The notes under the pieces were generated by a model, which saw only the letters and a list, made by a program, of their open reading frames with translations, was not told where the DNA came from and made no database searches. 64,000 nucleotides of DNA from Tortispora ganteri. Its lineage: Eukaryota. The translations under genes were made by a program, and so were the position numbers. The DNA lies in assembly GCA_003707115.1 (NCBI GenBank), contig PPNB01000010.1, positions 62,001 through 126,000 on the forward strand, written 5' to 3'. Below are positions 1 through 64,000 of this stretch, piece after piece (within the stretch, counting starts at the first letter, position 1; every line of letters begins with the position of its first letter).

Positions 1-214
1 TTATAAGAATATTAAATTTAGTAGAACTAAAGCTGGCAAATGTTTCGATAAAATGCGTTATGACTTTATATAAATGTGCAGATGGTTAAGTTTGCGCCCC
101 AGAATACTCCAGAAACTAGGGTGCAGGGTACCTCACGTGATCGACAGTTGAGCGTTCTAGACACAAGGCCGATACAGCGGCTCATGTAATTATAAAATGA
201 AAATAGAAAACAGT

Positions 215-2434
215 TCACAGGTATTGACGTTTATCCAATGCTTTAGTTATAAGTGAGATTGAATGATCTTTTAAATCTGACCCTACTTTCCAAGTATCGA
301 GGTCTATGTGCTTAGGAATCTTCTGTCGAGCAGTAAGGAACCGTCTCTGCACGTTAAGAATGTCGATTGGCACCTCGTCTGGCGCAGATTTGCCAGAAAG
401 ACTCAACGTAGATAGCTTGCGCATAGCCTGATTAATCTGCCGTCCTGGCCTGCTAGTACTTTCTTTTCCGCTGTTGAAGGGCTGTGCAGACGCGTGAAAA
501 GGAGTCACAGAGGAAACATTGTTTGGCTTCTTTGGAGAGTCATTAGACGACAAGAAACCAGACAGCGATTCATGTGCAGGGAGGCCTTTAAGGAATGTAG
601 GTTTTTTAGGTACAGGCGGTGCATGACGTCGTGTAACTTGATTTTGCGTGTTTTTCGGTAAATCTTTATCTTCGTTCTCCAGAGATCGCGGGGGCAGCGA
701 AGGAGGTGGAATCCTCTCAGAGACTAGTTTCGGCTCGTAGTCGCTATCGTCGCTATAAACTGAAGTAATTCCTTGCTTCAGTTTCTCAACCAGCGGCTTA
801 GCCGATAACATTGAGGTCCATAGGAAGTCACTAGCAGTACGTCCCTTCGCTGGTTTCGGTTCAGGCATAGGTTTATTGGAGTCAGCAGCTAATGGTATGC
901 CCTCGCCAGCGTTGACGTCCAGTGATTGCAACATTTCAGCAGACAGACTTGTGTCATTAGCAAGATCCATTAGGCTAATTTGAGAGCCTTCGGGTGTAGT
1001 GACATCTCTAATATAAACGGCCAAAATTTGGTCTGGGAACTCGCAACACATCTCCACGTAGATCTCTAAATCCGATTCTCCTGAATCACCAATCAGAATA
1101 AACTTTCTCTGAGGGAAATCGCTGAGAATTCTTGTCAAACTACCACGCTTCCGTTGACCTACTGGTTCAAATATACCATTCATCAGTCCACTGTAGCTCC
1201 GCAGATGGTAACTTCCAGGGGGTAACTGGAGCGTGGTTAGTGTATCGTATATGTTGGTGAACATCTGCCAGGGACTATTAGAGACGTAGTGGAAAGACGC
1301 GCCCATGCTGCGCATCTCGCTGTACCAGTCACTGACTCCTTGTATACGGCAGTCTAGGGGATCGCGTATAAAGACGTTCTTGAGCATTTCCCTCCGCGGG
1401 CCATTTACGCCTGTAGTTTTCACTGTGTCGTCTATGTCCGAAATAACGCTTATTCCCTCTGCTGACAGAATGTTTGCAGGGATAATATCAACACGTCCTT
1501 CAATAGTTTCAGCGCCTAAGGTTGCCGGAATGAATCCTACCCTCAAACGTTCGTCAATACGGCCAGATTCATTAGTTTTCACCTCAAATGTAGCAGACGG
1601 AGCGTTGAACATATTATCGTCGCTATCTGATCCGGTAATAAAGACCCGGACAGTTTTGTTTGACATAGGCTTAGTTAAAAGGGGCGCCATTCTTTGTAGC
1701 AGGACCGCATTGGCAGTCAGTTCTTCGCCTTGGAAGGATGAATAATCGAAGGAACTTTCCTCGCTGCGATCCACATCAGCGGATTCTAACGGTACATCAG
1801 ATGCAGGTTCGTCAAATGAGATCAGATTTTGTTCTTCTGGGATAGTCTGAGGCAAGTTAGCTGGTACTGACTCCTTTGTGGAGGGATCTAGTTTCGGGGT
1901 ACCACTGCCCGAAATCTTCTTAAGCTCTGATCCGACGATTTGGCGGAGTATCGAGGCGTATATACGTTCTTTCTTTTTAGCGTAACCGTTCATACCGTAG
2001 AACCCGCGAACGTCTATTTCGTAGTCATTAGAAAACTTATGCCTGCGTGAATAGCCAGGGTATAATACAATAAATTCATCATTAGGGTCCCTCGAAAACA
2101 TAGAGCTAGCGGAGTCGGAGGAGGATGCCGATATAACGGACTCAGGTGCTGACCTGGAGCGGTATCCTGAATCTGATTCTGCAGCAAAATACTCTTCTTT
2201 CTTTGATCTGAGGTATTTGAGCAGTCTTGCCTTGCGTGAGCCACCCACAGGCCAAACTGGCGCCGATGGCGAAACTGTTGCCTGAGCCACCGCATTAGAT
2301 GATCTTCGTGATGTCCAGTCAGGCCTAGAGGGTGTTACAGGTACGCGATCATAGGAAGAATCACTGAATTCGCTTTTAAAATCACATGGAGTACTGTCGG
2401 CATGTGTTGGCGAATATTTATGAGAAGTATCCAT
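215..2434 (-). CDS. APP1: Phosphatidate phosphatase App1 (actin-patch protein)
   Basis: Catalytic ISDIDDTVK (DxDxT) motif, FHYVSNSPWQ, FILIGDSGESDLEIY, AVYIRDV, and Pro-rich C-terminal SH3-binding motifs. The first ATG is at 2434; the ORF-track start is a non-ATG codon. Confidence 0.88.
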   Translation of the reverse strand: MDTSHKYSPTHADSTPCDFKSEFSDSSYDRVPVTPSRPDWTSRRSSNAVAQATVSPSAPVWPVGGSRKARLLKYLRSKKEEYFAAESDSGYRSRSAPESVISASSSDSASSMFSRDPNDEFIVLYPGYSRRHKFSNDYEIDVRGFYGMNGYAKKKERIYASILRQIVGSELKKISGSGTPKLDPSTKESVPANLPQTIPEEQNLISFDEPASDVPLESADVDRSEESSFDYSSFQGEELTANAVLLQRMAPLLTKPMSNKTVRVFITGSDSDDNMFNAPSATFEVKTNESGRIDERLRVGFIPATLGAETIEGRVDIIPANILSAEGISVISDIDDTVKTTGVNGPRREMLKNVFIRDPLDCRIQGVSDWYSEMRSMGASFHYVSNSPWQMFTNIYDTLTTLQLPPGSYHLRSYSGLMNGIFEPVGQRKRGSLTRILSDFPQRKFILIGDSGESDLEIYVEMCCEFPDQILAVYIRDVTTPEGSQISLMDLANDTSLSAEMLQSLDVNAGEGIPLAADSNKPMPEPKPAKGRTASDFLWTSMLSAKPLVEKLKQGITSVYSDDSDYEPKLVSERIPPPSLPPRSLENEDKDLPKNTQNQVTRRHAPPVPKKPTFLKGLPAHESLSGFLSSNDSPKKPNNVSSVTPFHASAQPFNSGKESTSRPGRQINQAMRKLSTLSLSGKSAPDEVPIDILNVQRRFLTARQKIPKHIDLDTWKVGSDLKDHSISLITKALDKRQYL

Positions 2435-2844
2435 TAATAACTTTGCAGTTAAGCGATAGCACAATATAGAAATGCAATAGTCAAACTGTGGCGGACGTAC
2501 TGATGTAAAATGCAAAGTTTCTTGCCTGCACAAATACAACTTTTTTTACTATTAAAATAAAACAAACATGTAGTCAGGATAAATTGCGCACCAAAATAAG
2601 AAGAAACAAGTTCTTGAAATTGATTTCGGTTTCTCGGCTTAGTCAGGGATCGGGGAACTAACTACAATCTAAATACGACACATAGAGTATATAATTAACA
2701 CCAAAAACATATATACGAATTCGTATACATAATTCAGTGAAAATACATATTTAACAACTTAGAAATTATAGAGAAAAGAGAAAAAAAAAGACAAACAAAT
2801 AAACGCCAGTAAATAGTCGTGCTAGTATACAGGCAGCAAACATG

Positions 2845-4791
2845 TTACATAGGGATGTCACTACCAGCTGCAACGGCAGGTGCGGATTCAGATTTTCCAA
2901 AATAATCGTCCATTTCCGCATCTAACTGATCAGCAGTTTTCCGGCTGGGTCGCCCAGCCTTTTTGGAAGCAGTAGCGGGTTTCGCCTTTTTAGTCTTCTT
3001 AGCAGCTTTCTTAGGAGCAGTTTTAGAAGACGCAGAAGCAGGGGCGGCAATACGATCAGCCAATTCTTTCTTGGTGGGATCAAAAATCAGTTCCACCTAA
3101 ATAGTAAACTCGTTAGTTCTGAAACAATAACGATCAGTGTGCTTCAAGCAAAAGTAGTATACTTACCTTCATCTTTCTTTTTCCTCCATCGACTTTAGTT
3201 CCATTGAACTTCTCGAAAGCTTTGTTGCCATCCCCCATTTTGTTGAATTCAATGGTGCATACACCGGTGGATTTGCCTTGTTCAGTATATACAAGTGTAG
3301 CTTTTCGAATAGATCCAACTTCAGAAGAGAAATATTCCTATACAAATGGTTAGTTGCCATAATCAAAATCCAAAAACTGAATATGAAAACAAAAACAAAA
3401 TATCGAAATATAAGCAACCAACAAAGAACACACGTATAGAAAAGAAACACAAAAAGCTGAAAGAAAACATCATAATTAAACCATGAGAAGCATGCGACTA
3501 GGAAATTTAAGCCAGAGTAGTTACAGGGAATATTTAAACGAAGAATCCGCGAAAAAGCTTTGACAACGCAACTACTATACATTCGCAGCCTTGGCTTGAG
3601 TATCAAATACTGCATACCATCAAAAATCATAAATTCAACTGAATTAGATGTTAATGAGTATTTGAATTCTTCCATGCTGGATATTAAAACAATGGTTTCA
3701 AGCAATAATTTAGCGAAAACGTAGAGCGTCCTTAGTCACGATTTGCTATATGGCTGCGAAAAATATGGACTATACACCACAAGCGTAAAAAGTAGTTCAA
3801 AACAGACAACGTTGCCTCTTGAGTTATGTAAAGAAATAATCAACTCATAGAAAGTGCAAATATCATTGACTGCAACCGAGTACCGCACATAAGTGGCAAT
3901 AGTAAAATGCATATCAGCGCAAATAGACAAAACTAGCTTTACCATTAAGGGATGGTGCGAAAAAAATATAACCAGATCACTATCTCTTGCATTCAATTTG
4001 TCAACTATGAAAATATAAATCATAGTTTACGAGTTCGCAATCAGCCAGAAGTTTCCTGTGTATCTCTGCAATTGTACTATTATTCGATAAGTAACAATAC
4101 ATACCTTAATCGAAGAGATAGGAACATCTTGAGGCTATAAAAGAGTTAGTTTACGGCTCATAGAGAACGAATAAGTGCTTTCTTTTGAAAAAGAAGAGCA
4201 CGCGAAAATTGGTATACACTGGAAACCGCGATAATTATAATATGTATAGCTTTAGAACGAGTGCATTCATTTTCAAAAGAGCTATACAAAATGTTGGCGG
4301 GTATGCGAGATAGGCATGGTGCTGAGGTATTATATCACGCATGGTGGTAATAATTCACCTATATCAATGTTCGACAAGGTCGAGCAAGTGTTTTGAAACC
4401 AGATGGTACCAAATGAACCCGTACTCATACCGGATAAATAAACCGGGCCAAAGTATGCTTCACACATCCAACTTATAATTATTCACTCGGTATTCCAGTG
4501 CATTATAAGAAAACCTAGAAAATTGAACAAGCTAATGTCAATCTTCTATAACGGTTTTTGTATTCAAACACATACCAGTCCAGAAATCACAACTTTTGCA
4601 GTTGGTTGTTGTTGAACCGGTGTTTTAGCTTCAGCTTTTTTATTTTCCGGTTTTTTGGCTGACGATTTCTTTCCAACTTTTCCTGCAGCAGCAACAGCAC
4701 CCCCGGCTTTGCGGCGATGAATCGGGCGGCGGGCACCACGAGGTTTACTGGCAAGAATTTCGTCAAGAGACTTATCCAAATTAACAGACAT
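2845..4791 (-). CDS. YRA1: mRNA export adaptor Yra1 (REF/Aly family), 4 exons, 222 aa
   Basis: Exons 4791-4576 (MSVNLDKSLDEI...VVISGL), 4134-4105 (PQDVPISSIK), 3337-3167 (EYFSSEVG...GKSTGVCTIEF...FNGTKVDGGKRKMK) and 3096-2845 (VELIFDP...LDAEMDDYF) join in frame. All introns are GT...AG and phase 0. REF-N box, RRM and REF-C box are all present. Confidence 0.95.
3097..3166 (-). other. YRA1 intron 3 (70 nt)
   Basis: GTAAGT donor 3166-3161, AACTAAC branch near 3118-3112, TAG acceptor 3099-3097. Confidence 0.9.
3338..4104 (-). other. YRA1 intron 2 (767 nt, structured)
   Basis: GTATGT donor 4104-4099, AACTAAC branch 3355-3349, TAG acceptor 3340-3338; U-rich 3' region; several perfect 8-9 bp inverted repeats. 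Confidence 0.9.
4135..4575 (-). other. YRA1 intron 1 (441 nt, structured)
   Basis: GTATGT donor 4575-4570, AACTAAC branch 4151-4145, TAG acceptor 4137-4135; nested inverted repeats. Confidence 0.9.
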
Positions 4792-5139
4792 TCTATATAT
4801 TCGGAATTTTATAAGAGAAATACCGGGATTAGTAGAGATTTGTCAAAATCCGATGTGCACAGCGGCGGTAGAAGTACACGGTAAGTTGACATGGGTGGAA
4901 AAGAAGGCGGGAAAAGAACATCGCTTAACTTTAATTAATATTTAGCATGCATTATTGGATGAACATCTAACGTGCACTTTTCAACAGATTCAGCTCCCTG
5001 ATTTTTAATTAATTAGCAGATCTACAGATATGTGATTTAACTTCTAAATAAAGAATCTATTAAGTTGTTTCAAGACATTAGGAAAATATTCTGAGAGTTG
5101 TTGTCAGTATCACAGACGTAGTTGTGCTAAATGTAGCGG

Positions 5140-6993
5140 TTATTCTTCGTAGACGAAGCCAATATGATCGCGATTATCATCTAAAATGCGCGCATACTCG
5201 AGTAGGAGAAGGTACAGATAAATTTCGACATCTTCCTTTCTAAGTACCTTGCTTGCATGCTGTCTGCCATTGAGTGCTATGCGTTCAGCTATGCCTTGAT
5301 GCGGCTCTATAATGTCATCAAAACCTGTAAAGTATGTGAGTAGTCTTTGACTGTCTTCGAAAGTGTTGTCCATGGGGATGAAATGAAGCCAGGGAACTAT
5401 TCGAGAGTCATGCCATTCGCGGAATATTGTTGCCTTAAATGGCAAACTCTTGCTCTGCAAGAACGGTTTGAATCGTGCGGAGAAGGAATGACCGTCTACG
5501 TCAAGCAGATATTTGTACTGGTACTGATCTGAACTGCTCATCATTGGCAGCTTTCTGTATAATTTGCCTAAGAAATCGCAGTCTGGTACACACCACTGTA
5601 AGTCATAAAAACCAACATCTGAGTGCGATTCTAGGTACTCCTTCGTATCTACTTCACAGAAGCTGAATTCGTCAACCCCATCGGCGTTTGTCCGTTGGCA
5701 AAAAAGTATGGCCGGCTTGCGATTCGGGTAGGATGCATTGAACGTGTCAATTAAAATGTTCCGATGGATTTTCATGTATGTGTTTTTTTTCTCTATGCCA
5801 CCTGTAGTAATTCCTCTCCACATTGCGACATCGCGTTTTTCTGTCCAGTCTGTATCATGCTCACTATTATATCCATACATACCCTCGTTGATGTAGTATT
5901 TATTACCCGGTAGCCTGATATCTAAATGTATACTCGTTTTACATTCCGAGAATATAGGCACCAGTTCCCTGATCTTTTTCATAGTTGGAGGGATTGATAA
6001 GAACCCATGCTTGTCATGGATGAGCGGCCCAACAGTGCATATATCGGTTGCTGTTGTGTAGTTGGCCACGAGACCATTATAAGTATAAAGCTTGCGTATA
6101 TCGCTGACAGGGTTGTTTTTATTTGCCACCCAATGTCTGACAGGAGAGTCTGGTGGACAAGATTTGTAGGCATGGCTGAATACTGGTTCACCTGAATGAT
6201 CAGTTTCCCTGATTTTCTTTAACTCCTTCTTACTAATACGAAAGAAGTCCTGTGTGAACTTGTTTGAAGTGATTTCAAAATGCCGGTCAGTCAACTGCAT
6301 TGCAAGCTGTTCGTGTTGTTGCACTTTATTATAGGGAAGCACTACTCTTGGCTGATCGTGAATATTCACAAGAAGCTCCATGTCCGGTAGGTATTTTGAG
6401 ATATGCCTTATCATGTCCCTGACATCTGTGATACGATAACCATGCTGGTTACTTGTAGCCTTACCATTATGTATTTTCACTGTAGCGATATACTTTATCT
6501 TTTTTGCGCCGTTCATGCGTTTACGTATCTCGGCTGGGGATATTGACCAAAATAGTTTGAGGTCTTCATAGATGGCGTCAAAATGGTCAAAATCTACACA
6601 ACCCTTTTTCTTTGCGTACTCAAACCACTTGTCAAATCGTGGTGGTGGCGCGCGTCCATGCATTTCCTCGTATCGCTGTACGTACTCTTTAAGCGTATAC
6701 TGACGATATATGGGACTCTTGGTTAAGTACGCTTCAAGGTACAGTTGAACCACTGGATCTGAGGATTTAGGGAACTCTTTCAGAGCCTTTACTGAATCAT
6801 CAAACTCTTTCAGGCTCTCTGATGCTACCGATATAGCATCTTCACCGAAAGAGGACATATCCATCCATGGCTCAAACTCATCGCGCTCTGGTTCCTTGAA
6901 CCAGAGCAGCATATACAGGATATTGACCACTACGGCCCCTGCAAGCAGCAGCTTGTATTTTTGACGCAGAATAAGAAGAATCTTTAGTTTCAT
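5140..6993 (-). CDS. CAP10-like glycosyltransferase family 90 protein (Cxt1/Cap10-type), copy 1
   Basis: N-terminal signal anchor; Y...HGRAPPPRFDKWF, NIHDQPRV, WRGITTGG, YKYLLDVDGHSFSARF, KATIFREWHDSRIVPWLHFIP and LLLLEYAR motifs typical of fungal GT90. Confidence 0.88.
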   Translation of the reverse strand: MKLKILLILRQKYKLLLAGAVVVNILYMLLWFKEPERDEFEPWMDMSSFGEDAISVASESLKEFDDSVKALKEFPKSSDPVVQLYLEAYLTKSPIYRQYTLKEYVQRYEEMHGRAPPPRFDKWFEYAKKKGCVDFDHFDAIYEDLKLFWSISPAEIRKRMNGAKKIKYIATVKIHNGKATSNQHGYRITDVRDMIRHISKYLPDMELLVNIHDQPRVVLPYNKVQQHEQLAMQLTDRHFEITSNKFTQDFFRISKKELKKIRETDHSGEPVFSHAYKSCPPDSPVRHWVANKNNPVSDIRKLYTYNGLVANYTTATDICTVGPLIHDKHGFLSIPPTMKKIRELVPIFSECKTSIHLDIRLPGNKYYINEGMYGYNSEHDTDWTEKRDVAMWRGITTGGIEKKNTYMKIHRNILIDTFNASYPNRKPAILFCQRTNADGVDEFSFCEVDTKEYLESHSDVGFYDLQWCVPDCDFLGKLYRKLPMMSSSDQYQYKYLLDVDGHSFSARFKPFLQSKSLPFKATIFREWHDSRIVPWLHFIPMDNTFEDSQRLLTYFTGFDDIIEPHQGIAERIALNGRQHASKVLRKEDVEIYLYLLLLEYARILDDNRDHIGFVYEE

Positions 6994-7021
6994 CTTATTC
7001 TGTTAAAAACATTAGATACTG

Positions 7022-7934
7022 AGGAGAGAGACAAAATATCTGCTCCCTCTAGGAAAAGTAATAAAAGCTCACCTAAAGGGACAGCTTTTATGCCAAGAAC
7101 TTTACGTAAAATAAGGTGTGAGGCCCGCACCTTATTTACGCACATATGAATAGACAGTCTTTATGATTTTTTTTGTCATTTAAGAAAGAAAACTACTTAT
7201 CACTTGAATTTCTGTATTTTAGCTGCTAAATATTTAAATAACAGTAGTAATGCTGCCTTTAGCTATCTGCATCATAATGTCTACACATGCTTGGGGCGAA
7301 ATAAGGTTCATACTTTCCCCTCCCAGCTCCCACGTTATTGGCTTAGCACGTTTCAAGCTCGAACTGCTAGAAGTAGACGTTACATTACGAATCTACTGAA
7401 CATCTTCACAGACTAGTATCACATTTATGCAATACTATAAACAGTGGCTTGTATTTTCTATGTAGAGCAAATAGAATCATTGATTCTCTGTCAATACTTT
7501 CAGCGCGTCAGAGATCTAAGAGAGAGAGAAAAAAATCTGCTTGCTTATAGGAAAAGTAATAAAGGATCGCCTAAAAAGGGGCACATTTTATGCCAAGAAC
7601 TTTACGCAAAATAAAGTGCGAACACCACACCTCATTTACGTACGCATGTATACCTATTAAAGGTGTCTATTAAATTAATTAAATTAACCCAAAGAAAAAA
7701 AAAATAACTACAACTCGGTTGAGTTTGTATTTTAGCTGCTGAATGCACAATTTACAACAGTATTGCCGCATTGAGCAACTTGTATCATAATATCCATGAA
7801 AGCTTGTGGTTGCATAAGGTTCGGCTTGGTACATTCAGCTCTATCTATTGGCTTAGCATGCTACAAGCTCGACCTGGTGACAGTAGATGTTACATTACGA
7901 CTTGACTGAACCCCATATGCAAGTATCATACTTA
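7022..7934. repeat. Diverged direct repeat, two ~410-bp copies (~7022-7427 and ~7519-7934)
   Basis: Collinear shared blocks, e.g. ttttatgccaagaactttacg at 7086-7106 and 7586-7606, tgtattttagctgct, tattggcttagca, gttacattacga. Confidence 0.85.
7234..7392 (-). pseudogene. Possible decayed aldehyde dehydrogenase fragment inside the repeat
   Basis: Minus frame reads ...SSLKRAKPITWELGGESMNLISPQACVD..., resembling the ALDH glutamate active-site region (KPVTLELGGKSPNI...DAD). It is bounded by stops, and the second copy is more degraded. Confidence 0.35.
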
Positions 7935-8189
7935 GCCACACTTAGGAAACAATAGAAAAAACTTGAACTCATAGTAATCAGACAAACTGAATAATCTCAT
8001 CACACTGCGGCCGGCTGGAGCACAAAAGAGGAAGGTGAAACTTGTCCGCCAAATAAAGTTCGATATAATGTCCTTACTGCGGCACATAAACGGACCGCCA
8101 ATATCAGAGATGTAGCTTGACCGGCACGTATAATTTATGTGTCGTTAAAAAGCTATTAATTGCATAAACCGTTCACTTCTTAAGTGCCA

Positions 8190-10019
8190 CTAATCGTGCA
8201 TTATGAATCCGATAGTATCCCGGTTGTCATCCAGCAACCGGGCATATTCAAGAAGTAGCAGCGCTAAGTAGGCATTTATATCCCCATTTTTTAGCACTAA
8301 ATTGGCATGATCCTTACCATTTAGCGCAATCCGTTCAGCTATACCTTGGTGCGGACTGATCACGCCATCCATACCAGTGAAATAAGTCAGCAGCTTCTGC
8401 CCATCGTCAAGTTGATTATCCATAGGAATAAAATGCAACCACGGGATAATGCGTGAATCGTGCCATTCGCGGAATATAGTCGCTTTGAAAGGCAAACTAT
8501 TACTCTCCAAGAAAGGCTTAAATCGCGCAGAAAATGAGTGTCCATCGACGTCAATCAGATACTTGTTTAGGTACTGATCAGTGCTTGGGACCATAGGCAG
8601 CGTCTTGTATAGATCATGCAGGAACTTACAATCCGGATCAGGATTACACCATTCCAAAGCATAAAATCCCACGTCTGCATGCTCTTCAAGGTACTCAGAC
8701 ATATCCGCAACGCAATCTTCGTAGCGTGGCTTACCGCCAAATCCAAAAGTCTCACAAAATAGTTTACCAATAGGCTGTCCAGGGTAGGACCCGTTGAACG
8801 TATCAACAAGTCGATTGCGGTGGATCTTCATGTACGTGTCAGGCATCTCAACACCTCCAGTAGTTATTCCTCTCCACATCATTACATCTTTTTTCTGGTT
8901 CCAGGGCACATCATGTTGTTCATCGTAGCCGTACATTCCCGCATTAACGATGTATTTATTTCCTGGATAACGAATGTCATTATTTACACTTGTCCTGCTT
9001 TCAGAAAAAACAGGTACCATTCTCCTGAATTTCTGGAGCGTAGGCGAAATAGACAAAAATCCGTGCTTATCATGGATAAGTGGTGCCACATTGCAGAGGT
9101 CACCGGAATAACTATAGTTGGACACAAGACCGTGGTAGTGGTACTTTTGGTAAATCTCATCCAAGTTGACGCCAAAATCTTTCCATTGCATAACCATCGA
9201 GTCTGGCGCACATGCATTATAAGCATGCTTGAACAGAGGCTGTCCAGAGAAATCCTCGTGTAGTATATCTCTTTTCTCCGAGTAGTCTGAAGCTTTCAAC
9301 GAATGTGAGTAGCTGCTAGATGTGATGTGTACCATGTCATTTGGAATTGAGGAGTTATAATTACGTTCCAACTCTTGGAGTTCTTCATAGGAAGCCAGCA
9401 CACGCGGCTGGTCACGTAAATTGATAGCGATTTCCATATCAGGCAGCAGATGGGCGACGTTACGAAACATCTCCACAACATCAGATATGCGGTAACCGGC
9501 AAAATTAGCACTTGTATTGCCCTCGGATATGGTTAGTATAGAAATTGCAGGGGATTCGCGCAAGCCATTTATATCTGCGCGAATATCTGCAGGTTTTATT
9601 GACCAGAAAGGACGCAGATCCTCATATATGGCATCATAGTGATCGAAGTCAACGACACCCTGTTCAATAGCAAACTCAAACCATTTATCAAATCCGGGTG
9701 GCGGCAACCGTTTGTGATCTCTGTGGTATTTTTCAACGTACTCTTTAAGCGTGTACTTCTTGTATTTTGGAGTGTGATTCAGGTAGGCTTCCAAGTAGAG
9801 CGCTGTCACAGGGTCGGCAGGAGGTTCACCTTGGAGCAAGCTGGTGAAGTATTGGTCGAATTCAGATACTGTCTGCGGAATGGATCTTGGACCTAACCGC
9901 TTGTAGTAATCAGAAGTTTTAGGCAGATTATTTATCCTCAATACCATGTAAGTTAAGCAGAGTACCAATATAATTGCTACGTAGCGTTGTAAGCCACGAA
10001 ACGATGTAGGGATCAACAT
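8190..10019 (-). CDS. CAP10-like glycosyltransferase family 90 protein, copy 2
   Basis: Paralogous to 5140-6993: PPPGFDKWF, NLRDQPRV, WRGITTGG, IDVDGHSFSARF, LLLLEYAR; N-terminal TM segment. Confidence 0.88.
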   Translation of the reverse strand: MLIPTSFRGLQRYVAIILVLCLTYMVLRINNLPKTSDYYKRLGPRSIPQTVSEFDQYFTSLLQGEPPADPVTALYLEAYLNHTPKYKKYTLKEYVEKYHRDHKRLPPPGFDKWFEFAIEQGVVDFDHYDAIYEDLRPFWSIKPADIRADINGLRESPAISILTISEGNTSANFAGYRISDVVEMFRNVAHLLPDMEIAINLRDQPRVLASYEELQELERNYNSSIPNDMVHITSSSYSHSLKASDYSEKRDILHEDFSGQPLFKHAYNACAPDSMVMQWKDFGVNLDEIYQKYHYHGLVSNYSYSGDLCNVAPLIHDKHGFLSISPTLQKFRRMVPVFSESRTSVNNDIRYPGNKYIVNAGMYGYDEQHDVPWNQKKDVMMWRGITTGGVEMPDTYMKIHRNRLVDTFNGSYPGQPIGKLFCETFGFGGKPRYEDCVADMSEYLEEHADVGFYALEWCNPDPDCKFLHDLYKTLPMVPSTDQYLNKYLIDVDGHSFSARFKPFLESNSLPFKATIFREWHDSRIIPWLHFIPMDNQLDDGQKLLTYFTGMDGVISPHQGIAERIALNGKDHANLVLKNGDINAYLALLLLEYARLLDDNRDTIGFIMHD

Positions 10020-10927
10020 TTTCGATTTCTATACAAACCAGCAATTTGTGCATAAATCAATACCAATAAAAATAACACAGATATTCTTGAGATCAACAAA
10101 AATATCCACAGGAAGCAACTGGCAATAAAATCTTGCACAGAAAGCGGTAAGTAAGTAGGCAACAGTGTCGTGGCCGAAATAGACCCTAATTTTAATGCGG
10201 TTTACCCTGCCTTACATGTTTGGTACACCTTTGATCTCTAATCAGTGAGTGGAGTTTCTCTTGAGCGCTATCTTTTGTTATATCGATAGAATGCGACAAA
10301 TTATTATCTTTAAATTTTTTCTGGAGCTTTTTAAAAATTATCTTAATCTGAAAGTATTAGAAACGTAAAGGTAGGATTGCAAAGAGATGCAATATGGTGG
10401 CACATTCGTCATGAAACTTTATTTTATGGATATATTAGATCTCAGATAACTAGAGATGATGAATCAATCCCGTCCGAGGCATTAATAGCGTCCTAAAATT
10501 TATAACAAAATATATTTGTATAATACTTCTAATTTGCTTTTTTATTGTTCACTCTAGGACCATATCGATGATTTTATCGAACATACTGACATGAAAATCG
10601 ATCTTGCCAGAATTAAACATTGTTGCTATTAAAGTTTAAAGTTTCTTTTCATCATTCCACGTCGATCTAGTGAATCATTCTTGTAGTAGTAAATGTTTAC
10701 TTTTTGGCGTACCAGAAGGCAGGCTATAGAATATAAAGTTTTATGCTTATATATATATATATACATAAATCATATATCAATATATACAAAGATGCATAAA
10801 TTAGCGTATATGTCGATACATGGATCAATAAAGGTATGGAATACCAAAACACGTTCATCACAATAGTCCTCCAGAGCGTAATTTATGTTCCAGAAACCCT
10901 CAAAACATATATCCCCGCCATTTTCTA

Positions 10928-12799
10928 TCATTCTTTATGGATGTATCCAATGTGATCACGGTCGTCATCCATTAACCGCGCGTACTCTAGCAATAAAAGC
11001 AACATATAAATCTGCACATCTTCTTGTCTTAAAACCAAACTGGCATGTTCTCTTCCATTCTGAGCAATACGTTCTGCCAGACCTTGATGCGGTTCAATCA
11101 CTCCCTCCATTCCAGTAAAGTATGTGAGAAGTGTCAAAGCGTCATCTAGAGAGTTGTCTATGGGTATAAAATGTAACCAGGGTGTGATTCTTGAATCATG
11201 CCATTCTTTGAATATAGTAGCCTTAAAAGGCAAACTCCTGCTCTCAAGGAAGGCCTTGAAGCGGGCTGAGAATGAATGCCCGTCAATGTCTATCAGGTAT
11301 TTGTGCGTGTATTGATCCGTACTTGGTATAGTCGGTAGTATCGCATACTGCTCACGAAGAAAATCACAACGGTCACATCCAATGGAATAAAAGCCCACAT
11401 CTGCGTGCTCTTTCAGATAGGCTGACATTTGGATATTACAGGGTGTAAAATCATCCCTACCGAACTTGTCTCGAACCTCACAGAGTACCGTATCCATTGG
11501 TCGATAAGGGTATGACCAGTTAAACAGGTCTATTAAAATAGGACGATGGATCTTCGGAGAGCTATCAGGTCGATAAATGCCACCAGTAGGCACTCCTCGC
11601 CACAAAATTATATCCGACTTGTCGGCCCAAGGAATATCGTGATGCTCGTCGTACCCATAAGACCCGGTGTTAACGAGATATTTATCTCCTGGTATGCGTA
11701 TATCCTGGTTCAGACTAGTTTTAGCAACTGAAAAGACAGGTGCTAGTTGTTGAATCTTTTCCAGCGTAGCTGGAGCAGACAAAAACCCATGCTTGTCGTA
11801 TATCAGGGGTCCAACAGTGCATAGATCCTTTGACATTTCAAAGTCTCTTACAAGACCACGATATTTGTAGAGCGGCTCTATTTCACTTGGGTCTATTTCA
11901 CTCTCAATCCATTTTCGGAGTGGCGAGTCTTCGGGACACGAAATGAATGCATGCGAGAATGTGTCCTTGCCAGTGTATGTTTCGAGGGTGAGTTCTGTAA
12001 ACTCGCTGTGATCTTCGAGCAACAAGCTGTGAGAATACGTGCCCGAAGTTACGGGCAAAAATCCCATCTCACTATACTGTATAGAACCAAATTTTGAATC
12101 TCGAAGTTCTTGTATAAGCTTATCAGGAAGCATGACACGCGGTTCGTCGCGAATGTTAAGAACGAACTCCATGTCGGGTAGGTACCGTGCAATTGATTCC
12201 ACCATTATTTTGACATCACTTATACGATATCCGTCAATAGTGGAGTGAACTTCGCCATTCTTAATCGTTATCACAGCAAAATACGGGAGCTGCATCAGAC
12301 CTTTCATTGCACCTCTTATATCTGACGCGGGGACCTTCCAGAACAGTTCCAGGTCTTCATAAATGGCGTCGAAATGGTCGAAATCAACACAGCCTTTCTC
12401 CAAGGCAAACTTGAACCAAGTGTCAAAACCAGGAGGAGGGGCTCGACCGTGCTGGCGTTGGTACTTGAGCGTGTACTCTTTGAGAGTGTACCGTCTGTAG
12501 CTGGGGCGATGATTCAGGTATGCGTCGAAATACAGCTTTGCGACCGGATCAGAAGATTCAACTTCTCCTACAATATTATCTGCGTACTTATCAAAGTCAG
12601 CCAAGTTCTCTGGGATTTCCACGTACACATTCTTGTTTAAGGATATTTTTGGAGTGTAGCGGTATAGCGATTCGCTGGAGACCAGCAGAATCATAGACAA
12701 CACTGCTGTAATAGCGATTATTGTCACTGCAGTTCTATTGCTACTCATAACAATGCTTGCCACCAACTTGCGGGCGTACTGCAGCAGCCTACTCGTCAT
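10928..12799 (-). CDS. CAP10-like glycosyltransferase family 90 protein, copy 3
   Basis: Same motif set (HGRAPPPGFDTWF, NIRDEPRV, WRGVPTGG, IDIDGHSFSARF, LLLLEYAR); N-terminal TM segment. Confidence 0.88.
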   Translation of the reverse strand: MTSRLLQYARKLVASIVMSSNRTAVTIIAITAVLSMILLVSSESLYRYTPKISLNKNVYVEIPENLADFDKYADNIVGEVESSDPVAKLYFDAYLNHRPSYRRYTLKEYTLKYQRQHGRAPPPGFDTWFKFALEKGCVDFDHFDAIYEDLELFWKVPASDIRGAMKGLMQLPYFAVITIKNGEVHSTIDGYRISDVKIMVESIARYLPDMEFVLNIRDEPRVMLPDKLIQELRDSKFGSIQYSEMGFLPVTSGTYSHSLLLEDHSEFTELTLETYTGKDTFSHAFISCPEDSPLRKWIESEIDPSEIEPLYKYRGLVRDFEMSKDLCTVGPLIYDKHGFLSAPATLEKIQQLAPVFSVAKTSLNQDIRIPGDKYLVNTGSYGYDEHHDIPWADKSDIILWRGVPTGGIYRPDSSPKIHRPILIDLFNWSYPYRPMDTVLCEVRDKFGRDDFTPCNIQMSAYLKEHADVGFYSIGCDRCDFLREQYAILPTIPSTDQYTHKYLIDIDGHSFSARFKAFLESRSLPFKATIFKEWHDSRITPWLHFIPIDNSLDDALTLLTYFTGMEGVIEPHQGLAERIAQNGREHASLVLRQEDVQIYMLLLLLEYARLMDDDRDHIGYIHKE

Positions 12800-13665
12800 G
12801 TCAAGGGTAGCCCTAGGGGAGCCAGAAAAATGTCGAGAGGTAGTATGCCGCTGCTGTTCATTTGCCCTTTAAATTTAGGTTTACCGCTAAGTTAAAGGGT
12901 TAGGGTATTCAATTTATCATATAAATGATTATCCGTGTCGTTTTCTCGAATTTGAACTTCATGTCTTCCTAAAATATTTATATTTGAATTTAGTACAATA
13001 TATAACTATAATATGATTGTAGTTGAGAATGGTAGATGTAGTGGAGTTGCGTAAAGGTTAACAATACAGCGGATATTACTGACGGATCAGTCACTTCTAA
13101 TTCAAAGCAACCAAGTCCATGCACAATGCAATCTTGCTTTCGAGGTAATATTATCAATACTTCAAATTGAGATTACTTACGTACTTCATGTCGTTATTTG
13201 ATACTTTTCTGTTGATTACAAGCGGATTTCCGCAGTAAACGCAAATTCGGTGAGAAGAAGGTATACATTTTATATCTTCCTTGCAACTCTAACCTTCAAA
13301 TAACTTTTTAGCCGCACGGGCTGTGATTACCCCAAACAAGCGAAAGCGCGACAATTAGACAATCACGACTTCTTTGCATATTGAAAATTGGTATATTTCA
13401 ATTATAATCTATACTATGACTATTAGAGTGTGCTCAAGCCTGTAGCGACGTTATCGTTCAGCCAACAAGGGTGGTTGCCCATTGGTGCCCTGTAGAACAC
13501 CCTGAACCCTTACGCTCCCCAAATCAGCAGTATCGCCCTCCCCCCGCCTTAACGAATCTGCAATTCTAATTGCGTCAATCACCGGCGGACAATTAGACTT
13601 AGAAAAACATACCCATAGACGGTCTTATTGTTGGGAACTGTATACGCTAGTTAGATAATTGCAGT

Positions 13666-16569
13666 ATGTGGTTGCTGCTTCTTCTCATATTCAACTCGTG
13701 GCTTGCCCTTGCTGACTCGGCCTTCGAATTGCCTGTCTACTTGGGTACGACTCAGCCAGATGATTGTCCTCCTTGCTTCAATTGTCTTCTGCCTTCATTC
13801 AAATGTCAACAGTTTTCGAAATGCAATGAGCTAGATGGCCGTTGTATTTGCCCACCTGGGTTTGCAGGTGAGAATTGTGGCACTCCCGCCTGCGGTTCTC
13901 TAGCTCAAGGCCCCAATCGCCATCCGAGAAGCGATGATTCCCCTTGCGAATGCGATGAAGGATGGGAAGGACTTATATGCAACGTGTGCAGCACCGACAC
14001 CGCTTGCGATGCGCTCATGCCTGAGGGAGTGAATGGCACCTGCTACAAGGGCGGCCTTGCAGTCAAAGAGAACCACCAGATCTGTGATATCACCAATCGA
14101 AAGATCCTAGACATCCTGAATGGCAAGATCCCCCGCGTAACGTTCAGCTGTAATGCTGATCATGAAACCTGTAATTTCCAGTTTTGGATCGATCAGCGTG
14201 AAAGCTTTTATTGTGGTCTCGAAAACTGTTCTGCTGTTGCACAGAGCGGAACTCTCCAATACGAATGTCAACGCATATCTTGTGATTGCGTGCCCGGTCG
14301 CATGCTTTGTGGTGAAAACGGCTCTATAGACTTAACAGATTTTTTGCAATTGTCGATTAAGGGTCCAGGACAGTTTACTTGTACTGACAATGGAACCAAC
14401 TGCGAATTTTCTGAACCACAAATGAACAACTTAATTAAAGCTGTCTTTGGAGACTCCACGATTACCATGCATTGTAATAGTGGGGAGTGCTTGCACTATA
14501 CCGAAGTTCCTGGTTATTCCCCTCCTCAAAAAACAGTCAACAAAAGACTTGTAATGCTCTCACTGATAGCTGTCTTTATCACCATCGTTATTGCCGCTGG
14601 TCTAATTATTTATTTTGCTCGGACTACATGGCTGCCTAAGTCTGGCGGCTCAGACTCTGACGCAACTTTGCCTTCAAATTCAGAGATGTCAAAATTGCTT
14701 GTCGGCCATGTCGATATGACTCTTGCCTTTAGCAACATCGGATATACTGTTGAATCGAAACCTATTATTTCTGGGATAAATGGTATCGCTAGACCTCGAG
14801 AACTTACCGCAATTATAGGTGGATCTGGTGCTGGGAAAACTACTTTGCTTGACATTCTTGCTTGTCGCAATAAATCCGGTACCATTTCTGGAGATGTTTA
14901 TCTTAATGGAAACAAAATTGTGAAATCTTCTGTATATTCTGCCATGGGTTTTGTCGATCAAGATGATATCCTGATGCCTACTTTAACTGTATATGAAACA
15001 GTTCTTAATGCTGCTGAGCTGAAACTTCCCTCTTCTATTCCTCGCAGTGCCAAGTCAGCTCGGGTACTGGACATTTTAGCTGAACTTGGCATATTCCATA
15101 TCAAAGACCAACGAATCGGCAGCCAGGAAAGCCGAGGAATATCCGGTGGTGAAAGAAAAAGAGTAGCTATTGCTTGTGAACTTGTCACTGGGCCATCTAT
15201 TCTATTCTTAGATGAGCCTACTTCTGGCCTTGACTCATACAGTTCACATCAAGTTGTTGAATCGATCGTTCGCCTCGCAAAGGAATTTAATTGCACTGTC
15301 ATCATGACCATCCACCAGCCGCGTTCAAATATATTTGCATTGTTTGATCGTCTTCTTCTTCTTGGAAAAGGAAACACTGTCTATTCCGGAGCATGCTCTG
15401 ATCTTGCTCAGTATTTTGAAGATATAGGCTATAAATGTCCTCCTGGGTATAACATGGCAGAGTACCTAATTGACCTTACTATGGGTGGTGTTGATTTTGC
15501 TAACGATAATGCATCACCGGGCAGCAATGGCCAAATTGTGGCTAATTCGACTACTGATAATGGCGAAACCTCGAATTCCAATCTACTAGACTTACTTGTG
15601 AGCCATTTCAGTAACTCTTCTATTGGTAAGTCTCTTACCACTGAAATAGATTCATTAACCAGGTCAGCGTCCGAGACAGAATATGGTGATAATTCCAGTG
15701 ATAACCATACCCTTTTCCCTGCCGCATCTAAATCCAGATTTTGGATACAGTTTAAGGTACTCTCTTCTCGTGCATTCATCAATATATATAGAAGCCCTCT
15801 TCTATTATCTAGTCATTATGTCATGGCAGTGATATTAGCGGGAGTCTGCGGATCATTGTACTATAATGTCACTAATGATATTTCAGGGTTCCAGAATCGA
15901 CTTGGACTTTTCTTTTTCTTGTTGACGTTATTTGGATTCAGTACCCTTACTTCATTGAACTTATTCGCTGCTGAACGTGCATTATTCTTACGTGAACGAG
16001 CCAAGGGATACTACTCTCCGTTTGCTTATTTTGCATCTAAAGTTCTATTTGATGTGATTCCTTTACGAGTGTTTCCTCCATTGCTGCTTGGTTTGGTGAT
16101 ATATCCGCTGGTAGGATTAACCACTGAGGGGTCAACTATGCCGAAATTTTTGCTTGTTTTGACCTTATTCAACTTAACAGCTGCCGCAATTTTCTTTTTC
16201 ATAGGCATTGTTGTACGTGATGGCAGTGTCGCTATACTTTTTGGAATATTGGTCATGTTGTTTGGTCTCTTATTTGCAGGACTGTTCTTAAATCACGACT
16301 CTATTCCGAAATATGTGCTGTGGATGCAAGATCTTTCTATATTTCATTATGCTTACGAAGCAATGATTGTCAATGAAGTTCGCTATCTAACGCTGGTCGA
16401 AAAGAAGTTTGGTTTGTCTATTGACGTGCCTGGTGCTACAATCTTGAGCACATTTGGATTTGATGCAGCCGCATACTGGACTGATGTGTATGGACTGATA
16501 ACTATTTTGATCAGTTTTTTCGCATTAGCATACTTGGGAATGTACTTTTTCCTTGTCGAATCTAGATGA
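13666..16569 (+). CDS. ADP1: ABCG half-transporter Adp1 with N-terminal Cys-rich EGF-like region
   Basis: Signal peptide, CPPCFNC/EGF-like repeats, TM segment, Walker A GGSGAGKTT, signature ISGGERKRV, LFLDEPTSGLD, and C-terminal ABC2 membrane domain. Confidence 0.93.
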   Translation: MWLLLLLIFNSWLALADSAFELPVYLGTTQPDDCPPCFNCLLPSFKCQQFSKCNELDGRCICPPGFAGENCGTPACGSLAQGPNRHPRSDDSPCECDEGWEGLICNVCSTDTACDALMPEGVNGTCYKGGLAVKENHQICDITNRKILDILNGKIPRVTFSCNADHETCNFQFWIDQRESFYCGLENCSAVAQSGTLQYECQRISCDCVPGRMLCGENGSIDLTDFLQLSIKGPGQFTCTDNGTNCEFSEPQMNNLIKAVFGDSTITMHCNSGECLHYTEVPGYSPPQKTVNKRLVMLSLIAVFITIVIAAGLIIYFARTTWLPKSGGSDSDATLPSNSEMSKLLVGHVDMTLAFSNIGYTVESKPIISGINGIARPRELTAIIGGSGAGKTTLLDILACRNKSGTISGDVYLNGNKIVKSSVYSAMGFVDQDDILMPTLTVYETVLNAAELKLPSSIPRSAKSARVLDILAELGIFHIKDQRIGSQESRGISGGERKRVAIACELVTGPSILFLDEPTSGLDSYSSHQVVESIVRLAKEFNCTVIMTIHQPRSNIFALFDRLLLLGKGNTVYSGACSDLAQYFEDIGYKCPPGYNMAEYLIDLTMGGVDFANDNASPGSNGQIVANSTTDNGETSNSNLLDLLVSHFSNSSIGKSLTTEIDSLTRSASETEYGDNSSDNHTLFPAASKSRFWIQFKVLSSRAFINIYRSPLLLSSHYVMAVILAGVCGSLYYNVTNDISGFQNRLGLFFFLLTLFGFSTLTSLNLFAAERALFLRERAKGYYSPFAYFASKVLFDVIPLRVFPPLLLGLVIYPLVGLTTEGSTMPKFLLVLTLFNLTAAAIFFFIGIVVRDGSVAILFGILVMLFGLLFAGLFLNHDSIPKYVLWMQDLSIFHYAYEAMIVNEVRYLTLVEKKFGLSIDVPGATILSTFGFDAAAYWTDVYGLITILISFFALAYLGMYFFLVESR

Positions 16570-16636
16570 ATTCGCGCAACTAATGACACTATACTGCATT
16601 TCTATTTGTTCTATAGGTTTAGTTTAATAGCTATTA

Positions 16637-17162
16637 TCACTGTAGGGCGGCAGGATTCCAGAACCGTGCTCCGCGAGGATCGTGTTCTCCAAGATACTCC
16701 ATTTCATCGGCAATCCATGCCTTCATCTTGTCTTTTACAAATGCAGATAAGTCCCACTCTTCGTCTAACAACAATTTTGATCCTGCAGCCCACTCGTAAA
16801 CCCAAGCATCGATCAGCACCTGTGAATGCAGATCTAACACCTTCACCGCCACCCTTTTGTATTCATCTCCTTCAAAAATATCTAACTTCTCCATATCCTT
16901 TTCGGTTAAATTAAATGCTACAGTCCCATCAACGCAAGCACCTTCGCTCGGAATAATTCCAGGATAGTCTCTGCCCTTCAGCTTTCGCCGACTGTAATCA
17001 TTCAACCGAGCTGGATGAATCGCAATGTTATCTGACGGCTTAGTGGAACCATTAGTAACTCTTCCAAGTACTTCAGGAGTCATTAATGTACCATAACTAA
17101 CGTGTTAATGTCATTTCTTAGGCAAATCATTTAAATACTTACAAGAAAGCCGTGAATGACAT
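16637..17162 (-). CDS. AIG2-like / gamma-glutamylcyclotransferase-fold protein (2 exons, 159 aa)
   Basis: Exon 1 17162-17143, 46-nt intron 17142-17097 (GTAAGT...CATTAAC...TAG), exon 2 17096-16637. Splicing restores the family motif FFYGTLM; also YPGI and LDIFEGDEYKR. Confidence 0.85.
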
Positions 17163-19283
17163 TTATAGTCGATAGATAAGTTCTCGAGTTGGGACTTGAA
17201 ACTCTAAAATACCCGGAAAATATAGCGCGATAAGTCAACACCAACTTAATTATGGAACCAATTGTTTAGTAGATTAATGAAATTAATGAAATGAACGAAT
17301 AGATTCACAGGTATCACGTATATGTAGTGACAAAAAACTATCTGCAAGCTTCTTGTCATTAATCAAACGTATCAGAAAAAAAATAAACATGAAGAACGAA
17401 CTGAAACATGATGTACGGACACTGCAATATAGAGAGTTAAATGAATACCTGGTTCGACAAAGGAACGTCGAATGCGATTTAACCAAATGCTAGAGCGCTC
17501 ACAGTTCATTTCAGGACACTCTATTCTGACGATAGAGTGTCATAAATGATGGTACTCATACCTGAATTAATCAGCCTTTCATATAAAGCCGATATAGGCA
17601 GGTATTATTATTGATTTCTCAGCCGTAACCATATAGACAACGCATGGTCGTGGTCGCTGGTAATATTTAACTGACCTCATTAAGCGCATATCAGAATTTA
17701 TGCAGTTAATAGATCATTTTCATGACGAGCGGTGCCGTTTTCAAACTTGCGAAGCTTGTATATTCAGCTCAGGCCAGGACACCACTAGCAGAAACACTTC
17801 CTGACATCTCATTCTGTCCAAAAGCTATTGAACTAAAGAGTTAGAGACATGTTGTAGCAACCTATTGAACTTCTAGCAATGGACATGGACGAACGAATGA
17901 ATCAGAATCATCGTAGATATACTAGATTTCTGTGAAACTAGTTTGAATATCGTATCTCTAAGGCTTTTCACTAGCTCAGAAATAAGGAAACATTAAAGCT
18001 TTGTTTTCACTTGACGGCCAAGGGAAAATGCAGTCAAACAATTTACAAAATATCCCAGAATAGAATAAGCGCCAGTTATAATCGGTCTCTTAAGTGAGTA
18101 ACTCTATCTCTTAAGCAAAGAGAAGAAGCCTAACTTAGTTTGAGATTCCTAAAACGATTAAATCAAAGGTAAGCTAAGGTAAGCTAAAAACATATAGTCA
18201 GAAAGTTGTAGCTAATTCTTAGGGCGTTCAAGATCTTTTTGCAGCATATCTGAAGTATCAACTTCAGTGTAGATGTACAGTCAGATGCGTCTTCAGAACC
18301 TAATGCCTGAAAATATACTGCAAAATATAATGATCCAATTCACTAAAGTGTATTCTTCTGGACAGTCGAATCAATGATTCGCATAAAAGCAAACCTAAAT
18401 ATTAAAGAAAGCTCCTTTGCATACAAAGAACATCAATTGCCGAGCCAAGAAAATGAAATAAAGCATATTTTATGGTTCTCACTTAAAAGATTCTATTAGC
18501 AAAAGCTTAGACCAGATATATCGAGGCAGTTAGAGTAGCCAAATAATAATATTATATGTGACTTAATTCAGAGACTATTCGGCTAATACTGATCACTGTT
18601 AAGATAAAAGGATACAGTGATGACAGTATTGACGAACTTCGATATAGCAAATGAGTTCAATAGATAAGTGAGCACCTGGCTCTTGATGACAATCGTATCT
18701 CGAGCGTAGTAAATCTTAAGATATTCAAAGTTTGGGGGTAGATACAAAAGTGGCTCGATCCGACTTTAAGCTTCACGGACTTATAGATCAAAGGAATCCA
18801 CTATCGTAACACATGTATCCTAATTCCATACCTTCACATTCTTCAAATCTACAAAGAAATTCCCGGTGCAAATCGGAGTATTGCTGTAGGTTTTGTACAG
18901 TATGGTTATAATGAAATATTACACCAATACGCTCGACCTATTGTCAATTACTAGTATTCTTTGAAATCCACGCAGTCAGAGTTCTGAACCGCTAGCAGAA
19001 CTGAACTACTAGCAGAGCTGAATCACTCATAAAATAGTACAGGAAGAAGTAATACAATATCAATCTATACACGGGAAATAAAAATTCATTTCTTTAAAAT
19101 TGTGGAATAGATAAACAAATGAAAGAGTTAACATGGGAGTATATATAGTGGAGAGGTGTCATTGTTCTGGTATCATTGTTCTTGAGCAGAAGATCTTGTG
19201 ACTCTAACAACTAAGGATTGAAAGTGTGCGTATAGAAACCAGTATAAATAAGCGTAATATAACATAATAACTGTAAAATATAT

Positions 19284-20555
19284 CTAAAAGGAAAGCGTCA
19301 GTGCGAAAATAGCTGGTAGGCAGAGAAGTAGGAGTGATTGATAAGTACCACTGGCAGATGAGTCGTAATGGAGGCCAGAAGGTGTTGTAGTTTGTTTGGT
19401 GGTGCTTTGTGCGCCAGCAGCAGCAGTTCCCATTACGATAACATCTGTTTTTGTCTTCACCGTGGCAGTATCAAGTGTTTTTCCTCCAGCAGTACCAGCA
19501 ACTGTTTCCTGCTTCACAGTGTTCTTAAGGTACGGCACTGCCTGTACCTTTTCAGTGACATAGCATAGTGAGTTATCTTCGCACTTGGTAATAGTAACGG
19601 TAGTGACATAGTATCCAGTAGGAATAGCAGGTACTGCATTTCCTGATGCAGGCTTGTATTGATCAGTACTGACCGTATTAACAGGAAGAGCAGTACCAGT
19701 AGCTTCTCCAGAGGGCAAAGAGTCACTGCCAATGTTTTTAGATGCAGCTGGAGAAGCGGTTTGAGAGGTAGTCTGCAATGCAGCTGACGAAATTTCAAAT
19801 GTATGATCCGCAGAAGAGCTTCGTAAGTTAGGCTCAACAAACCGATCTGACGAATAGAGCGCGCTAGCAGAAGCGCTGTTTGATGCAGATACTGAAGATG
19901 ATCTGATATTCGCGGCGATTGAAGAACTTTGTACTGCAGCAGACGATAAACTGTCGAAAACAGCCGCAGCAGACGATGAACTTGCAATAACATCCGCGGC
20001 AGACGATGAACTGTCGAAAACAGCCGCAGCAGACGATGAACTTGCAATAACAGCCGCAGCAGACGATGAAATTGCAATAACAGCCGCAGCAGACGATGAA
20101 CTTGCAATAACATCAGCAGCAGACGATGAACTTTCAAAAACATAAGCAGCAGATGATGAGGTTGAGAGACCTATATCAGCCGATGTAGAGCTTGAAATAC
20201 CTATGTTAGAAGTGCTAGGTGAATAGATGGCAACACTAGAGCTAGGTTGAGCAGAGGGCACAGAAGAACTGGGGACAAATATCGAAGAATAACCTGCCGT
20301 AGCTAGACAAGTTGTCAGCCCGCTAGGCATAGGATCCGGTGCCGGTCCTGGACACAAAATAGGAACCGGAATATAAGTCGCTTGATAGCAATCACATGCA
20401 TTATCATAGTAACTAACAGTGGAAGAAGTATATACTGTATAAGGAGGAATAGCACTTTGGCTGACTATTCCCGCTGTAGGAGCAGGAATATTCGTAGTTG
20501 CTAGCACAATAGAAAAGAAATAAGATAAAACAAAGATACAAAGCGAAGAATGCAT
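19284..20555 (-). CDS. Ser/Ala/Thr-rich, probably GPI-anchored cell-wall protein
   Basis: Signal peptide, 10-aa tandem repeats, flocculin-like VTTVTITKCEDNSLC motif, hydrophobic C-terminal tail after a small-residue omega region. Confidence 0.75.
   Translation of the reverse strand: MHSSLCIFVLSYFFSIVLATTNIPAPTAGIVSQSAIPPYTVYTSSTVSYYDNACDCYQATYIPVPILCPGPAPDPMPSGLTTCLATAGYSSIFVPSSSVPSAQPSSSVAIYSPSTSNIGISSSTSADIGLSTSSSAAYVFESSSSAADVIASSSSAAAVIAISSSAAAVIASSSSAAAVFDSSSSAADVIASSSSAAAVFDSLSSAAVQSSSIAANIRSSSVSASNSASASALYSSDRFVEPNLRSSSADHTFEISSAALQTTSQTASPAASKNIGSDSLPSGEATGTALPVNTVSTDQYKPASGNAVPAIPTGYYVTTVTITKCEDNSLCYVTEKVQAVPYLKNTVKQETVAGTAGGKTLDTATVKTKTDVIVMGTAAAGAQSTTKQTTTPSGLHYDSSASGTYQSLLLLCLPAIFALTLSF
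19935..20160 (-). repeat. Intragenic 30-bp minisatellite (~7 copies, SSSAAAVIAS/SSSAAAVFDS)
   Basis: Unit approx. gcagcagacgatgaacttgcaataacagcc repeated every 30 bp. Confidence 0.9.
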
Positions 20556-21176
20556 GTTTGAGAAATATGCTCTATACTAATGAAAGAGCAATAACTGAAA
20601 CATATCCTTATATATATATATTCAGATAAGCCGATTTGAGATGCACGAATTTAGGATTTCATACTTCTTTTGTCATAACTCAAATAAGACATAATTTCAA
20701 AGGCAGCAGCAGCAATTGGTTATCAAGGACTTCCATTTCAATCGATCTCGGCCTACTTCAGCTAAATTAACGGCGAACGTAGGCTTCGAAAGCTATTCAA
20801 AGAACCACCTTTCAAATAACTCGGAAATAAACCACACAAGAACCTTAGCTGCCATATATTAACTTATGGTAAAAAAACTTTATGGATCAAAGACTTTTGG
20901 CAAACAGGCCGGAAAACAAAACTAGCAAAAACCCTTTCAGAATGTGCTCATGGATAAATTCATGGTCGGATTAATCTCAGGAATTCTTTATGTCGCATAA
21001 TGTAAACTTGGATCCCAAAAAAAAAAAAAAAAAATCGAAAGGTGATACCAAGCAAAAGCTCGGAGACGGTTAAACGACAGATGTGTGCCAAATTATAAAA
21101 CCATATTAGAGCGTCTGTTAGAGTTTCTGTTGTGCGCAATTAGCAAAAATCTCGAGAAAGATAGTATACAGCTAAC

Positions 21177-22658
21177 TCAAATTGGAAATACATGAGCTAT
21201 CAATGAGATCCCAGAGGCACGAAATAATCCAGTAAAAATTTGTGATTCTAAAGAAAAAGTCAGTATATACCGAGATATAAAAAAGCCAAATGCTAAAATA
21301 AGAAGACTTAGAAACAGAAAGAAGATGCCATGTGAATTAAAAGAGTTATTTGTTTTCCCATCTTTAATGAATTTTTCAGCCGCACTTAGATCTTTAAGAC
21401 TGAGTGATTCAGCAAACGTTTCTTCAATATCCAAAGATCGAGAGGGAAGAACTAATTTTGGCTCATTGAGAGGAATGTACTGTGTTTGTATACTTTCCTC
21501 CATTTCAACATCCTTATTCTCACATTGATCGGCGTGTGTTTCCGGCTCATTTTGCTTAGAGTTTAAACTAGCCAGAGGGATAGGGTGTTTTCTTTTGGAT
21601 CCAGTTAGGTGTGAATCCCGAAAAAGGTTGATATGCTGCTTACTCAGCGATAATGCTTCAGAACCTGTTAGCTTAACGGACGGCACAATGGGCTTAAGGC
21701 AAGATAAAGATATAATTATCGCTGTAAAATGCAAGACTAGCATAGTCGTGAAAGCTGATTTAATTGTTTCTTCCTGAAGACCAACATGCGGGAGGAGGTA
21801 AACCGTTAAAAGTCTGAGAAGAAAGGTTACAACTTGCAGCCAGAAATAACTTGTTTTGCCAGATATTTTGACTGCCCTCATGCGAATTGCTTCTAACCAG
21901 ACATAATCCCAAAATAATGAGAAGATAGATATGGGTATTATGATATAGGTGGTGCGGATTGACAATGCAAATAGAGTATAAAGTCCGATTGATGCAGTAG
22001 TTAGATTATTGGAGAGGAGAAGACGCACGTTGCTGATAGGGTATAGCGACTTCAGTTCAATAACCGACATAGTAAGAGTATTAGGATCATATGCTCCGAT
22101 AGCGCAGTATAATAATATAGTGAGAGCAGATAGCCACCAAAGGAGTCCGCGAAGCCTCCATACTGCTATCCTGAAGCAAGAGGGTGATCGTTTTTTTATG
22201 ATCTCCAGACTGCCTTTTCTGTTTAAATTAATGATGCTACCTAGTATGCCTGTTTTTGCAGTGTAGTTGTTGCGATCCATGACGCCTTGCGCTTTTGCTT
22301 CGCAGTCAGTGCAGAGCAGGGGATATCGTTCCTGAAGATCTGCTTTGAATTGCTGTTCCATAGCGACAAATTTATCATAATCCTTATGTGTAGGCTCGGG
22401 TAAATAATTAGCCAAAGAACTAATATACATAGCTTGATTTGCTTCACACACTGCGCAAAATGGCGACTCGGGGAAATCAGTCAATTTCATGGGATACTGT
22501 TCGCGGGAGTAGTTGGAAACATGAGAAGATGGATTATTCACACTAGAGCAGTTAGGGCATGTCCATTCTGTTACCGCATCCCTAAACCAAGAAGGGTCAC
22601 CGGCAATTTCCTGTAATTCATTGCAGTAAAAGCAGACCTTTCTGATAACAGAGGGCAT
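21177..22658 (-). CDS. IMA1: Inner nuclear membrane protein Ima1/NET5-Samp1 family
   Basis: N-terminal CFYCN...WTCPNC...PFCAVC...LANYLP...ERYPLLCTDC Zn-binding region followed by multiple TM segments. Likely start is ATG 22658; an in-frame ATG at 22718 is also possible. Confidence 0.8.
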   Translation of the reverse strand: MPSVIRKVCFYCNELQEIAGDPSWFRDAVTEWTCPNCSSVNNPSSHVSNYSREQYPMKLTDFPESPFCAVCEANQAMYISSLANYLPEPTHKDYDKFVAMEQQFKADLQERYPLLCTDCEAKAQGVMDRNNYTAKTGILGSIINLNRKGSLEIIKKRSPSCFRIAVWRLRGLLWWLSALTILLYCAIGAYDPNTLTMSVIELKSLYPISNVRLLLSNNLTTASIGLYTLFALSIRTTYIIIPISIFSLFWDYVWLEAIRMRAVKISGKTSYFWLQVVTFLLRLLTVYLLPHVGLQEETIKSAFTTMLVLHFTAIIISLSCLKPIVPSVKLTGSEALSLSKQHINLFRDSHLTGSKRKHPIPLASLNSKQNEPETHADQCENKDVEMEESIQTQYIPLNEPKLVLPSRSLDIEETFAESLSLKDLSAAEKFIKDGKTNNSFNSHGIFFLFLSLLILAFGFFISRYILTFSLESQIFTGLFRASGISLIAHVFPI

Positions 22659-22914
22659 AGACGAAGGAAAGAAAGAAGGTAAGTTATGATGGGAGTGAAG
22701 TAGGTGTTTGAGGGTCATTATGTGGGTGTCATTGTTCTTAAATACAAAGAGATGCAGGTCAACAACAGTACCTGTTTCGGTCTAAAAGCCATTATTAAAA
22801 GATTAATGATGTTCATCAAATTCTAACACAGAAAATATTCGTAAAAAAAGAAAAAAGTTAAAATATACAACAATGCTCAATGAGTGATCGGAAAGTGGAT
22901 TCATGTCGAGATTC

Positions 22915-23937
22915 TCAGTATCGTAATTTCATTCCGAGCTCTTCAAGACGGCTGCAAGCCGAGAGTTCGCGGTTCATAGCCTCATCTAGCCGCTCCTGAT
23001 CAGTGAAAAACCACCCTTGAGCTTCGTTTATATCCTGCTGCTGTCGACTATATTGTGTTTCGCATTGCCATTTTAAATTCTGTATGTAATTTTGTTCGAC
23101 CTTGCGGCCATAGTCCCGTTTCTGTCGGTCTGAGAGATTATTGACATCTTTTGGTTTCATGTAGTATTTAATATGATGATTTGGAGTCTCGAACTCAGAT
23201 GTATAAGGCTTCATATAATCATAACGGTAGGCCGGAGTCTGAGAACCAGATGTGAATGACTCCCAGATTCCAGAAAGCAGAGGTAACACTATTAACAGTA
23301 TTAAAGGTAGAAATTGTATCAAAGTAGAGAGCATGTTTTCATTAGCTTGATTTCCGGCGCGATTCTGAGCAGGGCGCCTACGTGGGCCTCCAAAAGACGT
23401 GTAGGGTGAACCGCCAAATGAATGGATGCGTATACCAGGTCCACCGAAGCCAAACGATTGAAAGGGCCCGCCACCAGCGGCACCAGGGGGGCCACCAAAG
23501 AACATGTTGAATAGATCTTCAGGCGACATTTCTCCAGCTCCGCCAGCATTAAAGAAATCTCCAAATGCTGCACCCGCTGGACCACCTGCACGGGAAGCAG
23601 AAGAGCCGGAGGCATTTCCCATTCCTCGAGAATCAGGATCTTGCCCTGTCTGGTCAAAAATCCGCTTTTTCTGCGGGTCAGATAAAACTTGAAATGCTTT
23701 AGATACCATTTTGAAGGCCTCGTCTGCGCCAGGTGCACTGTTTTTGTCGGGATGCATTATTAACGCTAGTTTACGATAAGCCTTCTTGATGTCGTTATCG
23801 GTGGCTGACGTTTCCACATCGAGGATAGCATAGTACTCGTGATGTTGACATTTACGCACTCTTTCAACTGCAGCCTTCTGTGCGCTAGTATAAGATCGAC
23901 TTTGATTACCCTGATTGTGGTCTCTTGAAGTGCTCAT
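22915..23937 (-). CDS. HLJ1: ER-membrane J-domain co-chaperone (Hlj1/DNAJB12 type)
   Basis: J domain with HPD (MHPDKN), G/F-rich linker, single TM segment, lumenal DUF1977-like tail. Confidence 0.85.
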   Translation of the reverse strand: MSTSRDHNQGNQSRSYTSAQKAAVERVRKCQHHEYYAILDVETSATDNDIKKAYRKLALIMHPDKNSAPGADEAFKMVSKAFQVLSDPQKKRIFDQTGQDPDSRGMGNASGSSASRAGGPAGAAFGDFFNAGGAGEMSPEDLFNMFFGGPPGAAGGGPFQSFGFGGPGIRIHSFGGSPYTSFGGPRRRPAQNRAGNQANENMLSTLIQFLPLILLIVLPLLSGIWESFTSGSQTPAYRYDYMKPYTSEFETPNHHIKYYMKPKDVNNLSDRQKRDYGRKVEQNYIQNLKWQCETQYSRQQQDINEAQGWFFTDQERLDEAMNRELSACSRLEELGMKLRY

Positions 23938-24360
23938 AACGTGTCAAGTACAGAGAAAATGACCTGCTGAGGAGGGGAAAGGACAATGATATGTGAGAAG
24001 GGGTTGTAATATGATAAGTATGAAGAATCCTAGAAATGGTTATACAAGCAGCACGATAATCTAACAGTTCACTAACGGCTCACTTGATAGAGTAGATCTG
24101 TGCAATAGGATGCGAATGCGGCCAAATAGGGCGAAGTGCACTTAACTGGAGAGCAATAGATTTCCTTGGAAGCGTGTATGGACGGGGTGCGATCGTGCGT
24201 TGGTCAGAGATAGGCGATTATTGGCGAGATTATTGTTGGCATGGCAATAAATAAATTTGAGAGTCCCAATACAAAATTAGCGTTTTAGGTCTATTATTTT
24301 AACCTCGGGCTTATTAGTGAGGAGTCCTCCTTGCTTTGATATAACTTATAATAAATCAAT

Positions 24361-25281
24361 ATGGCTATGCATAGAGTAGACGATGGTCTTTACGTGGGAT
24401 CCATGTATTCACTTCAAGGTCCAAACGATCTGCGAGCTGCGGGTGTGACACATATCTTGTCTGTGCTGCGTGCGAATATCAATTACAGCCGGTTAGAGGG
24501 ATTTACGATTCTACAGATCGAGCTAGACGACGAAGAAGATGAAGATATTATGCAGTTTTTTGGGCAGGCGACAGATTTTATTCATAGTGCTATTTCTCAG
24601 GGCACTGGGTGTCTTATCCACTGTCAAGCGGGAATATCACGATCTGTAACTATGTGTTGTGCGTACTTGATGCGATATCGAAACTACTCCGCAAAGGGTG
24701 CTATTGCTAAAGTCCAAGAAGGACGGCCTATTGCGAATCCGAACCCGTCATTTCGTGAACAGCTAGAACTTTTTGAGCAATGTAATAAAGACGTCAAGTT
24801 AGACTGTCCAGCCTATAGACAGTTCAAACTTAAGATCCGCGCCTCGTTTGCGACAGCTTGTGGTCAGGCACCTGAACTCGATAACTATGTAGACGACACT
24901 TCTCCTCGGTCAATAGAAGGTGCAGATGTGCAACTTCGATGTAAAAAATGTCGCCGAGTCTTAGCTACAGACCGCGTTGTCGTCTTGCATAAGCCGTCTG
25001 AAAGCAAAACACGTCTGCCAATGGCTAACCCGGTAGCTAACCCGAAAATGAGCTCTATGATATCACCGTACTGCTCGCAGTTCTTTACTGAGCCGTTGGT
25101 GTGGATGAAAGAAGAACTTAGCCTTGGCAAGCTAGAGGGAAGACTAGACTGTCCTAAATGCCATTCAAAAGTGGGATCGTACCACTGGCAAGGAGTGCGA
25201 TGTGGTTGCAATACTTGGATTGTGCCGGCGATTGGTCTGCAGAGAGGCAAAGTTGATGAGATTAAAAACAGTAAAATTTAA
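24361..25281 (+). CDS. YVH1: Dual-specificity phosphatase Yvh1
   Basis: HCQAGISRS active site plus C-terminal Zn-binding domain (CKKCRR...CPKC...CGC). Confidence 0.93.
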   Translation: MAMHRVDDGLYVGSMYSLQGPNDLRAAGVTHILSVLRANINYSRLEGFTILQIELDDEEDEDIMQFFGQATDFIHSAISQGTGCLIHCQAGISRSVTMCCAYLMRYRNYSAKGAIAKVQEGRPIANPNPSFREQLELFEQCNKDVKLDCPAYRQFKLKIRASFATACGQAPELDNYVDDTSPRSIEGADVQLRCKKCRRVLATDRVVVLHKPSESKTRLPMANPVANPKMSSMISPYCSQFFTEPLVWMKEELSLGKLEGRLDCPKCHSKVGSYHWQGVRCGCNTWIVPAIGLQRGKVDEIKNSKI

Positions 25282-25342
25282 TGAATGTGTGGGTGAAAAT
25301 TTGTATAAGTAGACGATTCGAGGTTGCGTCAACGACAGTACA

Positions 25343-25873
25343 TTATTTTGGATCTGTTGTTGGTGGTTTGGGAAAACTAGTCGGTTTTGATAATAGTTGC
25401 TGTGTCCGTTTAGCTTCAAGTTTAGCTCTTATTTGTGTCACCCTTTGTGTATAGAAGCTAGATGCTAACTTGAATCTGCGCGATTGGAACTGTTTAGTTT
25501 CTTTCTCTTGTTCAGTGGACAGATCAGAATCTTTCGTGTCTTTGTCATCAGATGGAGAATCATTAACTGGCATATCGACGCTATCTTTCTTCTTGTCCTC
25601 CTTCTTGTCCTCATTCTTGTCCTTTTTCTTAGCATAATATTCAGTTGTCACTTTTTTTACCTCGTCCTTGAGCCACGGTTTAGGATCCACCGGAGGCGGA
25701 ACGTCAAGTGATGTCGCGAACTGTCGATTCTTAACATGCGATTCGCACACATAGAAGAAATCTTCTTTCGGATCAATATTCACCAGTACAACGCTGCTAG
25801 GTTTATAGCAAACAATACACGGTCTTGCGGTCTCCTCTGCAACTCTTCGCAAATGGTATTCATTCTTCAACAT
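25343..25873 (-). CDS. VFA1: Vps4-associated protein Vfa1 family
   Basis: NEYHLRRVA...CIVCYKP...DFFYVCESH N-terminal motif, charged middle region, F.L...FY..R and FP..P C-terminus. Confidence 0.75.
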   Translation of the reverse strand: MLKNEYHLRRVAEETARPCIVCYKPSSVVLVNIDPKEDFFYVCESHVKNRQFATSLDVPPPVDPKPWLKDEVKKVTTEYYAKKKDKNEDKKEDKKKDSVDMPVNDSPSDDKDTKDSDLSTEQEKETKQFQSRRFKLASSFYTQRVTQIRAKLEAKRTQQLLSKPTSFPKPPTTDPK

Positions 25874-26146
25874 GTCTAAAGTCGAATGTCACAATCCCAA
25901 TCAAGCATAGAGATCTAATAACCAATAGGTGCACAATTCATGTAAGAAAAAGTAAATTAAGATCAGCTAATTAAAAGCAAAACAAATTTCTACACAATTC
26001 TAGGCTTTATTGTTGTTTATTTATACATTTCTTAGACTTCAATTCGTGCAATCGTACCCTCGCATTTTCTGCCTGGTAGAAACTCTAAATAATAGACATT
26101 ATTTAGCAAAGATTTAAAGTATTAGTCAATATCATCCTTCACCCAG

Positions 26147-27316
26147 ATGTCGACGTTCGGAAAATTATTCAAAGTCACCACTTTCGGTGAATCTCATTGC
26201 AGATCCGTCGGATGTATAGTTGATGGCATCCCTCCTGGTCTACAACTTACAGAAGACGACATCCAGCCACAGTTAACCCGCAGAAGACCAGGTCAATCTC
26301 ATTTGACTACTCCTCGTAATGAACAGGACGCTGTAGAAATTCAAAGCGGTACTGAATTTGGCGTCACGCTTGGAACTCCAGTCTGTCTTATTGTCCGAAA
26401 TAAAGACCAGAGACCTCACGACTACTCAGAAACTGACTCCTACCCGCGTCCGTCTCATGCCGATTACACATACCTGTTGAAGTACGGCGTGAAAGCTTCT
26501 TCCGGCGGTGGAAGATCAAGTGCTCGCGAAACTATTGGACGTGTAGCCGCTTCTGCTATTGCTGAAAAGTACTTTTCCTTACTCGGCATTGAAGTTGTAG
26601 CCTTCGTCTCGGCTGTCGGTCCGTGCTCCATGGATCGCTCAGACGCTAACTCACCGTCCTTCGTCAACTTACTCCAGACAGTTACTCGTGAACAAGTAGA
26701 TAAGTCACTTATACGCTGTCCAGATGAGTCCATAGTCGGTGAAATGCAACGTATTGTCGAGGAAGCCAAATCACGAAATGACTCAATAGGAGGCGTGGTG
26801 ACTTGTGTCATCAGGAACGTACCCAAGGGCCTCGGCGAGCCGTCTTTTGACAAGCTCGAGGCTATGCTTGCACATGCTATGCTTTCAATCCCTGCCACTA
26901 AAGGATTTGAAATTGGATCTGGGTTCCAAGGTACAAAGCTCTATGGAAGCCAGCACAATGATCCCTTTGTAAAGGATCCGGAAACTGGAAAACTCCGTAC
27001 TACACAGAACTACTCTGGTGGCATTCAAGGTGGTATCAGTAATGGTGAAAATATATACTTCTCTGTTGCATTCAAGCCACCAGCCACTATTTCGCAGAGT
27101 CAACCAACTGCTTCCTACGAAGGCGATGATGGAGTACTTGCAGCTCGTGGAAGGCATGACCCTAATGTTGTTCCACGTGCTGTGCCTATTGTCGAGTCAA
27201 TGGCCTCGCTGGTGATAATGGATGCACTCATGATCCAGAATGCTAGAAATGCTACAAGATCAGTTATCCCGCCTATTCCCGAGGCGGCTTCTCGACTTGC
27301 TCCTAAAACTGCTTAA
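26147..27316 (+). CDS. ARO2: Chorismate synthase
   Basis: [34 protein letters not shown] and RHDP motifs. Confidence 0.97.
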
Positions 27317-27407
27317 AACTATAATATATATCTGTTTATATTTAAAACAATGCTATTTTACAACGTGACAAACTCATATTTTTGGAATGGCATCCCATTC
27401 AGACACT

Positions 27408-28748
27408 TTATATGTCTGGATTTGTAACTCTGAGTGTACCCCGTTTTGTGACGCTCACTAGAAGTTGAACGTCGTGGATTGGATTTTCCTGTTCATTATA
27501 TGAGCCTATGTCGTCATCAAATGGATCTTTTTTCTCTGACGATAAACGCTTGTTTATTCCCGGATAATCGTAATAGTGTATGCCAGAGTTCGACGGTAAA
27601 CTTGAATCGAAGAGGCTTGATTCTTCATCATTAGATTTCCGTCTTCTTCTGATGAAATATGCAGCCGTTAGGATACCAGTTATGGCGCATATCGGCAATA
27701 TTGTAGATAAAGCTACTACAGAAGACTGCTTTAGCGGTGGAGCAGTTGTCTCTGAGTCTTTAAGTTGAGTGTCTGATTCCTGTGCTGTTGATTCTGATGT
27801 TGCGTCATATTGTGGTGACGGCGTGTACGAACTAGACACAGTCCATGAGTCAACATTATAGAATATTTTGTCATATGCGTCAGTTGATCTGTTCACTGCA
27901 ACTATCGTATGGCTATCAAGGACGCCGATTGTCTCCGACTGCGCTAGAACACTCTCGATATAATCGGGCACCATGGTGTAGTGCCAGCCCTGTAGGTCTG
28001 AGTACTCTATACCAAAAGCTTTCGGGTTAGAAAGTCTTCCATCTACTACTCCACCTACTACTAGTACCTTTTCGTCGCTGAGCGCTATAGTTGTGGCATT
28101 CACCCTTGAGTCGGGAACCACCATTGATTCTACAGCCGAAATCGTCCGATATACCCAACCGGCATTGTAGAATACGGCTTGTGTCATTGTAAGATATCCT
28201 TCAGAGGTTTTACCGCCGATGAAAATTGTTTGCGACCCAATCGATGCGTGTGAGGCCCAGAAGAAATCGCTGGGGTTGTTTAGTGTGTTTGTAGATCTGA
28301 CTGTGGTGCTGCCGTCAGTCGATAGATTGACAGTGTAGAGCACTGAGTTACTCAGTTTTTTACTACAAGTTGCGCCGTAAATGTTGAGTGTGGAAGTTAT
28401 GTTGTCGTAGAAAATGTTAGATCCAGATTCGATAAATGGAGGGTCTGATATTGCCAGTTGTGTCCATTGTGTATCCTGTACGACATCGATCTTATATACG
28501 GAAACAGATTGTGCACAAGAGCTTGCAACTGCATAAAGAGTGTTTTCTTTTCCAGCAACTATAGTACAATCCTGGCATGGATTTGGCAAGGTTCCAGGAG
28601 CAGTAGTTTGTTCAATAGGACTGCTGATCGGGAATGTTATAAAGCTGTGATTAAGCTCTAGCACCACGGCGTTAGCCAGTGTCCATGAGCGCCCTACAGC
28701 ATATGCACCTCTCACAAGTATTATTACACACAACACAATGTATATCAT
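27408..28748 (-). CDS. Type I single-pass membrane protein with Kelch-like ectodomain, function unknown
   Basis: Signal peptide, IYGA/FIGG/VVGG Kelch-like motifs, TM segment followed by RRRRK, cytoplasmic tail ending LRVTNPD. Confidence 0.6.
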   Translation of the reverse strand: MIYIVLCVIILVRGAYAVGRSWTLANAVVLELNHSFITFPISSPIEQTTAPGTLPNPCQDCTIVAGKENTLYAVASSCAQSVSVYKIDVVQDTQWTQLAISDPPFIESGSNIFYDNITSTLNIYGATCSKKLSNSVLYTVNLSTDGSTTVRSTNTLNNPSDFFWASHASIGSQTIFIGGKTSEGYLTMTQAVFYNAGWVYRTISAVESMVVPDSRVNATTIALSDEKVLVVGGVVDGRLSNPKAFGIEYSDLQGWHYTMVPDYIESVLAQSETIGVLDSHTIVAVNRSTDAYDKIFYNVDSWTVSSSYTPSPQYDATSESTAQESDTQLKDSETTAPPLKQSSVVALSTILPICAITGILTAAYFIRRRRKSNDEESSLFDSSLPSNSGIHYYDYPGINKRLSSEKKDPFDDDIGSYNEQENPIHDVQLLVSVTKRGTLRVTNPDI

Positions 28749-29651
28749 TTAAAAATGTTGAACGGAAGTAAGAATGGAGTAGAAGATCTCAATTGCTAAT
28801 AGATGGCCAGCCTCGAGAGTATCTTCGAGGAGATCGTTCGAGGAGGTTGGGACTATTGCCCAATACGGAAATGCTGGCTGGCGATCATTCAATCGGCTTC
28901 AGTACCAATATTTTCAGCACTACCGAGACTCTATTCTGGAAAACAAAAAAATATATAAGTCAATAGTATTGAATGTGTATTAGTATTGGCGAAAGCTAGG
29001 TTTGGATGTGTGAAATTCCGAGTGTATGTGCATGCCTTTGATCTATTCCATATGCGAAACTTTAACACTTTTGAATGATGTAATACAAGCCGTCTTTTAG
29101 CTGATCAAAACAGAAATCGTCTGTAGGTATACAAGCAAATAAATATAATACTGCATTTAACACAGGTACTAATATAATGTTCTATTATTTTTATTTTCAT
29201 ATATCGTTCCAGGGCATATAGGTGGATCAAAATATTGATACTACAATTGTTCCTCATTTCACAGTTGACAATTATACTTTGCGGGGAATCACTTAGGGCA
29301 TGAGGGTTTTGTTTCTTCTTTGTTCTTAGTCAAACAGTACAAACTTATATTAGTAAAGAGATTTGTCTTTTTCATCTTTATTGATCGATTTTATCCGACT
29401 TTTTATTTGTTCTCTTACTGTTAACAGCTAGTTAACAAAGCTCTGTGCTTCTTTATTCTCAATCCTGATCAAGGGTGTAAACATTACTTGACGTCCCAGA
29501 CGGTGTTTCAGTATCCTACCACCGTCTGTTATCCTCTAGACGCAACGAGTAGCTCGTACCCCACTTTTACACATCGAATATTTTGCACTCACATACTACA
29601 CATATCTCGTCGAGCTTCACAAAACCTGCGACCCAATACCCACTTTCCACC

Positions 29652-32600
29652 ATGGAAAACCCAACTTATTCTCCCTCAGCTAACATTTCTACTAACCCAC
29701 CTTCGTCACGTGATATACATTCCCGTTCCCGCCTTGGTTGTCCCGACAACACTTTTTTTTCTGCGATAGTAGACAATTCTCCCAAAACTGCAGTCAGTGA
29801 GGATCGTGCTCCTACTGATTCTACCATTCCAACGGCCACCGTTTTACCTGTCAGTACGCATAAGTTCACCGCCCTTTCGTCTTATTCTACTTCTCAGACT
29901 CCCTTATTTTCAGGTGATTATACTACGACAGAATCTGCTCCAGATACAGGCACTAGTCCTTGCTTTCTTGATCTGAGCCCTACAACCTCTGTCTCACCTC
30001 CATCACTGTCTTCTATTTCTGCTGCGGACTGTTTGTCTCACAACCCAGATCGCTCATTTTCACCAAAACAACAGTCTGTTCCAATACCTCTTGCGCGTTC
30101 ACCTTGTTCGCATACAAGAAACAACTTTACTGACTTCCACAACAGCAGCGTTACTTCCTCTCCACCGCCGCTCTCGCCTAGAACATCACATTCGTCCTCA
30201 CCTAGAAAACCTTCTATTACTACCCGCTGCGCTGAGAATTTGTCTCCCTCATTACCTACTACTTCCTCTCCTTCTATATCCACTTGTATTAGCTCAGGCC
30301 AGCTAAATAACTCTGCCAACCCGTTAAACCCTCGTCTCTGCTCTCGAAAAACTGACATTGCTGCTTCTGCCAATACACCAAGGTCGCCGCTTGTATTAAC
30401 ATCTCCAATCAGACACTCCTCTATATCTGAAGTTCTTGCGCCTTACTCGCTAGAATATATCATGTCTGAACCGCATAACACTGACAGACCCCTTGCTACT
30501 AGCAGCCTGCCCCAGCTGTCCACGGATATACCCTCTACTCAGGCGCAACACCCTAATTCATCTTTGTCCCTCACACCTGTAATCTCTTCTGCTTCTACAC
30601 CTGTGAAAGAGACGCATCACATATCATTTGACTATGATCCCATTTCTGGCCGTAAAACTGTCAATACCTATGAAATTGTTCGTGAACTCGGCCGCGGTCA
30701 GCACGGAAAGGTAAAACTCGCCCGCGATTTGCTCACAAACGAATATGTCGCTATAAAGATTGTTAGCCGTATAGGACGTGCAAGATTGGGTCGCCCATTA
30801 TCAGCAGGCTCAAGTCAGGAGGAGAAAATTAGGAGAGAGATTGCCATTCTTAAGAAATGCGATCATCCCAATATCGTCAAACTCCGTGAAGTACTCGATG
30901 ATGCAGCATCAAGCAAAATATATCTCGTTCTTGAATATGTTGAACGTGGTGAAATACAATGGCATGATTCTTATGATAACCCGATTCTCAATGAGGAGCA
31001 ATCTCGCTCAGCGTTTCGTGATGTTGTCCAAGGGTTAGAATATTTGCACTTTCAAGGAATCATTCATCGTGATATTAAACCTGCCAATTTGCTAGTGGCA
31101 CATGACGGATCAATTAAAATATCAGATTTTGGTGTATCATACTCTGCTTTTAATTCTGGTAAAACAGAATCTGGTCAGGCTAAAGTCGGAAGCGAAATAG
31201 AGCTCGCTAAAACGGCAGGCACTCCTGCATTCTTTGCTCCTGAAATTTGCTATAATGACCCTAATCAACCCCCTCCACCTATCACATACAAAATAGATAT
31301 TTGGGCTCTTGGTGTCACTTTATATTGCTTTTTTTATGGACGAGTGCCATTCATGGCAGAGAACGAATTTGAACTTTTTAACGTTATTGCTACTGAGGAC
31401 GTTGTGATACCTAAGAACGAGGATGGCACATTAGTTGCAGATATTTCACCTGAAGGCATAGATATCCTGATCAAGCTGCTTAAAAAGAATTCTGATGAGC
31501 GCCCTTCTATTTCTGAAATCAAAAACCATCCTTGGCCTTTACAAGGGTTATCACGTGAGATGGTAGCTAAATTCAAAACCCAGACATTGCTGGAAACAGT
31601 TCCTATTGAAGTCTCTACAGAAGAGATGCAGGATGCTGTAATGGGAATAACTGGTAAGATTAAACGAAGACTATCTAAATTGGGCAACTCTGCATTGCAG
31701 CTTGCTGGTTTACGGCGCAAACCATCGTCAAGAAAAAGCACTCTCTCAGGTCAACAACATCCATTTTCAGCCTCTTCTTCGCATAATGTCACTACTGACG
31801 GATCTGAGACTGAGCTAAGAAGTGCTAATTCGCAATCTACTGGTGAACGCACCAGAGCGTCCTCATTCAATAATGATATTCTATCTGATATTGATTCGCG
31901 ACACATGGAAGACTTGATGGACTTACATGGTACTCCTCCATCAGCTTACCGTAACAGCACGGAAGAGCTTAGCAGCAATGATGGAATGTCGAAACCGCGG
32001 CAGATATCAGCTAATTTTAGCGACAGACCGATGCCTGCAGTTACTGCTGCATCAGCCGCTGCAGCCTCGCTGCAATCAGCCATAAATAATCACACACGTG
32101 CTTCGAGAGGTACCGAATCGAATAATTCTCTAAGTAGACGACCTACTGTTTCCTCGAACGATTTTTCTGAGCACAATATTACAGATTTTTTGAATCCAGG
32201 CCCGCGACTCGGTATGAGTCAGCCTGTGAGCAGGCAAAATAGTGTCAGACGCGGCCGTGCTTCAACGGTCAACAGCAGACCAGCTGGTGTATCGTCAAGC
32301 AGCTTGTTATCTCCACGAGTAGAGAGCACGAGCTCTGGTGCACTGCTGGCAGCTCTTAACAATGCTATTGGTTCGCCTAATTCTCTTTCTCCCAGCAATA
32401 GCAACGGAGGTCTCGGTACATCATCGACGTCTGAAGGACGTCTGCTGTCGCGAGAATCTTCTGTAACGTTTGATTTTCTGGACGGCAATGAAGGCTCGGA
32501 CGGTAGCTCAAACAGGGATGTGGAGGATTGCGAGTATGAACAAAACCGGCATGAATATGTAAGACAGCCGGATATTTCCATTACCAGTGCGGATATGAAG

Positions 32601-33002
32601 TTTTTAGACGATGATTCTGAGACGCCTCGAGCACTGGAATTTGGCATTGAGGATATTGTGCATTCGAAGAACGTGCCAATGGGAGAACTGTCGCGAGGGC
32701 TGCGAAGACTGCATGTAGCGCACTCGTCGGACAAACAATATGGATCCGACTCTGAGGCGCAAAATATAAAACATGGACACTTGCACAGCCATAGCGTGCT
32801 TGTCAGACGTGAAAGTGACGATAGCGATGAAGGGTTGACACTAAGCCTTGGCGGACGACACGAACTCGCTATGTCACAAAGTCCTCGGAAGTCAGAAGAT
32901 TCCGGGGCCATGGATGTCCGACGAGATAGAACTGCGCGGGATCGCAGTCAATCTATTACAGTCGGTATTCTGCAAAGGAGTGGTATGGCTTCTGAAAGAT
33001 AG
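29652..33002 (+). CDS. SAK1: Snf1/AMPK-activating kinase (Sak1/Tos3/Ssp1 family)
   Basis: VKETHH...VNTYEIVRELGRGQHGKVKL, HRDIKPANLL, DFG, ELAKTAGTPAFFAPE; long S/P-rich termini. First ATG at 29652. Confidence 0.85.
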   Translation: MENPTYSPSANISTNPPSSRDIHSRSRLGCPDNTFFSAIVDNSPKTAVSEDRAPTDSTIPTATVLPVSTHKFTALSSYSTSQTPLFSGDYTTTESAPDTGTSPCFLDLSPTTSVSPPSLSSISAADCLSHNPDRSFSPKQQSVPIPLARSPCSHTRNNFTDFHNSSVTSSPPPLSPRTSHSSSPRKPSITTRCAENLSPSLPTTSSPSISTCISSGQLNNSANPLNPRLCSRKTDIAASANTPRSPLVLTSPIRHSSISEVLAPYSLEYIMSEPHNTDRPLATSSLPQLSTDIPSTQAQHPNSSLSLTPVISSASTPVKETHHISFDYDPISGRKTVNTYEIVRELGRGQHGKVKLARDLLTNEYVAIKIVSRIGRARLGRPLSAGSSQEEKIRREIAILKKCDHPNIVKLREVLDDAASSKIYLVLEYVERGEIQWHDSYDNPILNEEQSRSAFRDVVQGLEYLHFQGIIHRDIKPANLLVAHDGSIKISDFGVSYSAFNSGKTESGQAKVGSEIELAKTAGTPAFFAPEICYNDPNQPPPPITYKIDIWALGVTLYCFFYGRVPFMAENEFELFNVIATEDVVIPKNEDGTLVADISPEGIDILIKLLKKNSDERPSISEIKNHPWPLQGLSREMVAKFKTQTLLETVPIEVSTEEMQDAVMGITGKIKRRLSKLGNSALQLAGLRRKPSSRKSTLSGQQHPFSASSSHNVTTDGSETELRSANSQSTGERTRASSFNNDILSDIDSRHMEDLMDLHGTPPSAYRNSTEELSSNDGMSKPRQISANFSDRPMPAVTAASAAAASLQSAINNHTRASRGTESNNSLSRRPTVSSNDFSEHNITDFLNPGPRLGMSQPVSRQNSVRRGRASTVNSRPAGVSSSSLLSPRVESTSSGALLAALNNAIGSPNSLSPSNSNGGLGTSSTSEGRLLSRESSVTFDFLDGNEGSDGSSNRDVEDCEYEQNRHEYVRQPDISITSADMKFLDDDSETPRALEFGIEDIVHSKNVPMGELSRGLRRLHVAHSSDKQYGSDSEAQNIKHGHLHSHSVLVRRESDDSDEGLTLSLGGRHELAMSQSPRKSEDSGAMDVRRDRTARDRSQSITVGILQRSGMASER

Positions 33003-33099
33003 ATATAATCATACACTGAAAATAATCATAGAGTTTACCGTCAGCTGTGGAGAAGCAGCCCCAGGTCCCACCAACTTCCCCCCTTACCAAGTCTGAACA

Positions 33100-33594
33100 A
33101 TGGACGACAAGAAGCTGGAACTACTTACACAGGAAGATAACATATCTAAAACTTTAGGAAAATTAAATAGTCCACTTAATGTGCTTCAGGCGATTCAGCA
33201 GCTTTATACTGTAACACAAAGCGGGCCGCAAGGCGCTGCAGACGTTGAGAAATCACTACAATTGGCTGCTATGCAAACTGTGCAATCAGGCGCTCCCGAA
33301 ACCGAATCATTGCCTTACACCATTCTTCAATCGCTAATATTGACTGGAATTCTTGATTCCAGGGTAATGAGTCTCTATCTTGAACGAAACCAGCATTTGA
33401 GCCAGTCGGCGCCGCCACTGCAGCCTTCACCTGTTCCTGCGCCTACAGAACAACTACCACAACCGCACAACGAACCGTCAGCGTCTATTGATCCCGCTAT
33501 TTTAGATCAAATAAGGCACTTAACGCCTGATCAGATTGCTGCCTTGCCGCAGGAATATAGAGACGCGATTATCCAGCTACAACAACGTGCCTAA
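33100..33594 (+). CDS. Rna15/Pti1/CstF-64-like protein with hinge and C-terminal domains but no RRM
   Basis: DNISKTLGKL...LPYTILQSLILTGILD resembles the CSTF2 hinge; ILDQIRHLTPDQIAALPQEYRDAIIQL resembles the CstF-64 C-terminal domain. Confidence 0.65.
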   Translation: MDDKKLELLTQEDNISKTLGKLNSPLNVLQAIQQLYTVTQSGPQGAADVEKSLQLAAMQTVQSGAPETESLPYTILQSLILTGILDSRVMSLYLERNQHLSQSAPPLQPSPVPAPTEQLPQPHNEPSASIDPAILDQIRHLTPDQIAALPQEYRDAIIQLQQRA

Positions 33595-33639
33595 ACAGTG
33601 TACCATCATAACATTGCCATAATGACTATTACTAATCGT

Positions 33640-35250
33640 TTACTCTTCGGTAGAAATACCCGTAACAGCTATTGTAGCCTCAAGAATCTCATCAAGCTCA
33701 ACATTCACGCTCTTTTCTTCTATGGCGACGTTGCTGACATCTTCAGACATCCCTGATGCCGGCACGTACTCGTCCGTAACCGTCAGCACGCTCTCTTCTG
33801 TAGCAGCGGCTTCCATCTCTGTTGCAGGAGAAACTTGCACGCCTTCATCCTTGACCTGAGGCCGTTTGGGCTGAACTTCCCACATCATCAGCGCCTGCTT
33901 GACAGAAAACTGTGATCCTCTCGATATGGTCTTTGCAGCCTTCTCTGTCTCAGATGGCAATCGTCTGTTTGGGCCGCGTACACGCCGACCGGACGAAGGC
34001 AGAGGTTCCGAATCAGCACTCGGTTGCGGTTTTAAAACAGGTTTATTCGCTGGACGACCTGGTACAATCGGCAGGCTCTTCGAGCCTGACTGCGCCATTC
34101 GAGCTTCAAGGTCGGCTATAAAACTCGCTCTTGCACCGCTGAACTTCGGTTTTCGCGTAGGTCGAGGCGGGACAATGGGTTTTGGCTTCTCTTCGCTGCT
34201 TTTCTCCTCATTGTTCTTCTCCTCAGCTTTCTCGGCTTGCTCAATTTCAGGTTCTGTCTTCAGAGACTCTCCTTGCGCATTTGAAGCCACTTCCAGAGGT
34301 TTTGTACTGATTTCAGTTTCTTCTGCAACTTCTTTACATACATCTGCTGTGTTATGGGGTTCGTCATCGAGCTTCTCTTTCGCGCCCTCCTGAGACTCGG
34401 TGGAGTTGTCGGCTGTCAGCGCTTCGGGTTCGTTTTGTGAGCCAACCGTAGTGATAACGCTTGCGTCTTCTGTTTCTTCTTCGACCTCTGTACCCAAACT
34501 GTAAGATTCTACTGCAAAACTTGCGGTTTTCTCCTGTGCGTCGGCTTCCTCGGCCTCTGTGACCACTTGGCGGATGCTGGCGTCAAGCGGTACAGTTTGG
34601 TCGTTGACAGAGTATGTAGTGATAGAAGAGGCTTGAAGTTCCTTTGCCGGATGAGCCATTATAGGCATAGATGTTGCTTCCTCGAACACGGGCGTTTCTG
34701 CAGACAATGGAGGCTCGTCTTCGGGGAAGGAACTTGGATCGAGGTCGAAGAAACGATCCGAATCGTCAGTAATGACGGCTGGTACCGCATGTGAGGGAAG
34801 ATAGTCGTGAGACTCTTCATCGAATGGCTCCTCTACGGGTTCAATGGGTTCCGGTGATTCCATTGGTGTTTGGGCAGATACTTCGATTATGGGCATAGCC
34901 AGTGCGGCAGGAGGTTCTTCATCCTCGTATCTCTGTATTGCCTCCATTGTCATGGCTTCGGAGTTACCGGTGGCCGATGAGAGTGGGCGTGACAGCACAG
35001 AGTTAGCGTCAGATTCCTGGTAGTCACTAGTATCACAGAGAGAGACTTCTGAACTAGCGAGGGGCTGATCTGCGAGCTTGTCGAGCGCAGGATTTGGGAG
35101 CTTCGCAGAAGCTGAATCAGAAATGGCCGGTGAGAGTATTGGTGTGGAGTTGTTTGTCTGGTTTTCCTGCTGCATCTTTGTTGAGTCAGTAGACGAAATT
35201 TTAGACGTAGTCCGGGATGGACGTGGCGGAACTTTAGGCGTTTCAGCCAT
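33640..35250 (-). CDS. AIM21: Aim21-like acidic/Pro-rich actin-patch regulator
   Basis: PKVPPRPSR and PIVPPRP SH3 ligands, ASFIADLEARM, and capping-protein-interaction-like RRVRGPNRRLP. First ATG at 35250. Confidence 0.6.
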   Translation of the reverse strand: MAETPKVPPRPSRTTSKISSTDSTKMQQENQTNNSTPILSPAISDSASAKLPNPALDKLADQPLASSEVSLCDTSDYQESDANSVLSRPLSSATGNSEAMTMEAIQRYEDEEPPAALAMPIIEVSAQTPMESPEPIEPVEEPFDEESHDYLPSHAVPAVITDDSDRFFDLDPSSFPEDEPPLSAETPVFEEATSMPIMAHPAKELQASSITTYSVNDQTVPLDASIRQVVTEAEEADAQEKTASFAVESYSLGTEVEEETEDASVITTVGSQNEPEALTADNSTESQEGAKEKLDDEPHNTADVCKEVAEETEISTKPLEVASNAQGESLKTEPEIEQAEKAEEKNNEEKSSEEKPKPIVPPRPTRKPKFSGARASFIADLEARMAQSGSKSLPIVPGRPANKPVLKPQPSADSEPLPSSGRRVRGPNRRLPSETEKAAKTISRGSQFSVKQALMMWEVQPKRPQVKDEGVQVSPATEMEAAATEESVLTVTDEYVPASGMSEDVSNVAIEEKSVNVELDEILEATIAVTGISTEE

Positions 35251-35510
35251 TGGTTTACGGATTATATAGCGGTTATGAGGCAACGTAGCCTAACTGGTTA
35301 AAGGGGGTGGAAGACAGGGTCCAAGAGTCTTTGGGAGCAATAAAGGGCAAAGAGAATTAGGAATGTTTGTGGTCAGAATGAGTTGTTTAAGTCATAAAAT
35401 GGCTCGAACAGGCAGGCAGCAAAAATCAATCTGTCTAAAGTAAGCAAGTTTACGATAATCCATTATGGCAATTTATTTGGCTACAAGAACAACGAAACGA
35501 CGGTGAGGGT

Positions 35511-36007
35511 TTAAAGCACAAGACGGAAGATGTCGTTGTACAAGAAATAGCCATTGTCGTTTTTCAAAAGAAACACCTGGGAGAACTTCTTGGGTGGATC
35601 GTCGTCGGTATAAACGTCGCCAGTGACCATGATCAAGACACTGTTGCCGTCAACAGGCTGAGGATCTATGGTTTGCGGATCGTGTTTGATGCGTTGGAAG
35701 GGGAACTCGGCGAGTCGTTGACCGATCGCACTGGCTCCTTGAAGGTTGAATGTCTCGAACGTGAACATAGAATTGTCCCTATACATGGCAACAAGTTTCT
35801 GACGCTCATCGTTGCCTGCGTCAAAGGACGAATAATAGAATTGAGTAAACTCCTCTATGATATGTTAGTACGTTAATTACAGTTGGTCTAGACCACACTT
35901 ATTGATACTTACTTGCTAAGGTATTAATGTCGGCTATGTCGAATGTTAGTAATTATTTCGTTTCAATTTCTGTTATGCAATTATGCACGACCCAATTACT
36001 TACCCAT
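35511..36007 (-). CDS. NTF2: Nuclear transport factor 2 (3 exons, 122 aa)
   Basis: Exons 36007-36004 (ATGG), 35933-35913 and 35854-35511; introns of 70 and 58 nt (GTAAGT...TACTAAC...TAG). Protein MADINTLAKEFTQFYYSSFD...MYRDNSMFTFE...FSQVFLL...NDIFRL. Confidence 0.93.
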
Positions 36008-36363
36008 TGCGCTACTAAAAAGGAAAGAAGCTAAACAGAAACAAAAAATGTGCAGTTAGAAAGAACTGGTTGCGGTGGGCAAATAGAAGTAAATGTTCTA
36101 TTATTGCAATGGTTACCCGGCTTAATGGATGGATTTTTCCTCCATCTATATACGCATATGACTACTGTACGGCACTACCCCCACCCTCCCCGCAATTCTG
36201 GCACCGTATATTCTGATCATTAAATTCTATTTTGCATACTATCCAACCTACACAACCAGCTAATTTAACCACTTCACTGCGTATACCGACCTAATTTCCT
36301 CGCTATATTTCCCGCTAAACTTATTGTTTACGCGCTCACTCTTATTCCCGCTCGCGCAGAAAA

Positions 36364-39300
36364 ATGTCTAACACCGAGACGTCCCCCGCACCGAAGCCCT
36401 TTCATTGCGATCAATGCTCTCGTTCCTTTAACCGCTTAGAACACTTGTCCAGACACAGACACACACATGACACTCCCTCCGCAAGTAAACATTTTTGCCC
36501 CACTTGTGGAAAATCTTTCATGCGAAAGGACGTTCTATTGCGCCACGTCCGAGCCATCCACGACCAAGATGGTCTTCGCAAAACATCTAGACGTCGATCA
36601 TGTTTACGTTGTGTCCGCTACAAGGTAAAATGTTCCGGTGGGCCTACATGTGAGGCATGTGCAAAGAGAAATCTTGTTTGCGACTATGGTACGGACAAAA
36701 ACAACAATCCTATACCTATTCCGCATTACCGCAGCTCCGTTAAGACTTCTCCTCCGGAACCATCGAGGCCTGCTAACGGTCAACCAGCAGGTCATTTGTC
36801 TTCACCTACAGAACAATCTCAGCAACCGCAGCAACAGCAACATGACCCATCGTTGCAACAATCTCAAACTCAATCAACATCGTACCAGATCTCTAGCTCT
36901 CCTGGCACAGACTATTCGGCCAACGCCAAAATCTCAGACGACTTCACTCAAGCTACAGCTATCCTCTCCTCTCTAGACGGATCCAACCTTGATTTCTTTA
37001 AAATATCTGACGAGTGGGCTAGAGATTCTGCAACGCTAGATATAGACTGGCTTCGTCCGGATTTTTTCCCTGACTCTCAAACTTCTCCCTTCCCCGAAGT
37101 ATCAAGCATTCCTGTGGACCCAAACCCTCCTAAGAATGTATCTGCTACCGCAATTTCTATACCCGATATAGATCCTAATGCCATAATTTATCCTTTATTT
37201 CCTCAGAATACTCTTGACTTTGACACTTTTTACTCACAAGGCCGCCCCTCAACATCTGTTACCTCCGCACACTCAAGTTTTGGTGATCTGCCTCATACGC
37301 AACGCGCTTCTCAGTACCCTGACAGGAACATGCAATATCAATCTGGAAATCCAATTACCCTTTCTTCTATAGGATTTAGCGGACCTGCTCCGCCTCTGAA
37401 ATCGACTAACAGTCTGCCTCCTGTTGTACTAGAAACCCAAAACTTGTCTGATTATGATTCTGTCGCTGCATCTATCCCCACTCCTCAAGACCATGGTCAT
37501 CCTTCCCCCTCTGTCTCAGAGCAATACGTATCACCTCAATCAAGAGATACTGCCTTCTTGGACTCGAAATGGAAGCAAGGGTCTAAATCTCAGATATCGC
37601 GAGACTTTGCACTTCCGCCGCCTAAACCTCGCTGGAAGTCAAGCGCTGACATACTAGTCAATGCAGCAAAAGAACAAACATCTAATTACCGCCAGAACAT
37701 AGATTCTCTAGCTAGCAATTCTGGCCTCCAGGGCATGCGTGATTCGAACCCTCTATTGAACCCCTCGCTTGTCAAGCCTCCAAACATCAGATCACACGGA
37801 CATTCTTCCAGGTCTCAAACGAAAGGAGACAACTGGCCCCTTGCACCTGGAGCTGAAAATATTACCGAGCAGAGCGAAGAGGTACGGCTTCCTCCTATTC
37901 GTCAGGTTGTTGGAGATTACGGCATTACCAAGACTGACCGCGGGCCTCTAGATCTTGGAAATCAGAAAATGTCAATTACTAATGAGGTGAGAGATGATCT
38001 GGTAAAGCTTCTGTCTGTTCACTTCGAGTATCATCCCTTCCAGAAAGTTGACATTGACAAATTCCCTGAAACCTCGATCGTTAATCAGTTTTTGGCTCTC
38101 TATTTCCAGAATTTTCACCCTATTTTGCCGGTCATTCACCGTCCGACATTCTCTGCTCAAGAGACACCTACAATACTGCTCGGCACTATGTTGTCTATCG
38201 GTGCGAGTTACTCCAGATTAGAAGGCGCAGTTCAGTTTGCTGAGGCTTTATCTGAGCTGTGCAAGCGCACAATAATATGGCTAGCCCATTACGATACTGC
38301 ATATATGAGGTCAGCTTACGTCATAGCCTCGATGTGTTTACAATCAGTGTTTGCTCTTGGTTCTGGTAATCCCCGACTATATGAGAGAGCCGAATCAGAT
38401 AGATCATTTTTAGTCTCTAATGCGCGTCGTATGGGTCTATTCTCAGTATACAAGTCAGATCCCTGGCAATGGTCTGGCCCACAGACGTTGAATAATCCTG
38501 CAGAATTGGAACGAGTTTGGAACCTCTGGAAAGAAGAAGAAATGCACACCCGTTTAGCTTGGGGTGTATTTGAGACTGATGGATTTATTTCGATTCCTTC
38601 TTCGCACCGAGGTGCTGTGACATTGAACGATTTAGGTGTATTTTTGCCGTGTGCTGAAGAACTCTGGGAAGCAGAAACTCCACATGAATGGGTTCGACTA
38701 TTTGATCCTAATAAAGGACCTCCAAGGGGTCTTCATTCTTACAACACTATCAAGCAGGTGATATCATGTGCTGAAAAATTGAGAGAGCACAAGTATGATC
38801 AACAAAGCCGTGACTGGGTTGAGGCGCTGCCCGTATGGGGTAAACGTTTGTCGATTCAAGTTGTGGCACGTATTATTTGGGATATGAGAGAGCTAGAGTA
38901 TTCTGGTTTGTCTATAATAATGCCTCAAATGAGGCAGATTTTTGCGCCACCAATGGAACGATTATTGCGTTCGATTGACATTCTTTTAGATGCTACTATT
39001 CCTAGTCGCAAGCCAGGAGTATTAGACGGTGTTGCAGCTGTTCAACGTGTACATACGATTCTTGCGTCGCATATTGGACATTTTGTTTACTTATATGCTG
39101 CAAGAGAGGTTCTTGATTTGCTTCTCATTCTTGTGAGATATGGTCAAAATGAACGTGATCGAGCTGCCGAAGGATTAAAGCGCATTCTTCAGTCTCAACC
39201 TGTTGTTGCGCGAGAACTTGCATGGCATTGTGCACAGATTATTGGCATTTCTTCAAATTTCTTCTTGTGTGCTCCAAGTGAAATTATGCGAGTTTTTATG

Positions 39301-39630
39301 GCGACAATGTACTTGTATGTATTTTCCATGCTGAGTCTTCCGCCTGACCCTTCTAACCCTATGGAGCTGAAAGATGTTACTGTCCTAGACAAAGTGGGTC
39401 ATGGTGTGCAGGCATGGCGTGAACGAGGTGGTCCAGTCGCTTTGAGCAAAGTTCCTGATCTTTATAGTGCGAACGCGCCCGGACAGGTTCTTGAAGTCGG
39501 GTTGCTAACTTTAAGGAATCTACAAAACTGGGGCCTAACGCAGAAGTTTGTGAATGCAATCCGATTCATTTACAATCGCGATATCAACAACTCTAGTTCA
39601 AAGGGGTCAGAAACTAGCTCTAATACGTGA
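36364..39630 (+). CDS. Transcription factor with two C2H2 fingers, a Zn(II)2Cys6 cluster and a fungal MHR domain
   Basis: CDQC...HRHTH and CPTC...HVRAIH, then CLRCVRYKVKCSGGPTCEACAKRNLVC; YFQNFHPILPVIHRPTF and LPCAEELWEA of the fungal TF middle-homology region. Confidence 0.88.
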   Translation: MSNTETSPAPKPFHCDQCSRSFNRLEHLSRHRHTHDTPSASKHFCPTCGKSFMRKDVLLRHVRAIHDQDGLRKTSRRRSCLRCVRYKVKCSGGPTCEACAKRNLVCDYGTDKNNNPIPIPHYRSSVKTSPPEPSRPANGQPAGHLSSPTEQSQQPQQQQHDPSLQQSQTQSTSYQISSSPGTDYSANAKISDDFTQATAILSSLDGSNLDFFKISDEWARDSATLDIDWLRPDFFPDSQTSPFPEVSSIPVDPNPPKNVSATAISIPDIDPNAIIYPLFPQNTLDFDTFYSQGRPSTSVTSAHSSFGDLPHTQRASQYPDRNMQYQSGNPITLSSIGFSGPAPPLKSTNSLPPVVLETQNLSDYDSVAASIPTPQDHGHPSPSVSEQYVSPQSRDTAFLDSKWKQGSKSQISRDFALPPPKPRWKSSADILVNAAKEQTSNYRQNIDSLASNSGLQGMRDSNPLLNPSLVKPPNIRSHGHSSRSQTKGDNWPLAPGAENITEQSEEVRLPPIRQVVGDYGITKTDRGPLDLGNQKMSITNEVRDDLVKLLSVHFEYHPFQKVDIDKFPETSIVNQFLALYFQNFHPILPVIHRPTFSAQETPTILLGTMLSIGASYSRLEGAVQFAEALSELCKRTIIWLAHYDTAYMRSAYVIASMCLQSVFALGSGNPRLYERAESDRSFLVSNARRMGLFSVYKSDPWQWSGPQTLNNPAELERVWNLWKEEEMHTRLAWGVFETDGFISIPSSHRGAVTLNDLGVFLPCAEELWEAETPHEWVRLFDPNKGPPRGLHSYNTIKQVISCAEKLREHKYDQQSRDWVEALPVWGKRLSIQVVARIIWDMRELEYSGLSIIMPQMRQIFAPPMERLLRSIDILLDATIPSRKPGVLDGVAAVQRVHTILASHIGHFVYLYAAREVLDLLLILVRYGQNERDRAAEGLKRILQSQPVVARELAWHCAQIIGISSNFFLCAPSEIMRVFMATMYLYVFSMLSLPPDPSNPMELKDVTVLDKVGHGVQAWRERGGPVALSKVPDLYSANAPGQVLEVGLLTLRNLQNWGLTQKFVNAIRFIYNRDINNSSSKGSETSSNT

Positions 39631-39804
39631 TAAACCATTGTATTTATGATCTGGTATGTTTATTTAATGGCAGGTGCCACACGCAATTACATAGTTATAT
39701 ATTACGATACTACAATGACGCTGCACAATGCTGTTGCTAGGAGAAAGAGCTAAACCCACCTCAGAAACGAAATTTTCACTACGACCAACCATTAGATTCT
39801 CAGA

Positions 39805-40788
39805 ATGGCGCGAGAGAATGTCATTCAGAAGGTTAAAATTGACGCCAATGTAGCGTTTAAAATTATTAAGCATACTACTGAGAGTGCTCCTGCTGGTGTA
39901 AGCGGTCAGCTCCTTGGATTAGAAGATGGTGATACGATTGAAATCTCATATGCCTTTGCGTTCCCTATAGGTGAAGATTTAGCGTCATCATGGCCCAATA
40001 GTGAAAGTAATAAGAATTATGCAAATCTCATGACCGAGAGTTTAAGTGCTGTTAATGTTGTTCCTAATGCTGCTGGTTTTTATATCTCTAGTTTCCTCGG
40101 TTCTAATATATACTCTGCTCAGACTCTTGACGCCTTTTCAATGTACCAAAGTGACGAGATGAGCAGTCCGGTACTTATTGTCCACGACCCCACCCGCACA
40201 GCTCATACTGCTTCGCTAAATTTGCAAGCGTATGTACTCTCGCCTGCGTATGATGCAGTTAAGCAGGGTCACTGGTTCACGCGCGTAGCTATGGCTAAGC
40301 ACGGCCTGACATTCAAAGATGTACTTATCCCCGTACCCGTCGAGATTACCAACTCTCATTATGCTAACGCCTTTATCCACAGTTATGCAGAAACACAGAT
40401 GGAACCTATTGACCCTGCACTACACGGGCTAGACCTGAATATCGACCGATATCTCTGTGGCAACACCGAAGCAATGCTTGACACGCTTGACGACTTGACA
40501 TACGATTTAGGCAGCTTCCAGTACTTTTTGCGGCACTTGAACCGCGAAGAGGCACGTATTGTACAGTGGCAACAACGGCGCAAAGTTGAGAATGCGCAGC
40601 GCGAAGCACGAGGCCAGGATCCGCTGCCCGAAAACGACTGGAAGAAGATATTCCGTCTCCCTAATGAACCCTCGCGCCTCGAAGGCTTGCTTGAAGCCGC
40701 TCATGTCGAAAGAATCTGTGATCAGATAGAACAGTACAGTGCCGGATCTGTGCCCAAACTTTATGGCGTACGATCCCTTTTACAATAA
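39805..40788 (+). CDS. Translation initiation factor eIF3 subunit h (MPN domain)
   Basis: KIIKH, GQLLGL, EISYAFAFP, C-terminal QQRRKVENAQREARGQDPLPENDWKKIFRLPNEPSRLE. Confidence 0.88.
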   Translation: MARENVIQKVKIDANVAFKIIKHTTESAPAGVSGQLLGLEDGDTIEISYAFAFPIGEDLASSWPNSESNKNYANLMTESLSAVNVVPNAAGFYISSFLGSNIYSAQTLDAFSMYQSDEMSSPVLIVHDPTRTAHTASLNLQAYVLSPAYDAVKQGHWFTRVAMAKHGLTFKDVLIPVPVEITNSHYANAFIHSYAETQMEPIDPALHGLDLNIDRYLCGNTEAMLDTLDDLTYDLGSFQYFLRHLNREEARIVQWQQRRKVENAQREARGQDPLPENDWKKIFRLPNEPSRLEGLLEAAHVERICDQIEQYSAGSVPKLYGVRSLLQ

Positions 40789-40922
40789 ATAGTTAAAAAG
40801 GACATCGATTTGATAATAATTAGCTTTTAAAAGCGATCTGAATTTGTAGTTGAATCTGGGAAGAAGGCCTCTTCGTAAAGCTTATATAATGTGTATGTTT
40901 TTTCTTCACATTACACTACCAA

Positions 40923-42098
40923 ATGACCGAAAAGCCGCAGAATCCAGCGCTTAAAGCGCTAGGTTTGCCTCGATTCAGGCTGCCAAGTCGAAACTGGTCT
41001 ATATTTTGGCTTGTCTTTGGCTCGATCTCTGGTGGAATCATTTATGATAGACGAGAAAAGAAACGGATACGCAACGAATGGTGCGAGAAGGTATCTTACA
41101 TCGCCAAGGAACCGCTATCGCCGCTCGCTATGCCACGTAAGGTGATAGTGTACATGGCACCACCACCTGGCGATCATATTGGAGTTACTGAAGAGCATTT
41201 CAGACACTACGTGAAACCAATACTGGTAGCGGGAGCCCTAGACTTCGAGGTCAAGAAGGGTATGGCGCAGGGCGAAATCCGTAATATGGTAGCAAACGAC
41301 ATACGTAATAAAAGGACCGGCAATATTGAAGGTCCAGATGAGCTTCTAAAACCACTTAATGAATTGCTAACTCGCGATTACACTGGTGGTGTTCTCTGTA
41401 TTGGACGTGGTGCCTATAGAGAGTATATTGATGGTGTGCACGAGGGATGGCTAGGCCCAACTGACAAGTCCCTGTATGAAGATCCAGAGACTAAAACTAT
41501 ACTGGCAGAAAATACTACTGAAACTACGACTACTGAGGTTCCTTCTGCTGTAACGACTGAAACAAGCAGTTCTGAGACTCCCATTGAGGTTGCTTCCAAT
41601 GTAACGACTGAAACAAGCAGTTCTGAGACCCCCACTGAGGTTGCTGCTGAGACTCCTGATACTCCTGTGGATGACACCGAAGTTAAAGAAAAGAAAGAAC
41701 CCAAAAAGGTGCCCAAGGCATGGATTCGTCCTGCAGACTACCACGAAGCCGAGATCGACCCCCGTATAAAGGATATGGTGCCTGACGCAGTTGCTTACAT
41801 TCCACAACAACACATCCTGGGATTCCGTAATACGCCTTTAAGGACCTATTGGTACTTTACACGGCGTCACCTCGCTGACAGGGTGGGCGAAGCCACAGCA
41901 GCTGCGGTTATCGGCACCACCAGAAGCTGGAGAGAGGAAGATGCCTTAAAAGGCATTGAAGAAGTCGCAAACTGGCCAACTAAGTGGAAACGAACAGCCG
42001 AGGAGAAAGGTAGTGAATGGATTCAGCCACTAGTTACCGATGCACGAGTGACTGAGCACCTGAAGGTTTATGAGATGCAGTCTAGAGATGAAAACTAG
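40923..42098 (+). CDS. TIM54: Mitochondrial TIM22 complex subunit Tim54
   Basis: NPALKALG.P...LPSRNW.IF...YDRREK, PPPGD, YVKPIL, GVHEGWLGP, LGFRNTP motifs. Confidence 0.92.
   Translation: MTEKPQNPALKALGLPRFRLPSRNWSIFWLVFGSISGGIIYDRREKKRIRNEWCEKVSYIAKEPLSPLAMPRKVIVYMAPPPGDHIGVTEEHFRHYVKPILVAGALDFEVKKGMAQGEIRNMVANDIRNKRTGNIEGPDELLKPLNELLTRDYTGGVLCIGRGAYREYIDGVHEGWLGPTDKSLYEDPETKTILAENTTETTTTEVPSAVTTETSSSETPIEVASNVTTETSSSETPTEVAAETPDTPVDDTEVKEKKEPKKVPKAWIRPADYHEAEIDPRIKDMVPDAVAYIPQQHILGFRNTPLRTYWYFTRRHLADRVGEATAAAVIGTTRSWREEDALKGIEEVANWPTKWKRTAEEKGSEWIQPLVTDARVTEHLKVYEMQSRDEN
41532..41646 (+). repeat. 51-bp (17-aa) intragenic tandem duplication in TIM54
   Basis: gtaacgactgaaacaagcagttctgagac occurs twice 51 bp apart (EVPSAVTTETSSSETPI / EVASNVTTETSSSETPT). 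Confidence 0.85.
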
Positions 42099-42140
42099 TT
42101 ACTAGCTGACAATGAGTATTCAATGTATATAGATCAAGAC

Positions 42141-43148
42141 TTAATCAAACAAGTATTTAAGATCCTCCTTACTGCTTTCATCAGCAAGTATTGATTCTTT
42201 AATTGTATCGGCCAACAGAGCCTCTTTGGCTTTCCATTCGGACCAGAGCTTGGATCTCACTTTAGCATATTCCGCGCTTAGATCGTTTAGTTTTTGATAG
42301 TGAGATTTTTCAGCCGCTTCTAGTTCTGCTTGTAGTGTGAAAAGCTCGCTGAGACTCATTTGATCAATTTCTTGTTCTGATGGAAGACTTAGTGATTCGT
42401 TAAAATGCTTTTGCGGGTTTGTAATGTATAAGGGGACTGTGGAAGATGGGACTGGCATTGAGAGCGATTCTTGGTTAGTGTGGGTAGTATCGATAGCAGG
42501 TGAAGTGAGCACATCGAGGTAACGCACTACAGGATCAGCAAATGGGTCATGCACTTTACCAAGGTTTTCTTCTGAGCGAACTTTCAGTTGGGCCTTGACG
42601 TACGGTAGCAGCTCGGCAGGCATGGCGATGGTAGAAGCATTTTTGTCGAGCATGGCTATGGAACTGACAATCTTACCTTCCTCGGTAATAGAAACAGGTG
42701 GTTTCTTACTGTTAGTGGCGTGCGGTTTGCGCGGTGGATCGCTTGGTCGTTGGTTATCTAGCTCATGAATCGTACGCAGATGTTTGGCGAGTGCGTCAGA
42801 CCTCGAAAAAGAGCGTGCGCATTCTGGTACGTGGCACTGGAAAGGTCGTTCGCCTGTATGCGATCTGAGATGAGTTACCAGCGCAAATCTGGCAGTCTGA
42901 AGCACGCCTCTTCTATTGCAAGAGCGCCACAGACATTCTAAGACCGTCAATTTAGAGATACTATGGTCTTCAGCGACGTGATGAACCAGGTCATCCCCAG
43001 AAGAAAAGACTTTAGTGCATCTGTCCCATTCGCACGGATATGATTCGGCAAAGGAGTCGTCAGAATCAGAATCCCCCGGAATATCGGAGTCTGAGTCTGA
43101 TGAAACGTCTGTGAAATCATCTACGGGGTTGTAGTCTGGTTCGTCCAT
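42141..43148 (-). CDS. Three-finger C2H2 zinc-finger protein (possibly INO80 subunit Iec1-like)
   Basis: CEWDRC, CLWRSC...[38 protein letters not shown]-terminal coiled coil. Likely ATG at 43148. Confidence 0.75.
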
Positions 43149-43852
43149 GTGGTTGGTTGGTAGGTGGGAAGGTGCACATAAAGGTGGATGTATAAAAATG
43201 CAGTGATCAACCATGCGATCGTCATGTAGCGGCAACTGCCAAGATCATGCTACAACGCTTAAACCACGTTGAATAGTAAAGCTGACTACACAGTGAGGTA
43301 TGGGGCTCACTTTAATAGGTTACTGTGGATGCACCCAAGGCTGCGACAAGAGTACATCTAATTGATCAGTTGTTGCAGTGTTTTGAGTGAATGTCACTAC
43401 AGGGATGTATGGTGGAATTATTGCGTTATTGTGCGATAATACCACTTGTGGAACGCTACTTAAAGCTCTCTGGGCTAACAGGTTCTTTGTCAAGAGGTCT
43501 GGTCATATAGGACCGCAGTGCCCACAATCCGTAGTAGGTGACGCCAACGATCGAGAGCGACTTGGCTAAAGGCTTACCAAATTTCACATAAAAATCGGAC
43601 TCCTGTTAGATAGAAATTAAATATAATAGATAAATAAATACGTACATGTCTTTTCATTTCAGGAAGAAGCAGTATGGCGGAAGGAAAGGAGGTAGCGCAA
43701 ATAGCGAGCAAGAGCAGAGGGAGTGCACCTGCAGGTGACTAACTGAAATGACCTCCACACCTCCCTCCCACCAAGTATTCATTCAACCACCCCATATTGT
43801 ATAACTGGTGCGAGAGGCGGCGAAAGGTGCATTTGAATTCAGCAAATAACAC

Positions 43853-44311
43853 TTAGAAGAGCTGCTGCGCGGCAGTACGAGCGAGATTTTTAGATCCAAG
43901 GATCTCTGATCCCTTGAACTCCTGACTCGAGAAGGCAGCTAGTGCGTAGAATATAGCATTGATCGTTAAGAATACAGCAGGTACAAGTAACGAAGTCACT
44001 TCAATTATGAGGGACAAGTACATACTAGCGGCCATTATAGCATAGAATCCGGCACGTGGCCAGTTTGAAGCGAAATGTTGCAGAAAATTGACGAACCGTT
44101 CGCTTAAGGGACATATCTTGAGAAAGAAAGGAATCTCAACAAAGAAGATGACAAAACCTTCGACAATGCAGATAATCGCGAATATGATGACCAGGCCAAA
44201 ATGAAATATATTTGCAATTCCAAGTGCCCAGCATATAATTACACATAATAGACCTGTCCATTGTCCATAGATGGAGAAATTCTTTGATTTGAGCTCGTCT
44301 ATCACCGTCAT
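43853..44311 (-). CDS. TVP18: Golgi membrane protein Tvp18
   Basis: ELKSKNFSIYGQW, ALGIANIF, FVEIPF.LKICP; four TM segments. ATG at 44311. Confidence 0.92.
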   Translation of the reverse strand: MTVIDELKSKNFSIYGQWTGLLCVIICWALGIANIFHFGLVIIFAIICIVEGFVIFFVEIPFFLKICPLSERFVNFLQHFASNWPRAGFYAIMAASMYLSLIIEVTSLLVPAVFLTINAIFYALAAFSSQEFKGSEILGSKNLARTAAQQLF

Positions 44312-45709
44312 TGTTGTTGTCAAGTAAGAGGTTGCATTACTATGTGGGGGGCAAGCCACTACATATACTCTTTCATATGCTACACTATACAACTACACAG
44401 CCACCCGCAAAAATAAATAATAATATCGTGTATACTCTAATTACGCAATCGCATCAGCTAATATTCATAATCATTAACTCATATAATGTAGGTAAATAAG
44501 GAATGACATCATCTGCAATTGTTTCTTTTTTTTTCAAAACGAAGAAAAGAAAGAACACAATTTTCATCTAACTGTGAACGTACCTAATCCGCCGTTGCTT
44601 CCCATAGTAACCAATCTTTCTCCCTCTTCCACATCCTGCCAGGCTATTAAATGGACGGCATTTTGATCACAGAAATTGTGATTAAATTATCGATCTCATT
44701 TGCGGTCCTTGCTTCATTGCCCTGGCTGCTGCCTGTCATATTTGATATCCTACTTTATATACTGCGGCTGTTACGTATACGCATTTAATAACTGCAATCA
44801 GGTCAACTTCGCTGAGCCTATCGATCAAATCGCTCATACTCTGCACAGTTTTGCAAAACTTCGCGAAACCTAACAGCAACTGCGATCCAAATCGATAGCT
44901 AATATCTGCGAATTGACATTTCCTTATGGTGCTCTAAGACATTGATACACTAATTTTCCTGACCCTGCCACCCTTTGTTTTCCCCTATCTGACGTGTGTA
45001 AGTCTCAAACGCGCACATTGCCTTATTCCATACCCGTGCTTTACACGTTAGCTACTAAGCTTTAGCTATGTTTCTCCACCAGCAAAACGCGATCTGACTT
45101 TAGCCTGTTTGGCCCTCCGCTTTTTTCCTCTGATGTGCCCCTATCTTCAGATTTCTTGGTCTTTAAGGTTTCACGTTTAGGGCACATACTTCCTCTTTTG
45201 GTGATTCGGCCTGTTCTCTCCGTGGGTATGTCTGCTCGCTGCTGCTGCTTTCGTTTCGACCAAGAAAGGACCCCGCACATCGCACTTCTTGACTGAAAAT
45301 CTGCAATCTGCATGTCTTAACGTATTCAGGTTTTCTTTTTTTTTTCTCTTCAACATTGACTTCGCTTTCTCCAGCATATATCCCGTTTATCATGATATAT
45401 TTCGACTTACCAGTTTGTAAATTTCTCCGGTCTACCGGTCACCAGAGCTTGTAAGCCGCCGAACAACCAATCACATTATGTCGGATGACATTTAACCTTC
45501 GTACTCCCCCAGGTTTCCACAAAAAGCCTATTTATATAGTAGCTAATTGGTGGTTCTTCTTCAATTGAATTATCCTGTTTTTCCTGGAGTTCCTCGGGTT
45601 GCGCGTTAACTTAACCATATCCTCTCTGTATTAGTGAATTCCCCACTTTGCAGCTGCCACTAACTATATAAATTGCCATAACATATATCGTTTTTATTGC
45701 TTCATAACA

Positions 45710-47287
45710 ATGACAGTATCATCTAAGCTCGCATCCCGTATCAGGCTCCCCAGCATCATGAGCAAGGTCATGCCCGCAGAAGCTACGGTCCCTTTCTTCA
45801 AGAACGGTGACTATGTAGGATGGTCTGGGTTCACAGCTGTCGGTTCGCCTAAAGTTGTGCCGAAAGCTATCGCGAAGCATGTCCGCGATAACAACCTGCA
45901 AGGTCAAATGCGTTTCGAACTCTACGTTGGCGCGTCAGCCACCGCACCCATCGAGGACGAGTGGGCTGAGCTTGACATGATCCACCGCCGATCTCCACAT
46001 CAGGTCGCACGCCAGGTCAACAAGAATATTAACAATGGCAAAACCCTTTTTTTCGACAAACATCTCTCTATGTGGTCTCAGGATCTCAGCTACGGCTTTT
46101 ACACGCTCAACCGTCCTGACGGCCGAAATGTCATTGACACCGCTATCATCGAAGCCACTGCCATCACTGAAGACGGACAGCTCATTCCCGGTGCCTCCGT
46201 GGGTGCGAGCCCTGAGCTCATGGAAATGGCCGACAAAATTATAATCGAAGTGAACACTGCTATCCCTTCGCTTGAAGGCCTTCACGACATCTACGACATC
46301 GGACTGCCTCCGCACAGAAAGCCGATCCCTATCACCTCCGTTGAGCAGCGCATCGGCTCAATCGGTATTCCCTTCGACCCCAGCAAAGTTGTGGCTATCG
46401 TTGAAAGCAATATTCCTGACATCACTGGTTCTGTCGCTGAACCGGATGAGGTCTCAAAAGGTATTGCTAGCAACCTGATCGAGTTCCTTCGTCACGAGGT
46501 TAAGCATGGACGTCTTCCTGAGAACTTGCTCCCGCTGCAATCTGGAATTGGAAACATCGCTAACGCTGTAATTGCCGGTCTCAGCGAGGCCAGCTTCAAG
46601 GACTTGACTGTGTGGACAGAGGTTCTCCAGGACTCGTTCTTAGACTTCTTTGACTCTGGATCCTTGAACTTCGCTTCCGCAACTTCGATTCGTCTCTCTG
46701 ATGAATGCTTCGAGCGCTTCTTCAAGGGATGGGAAGACTACCACAAGAAGATCATTCTGCGTTCTCAACAGATGTCCAACAACCCGGAAATCATTCGTCG
46801 CCTCGGTTGTATAGCCATGAATACCCCCGTGGAGGTCGATATCTACGCACACGCTAACTCCACTAATGTCATGGGCAGCCGCATGTTGAATGGTCTTGGT
46901 GGATCCGGAGACTTCTTGCGCAACTCCAAGTATTCTATCATGCACACTCCCTCCTACCGCCCATCCAAGACTGACCCGTATGGCATTTCTTGCATTGTCC
47001 CCTTCTCAAGTCACATTGACCAGACAGAGCACGATCTCGACGTTGTCGTTACCGAGCAGGGTCTAGCTGACGTACGTGGTCTTGCTCCTCGTGAACGTTC
47101 TCGCAAGATTATTGACAACTGCGCCCACCCCGAGTACCGTCCGATTTTACATGAGTACGTCGATAGAGCCGAGTCGTACTGCCAAAAACGTGGCATGCTC
47201 CATGAACCCCACATCATTCGTGACGCTTTCAAGATGCACGTTAACCTCGAGGATAACGGCACTATGCGTATCAAGTCTTGGGATTAA
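45710..47287 (+). CDS. ACH1: Acetyl-CoA hydrolase / CoA-transferase
   Basis: [51 protein letters not shown]; strong C/T-ending codon bias suggests high expression. Confidence 0.96.
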
Positions 47288-47394
47288 ATGCTTTTATGTA
47301 TTTCTCCTTTTTATTATAGTTCACCACGTATTACTCTACTCTGTAACCTCCTTAACTCTAAACCACCCCCACTCACTTACACTGCCTACGTCCA

Positions 47395-48450
47395 ATGATA
47401 CTGCATGCATTAGTGGCGCTGGCCGTCATCGGGCTCATCCTTTTCCGCAGATGGCGTGCCGTCTCTCCGTGGTCGGGAAAACATCGCAGGATTGTTTTTA
47501 ATGATAAAGAGGTCGTCATGGTAGAACCTTCTATCACAGCCGTGAATATCGATCGCACGGCTCTACCTGATCCGCTAGCCTTACGACCATACCGGCCAGG
47601 CAAATTCACTATGACTATGGGAATCTCAAAGCTTGACCCTCAGGAATGGCTGCTGATTGAAAAGGGCTACGAGACAATAGTCGCCACTAGGGCCAAGATC
47701 ATGGAGAACCACCGAGATCACTGCATCTTACTCACCAAAGGGATCGACCTCGCCGTTGCTGAAGTCTACCAGCGAATCACTTTGTACATCACGCTAAAGT
47801 ACCCGAATTGCTTTAACTTGCATGGTTCTAAATTTACCAACAAGTTGACAGGTCAAACATACGCTCCTGTCACCACAGAACAGCAACTGGAAGTACTGTG
47901 TTGCAATATTGAGGAAGATGTGCTAGTACTGCTACCCACTGACGGTAAGTACGTACTGCGTGCGGCATCTGTAGCTTTCCCTGCTGGGTTTGATCCAGCA
48001 ATCAAACTCGGCAAATTTTTAGCGGATATCCACAAGCCCGTGCCGCACTACAAAGAACGTCTCGAGTTCAGCATGGACAAGTTCTTTGCGCGAATGAAAC
48101 CTGGAGAGTACGTAGTTCGCGCTAACTGGTCCGTGCAAGCGCATACAAATAGGTACGCTGTTTCTGAAAACCACTCCTACGATGATACAGAGCCTGAGCC
48201 TTTAAAGTACGCAGATATGAATTTCGACGAGGTGTTTCTCCGAGTGGAAAGACAAGTACTCACTCGCATCCCTAAAACAATGGCGCTCGTTTTTACTATA
48301 AGAACTTACCTAACTCCTTTGAGTCAGATAAAGAAAGAAGGCAAAGGGGAAGACCTCGCGCAAGCGATAGAAGGTCTAGACGACAGAATGAGTATCTACA
48401 AGAACGCAAGGCTATGGGGTCCTGCAGTAAAGCAGTTCTTAAGAGAGTAG
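47395..48450 (+). CDS. DUF3445 / heme-dependent oxidative N-demethylase alpha-subunit-like protein
   Basis: RPYRP..F.MTMG, EED, FPAGF, IHKPVPHY, RANWSVQ, FLRVERQ.L.R.P and FTIRTY motifs; N-terminal TM segment. Confidence 0.8.
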   Translation: MILHALVALAVIGLILFRRWRAVSPWSGKHRRIVFNDKEVVMVEPSITAVNIDRTALPDPLALRPYRPGKFTMTMGISKLDPQEWLLIEKGYETIVATRAKIMENHRDHCILLTKGIDLAVAEVYQRITLYITLKYPNCFNLHGSKFTNKLTGQTYAPVTTEQQLEVLCCNIEEDVLVLLPTDGKYVLRAASVAFPAGFDPAIKLGKFLADIHKPVPHYKERLEFSMDKFFARMKPGEYVVRANWSVQAHTNRYAVSENHSYDDTEPEPLKYADMNFDEVFLRVERQVLTRIPKTMALVFTIRTYLTPLSQIKKEGKGEDLAQAIEGLDDRMSIYKNARLWGPAVKQFLRE

Positions 48451-48471
48451 GTTGCATCGTTTGTACAAGAC

Positions 48472-49578
48472 TTATTTGGCAATGCGCTGGGCGACCTTGA
48501 TAGCATCAGCAAGGACTCCCATAGCAGTAACCTCCGCACCAGCTCCTGCACCTTGCACAATAAGTGGCAGATTGCCGTACCTTTCAGTGTATATAGCGAC
48601 AACGTTGTCGGCTCCCTGCAAGGCGGCAAAAGGGTGAGAAGCAGGGTAGGCCTCAATTCCTACCGATACAGCTTTGCTGATATCGGTAGTCTCAGATGAG
48701 GAATCAATTTCTACTTTCCCGACGTATCGCAACACTTTGTCTTCCTTTGCAGCGGCTGCGCGAAGAGCGTCCATATCAGAATCATAGTCAGGTAACTTGG
48801 CCATGAAAGTATCAGCGGTAATACCTTCGATTTCCAAGGGGGCGGGGATGAGTGACTTAATAGGGAAGGCAGATGGAGACTCTATTTTCAATCCAGCTAG
48901 ACGGCCTAATATAGTAAGCTTTCTAGCGACGTCCATTCCGTTGAGATCATCGCGAGGGTCAGGCTCAGTGAAACCTTTATCCTTGGCGATAGTAACGATA
49001 GAGCTGAATTTCGCTGAAGAGTCTGAGCCAAACTCATTGAAAATATATGATAGCGTGCCTGAGAATATGCCTTCGATTTTGCGTATTTTGTCGCCTGTAA
49101 TAGTAAGATCCTTGACGGTAGAGATGACAGGCAGTCCAGCACCCACAGTAGCTTCATGATACACCAACGACTTTCCTTTGGCTGCGCTCGCAAAAATATC
49201 AGTCCAAAGTTTGTAATCAGAGGAGAAGCCTTTCTTGTTAGGAGTAGCGATAGAAATTCCATTAGCAAGAAATTGAGGATACGCTTTAGCTAAAACTTCA
49301 TCTGAGGTGTTGTCGACAAGGATAGCAGGAGCAGCAGCGCTCAAAAGTGACGCTAGCGAAGAAGGATTCTTTGCCAAGTCAGATGCTGGTAGATTTTCGG
49401 CCAGTTCTAGCAATTTGTCGATCGGAAGAGGACTAAAATCTTTATTATAAATGGCTCCGGATGATCGCGCAAGGAAGATGACATTAAAGGTGATATCGGT
49501 GTTCAATGCTTGCAGCTGACGCACAAAGGCTTTGCCTACAAGACCTACACCTACAATTGCAACATTCACGGAGGTCAT
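48472..49578 (-). CDS. HOM6: Homoserine dehydrogenase
   Basis: GVGLVG, ATPNKK, HEATVGAGLP, GIFSGTLSY, TEPDPRDDLNGMDVARK, GAGAGAEVTA. ATG at 49578. Confidence 0.96.
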   Translation of the reverse strand: MTSVNVAIVGVGLVGKAFVRQLQALNTDITFNVIFLARSSGAIYNKDFSPLPIDKLLELAENLPASDLAKNPSSLASLLSAAAPAILVDNTSDEVLAKAYPQFLANGISIATPNKKGFSSDYKLWTDIFASAAKGKSLVYHEATVGAGLPVISTVKDLTITGDKIRKIEGIFSGTLSYIFNEFGSDSSAKFSSIVTIAKDKGFTEPDPRDDLNGMDVARKLTILGRLAGLKIESPSAFPIKSLIPAPLEIEGITADTFMAKLPDYDSDMDALRAAAAKEDKVLRYVGKVEIDSSSETTDISKAVSVGIEAYPASHPFAALQGADNVVAIYTERYGNLPLIVQGAGAGAEVTAMGVLADAIKVAQRIAK

Positions 49579-49765
49579 TTCTGCGTTCAAAAAGAGTCAG
49601 AATCAAGAATATAAGAGAACGGTAGAGAAGATTCTGTCGTGCTCTCGACGGTTACCATTGCAAAAGTTCGTGCAAGTTACCCGGCTTTGAGTCTTAGAAT
49701 TAGTTTGATCTTGATCGCAGACATAACTTAGCAAACTACATCAATGAGATTATGATATTATTAAA

Positions 49766-49772
49766 TGAGTCA
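49766..49772. promoter_or_regulatory. Gcn4/AP-1 type site TGAGTCA upstream of HOM6
   Basis: Perfect TGAGTCA ~190 bp upstream of the HOM6 ATG, with near-matches close by; fits general amino-acid control. Confidence 0.55.
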
Positions 49773-50618
49773 CTTGGATAGATGTATTTTGTAGTGTTAA
49801 ATGCTGATGTTCAGGAAGACAGTGCATACTGCTGAGAAGAGGTCTGAATTGAAATAATGGTTGTATTATATAGTACAATAGAATGTCATGTCGTTTTGCA
49901 TCCATATATCTTTCAATAGCTTAAGCTGATTCCATACTTCCTGAAGTATTTTCAATTAGAATAATACGTCGTCAAGAAAGCTGCCCCTGGAGTCACTACC
50001 AAGTATCAGCTTGTGGAAGTCCAATTTGCTCAAGAATTCTAGCTTTATGGAGACTACATTGTCTATAATGTGACTCGATTTATGCACAACTAAGACTTAA
50101 TTCAGACTCGATATCTACTTATCTACAACTTTTGATACTAATTAGGCGGCATTGGAGCTATAGAATTGTAAACGGTATAGCTGCCCCTAGTTTGTTAAGG
50201 TCAGCGCAAAAGTATAATTTGTTTGCCATCAGTTCTAAGCCTACCGCGTCCAGCGAAGTGCGCTGACACACTAGCTTTATGTGGCAGAAACTGCACAGAA
50301 ATAGATTTTCTTAAATAAAGAAAACCCGCATCAGCTATTCCCCAGTACGGTTCCAATGATCAAAGAAACACGCGTTTATTAAAATTATATACCTCACTTG
50401 TCGGATTTAGCCAACCAACACAAGGCTTGGCTAACTAAGGGGGGGTGTCCCTTTAATCCCACGGTCTCGCTTGACAACAACCCAACAGCCCACGCTTTTT
50501 TCGTTACGTGATTTCAACTATATAACTCTACAGAATTCAGCAATCATAATCTACTGAATAACCTTGTAAAAAGAACCGTTGTCTTTCGTTTTCCTTAAGA
50601 AAAATAATTCAGCTAACC

Positions 50619-51977
50619 ATGTCTCGCCCGCAAAATATCGGCATCCACGCTATCGAGGTCTACTTCCCCTCACGATACGTTGACCAAAACGAGCTCGAAA
50701 AGTTTGACAACATCCCTACTGGCAAGTATACAATCGGACTCGGCCAGAAGAAAATGGCATTTGTCGACGATCGCGAAGATATTTACTCCTTGACTCTGAC
50801 TGTCGTTAGTAACCTTTTTCGTAACTACAATATTGACCCCAACTCCATTGGTCGTCTCGAGGTAGGAACTGAAACCGTTATCGACAAAGCCAAATCTGTC
50901 AAATCCGTATTGATGCAGTTAATGGGCGATAACACTGACGTAGAGGGTATTGACAACCTCAACGCGTGTTACGGTGGCTTTGCCGCTTTCTTAAACTCCA
51001 TCGCCTGGATCGAATCTTCGGCCTGGGACGGCCGATATGCGCTCGTCGTCTCTGGCGATATCGCCCTCTACGCGAAGTCTGCTGCTCGCCCTACTGGCGG
51101 TGCTGGCGCCGTTGCAATGCTTATTGGCCCCAATGCTCCTATCGTTGTCGAGCCTATTCGGGGCTCCCACATGGAGCATGCCTACGACTTCTACAAAGCG
51201 GATCTAAACTCTGAGTATCCTATCGTTGACGGTAAGTACTCGCTCACTTGCTACACTAAGTCTCTTGACAATGCTTACAACGCATTTGTACGCAAGCTTG
51301 CCAAATCTCGTGAGCAACTCAACGGTTCCGCAGACCCGCTCCCTGAGCTTGGAATTGACTTCTTCGACTACACTATCTTCCACGCACCAAACTGCAAGTT
51401 GGTCACTAAATGTTACGCGCGTCTTTTGTATAATGATTACCTGCGAAATCCAGACCACCCTGAGTTTGCTTCTGTCCCTACCGAATACAAGGACATGGAC
51501 CAGGAGGCTTCCCTCGTGGACAGGAACGTCGAAAAGACATTCATGGCGCTGGCCAAAGAGAGATCTGCCAAACGTCTGACTCCTTCCCTGTTTTTGCCCT
51601 CGAACTCTGGAAACATGTATACGGCAACCGTATTTGGTGCTCTCTGCTCCCTTTTGAGTCAAGTTCCTGCTGACCAGTTATTGGGCAAGCGCGTCGGAGG
51701 ATTCTCCTATGGCTCTGGCCTCGCTTCTACCTTCTTCTCGTTGGTAGTCAAGGGCGACGTTTCTGAGATTCAAAAAACACTTAACTTAGAGGCAAGACTC
51801 GAATCCCGCAAATCTGCTTCCCCGGAGGAATACGAAAAAGCTGTCGATTACCGTGAAGCTGTTCATGCTGCTAAAAGCTACACGCCTTCTGGTGACATTG
51901 ATAGTCTGTTCCCCAACACCTATTATCTTACTGCCATCGACGATCTCTATAGACGAAGCTACGCCATCAAAGAATAA
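50619..51977 (+). CDS. ERG13: Hydroxymethylglutaryl-CoA synthase
   Basis: [24 protein letters not shown] catalytic motif, GNMYTA, FSYGSG. Confidence 0.97.
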
Positions 51978-52137
51978 ACTAACTGATTGATGTTAATTCC
52001 TGATCTTTGGCGTTTTTTCCGCGATAATAATACTTTAGTAATATCAATGAGCTGTATACGTGCGTCGAACACACCTTGCTATTGTCCCAAAGGTTCACCA
52101 TCTGTAAACAAAGTCTCTTTACTGTACGGGCCCCACA

Positions 52138-52941
52138 ATGGAATCAGCAAACAATGCCCAAAAACGCGATATAAAAACGCGAATAGCGCGTTATAATGCC
52201 CTGCGTAATGCTACAGCTATAACTAACAACTTAGCCACATCGACCCAGCGAGATATCTTGTCCAGATTGATTGATCACAACATACAAAGCACCTGTGTCC
52301 CTTCACACAACCTAACTGCCGCTAAACAACTACATTCTACTCCTCTAGAAATAAATCGCCCTATGAAGATTAATTTTGACCCAGATTCACCGCGGAGGAT
52401 CCTAAAAGAGATATCACTGTTATCTAGACCTACAGATGAGCCTGGCGCAACCAACTCGACAACCGCAACGAGCATCGGCCCAGAAACACCAGTACGCTCT
52501 GCTCCGTACTCTCCGTCTAGCGTCTTGAAACATGACTCTAATATTAAGTACTTCAGCACCAACTCACAGCAAATGTCCTCGCAAATGTCTCCTCCTGGTG
52601 AGGGTCTCACTTCTCTGCCCTCTTCTTCCAGTGCACAACCTGATCGTTCGTTTACAGAACTATCTGACCTGATACATACCATGGAAATGCGTCTAGACGA
52701 TGTCATTCGATCCGTTACAAAAATTGAAGCTGATATAGCAACTACTGCGGACATTGCCAGAACTGCCTTGAATCAGTCCCGTTCAGTACCCCAATCCAAA
52801 TTACATTCCCAATTCAAACCCGCTTTTTCAACAATCGTTTTTTTCACAACTCTTTTAGGCGTTATCATAGCTTTACTGACCGCCTGGTTCGCTCTACTAG
52901 CTACGTTCCCAAGGATAAGGAGCGAATACAGGTATGAATGA
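52138..52941 (+). CDS. Hypothetical tail-anchored protein (S/P-rich, coiled coil, C-terminal TM)
   Basis: 267-aa ATG-initiated ORF with a coiled-coil segment and one hydrophobic C-terminal helix; no family recognised. Confidence 0.55.
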   Translation: MESANNAQKRDIKTRIARYNALRNATAITNNLATSTQRDILSRLIDHNIQSTCVPSHNLTAAKQLHSTPLEINRPMKINFDPDSPRRILKEISLLSRPTDEPGATNSTTATSIGPETPVRSAPYSPSSVLKHDSNIKYFSTNSQQMSSQMSPPGEGLTSLPSSSSAQPDRSFTELSDLIHTMEMRLDDVIRSVTKIEADIATTADIARTALNQSRSVPQSKLHSQFKPAFSTIVFFTTLLGVIIALLTAWFALLATFPRIRSEYRYE

Positions 52942-53522
52942 TCTCACACTACATACACATACCCTTCTCCTTGCCTTACTTCCTATCAATTTCAGCCTCT
53001 GGCTTGGAAAGGAGATTATGTATGTTATAATGTTTTATTGAGTGATAATAATATACTGAAACGCATTGGGCATTGAATCAAACTATATGCATATGCATTT
53101 CTAGCCACCTTCCGGAATCAAGGCCCATATTAAGGTGAGTATGCATCGGTAACCGATCACCGGACCATTTGTTCAAAATGGTGGTCGCCAGCCTCTCCGT
53201 TTAGCCTTCCATGCTTCAATAATTAATCATGTCACACCTAAGAAGTTCTATGGCTATGCTTCATTTGCCTGGAGGCAAGTTACCGCCCTAGATTGCTTAG
53301 CAGAGCTTATAAGCTTGACTTTGATTAAACTTTAAAGGCTAATTGACTAGCTGAAGCAACTTGTGATGTCATACTGCCTGACGCTGCTGCAACATATTCG
53401 CCCTATTGGCTCACGTGCATGCTGCTGATCGCCTTGATATAAATAGGCTGCCTCGCTCGAGTTTTCCCGCCTTTTCCTGTTTTACAAATTGTATCGTGCA
53501 AGTGCATCCAATTGAACCAGCA

Positions 53523-54560
53523 ATGAAATTCTCGATACTTTGCACCGCTCTTTTGTCGATCTCTTCAATAGTATCGGCCACTGATGTATACAAATCCTGG
53601 ACAGACAGTGATCTTCGCGCTTGGCTTGCGGACCAAGGTATTGTGGTTGCCCCAGACACTCCCAGAAAGAATTTGCTGAAGGATGTTGAAAAGAATTGGG
53701 ATTCTGTCATTAATAAGGCGTATGACTCTTGGTCGGATTCAAATATTGTGGACTACCTCCGCGATGCTGGTTTCAAGGTCCAAGAAGAAGCCGAAGCCAA
53801 TCGTGCTGCATTGGCTAAAGCTCTTAAGGAGAAATACGAAGCATCATCCGAATGGCTCTTTTCAACTTGGGAAGAAGCGCAGTTACGCAGCTTCTTGGCC
53901 GCTAACAGCGTTCAATACAACGCGGAGGCTACCAAGGACGAATTAGTCAAAAAGGTACAAGAGTTCTATGCAAATTCTAAAGATTCGGCGAAGTATCCTG
54001 TAGACGAACTCTACTCCAATTGGAAAGATTCAGAGCTCCGAAGCTGGCTTATCAAGAACGGTGTAGATACCAAAGACTTATCTACCCGTGAAAAGTTGAT
54101 CTCCAAAGTGCGAAGCAGCTCTTTTCAATCGCATTTAAAGGCTAATGCGGAGAAGAAGGCAAAGAGCTCTTACAATACGGCATTTGAGACAGCTCGTAAA
54201 TGGTACGAGTCTGCCCTTGACTACATGCTATCAACCAAGGAATCTGTTCAAGACACCACTGGATCTCTTGCTTCCTGGGTATCTGAGGCTTGGTCTGAAA
54301 ACTCTGTCAAACAATGGGCTCAAGACCATGGCCTTACTGATCTCCCGGAAGTCTTTGACAAGAAGTCGGTGCAGGAGTTTTTCCATAAACACATGGCTTT
54401 ACTTCAAGAAGATCTCGAGCAACGCCGCTCATACCTTCGCGAATTTGCTCAGAAGCAAAATATCCTTTCTAAGCCTAAACCAAAACCATGGTATACCTGG
54501 CAAGGAGTCAGAGAACGTATGACCCGCATGATGGCTGGGGCTCCTAGAATCGATCTCTAG
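53523..54560 (+). CDS. MSC1: Msc1/Ish1 family stress-responsive ER/nuclear-envelope lumenal protein
   Basis: Signal peptide MKFSIL (ATG 53523), repeated W-S/T-D-S-D/E-LR-x-W/F-L units, C-terminal RIDL. Confidence 0.7.
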   Translation: MKFSILCTALLSISSIVSATDVYKSWTDSDLRAWLADQGIVVAPDTPRKNLLKDVEKNWDSVINKAYDSWSDSNIVDYLRDAGFKVQEEAEANRAALAKALKEKYEASSEWLFSTWEEAQLRSFLAANSVQYNAEATKDELVKKVQEFYANSKDSAKYPVDELYSNWKDSELRSWLIKNGVDTKDLSTREKLISKVRSSSFQSHLKANAEKKAKSSYNTAFETARKWYESALDYMLSTKESVQDTTGSLASWVSEAWSENSVKQWAQDHGLTDLPEVFDKKSVQEFFHKHMALLQEDLEQRRSYLREFAQKQNILSKPKPKPWYTWQGVRERMTRMMAGAPRIDL

Positions 54561-54669
54561 TTGCATAGTTTGTGTACATACTAGGTGATTTCTATATTCC
54601 TAACTATTATATTTATTCCAACTACCTCTTAAATCATAATTATTATAAAAAATCAAAGTATTACTCGTT

Positions 54670-57027
54670 TTAGAACCTAAAAAGTTCATCCATAATGGAG
54701 TATAGCTCATCTTCCATGCCACCAACTGCTATTAGAGGCGGTGGTTGTGTCATATAAGGCATGGTACCAGGTTGTTCGTTATCAGATCTAGGTTGCATCA
54801 TGTCTAATGGCACTTCCTGCTGAGAAGTATTGTCAACAGGAATCTGGTTCACCTGATTCGGTGAGGGTGCGTTTTGATGAGGTGTGGTATTGTTTTCTTC
54901 AAGAGGCATAGGAACATCACCCATGCTCGGAAACTGCGAATTGTTTATCATCATAGAGTAAAGCTCGTTGAGTTGTTCAGATATGTCAAAAGACATGCTA
55001 TTATTAATCGAGATATCATCTCGAATATCATCATTGGTAGACGTGGTCACAGGCGAGGTATCGTCAGAGAAAAATGTAGATCCTGTGCTGCCGGCAATTT
55101 CCATTTCGTTGCGATTTCGTTCATTGGGGTTTGAAGTTACAGACATATTTTTCCACGGTGATGAAACATTTGAAGGGTCACGTTTATCTTTAGCGGCACT
55201 ATGCTGAGGTAGAGATGACATTGCTCGGTTTATGCATTCTCTCATTTGATTAGTAAGTTTAGCAAGACGGGAGCCAAGTAAGGATGTTGATGACATGGAT
55301 TTAACGACTTGCATACCAATGTTTAAGTCTGCAGTGCATTTCGCTGCATAGAGATGAGGGGCATAAACTATTGCACTGAATAGTATACATATCGTAGAGA
55401 CCAAGAAATAACTATAATGAACTTTGGAATGTGCATTTTCCGGGTTAGCACTTATGCTCTGCATAAGATGGATAGATGAAGAGGCAAGTCCAACAGCTTT
55501 GTCGACATAGCTTTGGTTTGCTAGTATTGTTGCTGTTGAATATAAGAATATGCGGTACATAACCAATAGGAGGGAGTTGCGACGAAGGACCAGAATTTGA
55601 GGGAGTTTCATAGAATTTTCAATGTGATCTTTAGGGAAAGAAGGATCTGGATCTAATGTCAGAGACTTTGGAAATGACTGTGCCCAATCAGATAACCATT
55701 TTTCGATTGAATGAACAGACTCATAAGGTATAGGCCGAGTGTCAGAAGGGTTGTAACTTGACACAAGTTTATACACCATGTCAATTACTTTCGTAAATTC
55801 TATCATGAGGGAAATATACTGCACTCTGTAGAAGTTCTCACCTACTCTCTCCGTAGCCCAATGAGTATCTATGGTAGGTGGTGATAATGTGATAGAGCTT
55901 TCCTTCAGTAAAGCCGGGCGTCCTGTAGCTAAAGACATTCTCCGGTCTAAGATAAACAGGCACCAGGCTACCGTTTTAACTCTTTGTTTATCAACTGGTG
56001 AGTTAGAAAATTTTTCTTGCAGAGTTTTGGCGTCGTGATACCCCTGTTCCAACGCAATAATAGACGATAGTCCTGTGGAGCGGTAAGCGGCATCTTCCAT
56101 GCCACTATGAAATTGATACGTGTGAATCAATAAAAGCAGGTAGATGTGATTGCACGATAGATGAGTTCCACCAAGAAAATATCCTGAGAAACCTTCAAGA
56201 GTTTTGTGGTATAGATGATACCCAGTTCTCAGGTGCTTGTGACAAAGTGTAGTAGCGATAGCTAGAATCATGCGCAAAATGCTGAGATCATAGTACGTTA
56301 TTTCGTCCGAATTTAAGGTCATCAAGCCTTCATGAGTGAAATACAGATCAAACACTCTGCAGCAGACTGCGAACAATTGTAATCGCTCAAAGAAAGGATA
56401 AATACTATTGATGTCTCTGTCATAAACATCTATAAACTCATAAGCTTGCGCTCTAGTAAAACCAAAAATAGTTTGTGATTGTTTAGATTCAGCATCAGAG
56501 GAAGAGTCAAAAACATTGTCTTTGGCGCTAAAATCGTCAAAGTCAGGCAAATCTCTGATGTCTTGAGCATCGCTATCCTTTAAGAACTTTTTGCGGTGTG
56601 CGTTATTCTCTGCGATTTCTTTGTGATCATTTGCACCTCCTGTTTGTCTAGCGTACTGGTCTACAGGGAATAGAGTCGACAAAGGCCCGGAGTAACTGAG
56701 GTTGCTGTCGCCGTGAGATCGATCATCAATGCCAAGGTGTAAGTTTGCATATTTTCGAAAGAGTACGCTATCGAACTGCTTTGAAGGTTGTTGATTCAAG
56801 TTTGAACGCTTAGTTTGGCGGTTTGATTTTGAATCAGCTTTCAATTTTGGCTGAGCAGATCTATGCGCTCTATTTGTAGGGTATACACATTCAAGATTGA
56901 GCTTTAAGCAGCGCTCACATGTTGGGTTACCACTACATTTTATTTTGCGTTTCTTACACGCAAAGCAGGCCTTCCCTACATATTTTCCTCGTTTATTACG
57001 TGGCTTTACTTCCTGATCTTCTTGCAT
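54670..57027 (-). CDS. Zn(II)2Cys6 transcription factor with fungal-specific TF domain
   Basis: ACFACKKRKIKCSGNPTCERCLKLNLEC; WCLFILDRRMSLATGRP. Confidence 0.9.
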   Translation of the reverse strand: MQEDQEVKPRNKRGKYVGKACFACKKRKIKCSGNPTCERCLKLNLECVYPTNRAHRSAQPKLKADSKSNRQTKRSNLNQQPSKQFDSVLFRKYANLHLGIDDRSHGDSNLSYSGPLSTLFPVDQYARQTGGANDHKEIAENNAHRKKFLKDSDAQDIRDLPDFDDFSAKDNVFDSSSDAESKQSQTIFGFTRAQAYEFIDVYDRDINSIYPFFERLQLFAVCCRVFDLYFTHEGLMTLNSDEITYYDLSILRMILAIATTLCHKHLRTGYHLYHKTLEGFSGYFLGGTHLSCNHIYLLLLIHTYQFHSGMEDAAYRSTGLSSIIALEQGYHDAKTLQEKFSNSPVDKQRVKTVAWCLFILDRRMSLATGRPALLKESSITLSPPTIDTHWATERVGENFYRVQYISLMIEFTKVIDMVYKLVSSYNPSDTRPIPYESVHSIEKWLSDWAQSFPKSLTLDPDPSFPKDHIENSMKLPQILVLRRNSLLLVMYRIFLYSTATILANQSYVDKAVGLASSSIHLMQSISANPENAHSKVHYSYFLVSTICILFSAIVYAPHLYAAKCTADLNIGMQVVKSMSSTSLLGSRLAKLTNQMRECINRAMSSLPQHSAAKDKRDPSNVSSPWKNMSVTSNPNERNRNEMEIAGSTGSTFFSDDTSPVTTSTNDDIRDDISINNSMSFDISEQLNELYSMMINNSQFPSMGDVPMPLEENNTTPHQNAPSPNQVNQIPVDNTSQQEVPLDMMQPRSDNEQPGTMPYMTQPPPLIAVGGMEDELYSIMDELFRF

Positions 57028-57330
57028 CAAGGTTTAACCAATAGCTTTTCGACTGGATGTGAAAAGGAGAAGTCTCTGTGCCAAAAAAGCGCAGACAAAT
57101 AGTGGTGGTGCACTCTGAAGCAAGTAAGATTAAGGTTCCTCGATTTAGTAAGAAAGCCGTTCGAAACGAAGAGTTCCCACTAAGACTAAAATGGTCTAAA
57201 GCGAAAAAATGACTGGAATAGAAATGCAGAAATAAATGCAAAAAATAAACAAAAAAAAAGAAAAAAACAAAAAGAAATTATCATGGCCAATTCCATTTCA
57301 TTTTTTTTTTTTTGAAATCTATTCCGAAAA

Positions 57331-58872
57331 TTAAAATACAATTTCAAGATCATCTTCAACTGATGGTTTTGGAGGTTTGCGTCGCTGTTTCTTCGCACTC
57401 CGTAGTAACTCTAAACGGCGATCTATATGCTCATCGCGCATTTTCGCGTACTCTTTCCGGTGCATAGAGTTTTCCTTGTTGATATCGTTAACTAAGTTCC
57501 TTATAAAATCATTATTAGTCCTTTTTGATGAATTCATCTTCTGTATTAAATGGTGTTTAGCACTGAACTCATTCTTGCTGTACTTCTTAGCGTTCTTGAG
57601 AGTACCTTGATATAGTTCAGCATCTTCCTGATCTTCTTGAAGTTCCTGTTCAATTTCTTGCTGTTTTTCAAACATTTTCAGCATTTGTGCTCCGTTTGAC
57701 TGTCTCTTCACCAGTTTCTTCAGTACTTCCTGTTCTCGTAGTCGGGCTTCTTTCTGTCTTTTCTCCGACTCTTCCTTCTCAGCCAGATCAATGAAATTTG
57801 GTTCCATGGCCAACGCCGCACCGCCATGAATTGGCCGGCCACTTGAGCCCCCGACATCCGTGTAATACACTTTCCCACCTGCGCCCTCGAAAGACTGATC
57901 TTGTTGGACTTTGAACGGCTCGCGGCTCGACAACACCTGCGTCGCGCGTCTCCGGATATTTGACCATATAGTCTGTGGCCCAACAGAGCTAGCTCCTGCT
58001 CTGGCATTAATCTCCTGTCTGCGCGAGCTCGTGGCTGTGAGGTTCTGATTTGCATGATACTCACATTTGGTAGACTTTCGGACATCAACCCAGCTCGTAC
58101 AACTGTGTCCGTCCTTGTTGATCACTGTGCAAGTACCTATATCTGAGGAATGTGCAATCTCAATGAGGTCCATAGCGTCACTAGCTACGCTAAGTATGAA
58201 CTTGTTGCTCATAGGTACCACCTTCGGGTTCAGAATCAGGACGACACTACCCTGACGCACCTTCCAGTTAGCCTCAAAAGTTTTATCAAATAAATTTACC
58301 ACAATATCTGTACGTAAATCGGTAATAGTAAGACTGATGAATTTAGAAGGCGGCCTGTTCTCGCTATATGAACGCGTTTCTCGAACATTTGACTTGTTGG
58401 CCACTATCCCTATAAGGTACCAGTCGATCAGTTCGCTGTCTGAGAAATTTGGCGGTGTAATTTTTGCAAATACTTCAGAAACAGATAGTTCTTGCATGTC
58501 TTTTACTTCTTTTTGCGCTGAATCATATATTCCGTATTTGCGATCGATCCTAATATCAGAGTTGTATGCGTAAACGGGCTCGTCTTCGAAGTCCAGTATA
58601 GATGAGTTGCTTTTCAGATTCTTCAGATGCGCTTTACGTGATCCTCTAAGCGAATTTATCTGTTTTTTAAGTTCCTTAGAGGCTGTTCGTTGCTTTGAAG
58701 ACTGGACTAGTTTAGAAGCGAAGTTGGATGCCGGTGATATAGTTGCAGATGATGCCACCGCATTCAACAATGCTCGTCTCTCTGATTTAAATTCACTCTT
58801 CACGGGGATTTCATTGGATATATTTGTTTTTTGCGGTTTTTTCGGTGGAGGAGATCGTTGTACTTGGTTCAT
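57331..58872 (-). CDS. MCM10: DNA replication factor Mcm10
   Basis: VFAKITPPNF, OB-fold (ITDLRT...LF...W...G.V..ILNP) and CCCH finger (GTC....DG..C.SWVD......CEYH). First ATG at 58872. Confidence 0.85.
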   Translation of the reverse strand: MNQVQRSPPPKKPQKTNISNEIPVKSEFKSERRALLNAVASSATISPASNFASKLVQSSKQRTASKELKKQINSLRGSRKAHLKNLKSNSSILDFEDEPVYAYNSDIRIDRKYGIYDSAQKEVKDMQELSVSEVFAKITPPNFSDSELIDWYLIGIVANKSNVRETRSYSENRPPSKFISLTITDLRTDIVVNLFDKTFEANWKVRQGSVVLILNPKVVPMSNKFILSVASDAMDLIEIAHSSDIGTCTVINKDGHSCTSWVDVRKSTKCEYHANQNLTATSSRRQEINARAGASSVGPQTIWSNIRRRATQVLSSREPFKVQQDQSFEGAGGKVYYTDVGGSSGRPIHGGAALAMEPNFIDLAEKEESEKRQKEARLREQEVLKKLVKRQSNGAQMLKMFEKQQEIEQELQEDQEDAELYQGTLKNAKKYSKNEFSAKHHLIQKMNSSKRTNNDFIRNLVNDINKENSMHRKEYAKMRDEHIDRRLELLRSAKKQRRKPPKPSVEDDLEIVF

Positions 58873-58905
58873 GTTGTGAGTGTAGTGAAACAATTCTAGA
58901 GTAAG

Positions 58906-58911
58906 ACGCGT
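58906..58911. promoter_or_regulatory. MCB element (ACGCGT) in the MCM10/RNH202 divergent promoter
   Basis: Perfect MluI box centred in the 74-bp gap between two DNA-replication genes. Confidence 0.6.
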
Positions 58912-58946
58912 ACTTTGTGTTACGCTGTCAGAACTTAACCTTTAAT

Positions 58947-59816
58947 ATGAAGAATCCTTATATTGCAATTTTATCAAAGGAGGCTTTAGGAGATGGCGAG
59001 ATCGTTGAATTACCAAATCCAAAAACAAAACATTCATGCAAATATTTGATATGTAACAATAAAGTCTTTGAAATCCTCAAATTTCATAATACTGGGCAAA
59101 CTGATTCAGATATCCGCCAATCTGTAGTCGTGACAGGCACAAATGATTATATAATAAGTGAGCCTAAAAAGTACGCGTTTACACCGATCCAACCCTTTTA
59201 TTTAATTCTAAATGAACTACTAGAAAATTCATCAAAAATGCTTAATATTGAATTGATTCTTGAAAACGTGTCAGCCAAATACAACAACTCGGATTTCCTT
59301 AAATTGCCGGCTTCGGCCCTCAAATCAGAACTTTCTTCCGTATGCGAAACACAAATAATCGAAGACCAAAACGATCCTTACTTTCGCATTTCGGAACAAA
59401 AACTGATCGACTATTTGACAGAAAAGATTAATAAAACTTCTCTTAGTCTGCCGGAACAAATGTACAAAAAGTTCTCAAAGAAAATTCTGGTTTTAGATAC
59501 CAAAGACGAAACCGTCATATCGCAATGCAAACAAAGAATATCTTTCGATTTTTTATCTTCATATCTGCCTGCATCTATCGAGCAAAAGGTTCTGGCGGCT
59601 CTCGACTTAAATGCTTTGGCAGCGCACGCACAGAAAGCTCATGCACAGATCCAACAGCAGTCGATTATACAGCAACAGCTCCGCAATCCTACAGAGTACG
59701 TCTCTAACAAGAACAGCAAGAGCACAGTGAACATACAACCAGCAAAGAAAGCCAAACAGCCACCCAAAGGGTCAAAAACACTAGACGGGTTTTTCAAAAA
59801 AAAGCCAGTAAAGTAA
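58947..59816 (+). CDS. RNH202: Ribonuclease H2 subunit B
   Basis: LPNPKT, VFEI, TPIQPFY, YFRISEQKLIDYL and C-terminal PIP-box-like TLDGFFKK. ATG at 58947. Confidence 0.78.
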   Translation: MKNPYIAILSKEALGDGEIVELPNPKTKHSCKYLICNNKVFEILKFHNTGQTDSDIRQSVVVTGTNDYIISEPKKYAFTPIQPFYLILNELLENSSKMLNIELILENVSAKYNNSDFLKLPASALKSELSSVCETQIIEDQNDPYFRISEQKLIDYLTEKINKTSLSLPEQMYKKFSKKILVLDTKDETVISQCKQRISFDFLSSYLPASIEQKVLAALDLNALAAHAQKAHAQIQQQSIIQQQLRNPTEYVSNKNSKSTVNIQPAKKAKQPPKGSKTLDGFFKKKPVK

Positions 59817-59817
59817 C

Positions 59818-60468
59818 CTACTTCGATAACCAATGGTCCTTATAATAACGAAGCTCCTCGATGCTTTCCAAAATATCATCCCGTGCATTGTGCGTATACT
59901 TTTTTGCGGGTCTATTATCTCTTATATCAGTAGCCCATCTCAACGACAGCTCGGATAGCGTCGAAACATCAATGATTCGGTAATGCAGATAATCGATCAG
60001 ACGGGGCATGGACTTGCGCAGAAACTCCTTGTCACAATGTACACTGTTACCTGCTAGTACTGCTTTCTTCTTTACTGGTATCAGTTCTTTAATGTACTGC
60101 AGGAGCTCATCTTCAACCTCAGACGCAGTGGCTGTAGAGGCCTTCACTTTGTCTATAAGGCCGGTCTTGCCGTGAAAATCCTGACACCAGTCGTCCATTG
60201 CAGCTAGTTTTTCGTCAGAACATGACAGAACGCGCTCAAATCCATCGCGTTCAAGCAGGTTTAGATCTCCATCTGTCACATAACAGCATATTTGCAGAAT
60301 ATCGTCGTTTTCTACATCAAGTCCTGTCATTTCGCAATCGATCCACACCATAGGGTACGTTCTCATCTCGATCCCGCTTATCTTGTTCTTCACCAAGGCT
60401 CCCCCTTCTGCCATTTTCGATATATCACGTCTACCTATACGGCATAACCTCTGAATGCGACTCAACAT
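59818..60468 (-). CDS. REX2: Oligoribonuclease Rex2 (DEDDh)
   Basis: VWIDCEMTGLD, LAGNSVHCDKEFL, LHYRIIDVST, HNARDDILESIEELRYY. In-frame ATGs at 60468 and 60414. Confidence 0.94.
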   Translation of the reverse strand: MLSRIQRLCRIGRRDISKMAEGGALVKNKISGIEMRTYPMVWIDCEMTGLDVENDDILQICCYVTDGDLNLLERDGFERVLSCSDEKLAAMDDWCQDFHGKTGLIDKVKASTATASEVEDELLQYIKELIPVKKKAVLAGNSVHCDKEFLRKSMPRLIDYLHYRIIDVSTLSELSLRWATDIRDNRPAKKYTHNARDDILESIEELRYYKDHWLSK

Positions 60469-60584
60469 CCTAAATCGCTTACACGCATTAGTGAAACAAT
60501 AAGTAAGATCCAAATCTCTTGTCGCCTAAAAGGGTAAAAAACCGCCCACTTTCCCCCCGACGTTAAAGGCGATCTCCGGTTGCT

Positions 60585-62213
60585 ATGGCCAGGAAAAGAA
60601 GCTACACACCCGATATCCCACCCAACGCCCATGTGCCGATAACCGATCAAAAAGCGAAATTTCTCTTTCTTTCTCTGCGACGATCAACCGCGTGCACTAT
60701 CAGCCACTTAGCACTTCCATCCGCCATGGAAGTGAACATTTCGCCAAAAGAACAGGTTCAGCGACACGCTTTTGACGATCAGACGCTGGAATTACCTGAC
60801 TCTTTCGATTTCCAATCTCTTCCCGATGCTCTGATGCAGCATTATGATCATTCCATGTTTGACCACCCGGGCAAAGATAACAATGAATTCAACGGTGCCT
60901 TTTCAGCTAAATCATTTATTTCTGATTCCGATGTTACTATCCCAGCGCTGGTACCTCCTACACCTAATTCTCTGGAACTACATGCCACGCAAAGCCAAGT
61001 GCTGCTAAATCAAGAATCGGGTTTCGCTTACGATGCCCAATTCGACGCTGATTTTATGACTCCTTTAATTTCTCCCGCCGTGAATCCACTGGAGAGTTAT
61101 AACTTGGCCCCGACACCATTGCTGCAGCCTCTCCCTTTACCAATACTCGATAACTCTTACGAGCCTACAACAATCGATCCTACCACTGCATTTACTGCTC
61201 CTGCACCTGACCCTCTCATATACTCTCAGCGATCGCGACCCCCTTCACAAAACTCTAAAGCTCAAAGACAGTCAAATGGAAGAGTGTCGAAACCGCAGTC
61301 TCCAATGCTGAAAGCGCAAAACAGCCCTGCTCTGCGGAAGTCCAATAGACTCAGTATAACTCAGCAGTCGCCATTAATTCTCTCTAATGTTTCGCCGACT
61401 GCGGACTCTGACTCTGTCAGCCCTCAAGACCTTCCTAGTGGTTTTACTAAGGATGAACTGCGTCACTCGATGCAAAGTAGCAATGGAGCAGCTGAATTAG
61501 GCCCTGGTATGAATTCTAACGACTCGTTAGAATACGAGCCTGTTACTCCTGCAATGCTAATGAAAATCCACACTGTGGAAGTTGAGGCACCAAAAACAGG
61601 TGATCAAAGGACTCGAACAGTGTCTAGAGCGGGATCTAAATCTAAGCTACCAGGAAGTGCAGGGCGACCGCGTAAGAACTCGATAGTACGTACAGAAGAT
61701 GAAACTAGACCTTCTGGTGCAGATTCTGCCTCTACAGGTAGCCGGCGAGCCTCAATGACTATCTCTCCACGTATTGTGCCGAAGGACCATGGTCATGGTG
61801 ATATTACTATTAAAGATCCCGATACTCAGAAGACTAAAATTCTGCTGGAGCCTAATGCTACTGCAGGCATGAGTTCAGAACAGATTCAGCAGATGTTAGA
61901 GTCGCGTTCAAACTATCAGAACATTTTAGATGGTAAGCATTCGGAGTTAGGGCTGCAGTATCCGGAACATCTGAGCCAGAACTTGAATGCAAAGCGCACC
62001 AGTCACAAGCTCGCTGAGCAAGGTAGGAGGAATCGTATTAATGCAGCACTGCATGAGCTAGGTGCTCTGCTATCTTCATCGACTGATTGTGGACCAGCAT
62101 CTAAAGCGATAACTGTGGAGAATGCTATAGAGCACATAAAGAGACTTCGATCTGACCTGAACGATGCTCGAGAACGGATTAAGGAGCTCGAAGCACAATG
62201 TGCTTCAAATTAG
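60585..62213 (+). CDS. PHO4: Pho4/Nuc-1-type bHLH transcription factor
   Basis: SNYQNILDG.H..LGL.YP..LS..L..KRTSHKLAEQGRRNRIN...SKAITVENAIEHI. Start is either 60585 or 60726 (gccATGg). Confidence 0.8.
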   Translation: MARKRSYTPDIPPNAHVPITDQKAKFLFLSLRRSTACTISHLALPSAMEVNISPKEQVQRHAFDDQTLELPDSFDFQSLPDALMQHYDHSMFDHPGKDNNEFNGAFSAKSFISDSDVTIPALVPPTPNSLELHATQSQVLLNQESGFAYDAQFDADFMTPLISPAVNPLESYNLAPTPLLQPLPLPILDNSYEPTTIDPTTAFTAPAPDPLIYSQRSRPPSQNSKAQRQSNGRVSKPQSPMLKAQNSPALRKSNRLSITQQSPLILSNVSPTADSDSVSPQDLPSGFTKDELRHSMQSSNGAAELGPGMNSNDSLEYEPVTPAMLMKIHTVEVEAPKTGDQRTRTVSRAGSKSKLPGSAGRPRKNSIVRTEDETRPSGADSASTGSRRASMTISPRIVPKDHGHGDITIKDPDTQKTKILLEPNATAGMSSEQIQQMLESRSNYQNILDGKHSELGLQYPEHLSQNLNAKRTSHKLAEQGRRNRINAALHELGALLSSSTDCGPASKAITVENAIEHIKRLRSDLNDARERIKELEAQCASN

Positions 62214-62511
62214 GCCGACCCAGCTGGTTTACTGGATCGACCAAACATACTTACAATCACATATACTCATACACATTTATTAGGAGCAAGAAAAAAATAT
62301 ACCTCCCTAAAAAAGTGTTTGTTTATTACATTTAGAATTTATAACTACTGAAAAAAAAAATGTATATAAATTTCTTTTATCTCTGATTAATTGTGATCTC
62401 GCTTGTTTTAAGATAAGGTTTACGAGCGATGTCGTCAAAATCTAAAGCGCCTCTTACTTCTATCCCCTTAGAAACCCGGAACAAATATTGCGCTACAATA
62501 TTTGCGCAATA

Positions 62512-64000
62512 ATGAAAGCTGCAGTTACACCAAAAGCCGATGAAACGGTGAACAGCAAGTCATCGGCTCCTTCTGTTACCGTTCATGAGGATTCCAGCAC
62601 TACACCTTCCACAACTATAGGTAGAGCTCCAGATGGTCGGGTCTTCGAGGTACCAAAAACTAACGACATGATATCCTCGCTATTTAACCCCTTTGTCAAA
62701 CATACACTCGTTGACTGGATTGTGCTAGCTTTCTTGGGCTCATACTTTGCTATATATTTCCTACTGAGTGGTGCTGTGCGACAGTACACTATCCTCGCGC
62801 TTTTCGCTTTCTGGAGACTCAGCTACAACGCTGGTATAGGCTATCTCCTCCACGTGCAATCAAAAAATGCAAGGCTCGTCAAATGGGCTAGAGACCTGGG
62901 CGTCTTTGACGACAAAACAGCGATTCATAAGCTTGTCAAACATGAACTCACCGCTAAAATGGGAAGCGACTACAAGTTCGAAAACGTACCCGATGAGTTC
63001 AACACTTGGCTAATATTTCGTATACTGGTGGATCTCATTCTATGTTCGGATTTTACTACTTATTTTCTGTTTGGTCTAACATGCTATAATGCACTCGATT
63101 CTCCTGTGTATTTAGTCCTCTTCCGTTGGTTAATAGGCATCGGCCTCCTAGTATTCAACCTCTGGGTCAAAGTAGATGCACACAGAGTAGTCAAGGATTA
63201 TGCGTGGTACTGGGGTGACTTCTTCTTCTTGGAAGATCTTGAACTGACTTTTGATGGTGTCTTTGAAATGGCCCCTCACCCTATGTACTCTGTAGGCTAT
63301 GCAGGCTATTATGGAGGTTGTATCATTACTGCTTCCTATAAACTCCTCTTCGCTTCCTTGTTGGCACATGCCGCTCAATTCGTTTTCTTGACTCTGGTTG
63401 AAAATCCTCATATTGAGAAGACATACAACCCTTCTCCTCCCCATAAACGTCTTAATTCCGTGGCAAATCTGGATAGTAGTGTCGCAAAATCTTCCTCAGC
63501 TTCTCTTAATACTGAAAACGACCTAGTTTCTGATTTATCAGATGATTCAGATGCTTTCCCCGCTATGGTAGCTTTCTTCAATTTTCACGTTTATAGAGTT
63601 TCAGATGTCCTTACTATGCTTTTAGCTCTCTATTCACTTTTTCCACTTCTGCTCCCCAGCCGTCGAATATACGATTATTTTGCAGCCAGTCTCAGCCTAT
63701 CATGGATACTGTTTAACTGTATCGGTTTGGGTATTATCTTACGCAAACAGAGTGAACACCAGTCTTGGACTAAACTCTTTGTCAAGTACGGCCGCACTCC
63801 TGTCCAAGCTTTCGAGGATTGGAAGTCAGTTTACAACCTCTGCAACGTTCTCACCTACACAAGTTTTGTAGTGGTGGTGTTGCGTGAATTGGACTGGCCA
63901 CCGCGAACTGATAACGGTTTTAGATACGTATCTGGCCTTATGCTGATTGCACTTCACCTATGGGTAAGTACCTCCATTTATGATTCACTGGGACAGTTTG
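62512..64000 (+). CDS. CHO2: Phosphatidylethanolamine N-methyltransferase Cho2 (5' part, runs off the window)
   Basis: Manual translation from ATG 62512 gives GRAPDGRVFEVPKTNDMISSLFNP...FWRLSYNAGIG...EFNTWLIFR...WVKVDAHRVVKDYAWYWGDFFF...FDGVFEMAPHPMYSVGY. It is absent from the ORF track because no stop lies within the window. Confidence 0.93.
   Translation, partial: MKAAVTPKADETVNSKSSAPSVTVHEDSSTTPSTTIGRAPDGRVFEVPKTNDMISSLFNPFVKHTLVDWIVLAFLGSYFAIYFLLSGAVRQYTILALFAFWRLSYNAGIGYLLHVQSKNARLVKWARDLGVFDDKTAIHKLVKHELTAKMGSDYKFENVPDEFNTWLIFRILVDLILCSDFTTYFLFGLTCYNALDSPVYLVLFRWLIGIGLLVFNLWVKVDAHRVVKDYAWYWGDFFFLEDLELTFDGVFEMAPHPMYSVGYAGYYGGCIITASYKLLFASLLAHAAQFVFLTLVENPHIEKTYNPSPPHKRLNSVANLDSSVAKSSSASLNTENDLVSDLSDDSDAFPAMVAFFNFHVYRVSDVLTMLLALYSLFPLLLPSRRIYDYFAASLSLSWILFNCIGLGIILRKQSEHQSWTKLFVKYGRTPVQAFEDWKSVYNLCNVLTYTSFVVVVLRELDWPPRTDNGFRYVSGLMLIALHLWVSTSIYDSLGQF

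What the first reader, a model, noticed from the sequence alone, without database searches (positions are those of the whole stretch)
4175..4503. YRA1 intron 1 folds into a long branched RNA, with G-U wobbles favouring the transcribed strand
Seen, reading minus-strand RNA: AUGCACUGGAA (4503-4493) pairs with UUCCAGUGUAU (4224-4214). The helix continues ACC/GGU, GUGA/UCGC and UAAUUAUAA/UUAUAAUUA (4481-4473 with 4240-4232). It then branches into a perfect 9-bp hairpin (4243-4251/4280-4288) and a stem GUUGG-A-UGUGUGA (4472-4460) / UCGCAUA-CCCG-CCAAC (4308-4293). A separate GUGCU-C-UUCUUU/AAAGAA-AGCAC hairpin (4175-4201) lies just before the branch point. Several pairs are G-U only on the pre-mRNA strand and would be A-C on the other. 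Inference: this is a selected RNA structure that removes ~290 nt between donor and branch point, acts as a protein-binding switch, or is an intron-hosted ncRNA.
Basis: partly seen in the sequence, partly recalled or inferred. Interest (0 to 1): 0.7.

Follow-up and report, generated by a model that had tools for sequence, protein, structure and literature searches.

The report
Self-pairing first intron of yeast YRA1
The first intron of a budding-yeast mRNA-export gene folds on itself through a long helix of the kind already known to compact long yeast introns for splicing; the fold is real, but nothing here shows that it was selected.

Summary
The helices are there. On the minus strand lies a four-exon YRA1/Mlo3 orthologue. 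Its closest protein is from Tortispora caseinolytica. Intron 1 (4575-4135, 441 nt) is followed by a 30-nt micro-exon and a 767-nt intron 2.

Intron 1 folds at -112.7 kcal/mol (z -4.53). A 32-bp long-range helix closes 290 nt, with pair probability mostly 0.9-0.97 (one 4-bp segment 0.67). It persists unchanged in a 1531-nt context.

Three parts of the finding do not hold:
- The G-U strand asymmetry is not supported. The antisense strand folds equally well (-112.3, z -3.83) and folds the central domain better.
- Rfam and box-motif scans give no sign of a hosted ncRNA.

The helix ranks in the top 2-3% against shuffles and against other windows of this sequence, which is suggestive only. No orthologous intron DNA or RNA reads could be obtained, so covariation and expression are untested.

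Best reading: a compound "zipper"-type compaction of a long yeast intron, possibly helping micro-exon inclusion. That is a new member of a known kind.

The more striking feature is in intron 2. A strongly strand-specific hairpin there buries the branch point and the 3' splice site.

The parts
4576..4791 (-). YRA1 exon 1 (72 codons, ATG at 4791)
   Evidence: The ORF ends at a GUAUGU donor. It is 93% identical to residues 1-72 of P0001.
4135..4575 (-). Intron 1, 441 nt: GUAUGU 4575-4570, branch box AACUAAC 4151-4145 (A at 4146), UAG 4137-4135
   Evidence: MFE -112.7 kcal/mol, z -4.53.
4510..4558 (-). 5' hairpin (6+11+2 bp), 17 nt downstream of the donor
   Evidence: P 0.92-0.96. On its own -15.7 kcal/mol, z -4.96, 0 of 200 shuffles. 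Antisense -12.1, z -3.35.
4468..4503 (-). 5' arm of the long-range helix (11+3+4+9+5 bp)
   Evidence: All pairs are kept in the 1531-nt context fold. At least 20 of the 27 core pairs are present in 500 of 500 Boltzmann samples.
4214..4240 (-). 3' arm of the long-range helix (pairs with 4503-4473)
   Evidence: The arms cofold at -26.9 kcal/mol.
4293..4297 (-). CCAAC, partner of GUUGG 4472-4468; continues the helix past the three-way junction
   Evidence: P 0.91.
4243..4288 (-). Internal hairpin with a perfect 9-bp stem, branching from the long helix
   Evidence: Inverted repeat I8, 100% complementary. P 0.96.
4175..4201 (-). Branch-point-proximal hairpin (5+6 bp, UUCA loop), 24 nt upstream of the branch box
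   Evidence: P 0.93-0.99. -10.1 kcal/mol, z -3.15. Antisense -10.2, z -2.52.
4105..4134 (-). 30-nt micro-exon 2 (ten codons, PQDVPISSIK)
   Evidence: It is flanked by UAG and GUAUGU. Its ten residues align with conserved RRM residues in 10 of 10 more distant homologues. Only the public model of the closest relative lacks them.
3338..4104 (-). Intron 2, 767 nt (GUAUGU ... AACUAAC ... UAG)
   Evidence: MFE -182.7 kcal/mol, z -3.06 with 20 shuffles.
3335..3442 (-). Intron-2 terminal hairpin that pairs the branch box (3358-3349 with 3422-3413) and the 3' splice site (3344-3335 with 3442-3433)
   Evidence: P 0.96 and 0.94. Sense -26.2 kcal/mol, z -4.84, 0 of 200. Antisense -10.4, z -2.44.
3167..3337 (-). 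Exon 3 (57 codons, RRM core)
   Evidence: 95% identical to P0001.
3097..3166 (-). Intron 3, 70 nt (GUAAGU ... AACUAAC ... UAG)
   Evidence: Removing it restores the frame, giving a 222-aa product.
2845..3096 (-). Exon 4 with stop codon
   Evidence: 85% identical to the C-terminus of P0001.

Best explanation
Intron 1 of this yeast's YRA1 gene is a long intron, with 430 nt from donor to branch adenosine. Its RNA collapses into three helical domains.
- A 5' hairpin (4558-4510).
- A 290-nt central domain closed by a 32-bp imperfect helix (4503-4468 with 4240-4214 and 4297-4293).
- A branch-point-proximal hairpin (4201-4175).

About 50 nt of single strand are left between the donor and the open, non-consensus branch box. 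I read this as a compound version of the 'zipper stem', or intron self-complementarity, known from long S. cerevisiae introns. It compacts the intron so that the donor meets its own nearby branch point. In this gene that would also favour the proximal branch point and acceptor, and hence inclusion of the 30-nt micro-exon, over a jump to the acceptor of intron 2.

Shown: the gene model, the helices, their thermodynamic robustness and the open branch box. Inferred: that the fold forms in vivo, that it aids splicing or exon inclusion, and that it is under selection.
For: Thermodynamics:
- The helices exist at high predicted probability (0.91-0.97 for four of the five helix segments, 0.67 for the fifth).
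- They are unchanged when 1531 nt of pre-mRNA are folded.
- At least 20 of the 27 core pairs are present in 500 of 500 Boltzmann samples.
- Blocking the 5' arm costs 19.4 kcal/mol.
- Whole intron z -4.53. 5' hairpin z -4.96 and proximal hairpin z -3.15.

Geometry:
- The helix starts 72 nt from the donor and ends 62 nt before the branch box.
- The branch box is open, with P(unpaired) 0.84.
- Only 4 MFE pairs cross the intron boundary.

Context:
- All three YRA1 introns carry AACUAAC, while both NTF2 introns in the window carry UACUAAC.
- The micro-exon is real.

Literature:
- Zipper stems are common in long yeast introns: 32 of 88 by DMS-guided prediction (PMC12350175, passages).
- They enhance splicing in RPS17B, RPS6B and APE2 (PMC2536676, passages).
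- One is needed by an RPL7B intron with a weak branch point (PMC12311795, abstract and passages).
Against: Selection is not shown:
- No orthologous intron could be fetched.
- The two same-species runs show 0 differences in intron 1. That is uninformative: they show only 5-6 differences across the 2051 nt laid.

The fold is strand-symmetric. A DNA-level inverted repeat would look the same.

The statistics are modest: 5 of 200 shuffles, 9 of 290 and 7 of 286 genomic windows do as well.

The distance argument fails in silico:
- The MFE graph distance from donor to branch point is 49, longer than in 199 of 200 shuffles (mean 17.3).
- The Boltzmann mean is 17.9 with the helix and 20.3 with its 5' arm blocked.

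The linear linkers (72 + 62 nt) exceed the 85-nt limit in the published zipper-stem definition.

The public gene model of the closest relative skips the micro-exon. I could not check that model against transcripts.
Confidence: 0.5

Rival explanations
1. The helix is a neutral by-product. It would be an inverted repeat that arose at the DNA level (a local palindromic duplication or a relic of a small mobile element) or by chance in an AT-rich intron. It forms in the RNA but is not maintained for any function.
For: - The two strands fold equally well, and the central domain folds better as antisense.
- Ranks against controls are only 2-3% in a window that was scanned for exactly such features.
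- The longest exact complement is reached in 50 of 1000 shuffles.
- The predicted 5'SS-to-branch-point distance does not depend on the helix.
Against: - No second copy of any part of intron 1 lies in the 64-kb window. The best other match is 14 nt, E 0.28.
- Three separate elements of the intron each fold well beyond shuffles.
- The branch box is left open.
- Published surveys find such stems enriched in yeast introns over controls (PMC12350175).
Confidence: 0.3
2. The fold is a regulatory element of Yra1 autoregulation. Excess Yra1, an RNA-binding and RNA-annealing protein, would bind or remodel the intron-1 structure and so change splicing or export of its own pre-mRNA. This is analogous to Rpl7 acting on the RPL7B zipper stem.
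For: - YRA1 in S. cerevisiae is autoregulated through its intron. Yra1 is reported to bind the intron and inhibit splicing (PMC11585973, passage). Multiple intronic modules control the fate of the pre-mRNA (PMC2864733, passages).
- Long YRA1 introns with deviant branch points are reported across hemiascomycetes (PMC2911113, passage).
- Here 3 of 3 YRA1 introns have AACUAAC.
- A zipper stem that a protein disables is a documented mechanism (PMC12311795).
Against: - No competing alternative structure is predicted: the helix is in 500 of 500 samples.
- The S. cerevisiae intron lies after codon 95 (nt 285). By my recalled alignment that corresponds to intron 2 here, not intron 1.
- Intron 2 carries the more regulatory-looking feature, with branch point and acceptor sequestered.
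- No binding data exist.
- In Y. lipolytica the decay route already differs from that of S. cerevisiae.
Confidence: 0.15
3. The intron hosts a stable non-coding RNA (a snoRNA or other) that is processed from the lariat.
For: Only the high degree of structure. Some yeast introns do host snoRNAs (PMC4937481, passages).
Against: - Rfam: 0 matches at E<=1 in 2500-5500 and 0 at gathering score in the whole window.
- No C box, near-C box or D box in the intron.
- No AGNN tetraloop. The loops are UUCA, UUAGCU and larger.
- No RNA run was available to look for a stable product.
Confidence: 0.04

Closest known systems
Zipper stems of long S. cerevisiae introns (RPS17B, RPS6B, APE2, RPL7A, RPL28; PMC2536676, PMC12350175)
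   Same: A stable stem pairs a segment downstream of the donor with a segment upstream of the branch point. The intron's linear 5'SS-to-branch-point distance exceeds 200 nt, and the splice signals themselves stay open.
   Different: The stem sits 72 and 62 nt from the signals. The linear linker is therefore about 134 nt, beyond the 42-85 nt of the published definition. It comes within range only if the two flanking hairpins are discounted. The organism is a Tortispora-like yeast, far from Saccharomyces. There are no probing or mutational data.
Intron self-complementarity enforcing exon inclusion in two-intron RPL7A (Howe and Ares 1997; seen only as a title in reference lists and in one passage of PMC12311795; content otherwise recalled)
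   Same: A multi-intron yeast gene with an internal exon. Each flanking intron folds on itself, and cross-intron pairing is minimal (4 MFE pairs).
   Different: The internal exon here is only 30 nt. Exon skipping was not measured. The paper itself is not held.
RPL7B intron 1: a zipper stem acting as splicing enhancer for a weak branch point, disabled by binding of its own protein (PMC12311795)
   Same: An autoregulated gene class, a non-consensus branch box, and a long-range stem between donor and branch point.
   Different: No conserved alternative structure and no protein site was found here. The helix dominates the predicted ensemble.
The S. cerevisiae YRA1 intron (766 nt, nt 286-1051; PMC2864733)
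   Same: The same gene, a long intron, a deviant branch box, and an N-terminal position in the RRM.
   Different: By position it probably matches this gene's intron 2 (767 nt), not intron 1. Intron 1 and the micro-exon have no counterpart in S. cerevisiae. That alignment is recalled and was not tested here.

Membership tests
Zipper stem (definition of PMC12350175) | [quoted passage not shown] | tested here: met
   The arms are at intron positions 73-108 and 279-283 plus 336-362. The branch adenosine is at position 430.
Zipper stem (definition of PMC12350175) | At least 6 bp, at most 5 bulged nucleotides, high helix confidence | tested here: inconclusive
   27 bp with 4 unpaired nucleotides, and predicted P 0.67-0.97. 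The published confidence measure rests on DMS data, which do not exist here.
Zipper stem (definition of PMC12350175) | [quoted passage not shown] | tested here: met
   72 nt and 62 nt.
Zipper stem (definition of PMC12350175) | [quoted passage not shown] | tested here: not met
   The linear linkers sum to about 134 nt. Only about 50 nt remain single-stranded if the hairpins 4558-4510, 4201-4175 and 4168-4156 are discounted.
Zipper stem (functional sense, PMC2536676) | Short structural branch-point distance that depends on the stem; disruption lowers splicing and compensation restores it | tested here: not met
   In silico only. MFE distance is 44-49. The ensemble mean is 17.9 with the helix and 20.3 with the 5' arm blocked. 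The splicing assays cannot be done with these tools.
Exon-inclusion self-complementarity (RPL7A type) | A two-intron gene whose introns each pair internally; loss of the pairing causes exon skipping | tested here: inconclusive
   The architecture is met. Exon skipping cannot be tested: no RNA runs were listed.
YRA1 autoregulatory intron | A long intron in YRA1 with a non-consensus branch box | tested here: met
   441 nt with AACUAAC, against UACUAAC in 2 of 2 NTF2 introns.
YRA1 autoregulatory intron | Positional orthology with the S. cerevisiae intron, and dependence on Yra1 level | not tested
   The S. cerevisiae boundary is at nt 285. Its correspondence to intron 2 here rests on a recalled alignment. 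The dependence on Yra1 level needs an experiment.
Rfam ncRNA / box C/D snoRNA | A match to a covariance model, or C and D boxes near a terminal stem | tested here: not met
   0 Rfam matches. No C or D box.
Rnt1p (RNase III) target hairpin | A stem capped by an AGNN tetraloop (motif recalled) | tested here: not met
   The loops are UUCA, UUAGCU and larger.
MITE-like mobile element relic | Terminal inverted repeats plus further copies in the genome | tested here: inconclusive
   The inverted arms are present. There is no other copy in the 64-kb window. The whole genome is not held.

The most novel reading that the evidence does not exclude
The two long YRA1 introns that flank a 30-nt micro-exon form a paired structural device. 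Intron 1 is pre-compacted with an open branch point and so would be spliced readily. Intron 2 buries its branch point and acceptor in a strand-specific hairpin and so would be spliced only when that hairpin is opened. Yra1, itself an RNA-annealing protein, could set the balance among full splicing, intron retention and micro-exon skipping. That would make the pre-mRNA fold the sensor of an ancestral autoregulatory circuit, of which S. cerevisiae keeps only the second intron.
Probability: 0.1. Interest if true: 0.6.

Novelty: new member of a known kind. Interest (0 to 1): 0.3.

Why it matters
If the fold is functional, zipper-type intron compaction extends to an early-branching budding-yeast lineage and to a gene whose splicing is the target of autoregulation. 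It would also suggest how a yeast spliceosome handles a 30-nt exon between two long introns.

Two practical points hold regardless:
- The public gene model of the closest relative appears to skip a conserved ten-codon micro-exon.
- The better candidate for a regulatory RNA structure in this gene is the hairpin at the end of intron 2.

Tried and rejected
Searches that gave nothing:
- Whole genome of the window: not held.
- Metagenome scan with the exon-3 peptide: 252 pattern matches, none confirmed. Four of the six peptides used are identical in the closest relative, so that collection evidently holds no Tortispora-like DNA.
- Sequencing runs: no RNA holder listed.
- The two DNA holders X1 and X2 are near-identical to the window and show no difference in intron 1. 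X5 and X3 laid nothing.

Analyses that failed or were dropped:
- The first duplex-energy shuffle script timed out. RNAduplex proved unsuitable because it chains many weak helices. I replaced it with composite-helix counts.
- Candidate long introns at 19823-20452 and 51232-52038 lie inside long ORFs and were dropped as controls.
- A 12-bp exon-1/intron-2 helix (4640-4629 with 3462-3451, P 0.71) was rejected as chance. Its longest exact complement (11 nt) is matched in 109 of 1000 shuffles.
- Intron 1 and intron 2 share no similarity.

Papers:
- Not held: PMC1464842, PMC1858660, PMC1370319 and PMC25003. What I say about them is second-hand or recalled.
- In print: 10 papers hold both 'Tortispora' and 'intron' (9 listed). 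No listed title or abstract concerns YRA1.
Full report
**What is at the site.** The minus strand of 2845-4791 carries a four-exon gene.
- Exon 1: 4791-4576.
- Intron 1: 4575-4135 (441 nt, GUAUGU ... AACUAAC at 4151-4145 ... UAG).
- Exon 2: 4134-4105, only 30 nt.
- Intron 2: 4104-3338 (767 nt, GUAUGU ... AACUAAC ... UAG).
- Exon 3: 3337-3167.
- Intron 3: 3166-3097 (70 nt, GUAAGU ... AACUAAC ... UAG).
- Exon 4: 3096-2845, stop included.

The spliced frame is open and gives 222 residues. Exon 3 finds one protein in the large database. It is named by its source as a hypothetical RRM protein of Tortispora caseinolytica NRRL Y-17796 (P0001, 213 aa), 95% identical. Exons 1 and 4 are 93% and 85% identical to it. 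More distant hits are Yra1/Mlo3-type proteins of Lipomyces, Myxozyma, Nadsonia, Schizosaccharomyces and others.

**The micro-exon is real.** P0001 joins the end of exon 1 directly to exon 3. All 10 of the 10 more distant homologues carry ten residues at that point, and these align with the micro-exon's PQDVPISSIK. The public model of the relative therefore seems to skip a conserved piece of the RRM. This matters for the finding. It means that the branch box at 4151-4145 and the acceptor at 4135 are used, and that intron 1 is a separate intron rather than the first third of a 1.2-kb one. A second micro-exon (21 nt) lies in the NTF2 gene of the same window, so such exons are not foreign to this genome.

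**Checking the observation.**
- 4503-4493 with 4224-4214 (11 bp)
- 4491-4489 with 4227-4225 (3 bp)
- 4486-4483 with 4231-4228 (4 bp)
- 4481-4473 with 4240-4232 (9 bp)
- 4472-4468 with 4297-4293 (5 bp)
- the perfect 9-bp hairpin 4288-4280 with 4251-4243
- the hairpin 4201-4175

Mean pair probabilities are 0.91-0.99, except 0.67 for the 4-bp segment. The further stem UGUGUGA/UCGCAUA is not predicted. All these helices are kept, with the same probabilities, when 1531 nt of pre-mRNA are folded. Only 4 MFE pairs cross the borders of intron 1. At least 20 of the 27 core pairs of the long helix occur in 500 of 500 Boltzmann samples. Forbidding its 5' arm raises the MFE by 19.4 kcal/mol.

**Is it more than chance?**

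| Control | Result |
|---|---|
| Whole intron against dinucleotide shuffles | -112.7 against -89.2 ± 5.2, z -4.53, 0 of 100 |
| Whole intron, second shuffle set | 0 of 200 |
| 5' hairpin alone | z -4.96 |
| Proximal hairpin alone | z -3.15 |
| Central domain alone | z -3.52 |
| Long-range composite helix of ≥27 bp in shuffles | 5 of 200 |
| Longest exact complement (10 nt) in shuffles | 50 of 1000 |
| Other 441-nt windows with equal or lower GC-corrected MFE | 9 of 290 |
| Other windows with a long-range helix of equal or better energy | 7 of 286 |

The intron is thus unusually structured, but at the 2-3% level.

**The claimed strand asymmetry fails.** Only 2 of the 32 long-range pairs and 8 of 133 MFE pairs are G-U.

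| Element | Sense | Antisense |
|---|---|---|
| Whole intron | -112.7 (z -4.53) | -112.3 (z -3.83) |
| Central domain 4214-4503 | -80.6 (z -3.52) | -84.3 (z -4.43) |
| Isolated arms | -26.9 | -23.4 |
| 5' hairpin | -15.7 | -12.1 |
| Proximal hairpin | -10.1 | -10.2 |

Only the isolated arms and the 5' hairpin lean to the sense strand.

**Comparative and expression evidence could not be obtained.**
- No genome is held for the window.
- The metagenome scan found no relative.
- No RNA run was listed.
- The two DNA runs that hold the locus are near-identical to it. They show 0 differences in intron 1, 3 substitutions and one 3-nt insertion in intron 2, and 2 substitutions in exons. That is too few to say anything.
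- Covariation, the decisive test, is open.

**Not a known ncRNA.**
- Rfam gives 0 matches at E<=1 in 2500-5500 and 0 at gathering score in the whole window.
- There are no C or D boxes in the intron.
- There are no AGNN tetraloops.
- No other copy of any part of the intron lies in the window.

**How it most likely works.**
- Long S. cerevisiae introns commonly carry 'zipper stems' that bring donor and branch point together (PMC2536676; PMC11585973 section 4.2).
- DMS-guided prediction finds them in 32 of 88 introns. They are enriched over shuffled controls in many Saccharomycetaceae, yet poorly conserved in sequence (PMC12350175).
- In RPL7B such a stem is required because the branch box is weak, and the gene's own protein disables it (PMC12311795).

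Intron 1 has the same ingredients:
- a 430-nt distance from donor to branch point;
- a branch box (AACUAAC) that departs from the UACUAAC of the window's two NTF2 introns;
- a stable stem between the two signals;
- an open branch box, with P(unpaired) 0.84.

With its two flanking hairpins the fold leaves about 50 nt of single strand between donor and branch point. Because a 30-nt exon and a second long intron follow, compaction would also favour the proximal acceptor and hence inclusion of the micro-exon. That is the logic proposed for RPL7A by Howe and Ares. I saw only that paper's title and one passage about it; the rest is recalled.

**Evidence against this reading.**
- By the strict published definition the stem is too far from the signals.
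- The MFE graph distance from donor to branch point is 44-49. That is longer than in 199 of 200 shuffles and lies in the range that PMC2536676 associates with poor splicing.
- The ensemble mean distance is 17.9 with the helix and 20.3 without it. The predicted distance therefore does not depend on the helix.
- I call the intron zipper-like in how it probably works, not a member by definition. I give the reading a probability of 0.5.
- A neutral inverted repeat gets 0.3, a Yra1-responsive element 0.15 and a hosted ncRNA 0.04.

**Relation to YRA1 autoregulation.** In S. cerevisiae the single 766-nt intron starts after nt 285 (PMC2864733). By my recalled alignment that is the position of intron 2 here (767 nt). 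Intron 1 and the micro-exon have no S. cerevisiae counterpart. Y. lipolytica YRA1 also has more than one intron and a deviant branch box (PMC2911113).

**Noticed on the way.** Intron 2 ends in a hairpin (3442-3335).
- The branch box pairs with 3422-3413 (10 bp, P 0.96).
- The acceptor, together with the first three exon bases, pairs with 3442-3433 (10 bp, P 0.94).
- The hairpin is strongly strand-specific: -26.2 kcal/mol, z -4.84, 0 of 200 on the sense strand, against -10.4, z -2.44 on the antisense.

**Verdict.** The kind is known: intron self-complementarity, or a zipper-type stem. Selection and function are unproven. Interest is modest.

Noticed in passing
window 3335-3442 (minus strand), end of YRA1 intron 2: A hairpin pairs the branch box GGCAACUAAC (3358-3349) with 3422-3413, and the 3' splice site plus the first three exon bases (3344-3335) with 3442-3433. 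Both helices are 10 bp, P 0.96 and 0.94. The sense strand folds at -26.2 kcal/mol (z -4.84, 0 of 200) and the antisense at only -10.4 (z -2.44). It is a candidate splicing-inhibitory element. Runs X1 and X2 carry a 3-nt insertion behind 3414, inside one arm.
   Followed up: partly
window 4105-4134 (minus strand): A 30-nt micro-exon encodes ten conserved RRM residues. The public protein model of the closest relative (P0001, Tortispora caseinolytica NRRL Y-17796) lacks exactly these residues, while 10 of 10 more distant homologues have them. The cause is probably an annotation error, or possibly a real exon-skipped isoform.
   Followed up: partly
window 35855-36014 (minus strand): The NTF2 orthologue has a 4-nt coding exon 1 (ATGG), a 70-nt intron, a 21-nt micro-exon and a 58-nt intron. 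Both branch boxes are UACUAAC, in contrast to AACUAAC in all three YRA1 introns.
   Followed up: partly
window 4053-4124 (minus strand): The micro-exon (4124-4108) pairs with the start of intron 2 (4073-4053) in 5+6+5 bp (P 0.80-0.99). This encloses the donor of intron 2. Local z is only -1.99 (5 of 200 shuffles).
   Followed up: partly
window 6616-7056 and 62182-62622: These 441-nt windows have the most negative GC-corrected folding energies in the window (residuals -33.6/-28.3 and -31.5 kcal/mol). I did not look into them.
   Followed up: no
window 19284-20576 (minus strand): A long ORF rich in serine/alanine repeats (SSSSAAAVIA-type units) looks like a cell-wall or mucin-like protein. I saw it only while checking a false intron candidate.
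   Followed up: no
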